A stretch of 59,159 bases of DNA from Candidatus Woesebacteria bacterium (GCA_020060845.1 JAGUZK010000060.1:1-59159); one strand, 5' to 3'; positions 1-59,159 are shown, counted from the stretch's first letter. The notes: generated by a model not told the origin, from the sequence alone. Numbers and translations are program-made.

Positions 1-2
1 CA

Positions 3-1172
3 CTGGGAAGAGCCTTATGGAATGCCATACCTGGCATGAATTATTTTAGGTTTCCTGCCCGCTTTGGTATATTTTTTGTATTTTCTGTTTCGATGTTGGC
101 TGGTTTGGGGATAGAAAGGTTTCTGGTTAAACTTTCATCATTTAGACTAAGGAATGGAGATGGACCTGAAAGATTTTCATTAAGCTGGCCGTTTCCTAAG
201 AAAATGACTAGAACATTACTTATTTTTTTGGTAATTGCTGATTTGTTCTTCTATAAAAACTTGTATGTGGGACATATAAAGAGACAGGAACTTGATAAAT
301 ATATTAGAGGCAACTATTCGGAATGTATTCCAAAGTTTGGTAGGGTGTATAATCGATTTTTGTATACTAGCCATGTGTATCCGTCACTTGGTTGGAGAAA
401 AAATGCGAATGTAGCTTTAAGCTATCTTAACCTTGTTCCACCCAATTGGAACATCTTGAAGGGAATTTCGTATTTTAGTGACAGAGGTTGGTTTGAAGGC
501 GGCCTGAATATCTCTAGAAGAAACTTTATAGAAAAGCAGATTCTTGGTAGAGATTTGAGCGAAGATCAAAAAATTAGACTCCTCGGATTATATGGGGTTA
601 ACTATATAATGTCTGACCAGGAGATAGAATCCAAGGAGGCGGAGAGGGTGTGTACTATAGAGTTGAAACCTCCTTTTCTATACAATATGCCGGTCTATAA
701 AATAACTAATTCTCTACCCCGGTTTTACTTGGCGCACTCGTCAAGAAAAGTCGGGAAGGACGATTTCCTCAAAGAGTTTATAGAGGGTCGGATTGACTTC
801 GGTAATGAGGTTGTAATTGAAAACGAAGATGTAAGTATTGGTCCTGGTATTGATTTTTCAAGAGGCGAAAATCATGGACTTGTTGAGGTAATCAAGTTAG
901 ATGACGAAGAAGTTGTTGTGAGAACGACCGACCCGAATCCATCTTTTCTAGTGGTAAATGATATTTACTATCCTGGCTGGGAAGCTGAGATTGACGGCAA
1001 AAGGGAGGATATATTTTTAGCTAACTATATGGTGAGGGCTGTGCCTCTCACACCAGGTGAACACTTAGTAAAGATATATTATAAACCGAAATCATTTAAG
1101 ATAGGTTTTTTTGTCTCTAGTATTTCCTGGATTGTTGTCGTGATATTGTTGGTGGTTTGTAGGTACAAATAA
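3..1172 (+). CDS. YfhO-family membrane protein (GT-C-like), 5'-truncated by the window edge
   Basis: Frame is open from position 3. Has RFPARF and the C-terminal YYPGWEAEIDG...N...RAVPLTPGEH..Y.P motif followed by a TM helix, typical of YfhO. Confidence 0.75.
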   Translation: MGRALWNAIPGMNYFRFPARFGIFFVFSVSMLAGLGIERFLVKLSSFRLRNGDGPERFSLSWPFPKKMTRTLLIFLVIADLFFYKNLYVGHIKRQELDKYIRGNYSECIPKFGRVYNRFLYTSHVYPSLGWRKNANVALSYLNLVPPNWNILKGISYFSDRGWFEGGLNISRRNFIEKQILGRDLSEDQKIRLLGLYGVNYIMSDQEIESKEAERVCTIELKPPFLYNMPVYKITNSLPRFYLAHSSRKVGKDDFLKEFIEGRIDFGNEVVIENEDVSIGPGIDFSRGENHGLVEVIKLDDEEVVVRTTDPNPSFLVVNDIYYPGWEAEIDGKREDIFLANYMVRAVPLTPGEHLVKIYYKPKSFKIGFFVSSISWIVVVILLVVCRYK

Positions 1173-1236
1173 TATCATTCGGTTGGTCAGATCAATTAGA
1201 TTTGAATGTTTCAGGTTGAATATTTTTTGATTTCGG

Positions 1237-2067
1237 TTGAAAATAGATGGAATGATGTATTGGCAATTAGTGACCCCTCTTGTTCTTGTTTTAGGGCTAA
1301 TTGTGGGCTCGTTTTTGGGGGCGTTGACCTATCGTATCCCGCGAGGAATAAGTATATCTGACGGTCGCTCGTTTTGTCCCAGATGTAAAAAAACAATTGC
1401 ATGGTATGACAACATCCCTCTTGTCTCCTACATCATCTTGGGAGGAAGATGTAGAAACTGCAGGAGTAAAATTTCAATTCGCTATCCCCTGATTGAGTTG
1501 ACAACTTCCGTCCTTATCTTTCTTACCTACGTACAAGCTATAGCTTGCATTGGCGCTGATAAAAACATCGTATGTGAATACTTTTCGCGGTTTGGTTGGT
1601 GGTCACTCCCCTACCTCTGGATTATGATAATTCTTTTAGTGGCCATTTTTATTGTTGATCTTGAGAAAAAGATTATTCCTGATGAATTTTCCCTCTCACT
1701 TTTTGTATTGGCAGTTGTGGGAATTGTTATTGGAGGATTTGATGATTTTTATTTGAGGGTTTTATTTGGCTTTTTGGTGGCTAGTTTTTTACTGTTTCTT
1801 CATCTTCTTACAGGTGGGCGTGGTATGGGGTTGGGAGACGTCAAACTTGCCCTTTTTGCCCCCGTGGTTTTGGGTGATTGGCGTAATGTTTTTGTATGGA
1901 TTTCTGGTAGTTTCCTAGTTGGAGCAGTTGTAGGTACTGTACTTATTGCCCTTCGGAGAGGATCATTTGGGAAACCGATTGCCTTTAGTCCCTTTATGGT
2001 GATTTCGTTTTTGCTTGTTATGTTTCTGTCAGATAAGATAAGAATGATTTTACCTGTCTTCTTATGA
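1237..2067 (+). CDS. pilD: Prepilin peptidase (A24)
   Basis: GSFL, RSFCPRC...WYDNIPLVSY...GRCRNC zinc motifs, IVDLE and GMGLGDVKL aspartates. Start may be the ATG at 1252. Confidence 0.95.
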   Translation: MKIDGMMYWQLVTPLVLVLGLIVGSFLGALTYRIPRGISISDGRSFCPRCKKTIAWYDNIPLVSYIILGGRCRNCRSKISIRYPLIELTTSVLIFLTYVQAIACIGADKNIVCEYFSRFGWWSLPYLWIMIILLVAIFIVDLEKKIIPDEFSLSLFVLAVVGIVIGGFDDFYLRVLFGFLVASFLLFLHLLTGGRGMGLGDVKLALFAPVVLGDWRNVFVWISGSFLVGAVVGTVLIALRRGSFGKPIAFSPFMVISFLLVMFLSDKIRMILPVFL

Positions 2068-2681
2068 GAAAGCTTACAAAAACCGAGATAAAAGCAACCA
2101 TCCTGATTTTTGTGGTAGTACTTGTGGTCACTTTGTACAACATGGGACTTGCCCTTAGGCGCTCAAGAGATGCACAGCGGAGAGCCGATATTGGCGCGAT
2201 TTCGGATGCATTGGGACGTTTTTATACTGACCATGGTTTTTTCCCCCCATCAGATAATGGCAAGATAAAAATTTGCGAGGGTAGTAATTTTGAAGAAGTT
2301 TATAGTGATATGTCTGATGATCCAGTCTTTGATAGAAATAAGTTTTTTTCCGGCCTTAGGGGGTGTAATTGGGGGGAAGATGTGTTTGAGGATCTTTTGG
2401 GTGGTGGACAAGATTATCTTTCAACTATTCCTGCCGACCCAAGGCAAGATATGGGATTTGAGTATTTATATTTGTCAGACACTGCCTACTTCCAGCTTTT
2501 TTCTGCTCTTGAGGGAGGGAAAAATGAGGATACTTATAACTTGGGAGTGGTAGGTAGAAATTTGTTGTGCGGAAAGCATGTTTGTAGTTTCGGAAAATCC
2601 TTTTCTGATATCCCTTTGGACATTTCTATTGAGGAGTTCAGGAAAAAGCTTGAAGAGCTGAGGCGCGGTAGCCAAAATTAA
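2064..2681 (+). CDS. Pilin/GspG-like protein with degenerate prepilin cleavage site
   Basis: N-terminal hydrophobic helix, then SRDAQRRADI..I..AL..FY.D.G.FP and YL..IPADP as in CPR pilins. Lacks G|FTLIE. Confidence 0.7.
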   Translation: MRKLTKTEIKATILIFVVVLVVTLYNMGLALRRSRDAQRRADIGAISDALGRFYTDHGFFPPSDNGKIKICEGSNFEEVYSDMSDDPVFDRNKFFSGLRGCNWGEDVFEDLLGGGQDYLSTIPADPRQDMGFEYLYLSDTAYFQLFSALEGGKNEDTYNLGVVGRNLLCGKHVCSFGKSFSDIPLDISIEEFRKKLEELRRGSQN

Positions 2682-2692
2682 ACTTGTAAGAC

Positions 2693-3199
2693 TTGTGGAT
2701 TTTATGTAACAATGGATATATGAGCATCTATTATAGAAGAATTGGTTGCCTAAGACTTAGGAAAGGGTTTACAATAGTTGAGCTTTTGATTGTAATTGCT
2801 ATCCTTACCGTGCTTTCATCTCTTGTTATGATTACTTTTCCGGGAGCTGGCAAAGGCGCAAGAGATTCAAGAAGAAGGCAGGAACTTGGGCAATATAGAG
2901 TGGCACTGGAAAATTATGCAAACAAAAGTGGCGGAATATATCCAGATAGACCAAGTAATGTAAAGCCAAATACTTTATGTGGTGTGGGCCAACCTCTTGG
3001 TAATGTGCCTTGCCCTCTAGATCCAAAGGATGGGGCTAGCGGGGTCTGTGTTGGAGGAACTTGCCAGTATCAATACCGTACCACTAGCGGTGGTGTTGAC
3101 TACACGCTTTGGGCAAGACTTGAAAAGCCAGTTTCCACCACAGCACCCTGTTTTGTAATACATTCAAATGGAGTAAGCGGTGAGGAAGCTTGTCCTTAA
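2693..3199 (+). CDS. Type IV pilin / pseudopilin
   Basis: KG|FTIVELLIVIAIL N-methylation motif; ARDSRR; Cys-rich C-terminus. Confidence 0.9.
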   Translation: MWILCNNGYMSIYYRRIGCLRLRKGFTIVELLIVIAILTVLSSLVMITFPGAGKGARDSRRRQELGQYRVALENYANKSGGIYPDRPSNVKPNTLCGVGQPLGNVPCPLDPKDGASGVCVGGTCQYQYRTTSGGVDYTLWARLEKPVSTTAPCFVIHSNGVSGEEACP

Positions 3200-3209
3200 T
3201 ACTTAGATT

Positions 3210-3698
3210 ATGATAAAAATGGGTTTTAAGAATTCTTATGCTAGGGGTGGATTTACCCTAATGGAGCTTCTTGTTACAATTGCAATTATTGGTATTTTGT
3301 CGGCAATTTCTTTATTTGCTCTTGTTGGCGCAAGGGTATCAGCAAGAGATGCAAGGAGAAAGTCTGATATGGAGAGTATAAGATCTGCTCTTGAGCTTTA
3401 TCGGTCTGATTGCAACCAGTACCCTTCGACTTTTCCATCAGTTGGCCAGCCGTTAGTATCAACAAATCCCCCCTGCCCCACTGCTAATATTAGATATTTA
3501 GAGAAAATTCCAGGGGATCCATTGGTCTCAACCTCGTACAGGTACACCCGCCTATCAAATACCCGTTATGTGCTTTGTGCAAGGCTTGAGGAGGCGCCAG
3601 TGCCGGCGTTTAGCGCAGCCGATCTAGCACTCTGTGGTGGAAGTTGTCCTAACGTTGCAGGAGGCTCTACATGTAATTATGTTGTTTTTAGCCCTTGA
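3210..3698 (+). CDS. Type IV pilin / GspG-like pseudopilin
   Basis: GG|FTLMELLVTIAII; ARDARRKSD...ALELY; YLEKIPGDP. Confidence 0.9.
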   Translation: MIKMGFKNSYARGGFTLMELLVTIAIIGILSAISLFALVGARVSARDARRKSDMESIRSALELYRSDCNQYPSTFPSVGQPLVSTNPPCPTANIRYLEKIPGDPLVSTSYRYTRLSNTRYVLCARLEEAPVPAFSAADLALCGGSCPNVAGGSTCNYVVFSP

Positions 3699-3713
3699 TG
3701 AGGTAAATATGAT

Positions 3714-4235
3714 ATGTCTATTATGCTGCCCCGCATTGCAAAGAATTGTCTAAAAGATGGATATACATTAATTGAGCTTCTGATAGTTATCTCCATAATT
3801 GCTTTAGTTTTTGGTGTTGGTACTGCCAGCTACCGCAACTATCAAGGTAGACAGTTGTTTGAAGCTAGTGTCAGGGAGATTTTATCTGATTTGAGGTTGG
3901 CACAGGAGTATGCTTTGGCTGGAAGAAGTGAGGGTTGTTCTCAATTTGAGGGGTATGTGTTTGAGTCGGCTCAAAACGGTTTGAATTATTCAATATATAG
4001 GCGATGCGGTGGAAATAATGTCTTGTATAAAAATAAGTCTTTGCCCTCAGGTACAACGATCCAGGTGCGTGGTAACAATAATGGTGATCGTAATTTTCGT
4101 TTTAATGCGCTGGGAAAGGGTCTTGATGTGACAACTGCGGAAGCATGTGTGACAATAACGCGCGGTTTGTATACTAAGTATGTAAAAATCGATAAGGTAA
4201 GTGGAAATATAGAGGTAACCACTAATCCTTGCTAG
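3714..4235 (+). CDS. Minor pilin (FimT/GspH-like)
   Basis: DG|YTLIELLIVISII; SDLRLAQEYA; FRFNALG. Confidence 0.85.
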   Translation: MSIMLPRIAKNCLKDGYTLIELLIVISIIALVFGVGTASYRNYQGRQLFEASVREILSDLRLAQEYALAGRSEGCSQFEGYVFESAQNGLNYSIYRRCGGNNVLYKNKSLPSGTTIQVRGNNNGDRNFRFNALGKGLDVTTAEACVTITRGLYTKYVKIDKVSGNIEVTTNPC

Positions 4236-4250
4236 GGACGGTAGAATTTT

Positions 4251-4769
4251 ATGAAAATTATTCTGGAAAACTATATTAGCAAAATTAGCAAAACGTGCGA
4301 GGGTAAGATTTGTGTTTTCTGGAGCCAGAGAAAAAAAGGTAGCAAGGAGCTTCTCCTGTTAGGACAATCGCTTTTTGAGGTTCTTTTTGCGGTTGGTATT
4401 TCCGCTTTGATACTTATCTCAGTTATCAGCCTTAGCACCCAGTCCGTGAGGACAGGTGACTTCTCAAAAAATAATGCTAGCGCTACTAAGTATGCACAGG
4501 AGGCTATTGAATGGGTAAGACAACAAAGGGATATTCTTGGGTGGGACGCTATTCGTTCTAGAGTTGGTCCAGAGAGGGCATTTGGAGTTTTAGACTTAAG
4601 CGGAAGTGAAAACCCGATTCCCGGAACTATTTTTAATAGGTATCTTACTATGTCTTATTATGGAAGTGGTACCGACACAGTGCTAGTTGAAGTCAAGGTG
4701 ACATGGGCTGATGGGGCTGGGACACATGAGGTTAAGAATTCTACGAAACTTACAAATTGGCGAAGATAA
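4251..4769 (+). CDS. Minor pilin (PilV-like)
   Basis: G|QSLFEVLFAVGI; A..YAQEAIEWVR; V.V.V.W. True start uncertain. Confidence 0.8.
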   Translation: MKIILENYISKISKTCEGKICVFWSQRKKGSKELLLLGQSLFEVLFAVGISALILISVISLSTQSVRTGDFSKNNASATKYAQEAIEWVRQQRDILGWDAIRSRVGPERAFGVLDLSGSENPIPGTIFNRYLTMSYYGSGTDTVLVEVKVTWADGAGTHEVKNSTKLTNWRR

Positions 4770-4791
4770 TGTTATTTTTTAGTTACTAAGA

Positions 4792-5325
4792 ATGAATAGA
4801 AGGAACAATTTTGTGCTTTATAGGGGTTTTTCCTTAATAGAGATGTTGGTGGTAGTTGGGATTTTTTCTATTCTAGCGGTTGTTGCTACCCAAGTTCTAT
4901 CTTCGAGCCTTCGTGGCTCAAGGAAAAGTGAAAATATAGGTAGGGTTCGTGAAAATGTGGAATATGCCTTAAATTATATTGAGCGCAATCTAAGGGCTGC
5001 AAAAGGTCTTGATTTTGAAATCTCGGTAAACGACTCTAGTATCTGTCCTTCGTCTGGGGATTATATGTATTTCTATAACGGAAGTGGTATGATCGATAAT
5101 TTTAGAAAGGACGGAACTAGACTTATGCATGGGAGTTATGCGATCACAAACTCTGATATTGAGATTACCAATGTTGAGTTTAAGTGTGTGCAAGGATTTG
5201 GAGGCAGTCCGGATTCGGTGAGCATAACTATCGAGGCGAAGGACGCATCAACAACAGGGGTGGCTGAATCTGCGGTTTATAGAACATCAACAACTATTTC
5301 TCTTAGGAACTACTCGCGTAACTGA
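4792..5325 (+). CDS. Minor pilin (PilW/GspJ-like)
   Basis: RG|FSLIEMLVVVGIF; IERNLRAA; terminal TTISLRN. Confidence 0.85.
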   Translation: MNRRNNFVLYRGFSLIEMLVVVGIFSILAVVATQVLSSSLRGSRKSENIGRVRENVEYALNYIERNLRAAKGLDFEISVNDSSICPSSGDYMYFYNGSGMIDNFRKDGTRLMHGSYAITNSDIEITNVEFKCVQGFGGSPDSVSITIEAKDASTTGVAESAVYRTSTTISLRNYSRN

Positions 5326-5375
5326 TAATTGACCTGACTTTTTAGACTTGTTACACTGGGAATAGGTCTAAGGTA

Positions 5376-6314
5376 ATGAGAATGAGAGAGGTTAAATCTA
5401 ATTCTGGTCAAGCTTTGCTTTTGGTGCTTTTGACTATGGCTGTGGCAATAGTGGTGGTGCTTTCGGTCGTATCCAAATCTGTGACAGATGTTACCATCAC
5501 GTCAACAGAAGAGGAGTCTTTGAAAGCTTTTTCTGCAGCCGAGGCTGGAATTGAGGAGTCATTATTAAATGTGGTTCCACAAGCTGTATCTGGAAGTGTT
5601 GATAGTAGCGTAAATTATAATGTTGTCCTCACCCAGGAGACTGCCGGAAGCAGCTTCAATTACCCAGAGCAATTAGGCTCGGGTGATACAGGGACGATTT
5701 GGTTTGTAAGCCATGATTCAAATGGGGTCTTGACTTGTGCCTCTGGCATGATTTGTACCAGAACTAACAACATGTATTTGTATTGGGGAACATCTTCTGG
5801 ACAACAAAAGCCTGCTGTGGAGATCACCTTTTTTTATGACCCTAATAGAAGATCTTTTTTGCATAGTGGAAATTCATCTATCAACTATTCCGGTCTTCAG
5901 GCTAGAACTTTTGCCTTTGATCCAGACAGTACTCGTCTAGGACAAAATGGTTTTGCCTTAGCTGAGACTGGTAGTTACCCTGTTTCTTACGGACAAACAA
6001 CTGTCAACTATAAATACAGAATAGGGATTGTCAATTTGAACTCCAATATTAATGGTTGCGTTAATAGTAACAATAACTGCTTGGTCCTTGCAAAGGTAAG
6101 GCTTCTTTATAACGATCTTCCCGAGGGTTTTGGTGTTTCTATTCAAGGAGGTGGGGCGGGCGAGCAATTACCAGCTCAAGGTTATAAGGTATCTTCGACT
6201 GGTTCAGCCGCGGGAGGGAGTGTTACTCGTAAAGTTGAAGTGTTTCAAGGATATCCAGAACCACCCTCAATATTTGACTCCGTACTGTTTAGCTTAAGAG
6301 GACTTGAAAGATAA
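5376..6314 (+). CDS. PilX-like minor pilin
   Basis: SG|QALLLVLL (no E5), AFSAAEAGIEESL, late STG...RKVEV. Confidence 0.8.
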   Translation: MRMREVKSNSGQALLLVLLTMAVAIVVVLSVVSKSVTDVTITSTEEESLKAFSAAEAGIEESLLNVVPQAVSGSVDSSVNYNVVLTQETAGSSFNYPEQLGSGDTGTIWFVSHDSNGVLTCASGMICTRTNNMYLYWGTSSGQQKPAVEITFFYDPNRRSFLHSGNSSINYSGLQARTFAFDPDSTRLGQNGFALAETGSYPVSYGQTTVNYKYRIGIVNLNSNINGCVNSNNNCLVLAKVRLLYNDLPEGFGVSIQGGGAGEQLPAQGYKVSSTGSAAGGSVTRKVEVFQGYPEPPSIFDSVLFSLRGLER

Positions 6315-6323
6315 TTATAATTT

Positions 6324-7337
6324 ATGGCTGTTGGTATTGATATTGGATCAAAATCAATCAAGATTGTTGAGCTAGCAAGAGATGGCAAAGGCTGGAGACT
6401 GAAGTCTTCAGGGGTTGTTGGATATAGGGGGATTGCCCCAGAATATGCTAAGGATGAGAAAGATCTTGCTGTTATCTCTGAGGCTCTCAAAAAACTTTAT
6501 AAAGAAGCAAAAATTAATTCAAAGGATGTTAATATTTCCCTGCCAGAGCATTCTGTCTATACCCGAAGAATTAAGTTTCCCCCGCTTACAGATTCCGAGA
6601 TTGCGTCTGCTGTCAAATGGGAAGCTGAACAATATATACCTATTCCGCTATCGGAGTCTATTTTGCAACATCAGGTAATAGAAAGACATGATAATACTTC
6701 CCCCCCTTACGTATCGGTCTTGTTAGTTGCGGTGCTTAGGGAGATAGCTGAAAGATACGCTAAAGTGATTGAGATGGCAAAGCTTAATCTTTTAGCGGTA
6801 GAGACTGAACTAATGTCTGCTTCGAGGTCTTTAGCCACTGAGGAATTCCCGGTCATGATTGTTGACTTGGGTGCAAAATCAACCGATATTGCTATTTCCA
6901 AAAACGGTCAGCTTTATTTTACAAGATCACTTCAAACCGCAGGAGAGGCCCTCACAAGGGCTATTGTTCAAACACTTGGAATTGATGAAGTTCAGGCAGA
7001 AGAATATAAAAAAACTTACGGCATGGTTGGGTCGCAGCTTGAGGGCAAAATTAAGTCTGCACTAGAGCCGGTGGTGAGGATGGTAGCAGAAGAGATGCGA
7101 AAAGCAATGAGTTATTACCAGACCAGTGAGCAGGGAGAATCTCCTAAATCTATAATTTTAACGGGTGGCACGGCCGCTATGCCTGAGATTGCAGCTGTAT
7201 TAACGAAAATTTTAGCTGTAGAAGTAATAGTCGGAAATCCTTTTTCAAAAGTTTTTGTTGCACCTGAGGCTGTCAATGCCCTTTCTGGATATGCACCGCT
7301 TTATTCGATTGCGGTAGGCCTAGCTATGAGAGGTTAG
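6324..7337 (+). CDS. pilM: Type IV pilus assembly protein PilM
   Basis: VGIDIGSKSIKIVE, WEAEQYIP, VDLGAKST, LTGGTA, AVGLAMR. Confidence 0.93.
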   Translation: MAVGIDIGSKSIKIVELARDGKGWRLKSSGVVGYRGIAPEYAKDEKDLAVISEALKKLYKEAKINSKDVNISLPEHSVYTRRIKFPPLTDSEIASAVKWEAEQYIPIPLSESILQHQVIERHDNTSPPYVSVLLVAVLREIAERYAKVIEMAKLNLLAVETELMSASRSLATEEFPVMIVDLGAKSTDIAISKNGQLYFTRSLQTAGEALTRAIVQTLGIDEVQAEEYKKTYGMVGSQLEGKIKSALEPVVRMVAEEMRKAMSYYQTSEQGESPKSIILTGGTAAMPEIAAVLTKILAVEVIVGNPFSKVFVAPEAVNALSGYAPLYSIAVGLAMRG

Positions 7338-7348
7338 ATTTTTTATAT

Positions 7349-7879
7349 ATGCAACAAGATATTAACCTTATTCCAACCAGTTCAAGAACTACCCAGGAGA
7401 TGTCTCGGAAAACAAGCGGTATTGAGGCCGTTTTGAAAATACTTTTTGTCTTTCTTACCATCTCACTTTTGACAATTGCTGTTATCTACGGGATATTATA
7501 TTCCGGACTAAGCGAAGCAAAAAAGGAACGTGAGAAGTTAACTCAGGAACTTGTTGCTCTTAAAAAGTCGGAAGCAAGGTTGGTTGTCTTAAGGGATAGG
7601 TTGACCAAGGTCGCCTTTTTAAGAAATAAGTATGATATAAGTGGTGAGTATGCTATTTTGAATGATCTCTTGCAGAATACTACTTCCCCAACCCAGCTGG
7701 TAAAATTTTCAATGAACCCCGAGTCCGTGGAAGCAGTTATCACAACCGAGAGTTCTTTGGGGATGACTAAGCTTCTTTCTCATCTTGTAGGGTCTGGGCT
7801 TTATTCTAGAGTAGTTATGAAATCATTTGAATATAGTCCTAGCACGGCGTATAGGATGGAATTGTTACTGGGTAAATGA
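7349..7879 (+). CDS. PilN-like protein
   Basis: INLIP motif, one TM helix and coiled coil; follows pilM. Confidence 0.75.
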   Translation: MQQDINLIPTSSRTTQEMSRKTSGIEAVLKILFVFLTISLLTIAVIYGILYSGLSEAKKEREKLTQELVALKKSEARLVVLRDRLTKVAFLRNKYDISGEYAILNDLLQNTTSPTQLVKFSMNPESVEAVITTESSLGMTKLLSHLVGSGLYSRVVMKSFEYSPSTAYRMELLLGK

Positions 7880-8547
7880 AGACGAGCGTATTTGATACTA
7901 GAAAGTTGATAATGATTTTAGGCGGTTTTGTTTTGGTGGTGATTTCATTTGTTATCCTTTTAAGAAACGGTGTTGGGACAGTAATGAGGCTATATGGCGA
8001 GTTAAAGAATCAGAGACAAGAAATAACAATCCTAAAGGAAAATATTCAGCTTATAAGAAGAATTGACCTAACTGTCATGAGCAAGAGTGATCAGGTATTT
8101 GTCGCTCTGCCTGATCGGTCGCTTTTGCCTGTAGTTGTTGCCAATATGAAGAACATTAGCGCAGGTAAGCTAAATGTATCTACATTTAAAAGCGAGATTG
8201 GTCAGGCTCAAAATGATATTAATATGGCAAGTTTGGTTTATGAAGGTGATGCATCAAGCATCGAAGACATGCTAGGAGTACTTGACTCTTTGCAGGGTTA
8301 TCTTCCTCTTACTGCAGTTGAGAGCCTTGAGATGAGTAGTGGTAAAGGAAGTGGATTTCAGGTTAGTCTTAAGATTGCCACTTTCTGGTCGAAGATCCCC
8401 TCTGAACTTCCTGAGATTAACGAGCCAGTTAAAGATTTGACAGACGATGAAAACAAGCTTATGACTGATTTAGCAAGACTGAAAAGGCCAATTTCTGATG
8501 TTCTTAATCCCCTGCCTCCAACTGATCGGCAAAACCCTTTTATCTAA
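7876..8547 (+). CDS. PilO-like protein
   Basis: N-terminal TM, coiled coil, ALP motif, terminal RQNPF; follows pilN. Confidence 0.7.
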   Translation: MKTSVFDTRKLIMILGGFVLVVISFVILLRNGVGTVMRLYGELKNQRQEITILKENIQLIRRIDLTVMSKSDQVFVALPDRSLLPVVVANMKNISAGKLNVSTFKSEIGQAQNDINMASLVYEGDASSIEDMLGVLDSLQGYLPLTAVESLEMSSGKGSGFQVSLKIATFWSKIPSELPEINEPVKDLTDDENKLMTDLARLKRPISDVLNPLPPTDRQNPFI

Positions 8548-8558
8548 TTGTTCAGTCT

Positions 8559-8795
8559 TCAATTTGAAGGTGTTGATTCTACTTTGACGTTTACGAATTT
8601 ATTTTCTAGGGTAGCTTTTATTTTAAGGATATCTTGGATTGCCTTTATTGTGCTTCCCCCTTTACCAATAATCTTACCGGCTTTGTCTTGCGATACTTTG
8701 ATTATGTATTCTACCCTGTCGCCGTCTACAGTTTCTGATATCTCGTATCCGTCACCGATAATATTTTTGACTAGAAAATCAAGCAATTTGTTCAT
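8559..8795 (-). CDS. khpA: KH-domain RNA-binding protein (KhpA/YlqC)
   Basis: GKIIGKGGSTIKAI; overlaps the rpsP stop as is usual. Confidence 0.9.
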   Translation of the reverse strand: MNKLLDFLVKNIIGDGYEISETVDGDRVEYIIKVSQDKAGKIIGKGGSTIKAIQDILKIKATLENKFVNVKVESTPSN

Positions 8796-9016
8796 GCTTT
8801 TTGTATCAAGGTTTTGACTTTTTTGGATAACAATGCCCCGTTTTTAATCCATGCTTCCAGCTTATCTTTATCAATTTCGATACTGTCCTTTCTTGGATAC
8901 CAATATCCGATTATATCCAACGGTTTGCCTGTCACCTTTCGCTTATCTTCAATTGCTACTACTCTAAAAAAGTGATCATTTTTCTTTCCCTGCTTGGTTA
9001 GCCTGATTTTGATCAT
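8792..9016 (-). CDS. rpsP: 30S ribosomal protein S16
   Basis: MIKIRL...GKKN..FFRVVA...IGYW.P...WIKNGA. Confidence 0.95.
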   Translation of the reverse strand: MIKIRLTKQGKKNDHFFRVVAIEDKRKVTGKPLDIIGYWYPRKDSIEIDKDKLEAWIKNGALLSKKVKTLIQKA

Positions 9017-9066
9017 AAGATATTTATATGCTTTAATATATCAAAAATATTCAGTTTTGTATATAT

Positions 9067-9735
9067 TTATTGTGAAAGTTTAGAAAGAGCTTTTTTGGCG
9101 GCGTCTTGTGCAGCTTCGCTTTTGTTTTTTCCTGTTCCAATTGCCTGTGCCTTGCCGTTTATGATTACTTGGATACTGAAGGTTTTATCGTGATCTGGTC
9201 CTGTTTCGCTTACCACCTCATATTTTGGTGCGGGATATCCTCTTGCCTGGACTAGTTCTTGAAGGAGGCTCTTGGCGTCCTTGAGAGGTTGAGCAAGTTT
9301 GTCATCAAGACTTGAAAGTATGAACTCTTTAATAAATTCTTCAGATTTTTCGATACCTCCATCAAGATAGATTCCTCCTATTATAGCTTCAATCGTGTCT
9401 GCAAGTATTGATTGATTTGTTCTTCCTCCAGTTTCTTCTTCTCCTTTGGATAAAAAAAGCAGGTTTCCGATACCAAGCTTTTCAGCTACACTTGCCAGGT
9501 TTGAGGTATTAACAAGATTTGCTCTTAAAGCAGTCAAGTATCCTTCTTCCTTGTCGGGAAAACGGTTGTAAAGCTCTTTTGAAATTATAAACTCCAAGAC
9601 TGCGTCACCCAAAAACTCAAGTCGCTCATTGTTTCCTCTTTGGTTGGGATGTTCATTTACCCACGAACGATGTGTAAGGGCAGTCTCTAAAATGGAGGGA
9701 TTGGTAAAAAATTTATTAATTTTGGGATTGCCCAT
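9067..9735 (-). CDS. rnc: Ribonuclease III
   Basis: ALTHRS, NERLEFLGDAVL signature, C-terminal dsRBD. Confidence 0.97.
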   Translation of the reverse strand: MGNPKINKFFTNPSILETALTHRSWVNEHPNQRGNNERLEFLGDAVLEFIISKELYNRFPDKEEGYLTALRANLVNTSNLASVAEKLGIGNLLFLSKGEEETGGRTNQSILADTIEAIIGGIYLDGGIEKSEEFIKEFILSSLDDKLAQPLKDAKSLLQELVQARGYPAPKYEVVSETGPDHDKTFSIQVIINGKAQAIGTGKNKSEAAQDAAKKALSKLSQ

Positions 9736-9741
9736 AAAAAG

Positions 9742-9981
9742 TTAAATATTATCTTCAAGTTCAAGCGATTCGGTGAGATCTGCTACGCTCTCTATTTTTG
9801 AAAGATCAACTCGTTTGGTGTCGAACCCATTTTCCTCAAGTATGTGGACAAAATCAGACAAGTCGGATGGCTGCATATGCAGATCTTCAGAGAAGCTGTC
9901 ATCATTGTCGATGTCCTCCACACTAACCCCAATGAACTCCGCAAGTATTTGCTTAAACTGTAATAACTTTGTCTTTTCCAT
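9742..9981 (-). CDS. Acyl-carrier-protein-like protein with non-canonical attachment motif
   Basis: Small acidic protein with ACP-like pattern (ILAEFIGV..EDI..D.SF.EDL...D...F..ILEE...IESVADL) located before rnc. The DSL motif is altered. Start set at the ATG at 9981. Confidence 0.65.
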   Translation of the reverse strand: MEKTKLLQFKQILAEFIGVSVEDIDNDDSFSEDLHMQPSDLSDFVHILEENGFDTKRVDLSKIESVADLTESLELEDNI

Positions 9982-10065
9982 AACAATAAAAAACAATCAA
10001 AAAAAAGATTAATCTATAAATTTAAGGAATGCAAGAAGCATTATCATCCAAATACAATACCCTAT

Positions 10066-10434
10066 TTAGATGTTCTCCTCATGCACTTTACCTTCTAATA
10101 TTGCTCCGAGTACACCATTGACAAAACTTGGTGTACTTTCACTGCCAAAAAGCTTTCCCAATTCCACAGCCTCGTCTATAACAACTTTTGTGGGGGTACT
10201 GGTAAATTTAAGTTCATATACCCCAAGTCTAAGTATTGCCAGGTCAATTCGGTTTAGTTTGTCAATAGGGCGCTGAGGAGCAGCTTTTGAAATCATCTCG
10301 TCTATAGTTTTGACATTCTTCAAAATAAGTTTGGTAAGCTCAGATGCATTTTCTTGATTTGTAAATCCTTGTGCAAACAATTCCTTTACAGTCTTAATGC
10401 GTTTAATATGCCTGGGGTCTTTTGCTGTTTTCAT
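10066..10434 (-). CDS. nusB: Transcription antitermination factor NusB
   Basis: IDLAILRLGVYEL, VVIDEAVELGKLFG, FVNGVLG. ATG at 10434. Confidence 0.93.
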   Translation of the reverse strand: MKTAKDPRHIKRIKTVKELFAQGFTNQENASELTKLILKNVKTIDEMISKAAPQRPIDKLNRIDLAILRLGVYELKFTSTPTKVVIDEAVELGKLFGSESTPSFVNGVLGAILEGKVHEENI

Positions 10435-10460
10435 TGGGCAAATTCTAGCTCTTTTCAATC

Positions 10461-10625
10461 CTAGTCACGATAGTACCCGCAGTTGGGGCACGCCGTATGG
10501 TTTTTGCGAAGCTTGCCACATTTTTTGCATTTGACAACCCCACTAATTACCCTTCTTTTTGATGGAGAGTTTCTTCTCTTTCCGCTCCTTGAGTGTGTGT
10601 GTTTCTTTTTTGGAACTGGTGCCAT
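10461..10625 (-). CDS. rpmF: 50S ribosomal protein L32 (54 aa, absent from the ORF track)
   Basis: Manual translation MAPVPKKKHTHSRSGKRRNSPSKRRVISGVVKCKKCGKLRKNHTACPNCGYYRD, a zinc-ribbon L32. Confidence 0.95.
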   Translation of the reverse strand: MAPVPKKKHTHSRSGKRRNSPSKRRVISGVVKCKKCGKLRKNHTACPNCGYYRD

Positions 10626-10671
10626 AACTTAGCAATTTTAGTCTTAATAGGAAGAATGTGCAATACCAAGA

Positions 10672-12687
10672 TTAGTTTAGCAAAGTTATATCTCCATAGA
10701 AATATCTAAAGATTTGAGTAAACAGTTTTTTGTCTTTTGAAATTTCTTCTGAGGTGTTTTTGGCTTTTTTTATTAAGTCAAAATCACTCCAGCTAGCAGC
10801 TTTTAATTTTGAAAAGCCGCTTTGTGCGGTGCCAAAAATTTCTCCCGGGCCACGTAGTTCAAGGTCCATTTGAGCAAGTTTTGCCCCCGAATGATGTTTG
10901 CTAAGGAGGCTTAATCTTTTATGAATTTTTTCTGAGTGGCTTTGGGTGAACAAGAGGCAGTAGGATTTTTGGTTACCTCTCCCCACTCTGCCTCTTAATT
11001 GGTGTAGTTGGGCAAGCCCGAAACGCTCTGCTGCCTCAATCACTATTATTGCGGCTCTTGGAATATCCACTCCAACTTCTACCACAGCAGTAGAAACCAA
11101 GATGTCGATTTTTCCGTTTCTGAGATTGTCAATCACTCTTTCTTTTTCAGGAGTTTTTAGCCTTCCATGCAAAAGCCCAACACCAAATTCTGGAAATACT
11201 TTTCTAACATTTTCAAATTCTTTTTTTGCTGACTTTATATCTTTTAGGGATTCCTTGTCCGATTCCTCTATCAGCGGGCAAACTATGAAAACCGCAATTT
11301 TCTCATTGATTATCTTTTGTCTGATCCATTCATATGCCCCTACTCTTTTTTCCGGAGGAACGATCCAAGTTGTGGTGGGAATTCTGCCCTTTGGCATCTC
11401 GTCTAGCACTGAGAGGTCTAGGTCTCCATATAAACTCATTGCTACAGTTCTTGGGATTGGCGTTGCTGTCATAGTTAAAACATGCGGAATTTTTCCCTTT
11501 TTTCCACCCTCAACTATTAGGTGTGTCCGTTGTTCAACACCGAAGCGATGTTGCTCATCAATGACGACAAGTGCGACTTTGTCAAAGTCTAGGTTTCTAT
11601 GGAGAAGTGCATGGGTGCCAACAAAAATATCTGTTTTACCCTCGGTGGTTTTTGATATAGATCCAGAGAGAAGAGAAATTTTTATATCTTGATTTTTAAA
11701 TATGCTCTGTAGCGTGTTGTAGTGTTGGATAGCAAGTATTTGGGTTGGTGCCATAATTGCACTCTGGTATCCTAAAGTGTAAGCTGCGTAGCAGGCCGCA
11801 GCGGCAACTGCTGTTTTTCCCGATCCCACATCGCCCTCTAAAAGCCTATTCATTGGTGTTGTTTTTTGGAGGTCGCTGAAGATTTCTTTAATTGCAGTAA
11901 TCTGGCTGTTTGTTAGTTGAAAAGGAAGCATCTTTTCATATCTTGATAGGATGTCTTTTTTGATGTTTAGCTGAGCTGTGGATTTATGGGATTTCCAATT
12001 TTCTTTTCTTTTTTGGTTTGTGATGAAGAGTTTTAGCAACTCATTAAACCCCAGCCTTCTTCTTGCCAATTCTACTTTTTCAAGATCGCTGGGTTTATGG
12101 GCCGTTTGGACCGCATCCTTAAATGACATCATGCCAACTGCAAATTTTTCAGGAATAAATTCTTTTAGAAGCTCCGGATAATTGTCGATCAGGAAGCCAA
12201 TTTTTGTCCTAAACCACTTCGAGGTTATTCCCTTTGTCTCAGGATATATTGGGAAAATGAGCTTGTCACTTGAAGGTATAGAGCCTTCCCAGTGTTGAAA
12301 AAGTGGAGTAACTAGCGCCTTCTGTCTGCCAATCCATTCCACTCTTCCTGAAAAGATGTAATTGCTCCCCCTTCTTATAATCGATGAAAGGTATGGTTGG
12401 GAGAACCACACGGCCTTGATCTTGCCAAATTGGTCTGACAGCTCTGCTACAAACATTTTCTTCCCACTTTTTGAGTAGATGTGGGAAGTGTTATCTACCT
12501 GGGCTTTTATTGATACAGCTTCCCCCACTCTTGCTTGGGTTGTTGTTACTATCTTGCGGAAATCTTCATACCTAAATGGGATGTGGTATAGTAAATCCTC
12601 AATGGTAGTAATCCCCAGCTTTTCCATCTTCTTTTTTACGATACTTCCGACTCCAGAGATATCAGTTACCCGGCTGTGGAGATCCAT
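10672..12687 (-). CDS. recG: ATP-dependent DNA helicase RecG
   Basis: GDVGSGKT, DEQHRFGV, TATPIPRT, QLHQLRGRVGRG, DLELRGPGE. Confidence 0.97.
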   Translation of the reverse strand: MDLHSRVTDISGVGSIVKKKMEKLGITTIEDLLYHIPFRYEDFRKIVTTTQARVGEAVSIKAQVDNTSHIYSKSGKKMFVAELSDQFGKIKAVWFSQPYLSSIIRRGSNYIFSGRVEWIGRQKALVTPLFQHWEGSIPSSDKLIFPIYPETKGITSKWFRTKIGFLIDNYPELLKEFIPEKFAVGMMSFKDAVQTAHKPSDLEKVELARRRLGFNELLKLFITNQKRKENWKSHKSTAQLNIKKDILSRYEKMLPFQLTNSQITAIKEIFSDLQKTTPMNRLLEGDVGSGKTAVAAAACYAAYTLGYQSAIMAPTQILAIQHYNTLQSIFKNQDIKISLLSGSISKTTEGKTDIFVGTHALLHRNLDFDKVALVVIDEQHRFGVEQRTHLIVEGGKKGKIPHVLTMTATPIPRTVAMSLYGDLDLSVLDEMPKGRIPTTTWIVPPEKRVGAYEWIRQKIINEKIAVFIVCPLIEESDKESLKDIKSAKKEFENVRKVFPEFGVGLLHGRLKTPEKERVIDNLRNGKIDILVSTAVVEVGVDIPRAAIIVIEAAERFGLAQLHQLRGRVGRGNQKSYCLLFTQSHSEKIHKRLSLLSKHHSGAKLAQMDLELRGPGEIFGTAQSGFSKLKAASWSDFDLIKKAKNTSEEISKDKKLFTQIFRYFYGDITLLN

Positions 12688-12717
12688 ATTATACCTAAAA
12701 GGATATCACAAAGAAGC

Positions 12718-12834
12718 TTAGAAGGCGTAAAGGAAAAGCGGCAAAAAAGTTGACAGTAAAAGACCAAACGAAGCAATTATTAAAAGAAAGATGAAAAGGG
12801 CTCTTTTTTTGTCCTTAATCAATTTAATTTTCAT
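12718..12834 (-). CDS. Small single-TM membrane protein (38 aa, absent from the ORF track)
   Basis: MKIKLIKDKKRALFIFLLIIASFGLLLSTFLPLFLYAF; starts 7 nt after the tyrS stop and fills the tyrS-recG gap. Confidence 0.6.
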   Translation of the reverse strand: MKIKLIKDKKRALFIFLLIIASFGLLLSTFLPLFLYAF

Positions 12835-12840
12835 AAGGTA

Positions 12841-13989
12841 TTAATTAACCTGCACGAATATTTTTGTGCCTATCTTTATTTTATCACCTGTTTTTGTTTG
12901 ATAGGAAGGATCTATGACCGTAATGTTATTTACATCAACTGCATGCTCAAGTATCAATCTTTTTGCTTTTGTCTTGCTTCCCGCGATTTTGGCAATTGTT
13001 GCCACAAGAGTTCCCATATTCTCAACTTTCTGCTCAAACTTTGGATTTTGCCGTTGGAATGTTTCCTCAAAATATTGCTGTGCTTTTTTGGCATCTTCTT
13101 GAGAGTGTAGCTCCATGACAATTTGGTATGCGAGATATTTCTTGGCTTCCATTGGCGAGTGCATTATTTTGCTAGACATGTCTTTTATTGTCTTCTCGTC
13201 GAAGTTGGTTGCCAAAGTTAGGTATTGATTTATGAGGGAATCATCAATAGACATTACTTTTGAATACATTTGGATTGGGTCATCATCTACCCATATGGCA
13301 TTACCTTGGGACTTACTCATCTTTTTGCCGTCTGTGCCCATAAGATAGTCGGTGACGAGTATGAATGATTCCTTGTTGCGTAGGTCTTTCTGTAATATTC
13401 TTCCCGCTTGCATATTAAATGTTTGATCGGCAGCTCCGATTTGGATATCCGTGTCCATCCAGTAGCTGTCATACCCCTGCATCACCGGGTATAGAGCTTC
13501 GTCTAAACGGACTCGTTTACCGGACTTTAGTCTCTCTTTAATTAGCTCGCGGCTAATAAAATCGCCAAGGCTGAAGTGTTGGGTTAATTTGATAATCTCT
13601 TCAAATGTAAGTTTTTTTAGCCAGCTACTGTTATAGCGGACGTTGATTTTGGTGACATCTATGATTTTTGATGCCTGACGGACATAATCTTTGAGATTTT
13701 TTCTAACTTCGTCCTTGGTAAGTATTGGTCTTTCGGAATTTTTGTCGGATGTGTCCCCTATCAGTGTGGTGAAATCTCCTATAAGAAAGGTCACATTGTG
13801 CCCAAGATCCACAAACTTTTGAAGCTTACGCAATGGGACAGTATGGCCAATATGGATTCTTGGTGCGGTTGGATCAATGCCCAGATAGGCATTAAGTTTC
13901 CTGCCGGATTTTAGCTGTTTTTTTAATTCCTCTTTAGATGGGATTATATTTACTACTCCTCTTGTTAATAATTCTTCGATAACGTCCAT
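12841..13989 (-). CDS. tyrS: Tyrosyl-tRNA synthetase
   Basis: GIDPTA..IHIGH, YPVMQGYD, KMSKS, C-terminal S4-like domain. Confidence 0.97.
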   Translation of the reverse strand: MDVIEELLTRGVVNIIPSKEELKKQLKSGRKLNAYLGIDPTAPRIHIGHTVPLRKLQKFVDLGHNVTFLIGDFTTLIGDTSDKNSERPILTKDEVRKNLKDYVRQASKIIDVTKINVRYNSSWLKKLTFEEIIKLTQHFSLGDFISRELIKERLKSGKRVRLDEALYPVMQGYDSYWMDTDIQIGAADQTFNMQAGRILQKDLRNKESFILVTDYLMGTDGKKMSKSQGNAIWVDDDPIQMYSKVMSIDDSLINQYLTLATNFDEKTIKDMSSKIMHSPMEAKKYLAYQIVMELHSQEDAKKAQQYFEETFQRQNPKFEQKVENMGTLVATIAKIAGSKTKAKRLILEHAVDVNNITVIDPSYQTKTGDKIKIGTKIFVQVN

Positions 13990-14085
13990 TAGGTTATTTT
14001 AGCTTAGACCCCAGCCCTTTTGCAAAAGACGATTTAATGGGGAGTTGGTTTGATTAGTTTGGATATTTTGCTAATATAAGACAAT

Positions 14086-16683
14086 ATGATTAATTGGAAA
14101 GAAAGGCGAAGGAGGATGTGGTTCTTAAAGCGAAAGCATTCAGTATCAAGCAAGACAAAGACATTTATCCTTATCTCAAGGGCTTTTTTTTGGGGAGTAA
14201 TCGCGCTTTTGATTTTCATTTTTGTTGGTATTCCTGTGTTTGCATTAACTCTGCCTTCCCCCGAGAAGGTTGTCCGCAAGGAGGGTTTCTCGACCAAGAT
14301 TTTGGACAGGAATGGTGAAGTTCTATATGATGTCTATAAAGACCAAAAGAGAACCCCCGTTGAATTGGAGGAAATATCAGATTGGGCTAAGATTGCCACA
14401 ATCTCGATTGAAGACAAGAATTTTTACGAACACCAAGGATTTGACCCAATCGGCATTCTTAGGGGCATCTTAAGGCTTTTCACAAGAGGCAGAGCTCAGG
14501 GAGGCTCTACGCTCACTCAGCAATTAGTTAAGAATGTCCTTCTTTCTTCAGAACGCTCACTGACAAGAAAGATTAGAGAGTTTATCCTTGCAATTCAGAT
14601 TGAGAGAAAATACTCAAAAGACGAGATTCTCAAAATGTATCTTAACGAAGCACCGTATGGTGGAGCAATATATGGTATTGAGGCCGCATCCGAAAGTTAT
14701 TTTGGGAAAAGTGCAAAAGACTTAAATCTTATTGAGTCAGCGATTCTTGCAGGTATTCCTCAAAGGCCTACTTATTACTCTCCCTACTCCGAGGAAAAGG
14801 CTTACAAAGATCGAACCAAACAAGTGCTCCGTAGGATGAAAGAGGATGGGAAGATAACTCCTGAACAGGAAAAACAGGCTCTAGAAGATCTAGAGAGTGT
14901 TGAGATAAGAGAAAGAGGCGCTTCTTTTCGCGCTCCACATTTTGTTTTATATGTCCAAAAGATATTGGAAGAGAGATATGGTGAGGAGTCGGTTGAGCAA
15001 GGTGGGTTAAAGGTTACTACCACCCTTGATTTAAGTATTCAAGAGGAAGCCCAAAAAATTGTTGCTGAGGAGATATCAAAAGTGGAAAAGGTTCACATAA
15101 CAAATGGGGCGGCGGTTGTCATCAACCCACAAACTGGTGAGATTCTTGCTATGGTTGGTTCAAAGGATTTTAATGCTAGTGATTATGATGGACAGGTCAA
15201 CGTGACTCTCTCCCTTCGCCAGCCTGGATCGGCCATTAAGCCATTTACATATGTTACAGCCATCAAGAAAGGATATACTGCCTCCAGCCTCTTGATGGAT
15301 GTTCCAACAAAGTTTTATGGAGGCGAAGGCCAACCCGATTATGAGCCGGTAAATTACGATGGTAAGTATAGAGGGCCGGTGCAAGTTAGATATGCTTTAG
15401 GAAATTCTATAAACATTCCAGCTGTTAAGATGCTAGCTCTAGTGGGAATCAAGGACGTATTGCAAACTGCTTATGAGATGGGTATTAGGTCCCTCGAGCC
15501 AACTCCAGAAAACCTATCGAGGCTTGGATTATCCCTAACATTAGGAGGAGGAGAGGTAAGGCTTTTGGATATTACCGATGCCTATAGTGCTTTTCTTAAT
15601 GGTGGATTTCGTGTAGACCCCGTTGCTATATTGAAGGTAGAAGACCAGAAAGGAAAGGTTCTTGAGCAGGCCAAACTGGATAAGGGAAAGAGAGTATTAA
15701 CCCCAGAGCAGGCCTACATGATGGTAGATATTCTTTCTGATAATGATGCTAGGAAAGATGTGTTTGGAACAAATTCACTTCTTAGTATACCGGGAAGACA
15801 GGTAGCAGTAAAAACAGGGACGACGAATGATAAACGTGATAATTGGACCATTGGTGGTAATATGGATGTGGTAGTTGGGGTTTGGGTTGGAAATAATGAT
15901 AATTCTCCCATGCTTCAAGTAGCATCCGGCGTGTCTGGAGCAAGTCCAATTTGGAGAAGGATACTTCTTAAGGCCCTGGAAGGAAAGCCTCCTAAGTCCT
16001 TCGAGGTTCCAGGGGGCATAGTTACCGCGGCAGTGGATTTAGTCTCGGGTTATGCAGCCCACGATGGTTTTCCATCTAGAATTGAAAAGTTTATTGACGG
16101 AACACAACCTGGCGATGACCCAGTACATGTTAAGCTTAAGGTCTGTAAAACCGATGGGAAAAAAGCAACTCCTGGGGATATAGTTAGTGGGAATTATGAA
16201 GAAAAAGAGTATTTTATTTTTAAGGAAAAGGATCCATTTGCTAAAGAAGGTGAAAATCGCTGGCAAGATGGGATAAATCTTTGGCTGGCAACTCAAGCAG
16301 ATCCCCGCTACCATCCACCAGAAGACTTTTGCGGGTCGACTAACCCCGTTAGTGTTGAATTTGTAAATCCCAAGGATCAAGACTCGAATCTTGGCAATAA
16401 TATAACCATTGAGGTTAGAGCCGACTCGGTTAACAAAATTTCAAATGTTGAGATAGAGATTGACGGGACACATGTAGCAACTCTTGTCTCAAGGCCATTT
16501 AGGCATTTGACAACATTGCCTGATGGCGTGCATACCATTAAAGCTATTGCAAAGGATGAGAAAGGAAATTCTGCCGATAGAACCATTAAGATTGGGATAA
16601 ACAGGCCCTGGGATTATGTTACCCCCACCCCATCCCCTACTATCACTCCCACCCCCACAGTCTTAATAAGTATAACTCCCTAA
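14086..16683 (+). CDS. Class A penicillin-binding protein with C-terminal Ig-like domain and Pro/Thr tail
   Basis: EDKNFYEH, GGSTLTQQLVKN, RKIRE (transglycosylase); SAIK, SIN, KTGT (transpeptidase); TPTPSPTITPTPT tail. Confidence 0.95.
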   Translation: MINWKERRRRMWFLKRKHSVSSKTKTFILISRAFFWGVIALLIFIFVGIPVFALTLPSPEKVVRKEGFSTKILDRNGEVLYDVYKDQKRTPVELEEISDWAKIATISIEDKNFYEHQGFDPIGILRGILRLFTRGRAQGGSTLTQQLVKNVLLSSERSLTRKIREFILAIQIERKYSKDEILKMYLNEAPYGGAIYGIEAASESYFGKSAKDLNLIESAILAGIPQRPTYYSPYSEEKAYKDRTKQVLRRMKEDGKITPEQEKQALEDLESVEIRERGASFRAPHFVLYVQKILEERYGEESVEQGGLKVTTTLDLSIQEEAQKIVAEEISKVEKVHITNGAAVVINPQTGEILAMVGSKDFNASDYDGQVNVTLSLRQPGSAIKPFTYVTAIKKGYTASSLLMDVPTKFYGGEGQPDYEPVNYDGKYRGPVQVRYALGNSINIPAVKMLALVGIKDVLQTAYEMGIRSLEPTPENLSRLGLSLTLGGGEVRLLDITDAYSAFLNGGFRVDPVAILKVEDQKGKVLEQAKLDKGKRVLTPEQAYMMVDILSDNDARKDVFGTNSLLSIPGRQVAVKTGTTNDKRDNWTIGGNMDVVVGVWVGNNDNSPMLQVASGVSGASPIWRRILLKALEGKPPKSFEVPGGIVTAAVDLVSGYAAHDGFPSRIEKFIDGTQPGDDPVHVKLKVCKTDGKKATPGDIVSGNYEEKEYFIFKEKDPFAKEGENRWQDGINLWLATQADPRYHPPEDFCGSTNPVSVEFVNPKDQDSNLGNNITIEVRADSVNKISNVEIEIDGTHVATLVSRPFRHLTTLPDGVHTIKAIAKDEKGNSADRTIKIGINRPWDYVTPTPSPTITPTPTVLISITP

Positions 16684-16741
16684 AAAAGAGGATATAGTAA
16701 TTAGTATTTTTTTGTGTTAGAGTATCTAATATAGTTTTGAG

Positions 16742-17113
16742 ATGCCAGAGAGAGAAAGGGAAAAAGGGTACCCGCTTGAGATAGATGGTGTTTCTTACCA
16801 AATTGACCCGTCTTCGAATGATATAATTTCTTTATTAGTATACACGGCTAGAAAGGATAGCGAAGGAAGGGTTGCGGAGTTGGTAAGAAGGATTTACAGA
16901 GGCAGGCACGGAAGAAGGCTGGGAAAAGAGAATCGGAGAGCTCTTTTTGAAGAGCTCAATAAAGAACAGCGTATAGCTGATGCTCTTGCCGGTAAAATCC
17001 CAGCAGATATAAGATTCATATTTTCTGAGGTGGACGGGGAGAAAAAAATCGTTGGGATTGAGATCAAAGGTGGAGAGCATAGTTTCAAAGGAAAAAGGAT
17101 AACTCGTGGTTAA
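16742..17113 (+). CDS. Hypothetical protein
   Basis: 123-aa ATG ORF filling the gap and overlapping the pheT stop by 4 nt; no motif recognised. Confidence 0.5.
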   Translation: MPEREREKGYPLEIDGVSYQIDPSSNDIISLLVYTARKDSEGRVAELVRRIYRGRHGRRLGKENRRALFEELNKEQRIADALAGKIPADIRFIFSEVDGEKKIVGIEIKGGEHSFKGKRITRG

Positions 17114-19083
17114 CTTTTAACTGCTGCTTGGAATTTTTCTTCGATCTCTTTCAGGACTTGTTTGCGGATCTTTTCAACCTCTTGATCACTTAAGGTTTTT
17201 TGCGGGTGCGAATAATATAGCCTTAGAGTTACGAAATTCCCAAAGGTGTCAACCAGATACACATTATTGACCATCTCTACTTCTTTGATAGTCTTTATAA
17301 TTTTGCCCAATTGTGTGTTTTCTCTGATGGTTAAAGTTATATCTTCTATTTGGGGCGGGTATTTGGGTAGAGGCTTAAATATACTGGGACTGACCAGTTT
17401 CTTGAGAGATCTGATGTCTAGTTCGAAGGCTAATAGATCCTTCTTTATTGAAAAATTTCTAAGCACTTCTGGGTGCAATTCACCAAAGATGCCAATTTCA
17501 AGATCTCCTTTCTCTATTATTCCAGCTCTGGTTGGGTGCCAAATACCACGCTTTGTTATTACTGGCTTTATTTCAATATCATTTATGTTTAGCCGATCAA
17601 GCAAAAAGTCGATAACTCCCTTAAGCTCTCGGAAATCCAAATCGCACGAGACCGCAGATAATTTATAGATTTCTTTTGCCTCATCGACGGGACCCAAGTA
17701 GATCTTGGCAAATTCAAAAAGTCTCAATTCTTGGGCATTCGTATTTGCTCTGACTGCACTAATTAATGAGGGCAAAAGACTGGTACGCATGTACTCATAT
17801 TCGAGGCTGGCAGGATTTGCGATCCGGATATGGATTTCCAAATTGAGGTTAGCTTTTATTATTGTGTCCTTCGATGTAAGCGCGGAACTGTTAATCTCAA
17901 AAAACCCCGCTGAGGAAAGCATATTTTTAAGGAGAATTTCAAATTCTCTATCATATGAATAAGGGATTTGATATTGGGTGGCATTTCCTCCTGGAAGAGT
18001 TTTACTAAAACTGTTGTATCTGTAAAGTCTTGCTATCTCTTCGTATAAATCTTCTTTAATATTGATATCGCAGCGATGGTCTGGAATTTGACATTTTATT
18101 TTTTTTCCAGAAATAGTTGTGGCAAATCCAATTCTCTTAAGCATTTTTATTAGTTCATTTGCCAAAATTTCAGTTCCTAAGAAATTGTTTAAGTCGTCTA
18201 AATCAATATTCACTTCTCTTTTTTGCTTAAGAGTTTTTGGGGGATAATTGACGAGGCAGGAGGGTTTTCCTCCTGCATATTGGCTGACCAGATCGGTTAC
18301 TCTTGTTAATACTTTGTCTACTAGGAACACGCTTGGACTTCGCTCATATATGTAGCTAGCATCAGAGGAGAGTTTTAGCGTTTGTGATGTTTTACGAATA
18401 AGGACGGGATGATACACTGGGACATGGATAAATATGTTTTTAGTAGTTTGGGAGATACCAGTATTGGCGCCCCCTTTTATTCCGCACAAATCAATTACCC
18501 GGTTTTTGTCTTTGATGATAATTGCATCCTTCGGCAGCTTATAGGAGATATTGTCTACGCTTTCGAAATCTTCACCCCCTGTCGAGAGAGTCATCTTTAG
18601 TCTTTTTGTAAGGAACTTATCATAATCAAATGCATGTGTCGGAATTCCCAATTCGAACATTACAAAGTTAGTGATATCAACAATGTTATTGATTGGTCGC
18701 AAACCAACGAGTTTGAGTCTTTCTTGCAGCCAGAGGGGGGAAGGTTCTATAGTAATATCTGATATAGTTACACCAGCGTAAGCGCTAGCTAGTTTTGGAT
18801 CGAGGGATACTTCAATAGGCAATGAGCCGTCAAGATTGGTGAGTTTTTTGCTTGATGGTAGAGCCATCTCCGAGTCTTCTAAAAAGGCTATTTCTCTTGC
18901 TATGCCAGTTATTGAAAGCCAGTCAGGGCGATTGGGTGTGACTTCGATATCTAAAACCGGCTTATTGTCCACCGTTTCGTAACTTTCACAGGTTAAGCCT
19001 ATCTCAGTTAAGTTCCACATCAACTGTTTTATTGGGGTATTAATTTTGACGTAGTCTTCCAGCCAAAGTATCGGCGCTTTCAT
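17110..19083 (-). CDS. pheT: Phenylalanyl-tRNA synthetase beta subunit (short form without the B2 OB domain)
   Basis: EVTPNRPDWLS, RPINNIVDITN, EDLYEEIARL, MRTSLLP, FDX-ACB C-terminus. Confidence 0.95.
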   Translation of the reverse strand: MKAPILWLEDYVKINTPIKQLMWNLTEIGLTCESYETVDNKPVLDIEVTPNRPDWLSITGIAREIAFLEDSEMALPSSKKLTNLDGSLPIEVSLDPKLASAYAGVTISDITIEPSPLWLQERLKLVGLRPINNIVDITNFVMFELGIPTHAFDYDKFLTKRLKMTLSTGGEDFESVDNISYKLPKDAIIIKDKNRVIDLCGIKGGANTGISQTTKNIFIHVPVYHPVLIRKTSQTLKLSSDASYIYERSPSVFLVDKVLTRVTDLVSQYAGGKPSCLVNYPPKTLKQKREVNIDLDDLNNFLGTEILANELIKMLKRIGFATTISGKKIKCQIPDHRCDINIKEDLYEEIARLYRYNSFSKTLPGGNATQYQIPYSYDREFEILLKNMLSSAGFFEINSSALTSKDTIIKANLNLEIHIRIANPASLEYEYMRTSLLPSLISAVRANTNAQELRLFEFAKIYLGPVDEAKEIYKLSAVSCDLDFRELKGVIDFLLDRLNINDIEIKPVITKRGIWHPTRAGIIEKGDLEIGIFGELHPEVLRNFSIKKDLLAFELDIRSLKKLVSPSIFKPLPKYPPQIEDITLTIRENTQLGKIIKTIKEVEMVNNVYLVDTFGNFVTLRLYYSHPQKTLSDQEVEKIRKQVLKEIEEKFQAAVKS

Positions 19084-19084
19084 G

Positions 19085-20119
19085 TCAGTATTGTTTTAAG
19101 ATTCTTATGTCGGGATTGTACAGTATCCTTATGTCGTCAATTTGATACTTGAGGCAAACAGCGCGTGAGAGTCCTATGGCGAAAGCGAATCCCCGCCATT
19201 TTTCAGAATCAATCTTGCAGGCGTTGAGTACGTTGGGATGAATCATTCCGGCGGGCATAACTTCGCTCCAACCGCTCCGCTTACAAAATCCGCAGCCTTT
19301 ACCATTGCAGGCAGTACAGCTTATATAAGTATCAACCCCAGGTTCTACAAATGGAAAAAATGTTGTAGCAAATCTGATTTTTACACCTTGGCCGAATAAC
19401 TCTCTTAGAACAAAATCAATAGTCCCTAATAAATCTGTAAATCTTATATCCTCATCAACTGCAAATCCCTCAACTTGCCAGAAGTCTACACCATGGCTAG
19501 CGTCAACCTGTTCGTACCTGAAACATCTTCCCGGCACTACCACTCGAAATGGAGGTTTTGTCTTTTCCATTATTCTTCCCTGCATAGCGGATGTATGGGT
19601 CCTTGGTATTAATTCACCCGGCTTATTTTTGGTTCCTGTGGTATCAAAAAACATCGTCTGCTGGGCATCCCTTGCTGGATGGTCTTTTGGAAAATTTAAA
19701 ATTTCAAAGTTGTAATAGTCTTTTTCTATTTCTGGCCCGTCAGCAATTCTATATCCCAAGAAGCTAAATATATCAAGAATCTTAGTCAGCACCTTTGTCT
19801 GGGCGTGCAAGTTCCCAATTCGCGGGAGAATTCCTGGGATGCTTAAGTCAAACCACTCACTCCCCGAGATGGATTTGCTGGTAAACTCATTAATTCTTTG
19901 CTTGATGGCATCTTCGATTGTCTTTTTGGATTCATTTATCAAAGATCCCAGGTTTTTTCTTTCGCTGGGGTCAAGCTCTTTGATTCGGCTTAGGAGATTA
20001 TTGATTTTGCCATTTCTGCCAAGGTATTCAATGCGCAATCTTTCAAGCTCCTCTTCTGCAACTGCATCCATGATTTGCGCAAGAGCCGTGTTTTTAGTAT
20101 TTATAATTTCTTCCCGCAT
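19085..20119 (-). CDS. pheS: Phenylalanyl-tRNA synthetase alpha subunit
   Basis: HPARDAQ, RTHTS, FFPFVEP, GFAFAIGLSR. Confidence 0.97.
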   Translation of the reverse strand: MREEIINTKNTALAQIMDAVAEEELERLRIEYLGRNGKINNLLSRIKELDPSERKNLGSLINESKKTIEDAIKQRINEFTSKSISGSEWFDLSIPGILPRIGNLHAQTKVLTKILDIFSFLGYRIADGPEIEKDYYNFEILNFPKDHPARDAQQTMFFDTTGTKNKPGELIPRTHTSAMQGRIMEKTKPPFRVVVPGRCFRYEQVDASHGVDFWQVEGFAVDEDIRFTDLLGTIDFVLRELFGQGVKIRFATTFFPFVEPGVDTYISCTACNGKGCGFCKRSGWSEVMPAGMIHPNVLNACKIDSEKWRGFAFAIGLSRAVCLKYQIDDIRILYNPDIRILKQY

Positions 20120-20230
20120 TTATTTTATTATATTAGATAGTTGGCCCAGATGCATTATCTTGGAATATGCGACATTGTTTTGATATTTCCCGACAATGAT
20201 CATCATCCCTGGGCCGCGATGTTGGGCATT

Positions 20231-20252
20231 AAAAAACCCCGCTTTTGCGGGG
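20231..20252 (-). terminator. Intrinsic terminator (attenuator 3:4 hairpin) upstream of pheS
   Basis: Minus strand CCCCGC-AAAA-GCGGGG-TTTTTT. Confidence 0.85.
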
Positions 20253-20293
20253 GTTAAAACTTTTTCTTGGTCCAGCAAAGCTTTAACTCCCGC

Positions 20294-20338
20294 TTAGGCG
20301 AGAGTAAAGCCAAAACTGTTTACTTCATTTGTTTGCAT
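20294..20338 (-). CDS. Putative pheST leader peptide (MQTNEVNSFGFTLA)
   Basis: 14-aa ORF whose two Phe codons lie at the start of segment 1 of a 1:2/2:3/3:4 attenuator; same position as E. coli pheM (between rplT and pheS). Confidence 0.7.
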   Translation of the reverse strand: MQTNEVNSFGFTLA

Positions 20339-20351
20339 GACAATTTTGTTG

Positions 20352-30012: not shown

Positions 30013-30348
30013 TTATTTTTTGATCCTCATTTGTCTAATTTCTTTATTTGAAGAATGAAATCTCTGCTCCTCGATTGCTTGCACCATTCCCGAAGCTAAC
30101 TGGGAGACAGTTCCGACCGTTGTTATGACATTCTTTTTATCAGTAAATGAATCGGGGTTTTGTGATATTTGTAAAAGCACATTTCTTAAACTTTCAGAAG
30201 TATTGTGTAGCATTGTTAAGATGCCATCGAGAATTTTCACCTCGCTTTTGTTCTTAAAAAATTGGTAAATATTTAAAATAGCTAGAAGGGTACCTAATAT
30301 CAAATAAATTGTATTAAGATTCATAGTAAAACTCGAATAGCTTAACAT
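30013..30348 (-). CDS. Small membrane-anchored hypothetical protein
   Basis: TM segment IYLILGTLLAILNIYQFF, then a helical region. Confidence 0.5.
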   Translation of the reverse strand: MLSYSSFTMNLNTIYLILGTLLAILNIYQFFKNKSEVKILDGILTMLHNTSESLRNVLLQISQNPDSFTDKKNVITTVGTVSQLASGMVQAIEEQRFHSSNKEIRQMRIKK

Positions 30349-30566
30349 AAAGGTCTTTTCTATACATTTTTAATATTTTTTATTATATCACAACTTATTA
30401 ATCCTAGCTTTACGTTAATTTTTGATAGAAGTAATTTTTTTTATTAGTTTGGAAACCAAACCTGGTATGATTTAGCTTGGCAAACAAGGATTTAAGTTTT
30501 TTCTTTCTCACCACTTGCGATTAACTTAGTGTTTACCTATAATGTCTAAACTTCCTTGAGGTAGTT

Positions 30567-31391
30567 ATGTCTTTAGAAAGAAAGTCTGATCAAACCCCTG
30601 AGCGGCCAAATATTGAATTCTTAAATAGGTTTGCTTTAGAGAGAGTTCATCAGTATCTAAACTTACCGATAGGTAACTTTAAAATTAGAACTCCGTTTTT
30701 TTCTAATGATATAGTGGTTTGGTTTAGGGACTTAATGGAGGAAGCGGGTCTGTCCAAAGGTGAAGTGAGTAAGGTACTTGCTCTTTACAATGAAAAGAAA
30801 ATTCCTTTCGGATGGTATAGAGGTAAGGGAACTCCCGATCAAATAGCTTCTGCTGCAATTGAAATCGCAAGACTTTGGGGTTTAGATCTCTCTAATGCTC
30901 GGAATCCGGAGACTGTTGTTGAGTTTATGAAGGCAGCAGGACTAGGGGTTGATTGTTCAGGGTTTGTTTATCAGACACTGAAGTACGCCTTTGATCAATG
31001 TGGTTATGGTGCTTCTTTCATAGAATCGTTAAACTGGAACTGCCCTGACGATTTTAGAAATGAATACAGAGCTAAAGTAGAAGTTTTTACCGGTTCTGCT
31101 TCTAAAACAATATCTCCCGTCAATGTCAGACCTTTAGATATAATTACAATTAAAAGTCGAGACTCTAATAAATATTCGCACATAGCTCTAATATTAGGAG
31201 ATGAAGGGAATTTGGTGATAGCACACTCAGTAATTGGGCAAGTACCAACAGGAGTACATATTTCTGAATTTAAACTTGAGGGTTCGTTACCTAGATTTGG
31301 TTTTACACCGAACTTGACAGAGAAGTGGGAAGAATTATGTGAGAGTGGTAGGTTAGAGTTTCGGAAGTTAAACTTGCTTGACTATGATTAA
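30567..31391 (+). CDS. NlpC/P60-like cysteine hydrolase, paralog 1
   Basis: GKGTP, GVDCSGFVY, P.D.I, HIALI, AHS. Confidence 0.7.
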   Translation: MSLERKSDQTPERPNIEFLNRFALERVHQYLNLPIGNFKIRTPFFSNDIVVWFRDLMEEAGLSKGEVSKVLALYNEKKIPFGWYRGKGTPDQIASAAIEIARLWGLDLSNARNPETVVEFMKAAGLGVDCSGFVYQTLKYAFDQCGYGASFIESLNWNCPDDFRNEYRAKVEVFTGSASKTISPVNVRPLDIITIKSRDSNKYSHIALILGDEGNLVIAHSVIGQVPTGVHISEFKLEGSLPRFGFTPNLTEKWEELCESGRLEFRKLNLLDYD

Positions 31392-32103
31392 AAGAGAATC
31401 TAGTTTGCCGCCAAAAACACAATCACTCTTAGAAAGTTATTTATCTCTGGAAATTGGCAAATTTAAAATTAACTGTCCCTATTGGATAAATGATATAAAA
31501 AGAGGAATCAAGGGTCCATTTTCAGGAAAAGGTACTCCAAATCAAATTAAAGCATCTATTCGCAGAAGATTAACTAAATATAATCTTAAATTGGAGAGTT
31601 TCAATAAAGATAGCCTAAAGAAGTTTCTTGAAGCAAATAGAATTGGTATCGATTGCTCGGGGTTTGTGTATCATTTGTTGAATCAATTGAATAAGGAAAA
31701 GGGAGGAAGGGAAATCTCATCAATTTATTTGAAAGATAACAAGGTGCCAGCCTGGAGAGCTTCCTGGAGGGTAAATGCTGATATGTTAACCTCTAATAAA
31801 TTCACAAAGAAAATAAGACTTTACTTTGTTCAACCAGGTGACCTTATACGTCTTCTTGGAGGAAAGCATGTAGCAATTGTTGTCAAAGTTGAAAAGAATT
31901 TTATAATTTATGCTCACTGTTCTAACTACACTAAAGTAAAAGGTTGCCATCTAGGCAAAATAATAATTAAAGATTGGTTCAAGAATTTGGAAGACCAGGT
32001 TTGGCTGGAGGAAACTGAAAATGGTGAAAGTTATAAAACTAACTCATATTTCCCCAATTTAGGCGATTCTTTAAGAAGGCCCATGTGGTTGAGTGATTTT
32101 TAA
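31378..32103 (+). CDS. NlpC/P60-like cysteine hydrolase, paralog 2
   Basis: GKGTP, GIDCSGFVY, QPGDLI, HVAIV, AHC. Confidence 0.72.
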   Translation: MTMIKRESSLPPKTQSLLESYLSLEIGKFKINCPYWINDIKRGIKGPFSGKGTPNQIKASIRRRLTKYNLKLESFNKDSLKKFLEANRIGIDCSGFVYHLLNQLNKEKGGREISSIYLKDNKVPAWRASWRVNADMLTSNKFTKKIRLYFVQPGDLIRLLGGKHVAIVVKVEKNFIIYAHCSNYTKVKGCHLGKIIIKDWFKNLEDQVWLEETENGESYKTNSYFPNLGDSLRRPMWLSDF

Positions 32104-32121
32104 GAAAATAATCCATTAATT

Positions 32122-32139
32122 CAAACCTGGTTTGGTCTA
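32122..32139. repeat. Palindromic REP-like repeat CAAACCTGGTTTGGTCTA
   Basis: Exact 18-nt copy at 33047-33064; degenerate copy near 30456. Confidence 0.6.
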
Positions 32140-32330
32140 CAATTTGGTGCTAGATCTTGACAATTACCCAACTATATCTGACCATCATTGACCACCACTA
32201 TTGAAAATAACTTTTAATTGGATAATTAACTTCAGATTTTTTGATCCTTTGCTGTCATTGCAACTTTTTCTTAAAAGAAAGAGGGTTAAAAGAGTTCTTT
32301 GATAAGAATAGTTATTTACTTTTATTTTTG

Positions 32331-32403
32331 TGGACCGTGCCGGATTTGAACCGGCGACCTTCTGACTGCCAGCCAGACGCTCTACCAACTAAGCTAACGG
32401 CCC
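32331..32403 (-). tRNA. tRNA-Ala(GGC)
   Basis: Cloverleaf, anticodon loop CT-GGC-AG, G3:U70. Confidence 0.95.
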
Positions 32404-32418
32404 GAATCATTAGGAGAG

Positions 32419-32492
32419 TGGACGCGCCAGGGTTCGAACCTGGGACCTTTCGCACGTCAAGCGAACGCTCTGGCCAGCTGAGCTACGCGTCC
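32419..32492 (-). tRNA. tRNA-Val(GAC)
   Basis: Cloverleaf, anticodon loop TT-GAC-GT, GGTTCGAA T-loop. Confidence 0.95.
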
Positions 32493-32575
32493 CGGATTTA
32501 GATATTATATTACAAAGCTGGCACTTGTAAAATAACAACATCAAAATTAAGTGTAAAATTCTATTGAAACAAACC

Positions 32576-32998
32576 TTATTTTGCTAGTGCAATTAGGATT
32601 GCACCTATGGTCATTAATATAGAGCCAAAAGCTATTTGAAAGTTAATTTTTTCCTTTAGAATTAACCCAGCAAAGATGATTGTCAAAACAAGGCTCAGCT
32701 TATCTATTGGTGCAACTTTACTTGCCTCCCCTATCTTTAATGCATAAAAATAGAAAAGCCAGGAGAGTCCAGTTGCAACCCCAGAAAGAATTAAAAAAAT
32801 CCACGAATTTTTACTGACATTAGATAGACCCGTTTGTCCGTTTTGGAATAAAACTATCCCCCAAGTAAAAAAAAGGATAACTGTTGTTCTTATTGCGGTG
32901 GCCAAGTTGCTGTGTATGTCCTTTATTCCGATTTTGGCAAGAATCGAAGTTAACGCTGCAAATAAAGCCGATAAAAAAGCTGCAAGATACCAGCTCAT
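32576..32998 (-). CDS. EamA/DMT-family transporter (single repeat)
   Basis: SALFAALTSILAKIG, ATAIRT, LSWLFYFYALK.G.AS.VAPIDKLS. Confidence 0.9.
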   Translation of the reverse strand: MSWYLAAFLSALFAALTSILAKIGIKDIHSNLATAIRTTVILFFTWGIVLFQNGQTGLSNVSKNSWIFLILSGVATGLSWLFYFYALKIGEASKVAPIDKLSLVLTIIFAGLILKEKINFQIAFGSILMTIGAILIALAK

Positions 32999-33033
32999 AT
33001 TTAGAGTGTAGCAGATTACCCTGGTCTTGGTAA

Positions 33034-33096
33034 ATTAGTTTCCATCCAAACCTGGTTTGGTCTAGCTTAACAAAGAAGGATATAGACCAAACCGGG
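33034..33096. repeat. REP-like hairpin repeat
   Basis: CCTGGTTTGGTCTA pairs with TAGACCAAACCGGG; 33034-33084 resembles 30443-30494. Confidence 0.55.
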
Positions 33097-33261
33097 AAGG
33101 AGCTCAGGAAAGAGCTAAAGGGCTCATTCCTTGGCGATATTCGGGAATGAAAGAGTGTCGATCATTCTACGTCAGACAATCACTCAAGTTTAGCCCCATA
33201 GATATACTCCGCTCTTGATATGACATATTTTTTAGCAAAAATGAAAATTATTTTCCCAGCT

Positions 33262-33287
33262 AAAAAACCTCTTCTTTTGGAAGAGGT
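33262..33287 (-). terminator. Intrinsic terminator (attenuator 3:4 hairpin)
   Basis: Minus strand ACCTCTTC-CAAAA-GAAGAGGT-TTTTT. Confidence 0.85.
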
Positions 33288-33321
33288 CTGATGTAAATTA
33301 AATAAAAATTACCTCACCACA

Positions 33322-33378
33322 TCAGACCTCGCCCTTAAAAAGGACGAGACTAATGATAATGAGGTTTAGAGATTTCAT
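33322..33378 (-). CDS. Putative attenuator leader peptide (MKSLNLIIISLVLFKGEV)
   Basis: Three tandem Ile codons (ATT ATC ATT) in segment 1 of alternative hairpins; TTGACA-18-TAAAAT promoter at 33391-33420. Confidence 0.65.
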   Translation of the reverse strand: MKSLNLIIISLVLFKGEV

Positions 33379-33446
33379 GATATGAGGCATATTTTATAGG
33401 TATTAGATTTACCCTGTCAAGTATTGTTTATTGATTAGACAGAGAT

Positions 33447-34073
33447 TTATCCTGCCGACCTTGAAACAAAGTGTTCGCTTGAGAGAAGGTATTTTGCACC
33501 ATGTTTTTTGTAGTTTAATCCCCACATATTTTTCTTTGCTACTCTTTTATTTGCACTCCTCAGCCAGTTTGATGCGCTTTCAATTTTTATCTTGAACGAC
33601 TTTATGTATTCCAAAAGTTTCTTGAAAAAAGCTATATGATAGGGACCAGGTTCAGCTGGTGATTGGAAAGCTGCAATTTGAGTCTCTTTTGCGAGTTTTT
33701 TTAGTTTTTGGGTTGCAAGAATAGTTTCTTGTTGTAGCATCTTAAGCTGGACTCGTAGCTCGTTTGTCTTTCTTTCTGCAAGAATTCTTTCTTCCTCAAT
33801 GAGTGTCCTTTCGAAAAATAATTCTTTTTTAGCTTCACTTTTGCCCTGTTGTTTGGCTTGAAGAATTTCCTGTATTGATACGGATGTTCCCGGTTTAATT
33901 TCTCCCGAAGCGCCTTTGATATTAATACCAAGAAGTTGCTCTATGAAGTCACTTGTAATATTTGTAGCCTCGTCTTTAAGTTTCCCCACAGTATCTTTCC
34001 CTATGTTGTTTAAGGACTCAAGCGGGTTAGGGATTACTCCTGGTTGATTTGACTTTGTCTTTCCTTTTGCCAT
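33447..34073 (-). CDS. Hypothetical coiled-coil protein (resembles CPR DUF5660-type proteins)
   Basis: PGPYHIAFF...IESASNWL...KKHGAKYLLSSEH..SRSAG. Family assignment from recall only. Confidence 0.55.
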   Translation of the reverse strand: MAKGKTKSNQPGVIPNPLESLNNIGKDTVGKLKDEATNITSDFIEQLLGINIKGASGEIKPGTSVSIQEILQAKQQGKSEAKKELFFERTLIEEERILAERKTNELRVQLKMLQQETILATQKLKKLAKETQIAAFQSPAEPGPYHIAFFKKLLEYIKSFKIKIESASNWLRSANKRVAKKNMWGLNYKKHGAKYLLSSEHFVSRSAG

Positions 34074-34165
34074 AGTGGCTTTAAAGTTTGGGCAAAATTA
34101 TACACTATCAAGGCAGATTTAGCAACCTATAACTATAGGACTCACAAGGCAATGATGTGAATGGA

Positions 34166-35032
34166 CTAAGAACCAACCAGCGAAACCAATTGATTTAAAG
34201 TTTTCCGTTTGATAAGAATAGATTCTACTAGCCTTCTTTTTTGTGGAGAATCAAATTCCTTTTGAAGACTGGGGTCTGAGTTGATGCTGATTTTTATTGC
34301 CTCATCAACCTCTTCGTTTGTGACAGAAATACCTTCTTGATGGGAGATTTTAGCAAGGATAAAGTCAAGAGTGATAGCTTGCTCTGCCTGTTTCTCGTAC
34401 TCTGATCTTATATCTTCAATTTTTTTGCCAATTGATGAAAGGTATGATTGTAGTGTGAGCCCTAGTCTGTCAACTTGTTCAAGAAGCCTCGACAAGCGGG
34501 CATCTACCTCTTCCTCTATTAACATCCTGGGAATTTTTACGTTTGAGGTTGATAAAAGAGCCGAAATCACTGCCTGCTCTTTTTGTTCGTATGTCTTGGG
34601 AGAGTCTTGATTGCTATCACCCGGCTTCCAAATCTTTGCAGTTGAGCCTTTGATAGCTGATTTATAATCTCCAAGTGGAAATTCGGGCATTTCTGCTGTA
34701 GTTGCAGTAATCTGCCAATCTTCTTGGTCATCTGCTTTTATTATATTAAATTTAGGATAGACAATCGGCTTTAAGTCTTCCTGCTCGATCGTTTTAGCAA
34801 AGTATTTTGGAAGTATTATCTGTAAAGCGTTTTCTATTAATGTTTGGTGCGGAATTTTCTCTATAACTTTTTCAATGGGGGCCATGCCCTTCCTAAAGCC
34901 TGCAATCTCAATTTCCTTGCCCAAATCCTCAGCTGCCTTTTTTTTGGCATCTTCAATCTCGGAATATGGGATTGTATAGGTTATTTGAATTGTCCCGTCA
35001 TCGCTTTTGGCTAAGGTATAGTTTTTATTCAT
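34166..35032 (-). CDS. tig: Trigger factor lacking the PPIase domain
   Basis: GFRKGMAP ribosome-binding signature joined directly to the C-terminal domain (IPRMLIEEEV); about 290 aa. Confidence 0.88.
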   Translation of the reverse strand: MNKNYTLAKSDDGTIQITYTIPYSEIEDAKKKAAEDLGKEIEIAGFRKGMAPIEKVIEKIPHQTLIENALQIILPKYFAKTIEQEDLKPIVYPKFNIIKADDQEDWQITATTAEMPEFPLGDYKSAIKGSTAKIWKPGDSNQDSPKTYEQKEQAVISALLSTSNVKIPRMLIEEEVDARLSRLLEQVDRLGLTLQSYLSSIGKKIEDIRSEYEKQAEQAITLDFILAKISHQEGISVTNEEVDEAIKISINSDPSLQKEFDSPQKRRLVESILIKRKTLNQLVSLVGS

Positions 35033-35246
35033 CTTTAGACAGTTGATTATATCGATAAAGTACAAAGATATAAAGGGTTAAATATTTTTACACAAATTCC
35101 TTGTGAAAAGGTTAATCTCTAAAAGGATATCTGCTAGAAACATATCTTACTAGAATGGAGATTGCCCCCCCAATCATAAAAGAACACTCCTGGTGCAATC
35201 TTATGCTTATTTTGGGGCTTTTATTAAAGGAAACCCGCGGGGCATT

Positions 35247-35423
35247 TTATCCTTTATGCTGCGTCTTGAACTGGGCGGGATTAAATTTGGTTATTGGCTG
35301 GTTTTGTCTTGTGATGCTTATCTTTTGGGGGTTTCCAAAACGGCTTGAACGAAAATGATCAGGTGTCCTATAACCTGGTCCAGGAGAATTGGGGTTAGAC
35401 TTAGATTTAATAAATTTTTGCAT
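35247..35423 (-). CDS. Small basic protein (58 aa, absent from the ORF track)
   Basis: MQKFIKSKSNPNSPGPGYRTPDHFRSSRFGNPQKISITRQNQPITKFNPAQFKTQHKG; TATAAT a few nt upstream of the ATG. Confidence 0.6.
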   Translation of the reverse strand: MQKFIKSKSNPNSPGPGYRTPDHFRSSRFGNPQKISITRQNQPITKFNPAQFKTQHKG

Positions 35424-35477
35424 GATATATATTATACTACAGTCTAATCCCGAGATTAGAAACGTTCAGTCTCAAGG

Positions 35478-35828
35478 CTATTTTTTGGTGTCAACTACTT
35501 TATGAAGAAATGTAGAAACGAGAGCTAATACAAGAGATGATATAACTGCAGTCAAGAAGGTGTCTATTTCAAATCCCGGTACAACATAGCTTACTCCCCA
35601 AAGGAGGACAACGTTTATTAAGAAAGCAGATATTCCAACTGTTACTATACTGATAGGCAGGAACAAAACCTGAAGTATTGGCCTAATGTAGGTGTTTACT
35701 ACTCCTATGACAACTGCCGTAACAATAGTTGCCCAGATATCACTAAATTCAAATCCTGGTACTAGGTAGGAGACCACTAGAAGTGCAAAAATATTTATGA
35801 TTATCTTCATCAAAAACTTAGAGTTCAT
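35478..35828 (-). CDS. 4-TM phage-holin-like family membrane protein (YvlD-type)
   Basis: YLVPGF, N..IRPIL..L.LP...T.G...INV.LL, PGFEI..F..A. Confidence 0.85.
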   Translation of the reverse strand: MNSKFLMKIIINIFALLVVSYLVPGFEFSDIWATIVTAVVIGVVNTYIRPILQVLFLPISIVTVGISAFLINVVLLWGVSYVVPGFEIDTFLTAVISSLVLALVSTFLHKVVDTKK

Positions 35829-35872
35829 AGTTTATTCTTTACCAAAAAAAAGCCCATGTCAACAGCCTTTTA

Positions 35873-36883
35873 TCATTTTAGCTTTTTTTCAAAAAATCTA
35901 AATGTTCTTTCAGCAACAACGTTCCAATTTTTGCTTAGGTTATGGTCATCGCCTTCATAGATATAATATTCGGGTTTAGCTGAATAAGCTCTGAGTGTGG
36001 CAACAAATTTGTCATTCCAGGAAACAGGCACAGATTGGTCGGCCGCCCCCTGGTGGACTTGGATTGGCGCATTAATCCGGTCTGGGTAGGTGGCAAATGA
36101 AAATTTGTTTGCGTCGTGATGTTCTTCTAGTTTTGCTAGATTTTGACGGATTAATTTTCCCCCATCTGGGGATTCGTCAGTGTAATATAAGACATTGTAG
36201 GGAAATGGTTTTGTTACAGGTGCCCATAGTACTGTTGGGTAATCTAGCTTTTGGGCAACTATCCAGCCTAACGCGATTTGTCCTCCATTTGAGTGTCCCC
36301 AGATGAATACATTTTTTCCGTCCCACTGGGATATCTGAGAAAGTGATTTGCCAAGCGCGATGACTGTAGAGTAGGTTTGAAATCTAGTCTCAAATATGTT
36401 TTCTGATTCTTTATCTGACCCTCCATATCCTAAAAAGTCTGGTGCAATAGTTATAAATCCTCTTGACGCAAGATATTCAGCCATTTTTCTTGTCCCTACA
36501 CCGGTAGAATATATCTTTTGGTCAACATAGCCTCTTATCATCACCACTATTGGAGCAGGGGTAACATTTGGAATATTTATAAGGCCTGTTGTCATCTTTG
36601 TAGTATTTGAGCCTGGGCGTGGTTTAAATTCTAGCCTAAAAAGGTATGATTTGAAGTTTTCACCGTCTGATAATTTTTCCCCTACTCTAAATACCCCTTC
36701 ATGTATCTTATCGGAAATGAATTCTAAATAATAAGGGCTAAAATCGATGGAATTCTCTTCCTTTTCTTTTACAGAAGTATCTTTTTCTTTGATGTTGGTC
36801 TGGGGCATTTTATTTCCCAGAATAAATCCAATAACAAATGACAGAAGGATTATAAATGTTGTTGCCATAGATTTGACTCTCAT
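35873..36883 (-). CDS. Membrane-anchored alpha/beta hydrolase (S9-like)
   Basis: GHSNGG, HQGAADQSV, DHN triad; N-terminal TM. Start moved to 36883 to avoid the divergent gene. Confidence 0.85.
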   Translation of the reverse strand: MRVKSMATTFIILLSFVIGFILGNKMPQTNIKEKDTSVKEKEENSIDFSPYYLEFISDKIHEGVFRVGEKLSDGENFKSYLFRLEFKPRPGSNTTKMTTGLINIPNVTPAPIVVMIRGYVDQKIYSTGVGTRKMAEYLASRGFITIAPDFLGYGGSDKESENIFETRFQTYSTVIALGKSLSQISQWDGKNVFIWGHSNGGQIALGWIVAQKLDYPTVLWAPVTKPFPYNVLYYTDESPDGGKLIRQNLAKLEEHHDANKFSFATYPDRINAPIQVHQGAADQSVPVSWNDKFVATLRAYSAKPEYYIYEGDDHNLSKNWNVVAERTFRFFEKKLK

Positions 36884-36922
36884 GCTTGTTATATAATAAT
36901 ACAGTATACGTGCCCAAGTTAT

Positions 36923-37453
36923 ATGGCACAAACTGACCAAGGATCAGGTCTTTTAAGGCCGAGGGTAGCTTCGGTGGGGTTCTTGGTTAATGATGTTAGC
37001 GACGTTGCTCAGAAGAAGAGCGACCTTGACCTCATGATTGAGAAGTCAAGTAAGGTTATCTTCAAAACTACTTCTGTCTACCCTTTTGATTTTTTTCCTA
37101 GTGTGATTACAATTTGCCCAGATAAGGTGACAGTCACCCAGAGGCAGTTTTTTCTGAGGCAGGAGTATCCTTTGTTGATTGAAAGTATTACGGGGGCAAG
37201 AATAGGACTTGGGATTTTTTTTGCCACACTTTATGTAGATACTTTTGGGGTCAAAGATCCACCTGGTCCTATTAATTTCCTAAGGAAAAACGATGCACGT
37301 TTGGCGAGAAGGTATATTTTGGCTTTAATTGAATGTAAAAAATCCAATGTTGATCTAGCTAAATATTCAATTGATGAGCTAAAGGAAAAGCTCTTGATGA
37401 TTGGCAGGGTTCATGAAGGCGATGTTCCAGACGATTTGAGATTAGGAAGCTAA
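36923..37453 (+). CDS. Hypothetical protein (possible bacterial PH-like domain)
   Basis: VYPFDFFP..I.I...KV, G.FFATL.V pattern. Confidence 0.55.
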   Translation: MAQTDQGSGLLRPRVASVGFLVNDVSDVAQKKSDLDLMIEKSSKVIFKTTSVYPFDFFPSVITICPDKVTVTQRQFFLRQEYPLLIESITGARIGLGIFFATLYVDTFGVKDPPGPINFLRKNDARLARRYILALIECKKSNVDLAKYSIDELKEKLLMIGRVHEGDVPDDLRLGS

Positions 37454-38842
37454 GTACTGGTATATAGTGTAAATACTAAAAAGTCCATAAAAAACAAATG
37501 CGCAAATTATGACCATAGTCCGCACAAGCCCTGTTTTTAACTTGGCAGGTAAAAGTGAACGGTTTGTGATGAGTACCATAGCACTGTAAACAAACATTGA
37601 TAAAGCATTTAGTACAGCCCCGGTTGTCACGAGTTTGAGTGGTTCCGAGAATCCACTTAAGAAAATGAAAATTCCAGCAAGTATCTGTAACCAGACAAAG
37701 AAAAAGAAGTATCTAGGCAGGTTGTTGATTTTGAATTTTGACTGGGAATAGACTACCAGGTTTTCTGACATTATTCTTGAAGTTGACCCAAGAACTGAGA
37801 ATTGTGTTCCAAAAAGCATAATTCCGATCATTAGAAGAAATATGGTAGAAAAAAACGGAGATATGTTGTTCTTTAGAAACAGAGCTTGAAGAAGGACAAA
37901 GTTTATTCCTCTCTCAATATTTTGTGTCCCATAAACTGTGGAGTATGAAAAAAGGGATAGCATAAGAATTGTCAAAGCGCCTGTTATCCAAAAGACTATG
38001 CCGTGTTCAATATTTATTCTTTTCCACCACAGATTGAAGCTAAGAATGTTTTTGGGGGTTTGATCAAACTTAAACCCTTCGAGGTCAGAATACTTCGCCT
38101 TTTTGTTTAAGATGTTTGTTAGTTTCGAGCTGTAGAAACCCATTCCGTAGCCCTTTTCTTTGGCATATAATGATTGGGCAAGGTTAAGTGTTCCTCCAGC
38201 ACCTGCGTAAGCAAGCGCTCCCAGGAATGTGGCAATTGGTATGTCTTTTGGAAGAAACTTGTACCCCTCTCCTACTCCGATAATTCCCTTAAAGAGTGCT
38301 TGCCAGCCGTCGGATTTTGTAAAATATAAGGTTAAAAAAAATATGAAAGGCACTCCTATCAGAATAATAGCTTTCTGTATTTGCTCTTGTGTCTTGTAAA
38401 CAATATTGCCGCTTGATAGAAGAACACCAATAATTATAAGGATGGCAACCCCCATATATCTTGAGTATGAGAGGCCAAGAGACGCGGCAATAACTGTTGC
38501 AGATGATGCTGCTATACCAGGCCATATCCATGGGATAAAGGTGCAGGTGATAAACCATACAGGAGAGAATTTTCCAAACTTTCTTGCTAGCCCTACAAAA
38601 ATACTTTCACCTGTTGCGATGGTATAGCGCTCTATTTCCATGTTTAGAAAAAATTGAAAAGTGATTCCAAGAACTGCTGCCCATATTATCCCGAGTCCGT
38701 AGTTTGCTGATAAGTACGGCCAGAGGATTATCTCTCCGCTTCCCAAACCCAGACCCAGAAGGATAAAGCTTGGACCTATTAAGTCCTTGAGCTTAGGAGG
38801 TGCTGGAAGTTTTCGCCTTTCTAGTGGTTCTAGTTCATCCAT
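37442..38842 (-). CDS. Nramp-like (APC superfamily) transporter
   Basis: IGPSFILLGLGLGSGEIILWP, EIERYTIATGES, about 11 TMs. Confidence 0.8.
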   Translation of the reverse strand: MDELEPLERRKLPAPPKLKDLIGPSFILLGLGLGSGEIILWPYLSANYGLGIIWAAVLGITFQFFLNMEIERYTIATGESIFVGLARKFGKFSPVWFITCTFIPWIWPGIAASSATVIAASLGLSYSRYMGVAILIIIGVLLSSGNIVYKTQEQIQKAIILIGVPFIFFLTLYFTKSDGWQALFKGIIGVGEGYKFLPKDIPIATFLGALAYAGAGGTLNLAQSLYAKEKGYGMGFYSSKLTNILNKKAKYSDLEGFKFDQTPKNILSFNLWWKRINIEHGIVFWITGALTILMLSLFSYSTVYGTQNIERGINFVLLQALFLKNNISPFFSTIFLLMIGIMLFGTQFSVLGSTSRIMSENLVVYSQSKFKINNLPRYFFFFVWLQILAGIFIFLSGFSEPLKLVTTGAVLNALSMFVYSAMVLITNRSLLPAKLKTGLVRTMVIICAFVFYGLFSIYTIYQYLAS

Positions 38843-38962
38843 TTTGCATTCTCTTTATATTTTAGTGGATTTTGTAGTGTCTTTTGAAGGGCTGATTTTG
38901 CCATATTGACTTCGGGTTTTATACGGGTGTATAAAGAGAATGAAGATAATAATGATGCCAAG

Positions 38963-39220
38963 ATGGTAAATAAAATTTCTACTCCCGTATCTGTTTTGAT
39001 GGCTTATGATAGTAAGACGGGGCGTGTTTACCCCAGATGCTTAACTTGGAAAAATCGAGTTTATCCTGTGTCAAAGGTTGGATTTCATCACTCTTATTAC
39101 GAAGGGCGTACTCTTTATCATGTCTTTAGCGTTGCCAGCAAGACCTTGTTTTTTAGATTGATTTTGAATACTGAGAATTTACATTGGATATTGGATGAGA
39201 CTTTTGATAATAGTCTATAG
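38963..39220 (+). CDS. Small hypothetical protein upstream of Pol IV
   Basis: P....W.NR.Y.V..VG.HH...G....H.FSV...W.L. ATG at 38963. Confidence 0.6.
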   Translation: MVNKISTPVSVLMAYDSKTGRVYPRCLTWKNRVYPVSKVGFHHSYYEGRTLYHVFSVASKTLFFRLILNTENLHWILDETFDNSL

Positions 39221-39261
39221 GTGATGTGGATTGGGAGGAATCTTATGCGTTTTAGATTGTT

Positions 39262-40515
39262 ATGAAGAATTTACTTGGTTTTAACCCTGAACCCCCAAAA
39301 ATAATGCATATTGATCTTAATTCTTGTTTCGCTTCAATTGAGCAACAGGCTAATCCTCTGCTTCGTGGAAAGCCAGTTGCAGTCGCAGCGTATGTTACCC
39401 CCAACGGCTGTATTTTAGCCGCATCAATTGAAGCTAAAAAATATGGAGTCAAGACAGGCATACGCGTCAAGGATGGCAAAAAACTTTGCCCAGGTCTAAT
39501 TGTCTTGTCCCCTGATCCTTGGAAGTATAGAAATGTACATTTAAGGCTAAAAAATCTTTTGCATAGTTACACGACAAAAGCTTATCCAATGAGCATTGAC
39601 GAGTTTGTTTTGGATTTGGAAGGGTATCCAGTGCTCAAAGAAGGTAACATTCACAAGGTGGCGATTGAGATAAAAGCAAGGATAAGGGAGGAGATTGGAG
39701 AATGGCTTAGGGTCTCAGTTGGGATTGCCCCTAACCGTTTTTTGGCAAAATTAGCCTCTAATTTGCAAAAGCCGGACGGCTTGGTTGAGATTAGTAAGAA
39801 TAATTTTCTGGAAATTTATTCAAGGCTCGATCTAGTAGATTTGCCTTATATTAAATTAAGAAATGCCGCAAGGCTTAATATGGTGGGAATTTACAGTGTT
39901 ATTGATTTTTACAAAGCCCCTGTATGGAAATTAAGAGCTGCCTTTGAATCAATAAATGGTTATTACTGGCATTTGCGTTTACATGGATACGAGATTGACG
40001 ACATTGTTTTTGCTAGGCGGAGTTTTGGAAATTCATATGCTTTGCCTAGACCCCTTTGTCTTCCAAGTGAGCTCTCTCCGATCTTAGCTAAACTGGTTGC
40101 AAAGACTGGTATGCGGCTAAGAAGCGCAGGCTACAAAGCAAGGGGTGTCCATCTTGCGATATCCTTTAGAGATGGAAGCTTTTGGCATAAGGGTGTTTCT
40201 TTCGATTACGAATTTTTTGATTCACGAGAAATTTTCAGAAGATCATTTGATCTTCTTTTGGATTGTCCTGTCAGAAAGGCAGTTAGGGAAATTGCTGTGT
40301 CTGTATTTAATTTGGTTAGGTTAGATAGTCTTCAGCTTAGTCTTTTTGAGAATAGCGAAAAAAGAAAAAAGATTATTGAGGCTATGGATAGGATAAATTT
40401 GCGCTGGGGGAATTTTGTAGTCGGACCGGTAAGAATGTTTTCTGCAAAGGATGCTGTGGCTGATAGAATTGCTTTTGGTGGAGTCAAGGAATTGGAGGAG
40501 TTTACTACTGCCTAG
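39262..40515 (+). CDS. dinB: Y-family DNA polymerase IV
   Basis: HIDLNSCFASIEQ, ASIEAK.YGVKTG, SIDE, SVGIAPN.FLAKLAS, QLSLF clamp motif. Confidence 0.92.
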   Translation: MKNLLGFNPEPPKIMHIDLNSCFASIEQQANPLLRGKPVAVAAYVTPNGCILAASIEAKKYGVKTGIRVKDGKKLCPGLIVLSPDPWKYRNVHLRLKNLLHSYTTKAYPMSIDEFVLDLEGYPVLKEGNIHKVAIEIKARIREEIGEWLRVSVGIAPNRFLAKLASNLQKPDGLVEISKNNFLEIYSRLDLVDLPYIKLRNAARLNMVGIYSVIDFYKAPVWKLRAAFESINGYYWHLRLHGYEIDDIVFARRSFGNSYALPRPLCLPSELSPILAKLVAKTGMRLRSAGYKARGVHLAISFRDGSFWHKGVSFDYEFFDSREIFRRSFDLLLDCPVRKAVREIAVSVFNLVRLDSLQLSLFENSEKRKKIIEAMDRINLRWGNFVVGPVRMFSAKDAVADRIAFGGVKELEEFTTA

Positions 40516-41006
40516 AGCTTAAGTATGACCGTGCTACCGGTTGTTATATTGTACTTTTCAGATAAACCTGCCATTACCTCAAGGACATAATCTACCTCTG
40601 AGGTTGGATAGTATAGCTTGAGTCTTGCATCAGGAGTTCCGGGAGAGGGGGGTTGAACACTTTTTTCAACACCTATAACTTTGTTGTCAGATATCCAAAT
40701 TATGTCAATTGGGATGACCATGTCTTTCATCCAGAAATTGGGCTTGGTTTTTGGGCTGAATTCAAAAAGCATTCCCTCGTCCTCGGTAAGATATCTCGTT
40801 CCCGAGAGCCCTTTTGCTTTCTCGTCGGGAGTACGGGCAATTTTGACTTTTATTGTTTTCCCTTCAATTGTTACAGAGGGAGATAGTTTATTATCATTTT
40901 TGGGCGATTGTTCAGGGTATTGGGGACTGCTTTTAGATAAAACTGAATACAGAATGAAAGCTATGATAATTAGTATGATTGCACCAGTCAGCTTGATAAC
41001 TTTCAT
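40512..41006 (-). CDS. DUF192-family protein
   Basis: KGLSG...EGMLF, FWMKDM.IPIDIIW, YVLEV.AG. Confidence 0.9.
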   Translation of the reverse strand: MKVIKLTGAIILIIIAFILYSVLSKSSPQYPEQSPKNDNKLSPSVTIEGKTIKVKIARTPDEKAKGLSGTRYLTEDEGMLFEFSPKTKPNFWMKDMVIPIDIIWISDNKVIGVEKSVQPPSPGTPDARLKLYYPTSEVDYVLEVMAGLSEKYNITTGSTVILKL

Positions 41007-41012
41007 TTGAGG

Positions 41013-41276
41013 CTAAAGTGAGGTCTGCAATTCACTCTCAATGTTTTGTAGCTCACTGTCAAGGTTATTAAAATCTGTACTTTTGAGATCCTTTTCTATT
41101 GATTCTATTTCTGTGTCTTGAGATTGGTTTTTGATTTTGGTTATCTCAGGATTTGAGGGCGGAGTCTCATAGCGTCTAGAGGAAAGAAAATTAAATGAAA
41201 AAATTATTACAGCCACCGCAATCCCAAGTAGTATGATTACGAAATATTTTCCGGTAAGACTTGTTTTTTTTGCCAT
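41013..41276 (-). CDS. Small membrane-anchored hypothetical protein
   Basis: N-terminal TM and acidic SIEKDL..TD...LD.EL tail. Confidence 0.65.
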   Translation of the reverse strand: MAKKTSLTGKYFVIILLGIAVAVIIFSFNFLSSRRYETPPSNPEITKIKNQSQDTEIESIEKDLKSTDFNNLDSELQNIESELQTSL

Positions 41277-41283
41277 ATTTTAC

Positions 41284-41967
41284 TTAGCTTGATTGTGTTG
41301 GTGTGACAGTTGGCATCTGAGTTGGGGATGGTTTGTTTTGCCCCACTCTTAATCCTTTTATATTGCCAATGACTTTAACAAGAATTTTATGAATCTCAAC
41401 TAACTTCTTTTTAATATCAAGAAGGGCATCTTTAATGATCTGAAAAGATCCTTTTGGATCTGTGGAGTTGAGAGTTTCATCAATAGTATTGTCAACTGCA
41501 GTGATATCTGCTTTTGCTTCTTCAAGAAGGCTTTTGGCTCTTGCGACCTCAGACTTTGCATAGGTCAGGTTTACATTTTCTTCAGATTCTATTTCTGTGA
41601 TCCTTCTCTCAATCCTTGAAATGAGGATATTTAATCTCTCTATCATAGCAAGGTATTTTTCTTTAATATGATCATAGAATCGTCTTATATTTTCTTTTCT
41701 TGTCTCAGAAAGTCTTGCCTGTCGAGTAGCCATAATTTGGTTTCTTATTTGAGCCTTTTCCAGCATTTGTTCTTGTCTCTGAAGCAGCAGTTTTTGTTTT
41801 TCTAGAATCCTTTGTTCCATCTTGATTCGTTTTCTTTCAAGTACTTCAGGAGGTATTTCTGCATTTGTGTTTCCTGCAATTATGATTCTCGGCGATAAGA
41901 CAAATATAGTAAGGAGTGAAGATACAAATAAAACGACCTTTCGCATTACTTCATTATTGCAACTCAA
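41284..41967 (-). CDS. Secreted coiled-coil protein with Pro/Thr tail
   Basis: Signal-like N-terminus, long heptad pattern, PSPTQMPTVTPT. Confidence 0.65.
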   Translation of the reverse strand: MSCNNEVMRKVVLFVSSLLTIFVLSPRIIIAGNTNAEIPPEVLERKRIKMEQRILEKQKLLLQRQEQMLEKAQIRNQIMATRQARLSETRKENIRRFYDHIKEKYLAMIERLNILISRIERRITEIESEENVNLTYAKSEVARAKSLLEEAKADITAVDNTIDETLNSTDPKGSFQIIKDALLDIKKKLVEIHKILVKVIGNIKGLRVGQNKPSPTQMPTVTPTQSS

Positions 41968-42112
41968 AAAAAATATGTCAAGCAGAAGATACCTTAATCT
42001 TTATTTTGAAGTTTTGAGGGTCTAGAGTTTATTGTACCTCAATTTTGGGGAACTTCAGAAGTCATTTGGCAAATTTTAAGAAGAAAAACGCATGCAGATT
42101 AGTGTTTGGAGG

Positions 42113-42198
42113 TGGTGCCCCGGAGAGGATTTGAACCTCTACGTCTTTTGGACACACGCTCCTAAAGCGTGCCTGTCTGCCAATTTCAGCACCGGGGC
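42113..42198 (-). tRNA. tRNA-Leu(TAG)
   Basis: Long variable arm, loop TT-TAG-GA, encoded CCA. Confidence 0.95.
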
Positions 42199-42224
42199 GT
42201 TGCTTAGTATTATAGCAGATTATG

Positions 42225-42755
42225 CTAGAGGCTGAATTCAACTCCTGTAGGATCAATCCTATTTATGAAAAAGCTAACTTTATATGGCCATTGTGGATTT
42301 GGAGGGCAATATACCCTGCCGATTTCCCAGATGCTTTTTAGGTTTTTATCGTAATATTTTTCCCTCAAGTTCTTTGACATTGACTCAATCGAGTCTTCCC
42401 AAGATTTGAACTTGTAGTTTCCCCCATTCCATCCGTATGCATTAAATGATCCTTGTGGAATTCTCTTTCCAAAAGTTGATTCAACTCCAGATATTGCGGG
42501 TAGCAGCCTCCAGTCAATTTCGTATAGATCAGCATAATATATAAAGTGTGAAGCATATTTGCTCAAAGGGGATTTGTATTTTGATAAAAAGCTCTCAAGT
42601 TTTGCAATTCGATGATCCTCAAGATTTGTATTAAATGTTTGGATTTTAGCTGAGTTTTGCACAAAAAGCTCCTGTGCCGAGACTACTGAGGCACAGTTAA
42701 AAAACATTGTCAAAGTGATAAATAATATATTTAAATTTCTGAGTGTTTTTCCCAT
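42225..42755 (-). CDS. Secreted lysozyme-like/glucosaminidase-domain protein
   Basis: Signal peptide; SPL, IDWRLLPAISGVESTFG, NAYGW, YCPP..W. Confidence 0.7.
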   Translation of the reverse strand: MGKTLRNLNILFITLTMFFNCASVVSAQELFVQNSAKIQTFNTNLEDHRIAKLESFLSKYKSPLSKYASHFIYYADLYEIDWRLLPAISGVESTFGKRIPQGSFNAYGWNGGNYKFKSWEDSIESMSKNLREKYYDKNLKSIWEIGRVYCPPNPQWPYKVSFFINRIDPTGVEFSL

Positions 42756-42760
42756 ATCTC

Positions 42761-42795
42761 AAAAAAAAGGAGGTATCTTTTTTGAAGATACCTCC
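42761..42795 (-). terminator. Intrinsic terminator in a 5' leader
   Basis: GGAGGTATCT-TCAAAAA-AGATACCTCC-TTTTTTTT ending 5 nt before the ATG at 42755. Confidence 0.85.
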
Positions 42796-42854
42796 AGGTA
42801 TGAAATTCCAACGCTTGCACAAGGAAAACTTGGTTTGCCTTGGAACGTGGCTGT

Positions 42855-42884
42855 AGTATAGCATAATACTATCGGATTTGTCAA
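42855..42884 (-). promoter_or_regulatory. Sigma70 promoter with extended -10
   Basis: TTGACA-18-(TGc)TATACT. Confidence 0.7.
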
Positions 42885-42942
42885 GAGATTGGCTCCACTA
42901 TGAAAAAGGCTGAAGAAGTGGGAATTTATTCAGAATATAGTG

Positions 42943-43698
42943 TTAGTCTTTTTTCTGTGCAAGTACGAAAATGGATGGTCCTATATTAAATACAGATAAG
43001 TGATTCTGGAAGAATTTTTCAATTTTCAAAAGAAGATCTATAGTGACATACCTTTTTAGGAAAGGTATTCTTATGTTTGAGACAGATATGCGATCAATTA
43101 TTATAAATCCCATTTCCTCAAGCTTTGCTTTTATATAGTCGGGATGATAATTTATAAAGGGAAGCGTCTTTTTTTTGATGTTTTTTTTGCTTCTTATGTC
43201 CCTTGAAAAAATATCTATGGGATAGGTCAAATTTCCTCTTATGAACTGATTGATGACCGCCTTTAGGTGCTTCTTATTAGCAAATTCGACGATCAAAAAT
43301 CCGCCTGGTTTTAGAGTCTTATAGATAGATGTCAGAGCTTTATCGAGGTCTTTGATGTGGTGCAGTACTCTAACTAGAATGACAAGATCGATTGACTCTT
43401 TTTTGATTTTTTTATCAATTTTTTCGATGCGAGATTGTATAAAACGAATTTTTTTGGATTTGTATTTTTCTCTTGCAAGTTTTAATAGTCTAGCTGAAGA
43501 GTCGGATAATATTATTTTATCAGCCCTGTAGAAGTATGTTGGTACGAGTCTTCCGTAACCAGCGCCATATTCAGCAATGACTTTTATCTTTTTTATTTTT
43601 CTTAGTAATGAGTTAAGTGCAATGAGTTCTGATTTGTGTTCATAATCTCTGCCTATCCAGTATGAGGGATAGTCGTATGTATCGTAGTGGGCTGACAT
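42943..43698 (-). CDS. Class I SAM-dependent methyltransferase
   Basis: EYGAGYGRL, VLHHI, LKPGGFLIVE. Confidence 0.88.
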   Translation of the reverse strand: MSAHYDTYDYPSYWIGRDYEHKSELIALNSLLRKIKKIKVIAEYGAGYGRLVPTYFYRADKIILSDSSARLLKLAREKYKSKKIRFIQSRIEKIDKKIKKESIDLVILVRVLHHIKDLDKALTSIYKTLKPGGFLIVEFANKKHLKAVINQFIRGNLTYPIDIFSRDIRSKKNIKKKTLPFINYHPDYIKAKLEEMGFIIIDRISVSNIRIPFLKRYVTIDLLLKIEKFFQNHLSVFNIGPSIFVLAQKKD

Positions 43699-43706
43699 AA
43701 TGCCAA

Positions 43707-44312
43707 TTACTTGAGCTTATCAATGTAGGCTTTTACATCGTCAGCCCAAGTTGTAGAATCAGGATGGGCGTAACGTGACATAATTTGTTCTGGAGTTACT
43801 AATCCCTTGTCAATATAGTTTTCTTTAAGTCCTTTGCTTACAGCATCAATTGCTTCTTCGAAGCTACTAAACCTAAGGGTGCCCTTGCTGTGTATTCCCC
43901 ATCCCCAGCAATTGTAGCTTTCCTCAGGGATTGCCCGGCAGGCGCCGGATTCTTTGGCAGCTATTGCAGGAATAAGCCTCCAGTCAATACCATAATTATC
44001 AGATGTCTGAACAATGTAACCTGCGAGGTTTGCAATAGGAGAGTTAAGGTTTGATAGGAATTTTTCTACTATAGCCTTTCTCGCGTCAGAGGAAACTATT
44101 GATGTTGTGATGAATGGGGCTTCTTGGGGGATGGAAGCGTAGACCATTGCTGATGGTCTTTTTTGATTGATGTTTTCCCCAAAATCATTATTTTTGATAA
44201 GAGACAGAGAGATTATGCTGAAAAGGAGAGTAAGTGGGGCTAATGTAAAAAAGACTATGACAAAAGTTATCTTTCGCCAAAAGCTAAATGGCATCTTGTA
44301 TTCCTCATCCAT
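43707..44312 (-). CDS. Membrane-anchored lysozyme-like/glucosaminidase-domain protein
   Basis: IDWRLIPAIAAKESG, NCWGWG, F.SFEEAI; paralog of 42225-42755. Confidence 0.7.
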   Translation of the reverse strand: MDEEYKMPFSFWRKITFVIVFFTLAPLTLLFSIISLSLIKNNDFGENINQKRPSAMVYASIPQEAPFITTSIVSSDARKAIVEKFLSNLNSPIANLAGYIVQTSDNYGIDWRLIPAIAAKESGACRAIPEESYNCWGWGIHSKGTLRFSSFEEAIDAVSKGLKENYIDKGLVTPEQIMSRYAHPDSTTWADDVKAYIDKLK

Positions 44313-44491
44313 GAATTCCAGATAACATTATAGCAGATATACCAAAACAATCTAACTTTTTTTGGATCTAGTGAATTAATCAAATGAAAAAGAAGTATTA
44401 GTAACCAAAGATCAGTATCCGTGCGTCTAATCTTGAGTAATATCTAAATATATTGTATAATTTATCCCATATTTTTGGTATTTTTGGGAGT

Positions 44492-45298
44492 ATGAATAGA
44501 GAACAATTTGATAGGCGCATGTTTCTTAAGCTAATGGGTCTGAGTGGACTCGCATCAGTTGTAGCCTTGGGAGGCTGCGATTTCAAAGATAATGATCTGG
44601 ACCTCGAAATTTCAAACTTGAGCAATTATGCCTACGAGAATTTTGGGATAGAGCTTAAGTGTGGTTCGTATCAGCAAGATTTTGAGAAGCAACAAGGAAT
44701 ATATTATGAGGGGGTTCCCAAGCAAAATTGTTTAGGGTTTATGGAACATGTGTTATCGTTGCTTCGCTTGTACCCCAGCAATTTATATCCTGTATCCGAT
44801 CCAAAAAGGAATAATTTATCTGTAATTTTAGTGGAAGATCTTTGGAGTAGGGCAACCCGTGCTGATGGAATTTATATTTCTTATTTTGGCAGACCAATTA
44901 TATATTTGTCCTCTATGAAGGAAGATGCGTTGCATCACGAGTTAGCTCATTATTTTGTGAGTACTTTGGATGTTGATGGCGCCCTGTGGAATAAATTCTT
45001 GGAACTATATGGACCTCTGGGGTACGGTAGCTATGGAGATAATCTAAACGATTGTAAGCGTCCTCCTTTAGGCTTTTTTACCTGCCATGGGGTAACCAGC
45101 CCCTGGGAAGATGCTGCAGATACGTTGGCAGCCATAATGTCTGGTGAGATTACCATCGATGAAAAGAAGTTGCAGAAAATGGAAGTTATGGAAAGACAAC
45201 TGGGAATTTGGTCTAATGGCAAAATGAATGATATTTTTTTCAGGCAGTTGAGAGAGAGTACTGACCACACAAGTTTTAATCCTTGGGGATATCCTTAG
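44492..45298 (+). CDS. Putative zinc metallopeptidase lipoprotein
   Basis: DRRMFLK twin-arginine-like motif, LGGC lipobox, HHELAH and WEDAAD. Confidence 0.65.
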   Translation: MNREQFDRRMFLKLMGLSGLASVVALGGCDFKDNDLDLEISNLSNYAYENFGIELKCGSYQQDFEKQQGIYYEGVPKQNCLGFMEHVLSLLRLYPSNLYPVSDPKRNNLSVILVEDLWSRATRADGIYISYFGRPIIYLSSMKEDALHHELAHYFVSTLDVDGALWNKFLELYGPLGYGSYGDNLNDCKRPPLGFFTCHGVTSPWEDAADTLAAIMSGEITIDEKKLQKMEVMERQLGIWSNGKMNDIFFRQLRESTDHTSFNPWGYP

Positions 45299-45904
45299 TA
45301 ACGTACAATATATGTCTAAATGAATTAATATGTGTAACTTTTAGAGTGATGACAGTATATTGCATTCTTTTCCACTTTATTGAACTTCGGTAACCTAGAC
45401 GTGCATCCTCTGTCAATTTTTATTGGAACCCCACAAACAAGTAGGGTATTCCAGAAAGGATTGTCTTTTGAGATGTTACACTGGGACGTTAGAAGATAAT
45501 CTTAATGGTGATTCAGATTGTCTCGGAATGGGACTTGCTGACAACATTCTATGTTAGTTAGATTATACCGGACCTTCAGGCGATTTGACGTCCATGTTCC
45601 TGCCTATGTGTATGTTTCATAGATTCCACTGGAGGGGGGTATGGGTTACCGTCGAGGTGGTGAGATCTAGTTCTTCATGAAGACAAGATTTGAACTGGTT
45701 TGACCATTTTTGACAAAAGAAAAGCGCCATTGGGATTAATTGAGATTGAAAGTAAGTTGAGGTAAGTGGGTTATGCTCACAGCTGTAGTTATACATAGTA
45801 TAACTACAGATACCTTCAATATACAAATCTTTCTCGCCCTTTGGCGCTTGTCTCTCTTGCTTGTGGCAATAGTCTTTGTTGCCTCTTGTAGGTCTAATTA
45901 CTTC

Positions 45905-46180
45905 TTAGTTGTGAAATACTGCTTTTCCTGCCCCAAATGCAAGACCTGCAAGAAAGAATGTGGCGATGATGAACCAAAAGATAGTGTTTGCTTCCTGATA
46001 CGTTATTGTTTGCTTAAAGATCACCTCCCATGCGCTGTGTATTGTCACTACGCATGATGCCCATACAATGAAAGGGGCAACCACTAACAATACAACTAAC
46101 AATACAACAAGAACGATGGAAAGCAAGCACTTGATGATGATCCGGTACTTATCAAGAAAAAACTTAATCCTTTCGAACAT
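45905..46180 (-). CDS. Small multi-TM hypothetical protein
   Basis: Hydrophobic 91-aa ORF with AGGAGGT Shine-Dalgarno. Confidence 0.65.
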   Translation of the reverse strand: MFERIKFFLDKYRIIIKCLLSIVLVVLLVVLLVVAPFIVWASCVVTIHSAWEVIFKQTITYQEANTIFWFIIATFFLAGLAFGAGKAVFHN

Positions 46181-46398
46181 TTTTACCTCCTGTATCCTTA
46201 TAGAAAATGTTTGGCTGCTCGAATGAGTAGCACCTCAAGCACGAGGCTAACTCATGCTAAAAATGCTACCCACTCGAAACTCAGGAAGGTATCAACTTCG
46301 GACTATCGCAACTTGTAAATGTGCAAGAGAGTTGAAAATGGTAATAAGACAGAAAAAGCGCAGCAAATCGCGCTCTTCCATCTACTTACTCAGAGAAA

Positions 46399-46427
46399 AT
46401 TATACCTGAAAATAACTCAAAAGTCAA
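46399..46427 (-). promoter_or_regulatory. Sigma70 promoter ahead of a long structured leader
   Basis: TTGACT-17-TATAAT. Confidence 0.7.
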
Positions 46428-46603
46428 ATATTATAGGTCTCTCAGGAAAATTGGCTCACCCTGAAATTAAGCTGAAAAGAGTTAGAAGCCGGTTGGATTT
46501 ACAAGATTAACTTTGAGTACCTTGGCGATCTCCACATCACATAGACAATGAGGTGATACTTGCCCAGTCCCAGATGACTTATATAGGTTAGATGACCTGA
46601 ATG

Positions 46604-46675
46604 TGATCCCGGAAGGATTCGAACCTTCGACCAATCGCTTAAGAGGCGACTGCTCTACCACTGAGCTACGGGACC
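46604..46675 (-). tRNA. tRNA-Lys(CTT)
   Basis: Cloverleaf, loop CT-CTT-AA. Confidence 0.95.
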
Positions 46676-46734
46676 TCTGTCAATTTAATGCTATTTTATC
46701 ATCTTTGGCTACTTTCTTTAAGATATATGGCTTT

Positions 46735-48009
46735 TTAACTGGGCTTTTTTTGGAAGTATACAAGTCCTGTGTGTCCTGGTGGGACTGATTGGGGATATAT
46801 TAATTTAAATAGAACGCCGTTTTTGGATCTTGTTGACCTTTCCCTGATCCAGATAGACTGACCTGTGTTTTTGGCAAATGCGTAACCAAATTTTCCTTCA
46901 TTTGTTTTGAAGATTGGTGGAAGAAGAATTGCAGTCAGAGATAAATCGGTGATAATAGATGGCTCTCCTTTGACTTTTTTGAGGTTTTGGATGTCAAAGT
47001 AGAAAAAATAAAAGCTTCCTGAAGGATCCTTCCACGAGAATTTCGAAAAGGGCTCTCCTTGATAATTGATAATAAAAGGGGTGATTGCCACTATATTTTT
47101 TTCTGTCCAAACCTCTTGAAATGCAATTGTAAGTCTTTTCCCCACTTCTTGAGGGGAAATAAGAATATGTCTTAATTCTTTCTTGTTTTGGTTATGTGCC
47201 CATCCAGTCTCTGTTATGAAGACCGGGAGTTCCTTCTTAAGCCCCAGTGATTTTAACGTTTCTATTTCGTGGACATAGGACTTGATAGAGACACTGTCCT
47301 TATCAAAAACAGATCCCGAAAATTCTGGGTTTGGATAAGAATGGGAATTCCAGCCATCAATAATATCAAGAATTTCTGGATTTTTTTTGACCATTCTCTT
47401 TATAAATTCTGTTGGGTTAAGGTGGAGATGGTTTGTTGGAGCTGAAGCATCTAGTGCTGCTGGGAGGATAAAAAAATCCTTGTTTTTTTCTTTAAGTGCT
47501 TTTGCAAACGCAAGTAAGTAGTCGGAATATTCCTCAGGATTTACTTCCCCACCCCACTCAATAGCGTGGTTTGGCTCATTGCCGATAACAACATAGCGAT
47601 TTTCAACAACCCAATTTAGGTTATTCAAGAAATCAACCCAGCCGGGAATTTCATTGAAATTACCCTTTTCCCAGCCTCCGTCTTTTTCCGCAGTAGCAAT
47701 TCGCAAAATTGGTATCAAGTGGAGCATGCGCATTTTGTCAAAAATTTTTTGCCAGCGGTTGTGATCTCTTTCTCCTTTCTGTATGACTATTGTTACGTAT
47801 CCCCAGTCGCCCCCGTTGCTATTAACGAGATTTGCTGCATCCTCTAGATCGGATTCGTCGTGGATATGTATCCCGTAAATGTTATTCGGGGTTGAGAGCG
47901 GATCTCGGGTAGCATATATATTTTTGGGTAAAACAAATTGGAATATAACTAGGATAGGAAACAATAAAGTAATCAGGCGCTTTAACATCTTATATAGTGG
48001 CAAGGGCAA
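46735..48009 (-). CDS. Secreted clan GH-A glycoside hydrolase
   Basis: GNEPN acid/base, HSYP, VFITETGW nucleophile; signal peptide. Confidence 0.8.
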   Translation of the reverse strand: MPLPLYKMLKRLITLLFPILVIFQFVLPKNIYATRDPLSTPNNIYGIHIHDESDLEDAANLVNSNGGDWGYVTIVIQKGERDHNRWQKIFDKMRMLHLIPILRIATAEKDGGWEKGNFNEIPGWVDFLNNLNWVVENRYVVIGNEPNHAIEWGGEVNPEEYSDYLLAFAKALKEKNKDFFILPAALDASAPTNHLHLNPTEFIKRMVKKNPEILDIIDGWNSHSYPNPEFSGSVFDKDSVSIKSYVHEIETLKSLGLKKELPVFITETGWAHNQNKKELRHILISPQEVGKRLTIAFQEVWTEKNIVAITPFIINYQGEPFSKFSWKDPSGSFYFFYFDIQNLKKVKGEPSIITDLSLTAILLPPIFKTNEGKFGYAFAKNTGQSIWIRERSTRSKNGVLFKLIYPQSVPPGHTGLVYFQKKPS

Positions 48010-48062
48010 ATGCTTTGATGGTTGTAAATTTGTTATTTATACTTATGGTATTTGCAAAGATG

Positions 48063-48135
48063 TGACCCTGGGAGGAGTTGAACCTCCAACCTTTCCCTTA
48101 GAAGGGGACTGCTCTATCCATTGAGCTACAGGGCC
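48063..48135 (-). tRNA. tRNA-Arg(TCT)
   Basis: Cloverleaf, loop CT-TCT-AA. Confidence 0.95.
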
Positions 48136-48256
48136 GAGCCTTATGAGGCGCTGGTAGTCTATGGACAAGCTTTGCTTCTCCATTGAGCTTGCCGGGCCTT
48201 AAGTATATTGTATTTTAGCAAAATATTGGTTATTTTGGTATAAATAATTGTTTTAC

Positions 48257-49318
48257 ATGGCAAACGGAAGGGCAGTAAGTCAATTTACTAACAATTATGA
48301 ATTACCCAAGAAGGTTGGAATAATTTATTCGGATGTTAGGCGTGAATATTTTCCTACAGAGGAGCAATACATAACCGAAAAGGACGCAAAACGTGATGCA
48401 TCTTTAGTTGTCCCCTATTTGGAGAAAATGAATATCCAGGTGGTACTGTATCCTGGAAATGCAGATCTTTCTGATAGGTTAAGAAAAGATAAACCCGATA
48501 TGGTCATCAATTTGGTCGATTCTGTTCGAGGTAACGAGAGCTTGGCGTCATCAATTCCCGGTGTCTTGGAATTACTGGAAATTCCCTACACTGGAGGTGA
48601 TATTTTGGGCTTGTCACTTACTTATAATAAATTTTTGGTTAAAAAAATTCTTCAGCAAAATGGTGTTCCGGTTCCGCACTATCAGCTTTTTAACTCCCCG
48701 AGTGATTATCTTGATCCTACTCTCCGCTTTCCTCTCATATCTAAATTAAATGAAATACATGGGGGTGTTGAGATAAGTAGGGATGCTGTTTCTGAAAATG
48801 AGAGGCACCTTCGAGAAAGGCTTAGGTTTCTAATTTCTACATATAAGCAGCCGGTCTTGGTTGAGGAATTTATTGTAGGAAGAGAGATTACATGCATGCT
48901 TTTGGAGGGATTAAATAAGAAAGTCTATCTAGCTGAAAAGATTTTTACAAGGCGCGGTGATAAGTATATTTTCTCGACTTTTGAGGACCAATGGATTAGC
49001 AAGACAGGAGAGGCCTTTTTTTACCAGAAGTATGATGATCCATTGCTCAAGGAGTATGTCAAAAAGGCATTCGATGTTACAAAAATGTATGACTATGGAA
49101 AGTTTGATGTCAGGCTTGACCAGTCAGGGAGATACTTCTTCATTGACAGCAATTGTAATCCTGCATTTGGACCAAAAGAAGCCGATGTTGCGATTTCAAA
49201 TATATTAGATATGTACGGGGTTAATTTTACAGAAATACTAAAACGGCTTCTTCTAAATACTATTCGTGACGCGCAGGGAAGAGAAAGGCTTCCTAGTACG
49301 CCGGATGAAGCTACTTAA
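48257..49318 (+). CDS. Ddl-like ATP-grasp ligase (divergent)
   Basis: LELLEIPYTG, NKFLVK, VLVEEFIVGREIT, GKFDVR, DSNCNP. Confidence 0.8.
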   Translation: MANGRAVSQFTNNYELPKKVGIIYSDVRREYFPTEEQYITEKDAKRDASLVVPYLEKMNIQVVLYPGNADLSDRLRKDKPDMVINLVDSVRGNESLASSIPGVLELLEIPYTGGDILGLSLTYNKFLVKKILQQNGVPVPHYQLFNSPSDYLDPTLRFPLISKLNEIHGGVEISRDAVSENERHLRERLRFLISTYKQPVLVEEFIVGREITCMLLEGLNKKVYLAEKIFTRRGDKYIFSTFEDQWISKTGEAFFYQKYDDPLLKEYVKKAFDVTKMYDYGKFDVRLDQSGRYFFIDSNCNPAFGPKEADVAISNILDMYGVNFTEILKRLLLNTIRDAQGRERLPSTPDEAT

Positions 49319-49349
49319 TTTTTGGATATTTTGCTATAATTGTTTAATT

Positions 49350-49422
49350 GCCGAGATAGCCAAGGTGGTCACGGCGGGCGCCTGAAGAGCGTCAGATGCG
49401 GGTTCGACTCCTGCTCTCGGCA
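49350..49422 (+). tRNA. tRNA-Phe(GAA)
   Basis: Cloverleaf, loop CT-GAA-GA; TGcTATAAT just upstream. Confidence 0.93.
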
Positions 49423-49431
49423 CATGATGAT

Positions 49432-49507
49432 GCGGGAATAGCTCAGTTGGTAGAGCGTCTCGTTGCCAACGAGAAGGTCGCGGGTTCGAATCCCGTTTCC
49501 CGCTCCA
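49432..49507 (+). tRNA. tRNA-Gly(GCC)
   Basis: Cloverleaf, loop TT-GCC-AA, encoded CCA. Confidence 0.96.
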
Positions 49508-49515
49508 GTTTCTAT

Positions 49516-50349
49516 TCAGTCTCTTAACACATAAATTTCCTGTCCGTAATTACTGATTGATACCATTTCACCCTCCCCCCGCAACACTCGTTCAAAAGGA
49601 TAGCAGTATTTGCAACCCCCCTTCGGGCAGTTAAAATGATCTAGTTTCCTAGCTAATACAATTCTTTGGGCAATCTTTGATATTTTTTCTTCGGCTTCAG
49701 CCTTTATTGGAAGTGGCTTTTGTTTAGGAAAAGGATCACGATCTAGGTACCAGTAGCTTAATTTCGAGATGGGTCTTTTTTGTAAATTTAGTGCGAGTAG
49801 GTAATATATTGGGAGCTGCAGTGAGTCCTCCCCCTCTTCAAGTTTACCGGTCTTAAAATCAATAAGATGGACAGAATTCGAGCTTTCAATGTATTCAATC
49901 CAATCGATTTTACCGCATAAGATTATGTTCTCCTCCTCAGAAAACCAAAAGTAAGGTAACCCATCATCTGATTTTAGTCTTATTGCCTTATTGATGATTG
50001 GTCCCGGGTTTTCTTCGATGTTTTTTAGCATTAATATGCCCCTTTGCTTATATTCTTCTTCAGTTTGCTTATCAAAAAAGCCTCCCAGCTTTCCTTCTAC
50101 TTTTTTCCATGCTTCCTCAAAGAGGGTTGAAAGTGGTTTTTTTAGCCTCTGGTCAACAGGAAGATCGGATAGGGATTCAATCACTTCGTGTGTCGCTTGG
50201 CCTAGAGCAAGTGATGGTGTCATGATGGTGAATTTACGACCGGTTTTTGGACTTTTGTAGATGTTGCGAAGATAATATAAACGAGGACATTTGAGGTAGT
50301 CAGATATTGAGCTATGAGAAAGCCAAACCGCTTTGTATTTATCTTTCAT
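49516..50349 (-). CDS. PD-(D/E)XK nuclease (RecB/AddB/Cas4-like, four Cys)
   Basis: LSHSSI..Y..CPR, G...H, GKID, IDFKTG, QL.IY, C....CKYC. The track's longer start runs through tRNA genes; real ATG is 50349. Confidence 0.85.
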   Translation of the reverse strand: MKDKYKAVWLSHSSISDYLKCPRLYYLRNIYKSPKTGRKFTIMTPSLALGQATHEVIESLSDLPVDQRLKKPLSTLFEEAWKKVEGKLGGFFDKQTEEEYKQRGILMLKNIEENPGPIINKAIRLKSDDGLPYFWFSEEENIILCGKIDWIEYIESSNSVHLIDFKTGKLEEGEDSLQLPIYYLLALNLQKRPISKLSYWYLDRDPFPKQKPLPIKAEAEEKISKIAQRIVLARKLDHFNCPKGGCKYCYPFERVLRGEGEMVSISNYGQEIYVLRD

Positions 50350-50352
50350 CTG

Positions 50353-50426
50353 TGGACGCGCCAGGGTTCGAACCTGGGACCTTTCGGATGTAAACCGAAC
50401 GCTCTGGCCAGCTGAGCTACGCGTCC
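50353..50426 (-). tRNA. tRNA-Val(TAC)
   Basis: Cloverleaf, loop TT-TAC-AT; body identical to tRNA-Val(GAC) outside the anticodon arm. Confidence 0.95.
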
Positions 50427-50427
50427 G

Positions 50428-50509
50428 TGCGCGGGACAGGACTTGAACCTGCAAGGATTACTCCACAGCCTCCTCAAGACTGCGCGTCTACCAATTTCGC
50501 CACCCGCGC
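50428..50509 (-). tRNA. tRNA-Leu(GAG)
   Basis: Long variable arm, loop TT-GAG-GA. Confidence 0.94.
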
Positions 50510-50534
50510 TTGGAATACCTTAAAGTTGGCCGTG

Positions 50535-50621
50535 TGCCGAAGGCGGGACTTGAACCCGCACGCTCGTTTTATGAGCACACGCTCCTGAAGCGTGCCTGTC
50601 TGCCAATTTCAGCACTTCGGC
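50535..50621 (-). tRNA. tRNA-Leu(CAG)
   Basis: Long variable arm, loop TT-CAG-GA. Confidence 0.95.
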
Positions 50622-50651
50622 CTAGAAGGTATTATATCAAATAAGCATAAT

Positions 50652-51722
50652 CTAAATAAACTTAATTTGCATACCTTCTTGGACTTTTGTTGTGAGTGAT
50701 ACCTCTTGGCCTGCAAACTTTGCACCGCTACCCCAAATCCTAGCTTTGGTAACGCTTTCAGCAAAATTCTCGCCAATCATATGTGCTACCTCGTCTAAGG
50801 TGAAACCGCGTTTGACAACTAATGGGCTAGCATTGTTGGGTCGATCGTCTTTTCCTATAAGATAGACACGGATAAAATCAAGGCTTTGCCAAATCTTTTC
50901 TTTTAACTCACCAATTCCATTCCCCTCCTTTGCGCTAATAAGAAGTAAATCATCGTCTGAAGTCACATTTGCAAATTCATCTGACTTGTTCAGTACACTT
51001 ATGCTTTTAATATAAACTCGGTTTGGAGATAAAGCATCAATCAATGAATCAATACTGACATTCTCATCAAGACTTATTTCAGCATTTTTCACACCCATCT
51101 CCAAAGCAATTCTTTTAATAGATTCAATTGGGAGATTTTGCTTAATGTTTGTTTTTATTTGAACTCCTCCCGAGGTATGTTTTACAATCCTTATTTTTGG
51201 AGGAGTTTTATTTAGTCTAATTCCATTTCTCTCAAGGGATACTTTTAATCTCTGGATAGTCTGTGGCCTTTTAATATCGCTGATAAGTATAATAAGATCT
51301 GACCCTCTTGCAACTGAAAGCACTTCTTTACCCCTACCTTTACCTTCCTCTGCACCCTCGATGAGTCCAGGAACATCAAGAATTTGAATTTTTGCATCTT
51401 TGTAATACATCATCCCAGGAATGACCGAGACCGTAGTAAAAGCATATGGAGCAACCTTACTTTGTGCATTAGTAAGCCTATTGAGCAATGTCGATTTCCC
51501 AACAGATGGAGGCCCAATCAAAACTGCCGTTGCGTCCCCCTGCTTTTTGACTGCATACCCCACTCCTCCACCCGATTTTTTACTTGCATGCTCAAGTAAC
51601 TTGTCCCTAAGCCTAGCAAGGCGTGCTCGAAGAAGACCAATGTGGTGTTCAGTGCCTTTATGATAGGGTGTTTCTCTGATTTCTTTCTCAATTGACGCGA
51701 TCTGATCTTCAATTTCTGTCAT
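50652..51722 (-). CDS. DRG-family (OBG superfamily) GTPase with TGS domain
   Basis: TPYHKGTEHHIGLLRARLARLR N-terminus; GPPSVGKST, YAFTT, DVPG, NKSD. Confidence 0.88.
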   Translation of the reverse strand: MTEIEDQIASIEKEIRETPYHKGTEHHIGLLRARLARLRDKLLEHASKKSGGGVGYAVKKQGDATAVLIGPPSVGKSTLLNRLTNAQSKVAPYAFTTVSVIPGMMYYKDAKIQILDVPGLIEGAEEGKGRGKEVLSVARGSDLIILISDIKRPQTIQRLKVSLERNGIRLNKTPPKIRIVKHTSGGVQIKTNIKQNLPIESIKRIALEMGVKNAEISLDENVSIDSLIDALSPNRVYIKSISVLNKSDEFANVTSDDDLLLISAKEGNGIGELKEKIWQSLDFIRVYLIGKDDRPNNASPLVVKRGFTLDEVAHMIGENFAESVTKARIWGSGAKFAGQEVSLTTKVQEGMQIKFI

Positions 51723-51785
51723 AACTTCAAATTATATCTTAATTTGGGTATAATCTGAATTATATAGGGAAGATATCTCTATCTA

Positions 51786-51858
51786 GCACCCGTAGTTCAA
51801 TGGATAGAACGCTGGTCTTCGGAACCAGATGTTGAGGGTTCGACTCCCCCCGGGTGCA
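51786..51858 (+). tRNA. tRNA-Arg(TCG)
   Basis: Cloverleaf, loop CT-TCG-GA. Confidence 0.93.
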
Positions 51859-52241
51859 CAAATTTAATTTTGCATTTTTGCTAAAACATGAATATTGTTC
51901 CAAGAAAAGTTGATAATTTGTTCTAATGTAATTAAAAAGGAAAAAGCGGAGATTGGAGGAAGTAGAGAAGGTATGAAAATAATTTTGACATACAAGACAG
52001 AAGATCACAACAATATTTTTAAGGCATGAGACGAATTTCGTAAAAATAACCGTAACAAATGTCCTTTACAGTCGTTCTGTAGGAAAAGGATTTTTATGAC
52101 TGGAAATGTGGCGGGCAGTCTGCGGGCAGCCTCTTGAAAAATAACAACTACACTTCTTCATTGATTTGCTAAATATCAAGTTTAATAAAAATTATTGGGT
52201 AAAATTGTAAACTCTGTTTATCATGGCTATTATTATATTTA

Positions 52242-54800
52242 ATGGAGAAAAGTGTTTGGTTGCATGACTCAGACTTCAATAAATTGACTGCAAGACCTGG
52301 AATCAACCCCACAGGATTAAGTAGTAAGGAGGCATATTCAAGGCTCAAAACATATGGAGAAAATGAGCTTCGTGCTAAAAATAGGCTTCAAGTCTTCATT
52401 GGATTATTTATCAAACAATTTAGTAATTTACTTATTTTAGTATTGATTTTTGCCTCAGTTTTATCTTTTTTGCTTGGTCAGAACGTAGACGCTTTGGTAA
52501 TTTTGTTTTTAGTAATTATAAGTGGTGTTTTTGGCTTCATGCAAGAATATAAGGCTGAAAACTCAATTGAAAAAATTAGAAAATATTTAAGTAACCGTTG
52601 TAGAGTCCTAAGAGATGGAAGCTGGATAGAGCTAAATAGCCAGTTTTTGGTCCCCGGTGATATTGTCCAACTAAGATCTGGAGATAGGGTGTCAGCTGAT
52701 ATTAGGCTTTTTGAGGCACAAGGATTAACTGTCAATGAATCAATTATTACAGGCGAGTCACTCCCTGTTGAAAAGGGCAAGTCTCATTCTAGCAATCTTC
52801 AAGATCAATCCTCACAAAGGAATGTGGTTTATGCCGGTTCAACAATATTTTCAGGGTCTGGTAAAGGTGTAGTTGTTGCAACTGGAAGCCGGACATTTTT
52901 TGGAAGAAGTCAGGAGAAATTTGTGAGAGATGTTTCAGAAAGTGATTTTGAGAAGCAAATAAAGGTATTTGGTGGCTTTATTTTTAAGGTGATTGCTATT
53001 ATGACGCTAGCTATTTTTTTGATGAATTCGATATTGGGAAAGAACGTTTTTGGTTCTTTTTTGTTTGCCATTGCCTTGGCTATTGGGGTTACTCCCGAGA
53101 TGCTTCCTGCGATAATTACTGTCTCTCTTTCTCGCGGTGCACTTAAGATGTCTGAAAAGAAGGTCATAGTTAAACGGCTATCAGCAGTTGAAAATCTTGG
53201 TAATATGGACACGCTTTGTATGGATAAAACTGGTACCTTGACCGAAGGCAGGTTTTCTTTGATTGGACTAGTTGACATCCAAGGGAAAGTATCCCACAGG
53301 AAGCTGTTGAAAGAGGCCTTGATCTGTACTACCCGCTTTGCAATAGGATCTGATCAATTAACATATGATCCTCATGATAGTGCAATTTGGGTCTACGCCA
53401 AAGGAAAGTCTAAGAAAATACTATCTGATGTGAAATTTATAAACGAAAATACGTTTGATTATCAAAGAAGACGTATGAGTGTTTGCTATAAGGAGGACGG
53501 CAAACACTTTTTAGTTACTAAAGGATCTGTTCAATCAATTCTTAGTTGTTGTTCGAGAGTCAACTTGGGCAAAAGAAGCACGAAGATGACAAAAAGTTAC
53601 ATCAACAAAATTGTAGATATAAGTGATAGATATGATCTGGAGGGTTATCGCGTATTGGGATTAGCAAAGAAACGCCTCTTAAAAGCTAATTCTTCAAAAG
53701 AGGACGAAAGCAAAATGGAATTCTTGGGATTTTTACTTTTTAAGGACCCTGTTAAAGAGTCTGCAAGAGAGATTATTAATAGGTTTGAGTCTTTAGGTGT
53801 TGGATTAAAGATAATAAGCGGTGACAGCTTGGCTATATGTACAAGCGTTGCAAGGCAGGTTGGTCTTGATTTTTCTGAAGATGAGGTGATAACAGGAGAA
53901 GAACTTTCAAGACTCGATGAAAGTAACTTTAGCGCCGCTTGTAGGGAGAAAAAGGTATTTGCAAGGGTTTTTCCTGAGCAAAAGTATGCTATTGTTAGGT
54001 CTTTAAATTACGAAGGTCATATTGTTGGCTTTTTAGGAGATGGAATCAATGACGTTGGGGCCCTAAAAGAAGCTGATGTTGGCATTTCTGTAGATAGTGG
54101 AAGCGATATTACAAAAGATGTGAGTGATATTGTGCTTTTGCAAAAAGACCTTAATGTACTGTCTGTTGGAATTGAAATGGGAAGGAAAACATTTGCAAAT
54201 ATAATGAAATATATCTTAAATACAATCTCAGCGAATTATGGGAACATGTTCACTGTTGCAGTCTCATCACTTTTCATCAGGTTTATTCCACTTCTTCCGA
54301 GCCAAATACTTCTTAACAATTTTGTAAGTGATATTCCCCTTTTTGCAGTGGCAACCGATAATGTTGATAGTGATATGCTCAAAAAACCGAGGGGATGGAA
54401 TATTAATTATATTATGAAATTTATGATTTCGTATGGCTTTGTCAGTTCATTTTTTGATTTAATGCTTATAGTACCAATGATCTTTTTTTTGAATACTCCG
54501 CCTCAAGTTTTTAGAACAGCTTGGTTTGTTGAGTCATCTATCTCTGAGATACTTGTTACGTTTGTCATTAGAACTAGGCTCCCTTTCTACAAAAGTAGGC
54601 CTTCAAGCTTTCTGGTCGCACTAAGCATGGCATCGATCATTTTTGTGATATTTATGCCATTTTTAGGCTGGCGATTATTTCAGTTTGAGTCTTTGTCCTC
54701 TATTATATGGCTTTTGATCTTTGGAGATCTTGTGCTCTATTTTCTTATAACGGAGTTTGCCAAAAGAAAATTTTTTTCAGAAATGGAAAAGATTAATTAG
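52242..54800 (+). CDS. mgtA: Mg2+-transporting P-type ATPase (P3B)
   Basis: TGES, TPEMLP, DKTGTLT, GDGIND, SANYGNMF, QILLNNF. Confidence 0.88.
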   Translation: MEKSVWLHDSDFNKLTARPGINPTGLSSKEAYSRLKTYGENELRAKNRLQVFIGLFIKQFSNLLILVLIFASVLSFLLGQNVDALVILFLVIISGVFGFMQEYKAENSIEKIRKYLSNRCRVLRDGSWIELNSQFLVPGDIVQLRSGDRVSADIRLFEAQGLTVNESIITGESLPVEKGKSHSSNLQDQSSQRNVVYAGSTIFSGSGKGVVVATGSRTFFGRSQEKFVRDVSESDFEKQIKVFGGFIFKVIAIMTLAIFLMNSILGKNVFGSFLFAIALAIGVTPEMLPAIITVSLSRGALKMSEKKVIVKRLSAVENLGNMDTLCMDKTGTLTEGRFSLIGLVDIQGKVSHRKLLKEALICTTRFAIGSDQLTYDPHDSAIWVYAKGKSKKILSDVKFINENTFDYQRRRMSVCYKEDGKHFLVTKGSVQSILSCCSRVNLGKRSTKMTKSYINKIVDISDRYDLEGYRVLGLAKKRLLKANSSKEDESKMEFLGFLLFKDPVKESAREIINRFESLGVGLKIISGDSLAICTSVARQVGLDFSEDEVITGEELSRLDESNFSAACREKKVFARVFPEQKYAIVRSLNYEGHIVGFLGDGINDVGALKEADVGISVDSGSDITKDVSDIVLLQKDLNVLSVGIEMGRKTFANIMKYILNTISANYGNMFTVAVSSLFIRFIPLLPSQILLNNFVSDIPLFAVATDNVDSDMLKKPRGWNINYIMKFMISYGFVSSFFDLMLIVPMIFFLNTPPQVFRTAWFVESSISEILVTFVIRTRLPFYKSRPSSFLVALSMASIIFVIFMPFLGWRLFQFESLSSIIWLLIFGDLVLYFLITEFAKRKFFSEMEKIN

Positions 54801-54825
54801 AATTTGGTGCTAGATAAGAGAGAAA

Positions 54826-55428
54826 TTATCTAGAAAAGTTTGGTAGTCTGTAGGTGTCTTCGAAATAGACTGGCAATGTCAAATCTGCACCTGGCACTGT
54901 CACTTGAGACCCACGACTGAGTTGGGTGGGAGAGGTAAAAGTATAAACACGGTTGGCACTGGATACAACAACTTGTCTTAATTCCGCTAGCCTTCCTGGC
55001 AAATTATCTTTTGACCAATACGCCTCAAAAGGGTTGGGACTTCTCGAGCGTTGATTTTCATATAAAATCTGCATAGCAACAAACTGTAGTGATGTTTTGC
55101 ATATGCTTATTCCGCGTAAACTGACTATATTCGAAAATTTAATCTCCCATCCAGAAGTGTAATACGGCTGATTGTCGACAAGTTGAACCTCAAATCTAAC
55201 ATACCACATTCCATCTGACTCTTTTTCAATTTGGCCTTGATAGATGCGACAGCCATTATATTCAGGAAAAGAAGGATAGAGATTGGAGTTGTCTTCACAA
55301 GCGCCTTTTATAAGTCTTAATGTTTCTTCTCTGACAGATTGAAAGATGGGGTCTAATGGTTGGCCTTCTGAAAAGTTGCTTTTTCGATAATCAGAATCTA
55401 TTCTCCTAATTAATTCTTTGACTCTCAT
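54826..55428 (-). CDS. Hypothetical protein
   Basis: 200-aa ATG ORF beginning 7 nt after tRNA-Gly. Confidence 0.55.
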   Translation of the reverse strand: MRVKELIRRIDSDYRKSNFSEGQPLDPIFQSVREETLRLIKGACEDNSNLYPSFPEYNGCRIYQGQIEKESDGMWYVRFEVQLVDNQPYYTSGWEIKFSNIVSLRGISICKTSLQFVAMQILYENQRSRSPNPFEAYWSKDNLPGRLAELRQVVVSSANRVYTFTSPTQLSRGSQVTVPGADLTLPVYFEDTYRLPNFSR

Positions 55429-55435
55429 GTTCAGG

Positions 55436-55506
55436 AGCGGGATACGGGAGTCGAACCCGTCTTTGCTCCTTGGAAGGGAGCTGTTGAACCGCTCAACTAA
55501 TCCCGC
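55436..55506 (-). tRNA. tRNA-Gly(TCC)
   Basis: Cloverleaf, loop CT-TCC-AA. Confidence 0.93.
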
Positions 55507-55594
55507 TTAATTACACTTAAATATTATATTTTTTTTAACTTTGTTATTCAATAATTGAATGTTTTGGGTTCCTTTTCTTGTTTTGTGGTAAAAT

Positions 55595-56299
55595 TTGGTT
55601 GTGAAAAACAACATTTATTTTATTTCCTTTGGTAAAGGAAAAACGGCTTTGATTTTTCTTCATGGCTGGCAGCAAAATGGAAAATCATTTTTGAGTCTTG
55701 TTCCTTATCTTTATAAAAGTTACAAAATTTATCTGCTTGATATGCCAGGTTTTGGGAAATCGCCATTTAACCCCGATTTGAAAAACTCTTATGATTATGC
55801 GGATCTAATTTATTTTTGGATCAAGAGAAAAAGGATTTCAAAACTTGTCTTGGTAGGCCATTCTTTTGGTGGAAAGGTGGCAAGTTTAGTAGCTAGCCGT
55901 TATCCAAGTTTGTTGAAGAGTTTAATACTCGTTTCATCTTCCGGAATACTGCATCCTCGATTTTATTATCCATTTCTGCCTTTGCTAAAGAGGGTTCCTT
56001 TTTTTTGTGGGTTTAGAGATTTATTGCTAAGCCGAGACTACAAAGAAGCGGGGGTAATACTTCCTGTTTTTAAGAATATAGTGAAGGAGGATCTAAGAGA
56101 TGATTTTGCTAAAATAAAAACTCCTACTTTGATATTGTGGGGAGAAGACGATAAAGAATTACCAGTTCAAGATGCCTATGTTATTAATAGTCTTATTAAA
56201 GGTTCTTGCATTAAAATAATAAAAGGCGCAGGCCACTTTCCTTTTGTTGACAATCCTAAAAGGATAGCTTCTCTTATAGATAATTTTATAAAGAAATGA
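55595..56299 (+). CDS. Alpha/beta hydrolase
   Basis: FLHGW, DMPGFG, GHSFGG, WGEDD, AGHFPF. Confidence 0.9.
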   Translation: MVVKNNIYFISFGKGKTALIFLHGWQQNGKSFLSLVPYLYKSYKIYLLDMPGFGKSPFNPDLKNSYDYADLIYFWIKRKRISKLVLVGHSFGGKVASLVASRYPSLLKSLILVSSSGILHPRFYYPFLPLLKRVPFFCGFRDLLLSRDYKEAGVILPVFKNIVKEDLRDDFAKIKTPTLILWGEDDKELPVQDAYVINSLIKGSCIKIIKGAGHFPFVDNPKRIASLIDNFIKK

Positions 56300-57459
56300 T
56301 GATAAATTTGAGAAAATTACTTTATCTTTTACAGCTTGAAGAGTATCAAACAGAAAGGTATTACAAATGGCTTGAAAAAAACAAAATTGACTCTCTTGAG
56401 GAAATAAAGAAAAAATTGGTTTTTACTCCTAGGATTATTTTAACTTTCCCCATCTCTTTTCTACTTCTGCCATTTTTAGGTCAAGAAAAGGCTGTTGGCA
56501 CATCAAATAAGATTATAGGTATTACTTTCAGGTTATTGGAAGAAATTATTGTATCTTTAGCAAAAATAAAGTTATCTTTTCACCCGAAACTTAAAAGGAT
56601 AGTTATCGCAGGTAGTTATGGTAAGACTACATTTAAAGAAAAGCTAGCCTTTGTTCTTGAAAAAAAATACAATATTCTTAAAACGCCGGGAAATATTAAT
56701 ACAAGGGTAGGAATAGCCTCCTTGATTCTTAAGAATTTGAGCAAAAAACACCAAGTTCTTATTCTGGAAGCTGGAGCCTATAAAAAAGGAGAAATCAGAA
56801 AAATCTGCGAGCTTGTTAGGCCTGATTATGGTGTTATAACCATATTTGGCTGGATGCACCTTGAGAGGTTTGGAAGCTTGAAAAATATAAAAGAAGCTAA
56901 ATCGGAGTTAATTCCTTTTATTTCGGATAAGAACAATCTTTTTGTTCCAAAGTTATCCCATAGTTTTATAGATTTTGATAAGACGATAGAAAAAATAGGC
57001 TCATCTATGAAAATTAGTCTGAAAGATATAAGAGAAAGATTAGGAAATTTTCCAGGTGTTGCCCATAGAGTTGAGGAAAAGAAAGAAAACAAAAATATTT
57101 TGGTAATTGATGATTCTTATAATTCAAATCCTCTTGGTTTTAAGAGAGCTGTTGACAAGCTCAAAGGTTACAAAGGGCAGAAAATATTGATAACGCCGGG
57201 CATGATAGAGCTTGGAAAAGAGCAGTACAGATTGAACTTTGAGGCAGCACAATATGCTGCTAATTTTGTAGACATATTTGTGATTGTTGGGGATACAAAT
57301 AAGAAGGCTTTGTGGAGAGGAGCAAATTCAGCTAAAAATAAAGATCTAAAAATTTTGTTTGCAGACAGTAAAAGCAACATTCAGGATTGGCTTATGCCGC
57401 ATATTAGACCACCAGCAGTTATTTTAATTGAAAACGAGTTGCCGGATCACTATTTTTAA
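56296..57459 (+). CDS. MurF-like Mur ligase
   Basis: GSYGKTT, EAGAY..GEI, HLERF, IDDSYNSNP, TPGMIELG, ENELPDHY. Confidence 0.85.
   Translation: MMINLRKLLYLLQLEEYQTERYYKWLEKNKIDSLEEIKKKLVFTPRIILTFPISFLLLPFLGQEKAVGTSNKIIGITFRLLEEIIVSLAKIKLSFHPKLKRIVIAGSYGKTTFKEKLAFVLEKKYNILKTPGNINTRVGIASLILKNLSKKHQVLILEAGAYKKGEIRKICELVRPDYGVITIFGWMHLERFGSLKNIKEAKSELIPFISDKNNLFVPKLSHSFIDFDKTIEKIGSSMKISLKDIRERLGNFPGVAHRVEEKKENKNILVIDDSYNSNPLGFKRAVDKLKGYKGQKILITPGMIELGKEQYRLNFEAAQYAANFVDIFVIVGDTNKKALWRGANSAKNKDLKILFADSKSNIQDWLMPHIRPPAVILIENELPDHYF

Positions 57460-59159: not shown

Follow-up and report, generated by a model that had tools for sequence, protein, structure and literature searches.

The window analyzed here is the whole stretch of 59,159 nucleotides of DNA from a Candidatus Woesebacteria bacterium, whose genome is designated G000. 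On its minus strand, the genes for trigger factor and a DUF5660 protein are followed by a promoter-like site, a short open reading frame and a set of hairpins that ends in an intrinsic terminator, and then by a spacer and a gene for an EamA-family transporter; tRNA genes come next. The initial annotation had interpreted positions 33420-33262 as an intact attenuator of the ilv/thr design. When the sequence was re-read, every element that it had listed was found in place, with the single correction that the terminator ends in six Ts and not five; the next coding sequence, which it had put about 260 nt away, does encode an EamA protein and starts 263 nt past the T run. The features are as follows.

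34073-33447, minus strand: gene for a DUF5660 protein of 208 aa (Pfam), upstream of the attenuator and preceded by the trigger factor gene
33420-33415, minus strand: -35 hexamer TTGACA, kept as TTGACA in the relatives G013 and G001
33396-33391, minus strand: -10 hexamer TAAAAT, separated by a spacer of 18 from the -35 and ending 12 nt before the ATG
33378 (ATG) to 33324-33322 (TGA), minus strand: leader ORF (uORF) of 18 codons plus TGA, MKSLNLIIISLVLFKGEV, with frame, ATG position and stop kept in homologues
33365-33340, minus strand: segment 1, the 5' arm of hairpin 1:2, from the fold and covariation
33360-33352, minus strand: regulatory codons ATT ATC ATT (Ile-Ile-Ile), codons 7-9, within segment 1
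33336-33311, minus strand: segment 2, the 3' arm of hairpin 1:2, from the fold and covariation; includes the stop codon of the uORF as well as the antiterminator's 5' strand
33330-33319, minus strand: antiterminator 5' strand GAGGTCTGATGT, a perfect complement of ACATCAGACCTC
33294-33283, minus strand: segment 3, ACATCAGACCTC, the 3' strand of the 12-bp antiterminator (2:3), overlapping the terminator 5' arm
33289-33262, minus strand: intrinsic terminator with a 10-bp stem, AGACCTCTTC (33289-33280) and GAAGAGGTTT (33274-33265)
33267-33262, minus strand: T6 run of the terminator, whose loop is CAAAA
33255-33062, minus strand: spacer segment of 194 nt with no recognizable gene, present in G000 and strains X2 and X3 and replaced by other DNA in strain X6
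32998-32576, minus strand: gene for an EamA-family transporter of 140 aa, the next coding sequence downstream (Pfam EamA, E 2.3e-23)

A promoter scan of 32400-34200 returned TTGACA-18-TAAAAT as the top promoter-like site, with 11 of 12 positions matching. The uORF start at 33378 has no Shine-Dalgarno sequence upstream, and because the -10 hexamer ends so close to it, the uORF is predicted to be leaderless or nearly leaderless, with the transcription start site deduced on the same grounds. The RNA from 33395 to 33255 folds with a minimum free energy of -46.1 kcal/mol, compared with -25.8 ± 3.3 for dinucleotide shuffles (z = -6.2; none of 200 shuffles was as stable), and in this fold hairpin 1:2 consists of 25 pairs joining 33365-33340 to 33336-33311, with the Ile codons inside. 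The equivalent of the terminator in G013 was also scored as terminator-like by the terminator scan. Between the end of DUF5660 at 33447 and position 33262 no other terminator was found, so that the DUF5660 transcript has none of its own before the attenuator. At the Rfam gathering threshold, the whole window gave tRNAs only; at E ≤ 10, the interval 32900-33500 gave 15 weak, chance-level matches to miRNA and snoRNA families, with no match to the T-box (RF00230) or to the Thr, Leu, His, Trp or Phe leader families.

When 40 relatives were searched at the DNA level, the element turned up in three other genera, with identities of 83% in G013, 78% in G001 and 71% in G002. In the alignment, G013 and G001 retain both promoter hexamers, and all three retain the ATG, the frame and the TGA. 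A covariance model, R1, built from these three sequences and that of G000, added close copies in G140 and G044 and two tandem copies in G063. Helix covariation was tested on the 8 closest sequences. For the 12 pairs of the antiterminator, 91.7% of 96 cells were paired as against 30-55% in slid controls, a comparison that is biased in favor of the structure because it was taken from G000; 4 pairs had changed on both sides, and such compensatory changes are independent of that bias. The antiterminator covariation score was 0.250 compared with 0.170, and 0 of 500 shuffles reached 0.250. The terminated form gave a similar picture: over its 35 pairs 90.7% of cells were paired, and both partners had changed in 10 of the pairs (0 of 500 shuffles). 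For example, GGTCTGA/TCAGACC is replaced by GGTTTGA/TCAAACC in G002, and GATGT/ACATC by GACGT/CGTC in G001. The latter genome also reads ATC ATT ATC where G000 has ATT ATC ATT, so that the third positions of all three codons differ and isoleucine is kept. Since homologues in seven other genera retain the ORF in frame and all three helices, the latter with compensatory changes, the element is more than a chance structure, and its anatomy, its folding energy and its covarying, mutually exclusive helices bear out the ilv/thr design proposed for it.

The element is also one of many in this family of small-genome bacteria. At E ≤ 0.01, 73 of the family's 125 genomes, from 53 of its 81 genera, gave an R1 match, and a single genome has as many as five copies; these counts are a lower bound because R1 is sequence-specific. 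Across the order at E ≤ 1e-4, matches were found in 42 of 124 genomes of this family, in 1 of 11 of a second family and in 0 of 3 of a third. An exact-pattern scan of the genome collection gave 3 exact matches only and is not a measure of distribution. Inspection of 57 R1 matches showed that nearly all have TTGACA-17/18-TAnAAT with an ATG a few nt past the -10 and no Shine-Dalgarno sequence, and that in nearly all a short ORF enters the 5' arm of the hairpin and a terminator follows. The regulated gene, or cargo, begins 0-30 nt past the T run in most family members.

Across these elements the type of leader tracks the downstream gene. The three leaders linked to thrS (MHKIFVTTTTTFLFCEE, MSTILNIFTTTTAL and MKLYKYFTTTTAS) all contain runs of 4-5 Thr. 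Five of the six pheS-linked elements have a separate Phe-rich leader (MRIMSFTSFFFKT, MLKNFFSTGFSFIMF, MHTFNFIGFLFTL, MKEAFIFTNFFFRIN and the window's own MQTNEVNSFGFTLA, at 20222-20334, which precedes pheS), and in the sixth the end of the upstream gene takes the place of the leader. Codon runs that match the synthetase, Thr with thrS and Phe with pheS, are what sensing by a ribosome predicts and are hard to fit with a shared ligand or protein. These findings support the earlier proposal that this element and the one at pheS belong to a lineage-wide system, and we suggest from the genomic comparison that it is a system of classical attenuation, apparently with leaderless leader ORFs.

Several observations bear indirectly on whether the leader is translated. 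In 42 of 51 elements an ORF beginning with ATG runs through the 5' arm, whereas 200 shuffles averaged 10.3 and never exceeded 19; the count is not fully independent, since R1 includes an ATG column and so favors aligned ATGs. Insertions of 33-70 nt on the 5' side, found in G002, both copies of G063, G139 and G068, lie between the start and the Ile region; the frame nonetheless stays open, giving leaders of 29-41 aa, and the ATG remains just past the -10. Conservation of the peptide is not cleanly separable from constraint on the RNA, because the Ile codons lie within a G.U-rich stem, where they pair with a G-rich strand and C/U changes are neutral for the RNA as well. We infer that the uORF is translated.

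If so, the geometry of the element would suit a switch. With a ribosome stalled on 33360-33352, segment 1 would be covered and the RNA from 33336 on would stay free, as the ribosome's footprint of about 15 nt past the A site would end before segment 2; a ribosome that had reached the UGA (33324-33322) would occupy segment 2. When segment 1 was barred from pairing in silico, to mimic a stalled ribosome, the terminator disappeared from the minimum free energy structure in 30 of 52 elements, both elements of the window among them, was retained in 21 and was partly retained in 1; shuffling of segment 2 left the terminator in place (mean 0.96). When pairing in the nascent RNA was examined, segment 2 took up 4 or more nt of the terminator 5' arm in 46 of 49 elements. 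This measure does not discriminate between real and shuffled sequences, since only 8 of the 49 beat 95% of their shuffles and mononucleotide shuffles of the G-rich segment 2 nearly equaled the real sequences. As for what is sensed, positions 6-9 of the leader are occupied by I, V, L, F, M or T in different members of the Ile/hydrophobic type, so the signal may be broader than isoleucine; the frequency of Ile codons in such A+T-rich DNA also counts against Ile-specificity.

The genes that lie behind leaders of this type in relatives were recorded, as the initial annotation had recommended. The leaders share the consensus M-x-N-x-S-L-I-I-V/I-S-F-V-L-L-F-I-E-G, and their cargo includes GCS2-like ligases, class III and class I/II aminotransferases, Asp/Glu racemases, small Cys-rich proteins and many proteins of 400-660 aa that belong to no Pfam or NCBIfam family, with M20 peptidases and an MR/MLE-type enzyme adjoining in the same clusters. 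It does not include ileS or ilv genes. NCBIfam assigned none of 10 cargo proteins to a family, and Pfam assigned none for most of them; the cargo proteins of G001 (476 aa), G063 (662 aa) and G084 (657 aa) are among those without a known family. In searches of the PDB with phmmer, the G001 cargo protein had no match and that of G013 had matches at E > 0.5 only. In a protein atlas, the 573-aa cargo of G013 gave a feature score of 0.96 and TM values of 0.56-0.70 to ATP-grasp clusters, and the 476-aa cargo of G001 gave weak leads to clusters resembling glutathione and glutathionylspermidine synthetases. These leads suggest that the cargo of the two closest homologues may resemble ATP-grasp-type amide ligases. 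The genes of the Ile type could form a set for scavenging or converting amino acids and peptides that would be switched on when hydrophobic amino acids are scarce. The ties of Thr to thrS and Phe to pheS are clear in the sister elements; any tie of the Ile-type cargo to isoleucine would be conjectural.

None of 30 ileS loci in the family, that of G000 included, has the element directly upstream; the two weak R1 matches near ileS lie 0.7 kb off or inside the gene. In most ileS loci a -10 box stands a few nt ahead of the ATG; 2 of the 30 have a T-box motif instead. In G000, such a leader is absent from upstream of ileS, valS, leuS and metS, among them the three genes that the annotation had singled out for inspection, and ileS and valS have a -10 box immediately before the ATG. 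Neither ilvC nor ilvE was found in this genome, which is 93.5% complete. The annotation had offered as one reading that the element was an orphan left after ileS moved away. On these results the connection to ileS does not hold, as the cargo in relatives is of another kind; the orphan state itself stands, as described below.

A comparison of gene orders indicates what may once have stood behind the element. In G013 the order is trigger factor, DUF5660, an M20 peptidase gene, the attenuator, the gene for the 573-aa ATP-grasp-like protein, a methyltransferase-like gene and a further M20 gene. The order trigger factor, DUF5660, attenuator is common to G000, G013 (with M20 between), G090 and G122, and G090, G122 and G084 have variants of the G013 neighborhood. 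When 69 proteins from attenuator loci of relatives were compared with G000 (tblastn, E ≤ 1e-3), 57 had no match, including all of the M20, GCS2 and ligase-like proteins; the 12 that matched were DUF5660, EamA itself, thrS, pheS, greA and one other. The same 69 proteins gave no convincing gene remnant in the spacer (best E 0.013), and a search of 30 relatives with positions 33062-33255 gave nothing at E ≤ 0.001. An ORF of 19 codons in the spacer (MSYQERSISMGLNLSDCLT, 33225-33166) was considered as a gene and found to be without support.

Metagenomic contigs of close strains add to this comparison. The X2 and X3 contigs, which come from two other studies and are independent assemblies, cover 32500-34200 unbroken, so the junction is not misassembled and the concern about assembly continuity near 33.2 kb is removed. 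They are identical to G000 left of 33297; right of it they carry 18 substitutions and, in the A/T spacer 33297-33315, 7 small gaps. Five of the 18 substitutions fall in 33391-33426 and include the last T of the -10, and the promoter may therefore be decaying or may never have been essential. Another difference changes GGC to GAC (Gly to Asp in the peptide, U.G to U-A in the stem), the same change as in G001. Strain X6 is informative in another way. One of its contigs differs from G000 by a single letter over 33256-34160 and then continues directly past the terminator with AAGGA-ATG-AAA-AAA-GTA-CTT, which reads as a ribosome-binding site with a gene beginning 11 nt past the T run, an arrangement seen elsewhere in the family. 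A further X6 contig aligns to 32500-33061 with 17 differences, beyond which it departs from G000. The loose ends of the X6 matches thus lie at 33061 and 33256, which makes 33062-33255 specific to the allele of G000, X2 and X3. In an effort to recover the X6 cargo, a metagenome scan with the 30-letter loose end returned 0 matches, and a scan by hairpin motif returned only a locus of the G013 type (L093). Among RNA data sets none was found to contain 32500-34200, and the one metatranscriptome compared, X16, yielded 0 contigs, a result that carries no information on expression.

The close strain X6 retains a gene in the cargo position, and the simplest reading is that G000 has lost or replaced its cargo recently, at the level of strains. 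Comparison with the relatives suggests that the event was probably a deletion in G000 and not an insertion in X6.

Taken together, we consider it probable that the element is a genuine classical leader-peptide attenuator of the trp/ilv/pheST design, one of a family-wide set, whose cargo was recently lost in G000. The features of a classical attenuator are present: an ORF at the 5' end of the transcript, a codon cluster in segment 1, mutually exclusive helices and a 3:4 terminator. A regulated gene directly downstream is absent in G000 and is found in most relatives and in X6. In the mechanism that we propose, a sigma-70-type promoter would start the RNA a few nt before the 18-codon ORF, where initiation would be of the leaderless type. 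Segment 1 could pair with segment 2, or segment 2 could instead pair over 12 bp with segment 3, a stretch shared in part with the terminator's 5' arm (3:4 plus U6). With ample charged Ile-tRNA, the ribosome would reach the UGA and cover segment 2, the terminator would form and transcription would stop near 33262; if there were no translation, 1:2 and 3:4 would both form and termination would result as well. When Ile-tRNA is scarce, perhaps also Val- or Leu-tRNA, the ribosome would stall on segment 1, 2:3 would pair and RNA polymerase would read through. The response to Ile and the position of the transcription start are deduced steps of this scheme. The intact switch now stands 263 nt upstream of EamA, a gene that most likely has a promoter of its own; as an orphan, the switch may still terminate the trigger factor/DUF5660 transcript, and read-through may add to the expression of EamA.

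That the attenuator actively regulates EamA, with starvation for isoleucine or branched-chain amino acids causing read-through across the spacer and so raising the amount of an amino-acid or metabolite transporter, was the alternative that the initial annotation had considered, and we find it unlikely. The switch is wholly intact in G000, EamA is on the same strand, and no intrinsic terminator is predicted in 33262-32998, where the sole hairpin lacks a T run; moreover, with ilvC and ilvE not found, the cell must import isoleucine. However, none of 13 loci with EamA orthologues in relatives (38-79% identity) has the element within 1.5 kb. The upstream DNA of the nine closest orthologues (63-79% identity) was inspected and has an A/T-rich -10-like box near the ATG, and G000 has a comparable but weaker site there, a putative promoter TTTACC-N18-TACACT lying 6 nt before the ATG that was read by eye and falls under the threshold of the promoter scan. 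EamA thus probably has a weak promoter of its own. The distance of 263 nt also departs from the usual 0-30 nt between T run and cargo, and X6 carries another gene right behind the same attenuator.

We also entertain, as a doubtful but broader idea, that the element is a portable regulatory cassette in which promoter, leaderless ORF, switch and terminator travel in front of unrelated cargo. The terminator and antiterminator would then serve as a recombination joint at which cargo is swapped or lost, an empty copy could be kept for a role of its leader RNA or terminator, and the cassettes together would form a starvation regulon read by ribosomes. G000 looks mosaic, as it matches X2 and X3 left of about 33297 and X6 right of 33256. 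Were this idea true, organisms with almost no amino-acid biosynthesis would possess an amino-acid-starvation regulon that is read by the ribosome itself.

It is improbable that the unit has been retained as a small gene in its own right, acting through a terminated leader RNA of about 120 nt in trans or through a functional hydrophobic peptide of 18 aa. The element does have its own promoter and terminator, both intact despite the loss of cargo, and the part of PMC6614838 drawn on here describes an attenuator RNA of Sinorhizobium, rnTrpL, that acts in trans. The occurrence of multiple copies per genome, each before a different gene, is instead the pattern of a cis-regulator, and X2 and X3 carry substitutions in the -10. 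A function of the peptide is further disfavored in that its hydrophobic stretch is too short to span a membrane and some homologues have charged residues.

Similarly improbable is a real switch that is read at hairpin 1:2 by a protein, a tRNA in the manner of a T-box or a small ligand, with the ORF being incidental. The helices are indeed conserved in nucleotide sequence, segment 2 contains GUGGU with a loose likeness to the T-box core, and T-box-like leaders are used in the lineage, for thrS in G000 and for ileS in 2 of the 30 loci. Against such a reader stand the lack of any Rfam match, T-box included, at E ≤ 10 in 32900-33500, the excess of ATG-ORFs over the 5' arm (42 of 51 elements, the shuffle mean being 10.3), the frame kept through insertions, and the codon runs that follow the synthetase, which a common ligand would not predict.

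The least probable reading, which we regard as very nearly dismissed, is that the element is merely the terminator of the trigger factor/DUF5660 operon with a promoter-like site and an ORF present by chance: DUF5660 ends at 33447 and no other terminator precedes 33262, but conservation across genera extends to the promoter, ATG, frame and antiterminator, the element follows M20, a different gene, in G013 and G002, and termination of the upstream operon is compatible with a leader-peptide attenuator as a secondary role. Separately, the SLIIVS stretch of the leader peptide resembles the ErmC leader, and an Erm-type antibiotic-sensing leader was considered for this reason; it was rejected, there being no resistance-like cargo and the codon runs tracking the identity of the synthetase.

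Returning to the leader-peptide attenuator, the element itself is an ordinary kind of switch. What makes it of interest is that an uncultivated, auxotrophic lineage has such switches family-wide, that they label genes of unknown function, and that the cassette turns over between strains. To our knowledge, members of the candidate phyla radiation do not grow by themselves in culture, and very little has been described of how they control their genes. In the largely open-access full-text literature searched, no leader-peptide attenuation was described in the candidate phyla radiation, Patescibacteria, Microgenomates or Woesebacteria. The family of switches would imply that these cells gauge, through translating ribosomes, how fully single tRNA species such as those for Ile, Thr and Phe are charged, apparently on leaderless messages. 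The switches would also mark otherwise unannotated genes, many of them without a family, as responsive to amino-acid supply and so give a handle for guessing their function. The orphan copy, in turn, may be a natural case of a regulator that outlives its cargo, with turnover at such sites at the level of strains.

The mechanism proposed is textbook attenuation as known from trp, ilv, thr, his and pheST. In E. coli, the ilvGMEDA, ilvBN, trp, thr, leu and his leaders each have a short ORF with clustered codons for the sensed amino acid or acids, exclusive 1:2, 2:3 and 3:4 helices, a stop near segment 2 and a terminator before the cargo, and the ilvGMEDA leader is multivalent. The G000 element shares the ORF with its codon cluster, the exclusive helices, the placement of the stop and the terminator, and its leader is similarly mixed in hydrophobic residues (L, I, V and F). 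Unlike the E. coli leaders, it has no sequence homology to a known leader family (Rfam, E ≤ 10), its uORF lacks a Shine-Dalgarno sequence and begins some 12 nt past the -10, and the cargo in its relatives is not biosynthetic, G000 itself having neither cargo nor a detected ilvC or ilvE. T-box leaders also choose between terminator and antiterminator on amino-acid genes, and G000 has a T-box-like leader before thrS; the element differs from them in having no Stem I specifier, T-box sequence or Rfam match and in carrying its codon runs within an ORF.

Closer to the sister elements are the attenuators of aminoacyl-tRNA synthetase genes, of which the part of PMC1262725 drawn on here names pheST in gamma-proteobacteria and trpS and leuS in Streptomyces; a leader-peptide attenuator of thrS is not among the systems named in that part. 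Compared with the systems named there, the sister elements show the same architecture before pheS, with Phe-rich leaders, and before thrS, with runs of Thr, whereas the G000 element precedes no synthetase gene, in keeping with the 0 of 30 ileS loci. Leaderless short ORFs encoding polycysteine act as Cys-responsive attenuators in mycobacteria, according to the portion of 10.1101/834739 used here, and they are likewise leaderless ORFs rich in a single amino acid at the 5' end of an operon. The likeness to that portion of 10.1101/834739 covers the leaderless ORF only, and the G000 element combines such an ORF with a full 1:2, 2:3 and 3:4 transcription switch.

A comparison of the genome of the window (G000) with near-identical strains on contigs of three public sequencing runs (X2, X3 and X6) shows that, across 32500-34200, G000 is a mosaic of strain alleles. 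Left of position 33297 its sequence matches X2 and X3 exactly, and right of this position it differs from them by 2%; right of 33256 it is nearly identical to X6, with a 3% difference in the EamA gene. The changeover maps to the spacer and terminator of the orphan Ile leader-peptide attenuator. We also observed a palindromic motif, AAACCTGGTTTGGTCTA, with the core CCAAACC/GGTTTGG, at three intergenic sites in the window:

33044-33064: intergenic copy of the palindrome
32119-32139: intergenic copy of the palindrome
about 30443-30494: intergenic copy of the palindrome

The point at which X6 diverges (33061) falls within the copy at 33044-33064, 18 nt of which are matched by an unrelated 60-kb contig of X3. 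A possible role of the palindrome, either as a repeat or as an operator, is that of a rearrangement joint.

Attenuator-like units were found at four other positions in G000, one of them in the window and three on other contigs (C50, C35 and C24):

Window 20222-20334, minus strand: second attenuator of the window, with promoter, leader, hairpin and terminator, upstream of pheS (20119-19085)
C50:8217-8350, plus strand: attenuator-like unit
C35:7554-7652, plus strand: attenuator-like unit
C24:30515-30640, plus strand: attenuator-like unit

The pheS attenuator encodes the leader peptide MQTNEVNSFGFTLA, is separated from pheS by 111 nt and scored 20 bits (E 0.05) with R1, the covariance model built from the orphan attenuator and three homologues. 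When segment 1, the 5′ arm of hairpin 1:2, was masked during in silico folding, the terminator was gone from the minimum free energy structure. Of the three units outside the window, one precedes greA (leader MEGIFSQNYRFLALLRTG), and a greA leader is likewise present in the relative G073; another precedes a small lysine-rich ORF (leader MRHQKHMLNLIHLI) and the third a gene of unknown function (leader MTTQRNNFVFFFAS).

Leader ORFs at four loci in relatives, L027 (G002), L055 (G063, two copies), L053 (G139) and L049 (G068), carry an in-frame insertion that encodes ...SLTT(K/E)...GSQA(S/L)... and contains palindromes, e.g. AGCAAAGCTTGCTT; this insertion could represent either an additional pause hairpin or a duplication of the leader start. 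A separate type of leader, ending in ...K(T/A)IINLF(T/N/I)-stop, occurs at L041, L044, L047, L050, L069 and L070, and is followed by small ORFs (62-76 aa) or by spacers of about 195 nt. Proteins of 400-660 aa encoded directly behind Ile-type attenuators (L003:223-1653, L055:2767-4755, L059:5852-7825, L073:1481-3148 and others) had no sequence match in Pfam, NCBIfam or PDB, and the Ile-type switches tag this pool of unknown proteins as tied to amino-acid supply.

In many genes, including ileS (C19) and valS (C22) of G000, those at loci L094-L122 and the EamA orthologues at L077-L085, a TGnTAnAAT-like −10 box ends just 6-13 nt upstream of the ATG and no Shine-Dalgarno sequence is present, which suggests widespread use of leaderless mRNAs in the family.

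Upstream of thrS, the window carries a further candidate leader:

23416-23569, minus strand: reduced T-box-like leader upstream of thrS (23362-21605), matching RF00230

With 34.5 bits and an E value of 2.6e-6, this match fell short of the gathering score (93); the leader contains the core AGUGGAACCGCG, with Stem I mostly missing. In the relatives G051, G010 and G084, by contrast, thrS is preceded by a Thr-run leader peptide instead, and judging from these leaders thrS would be under two different RNA control mechanisms inside one family.

On contig C4 of G013, an EamA orthologue adjoins ileS in divergent orientation (8870-11470, minus strand, and 11665-12084, plus strand); this is the only EamA-ileS link observed and is probably coincidental. 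At L097 (G020) and L099 (G017), the ileS ATG is preceded at a distance of about 35-45 nt by the canonical T-box core AAGGTGGTACCGCG, with no obvious terminator at either locus. These cores resemble the translational T-boxes upstream of ileS that are on record for Actinobacteria (PMC1262725).
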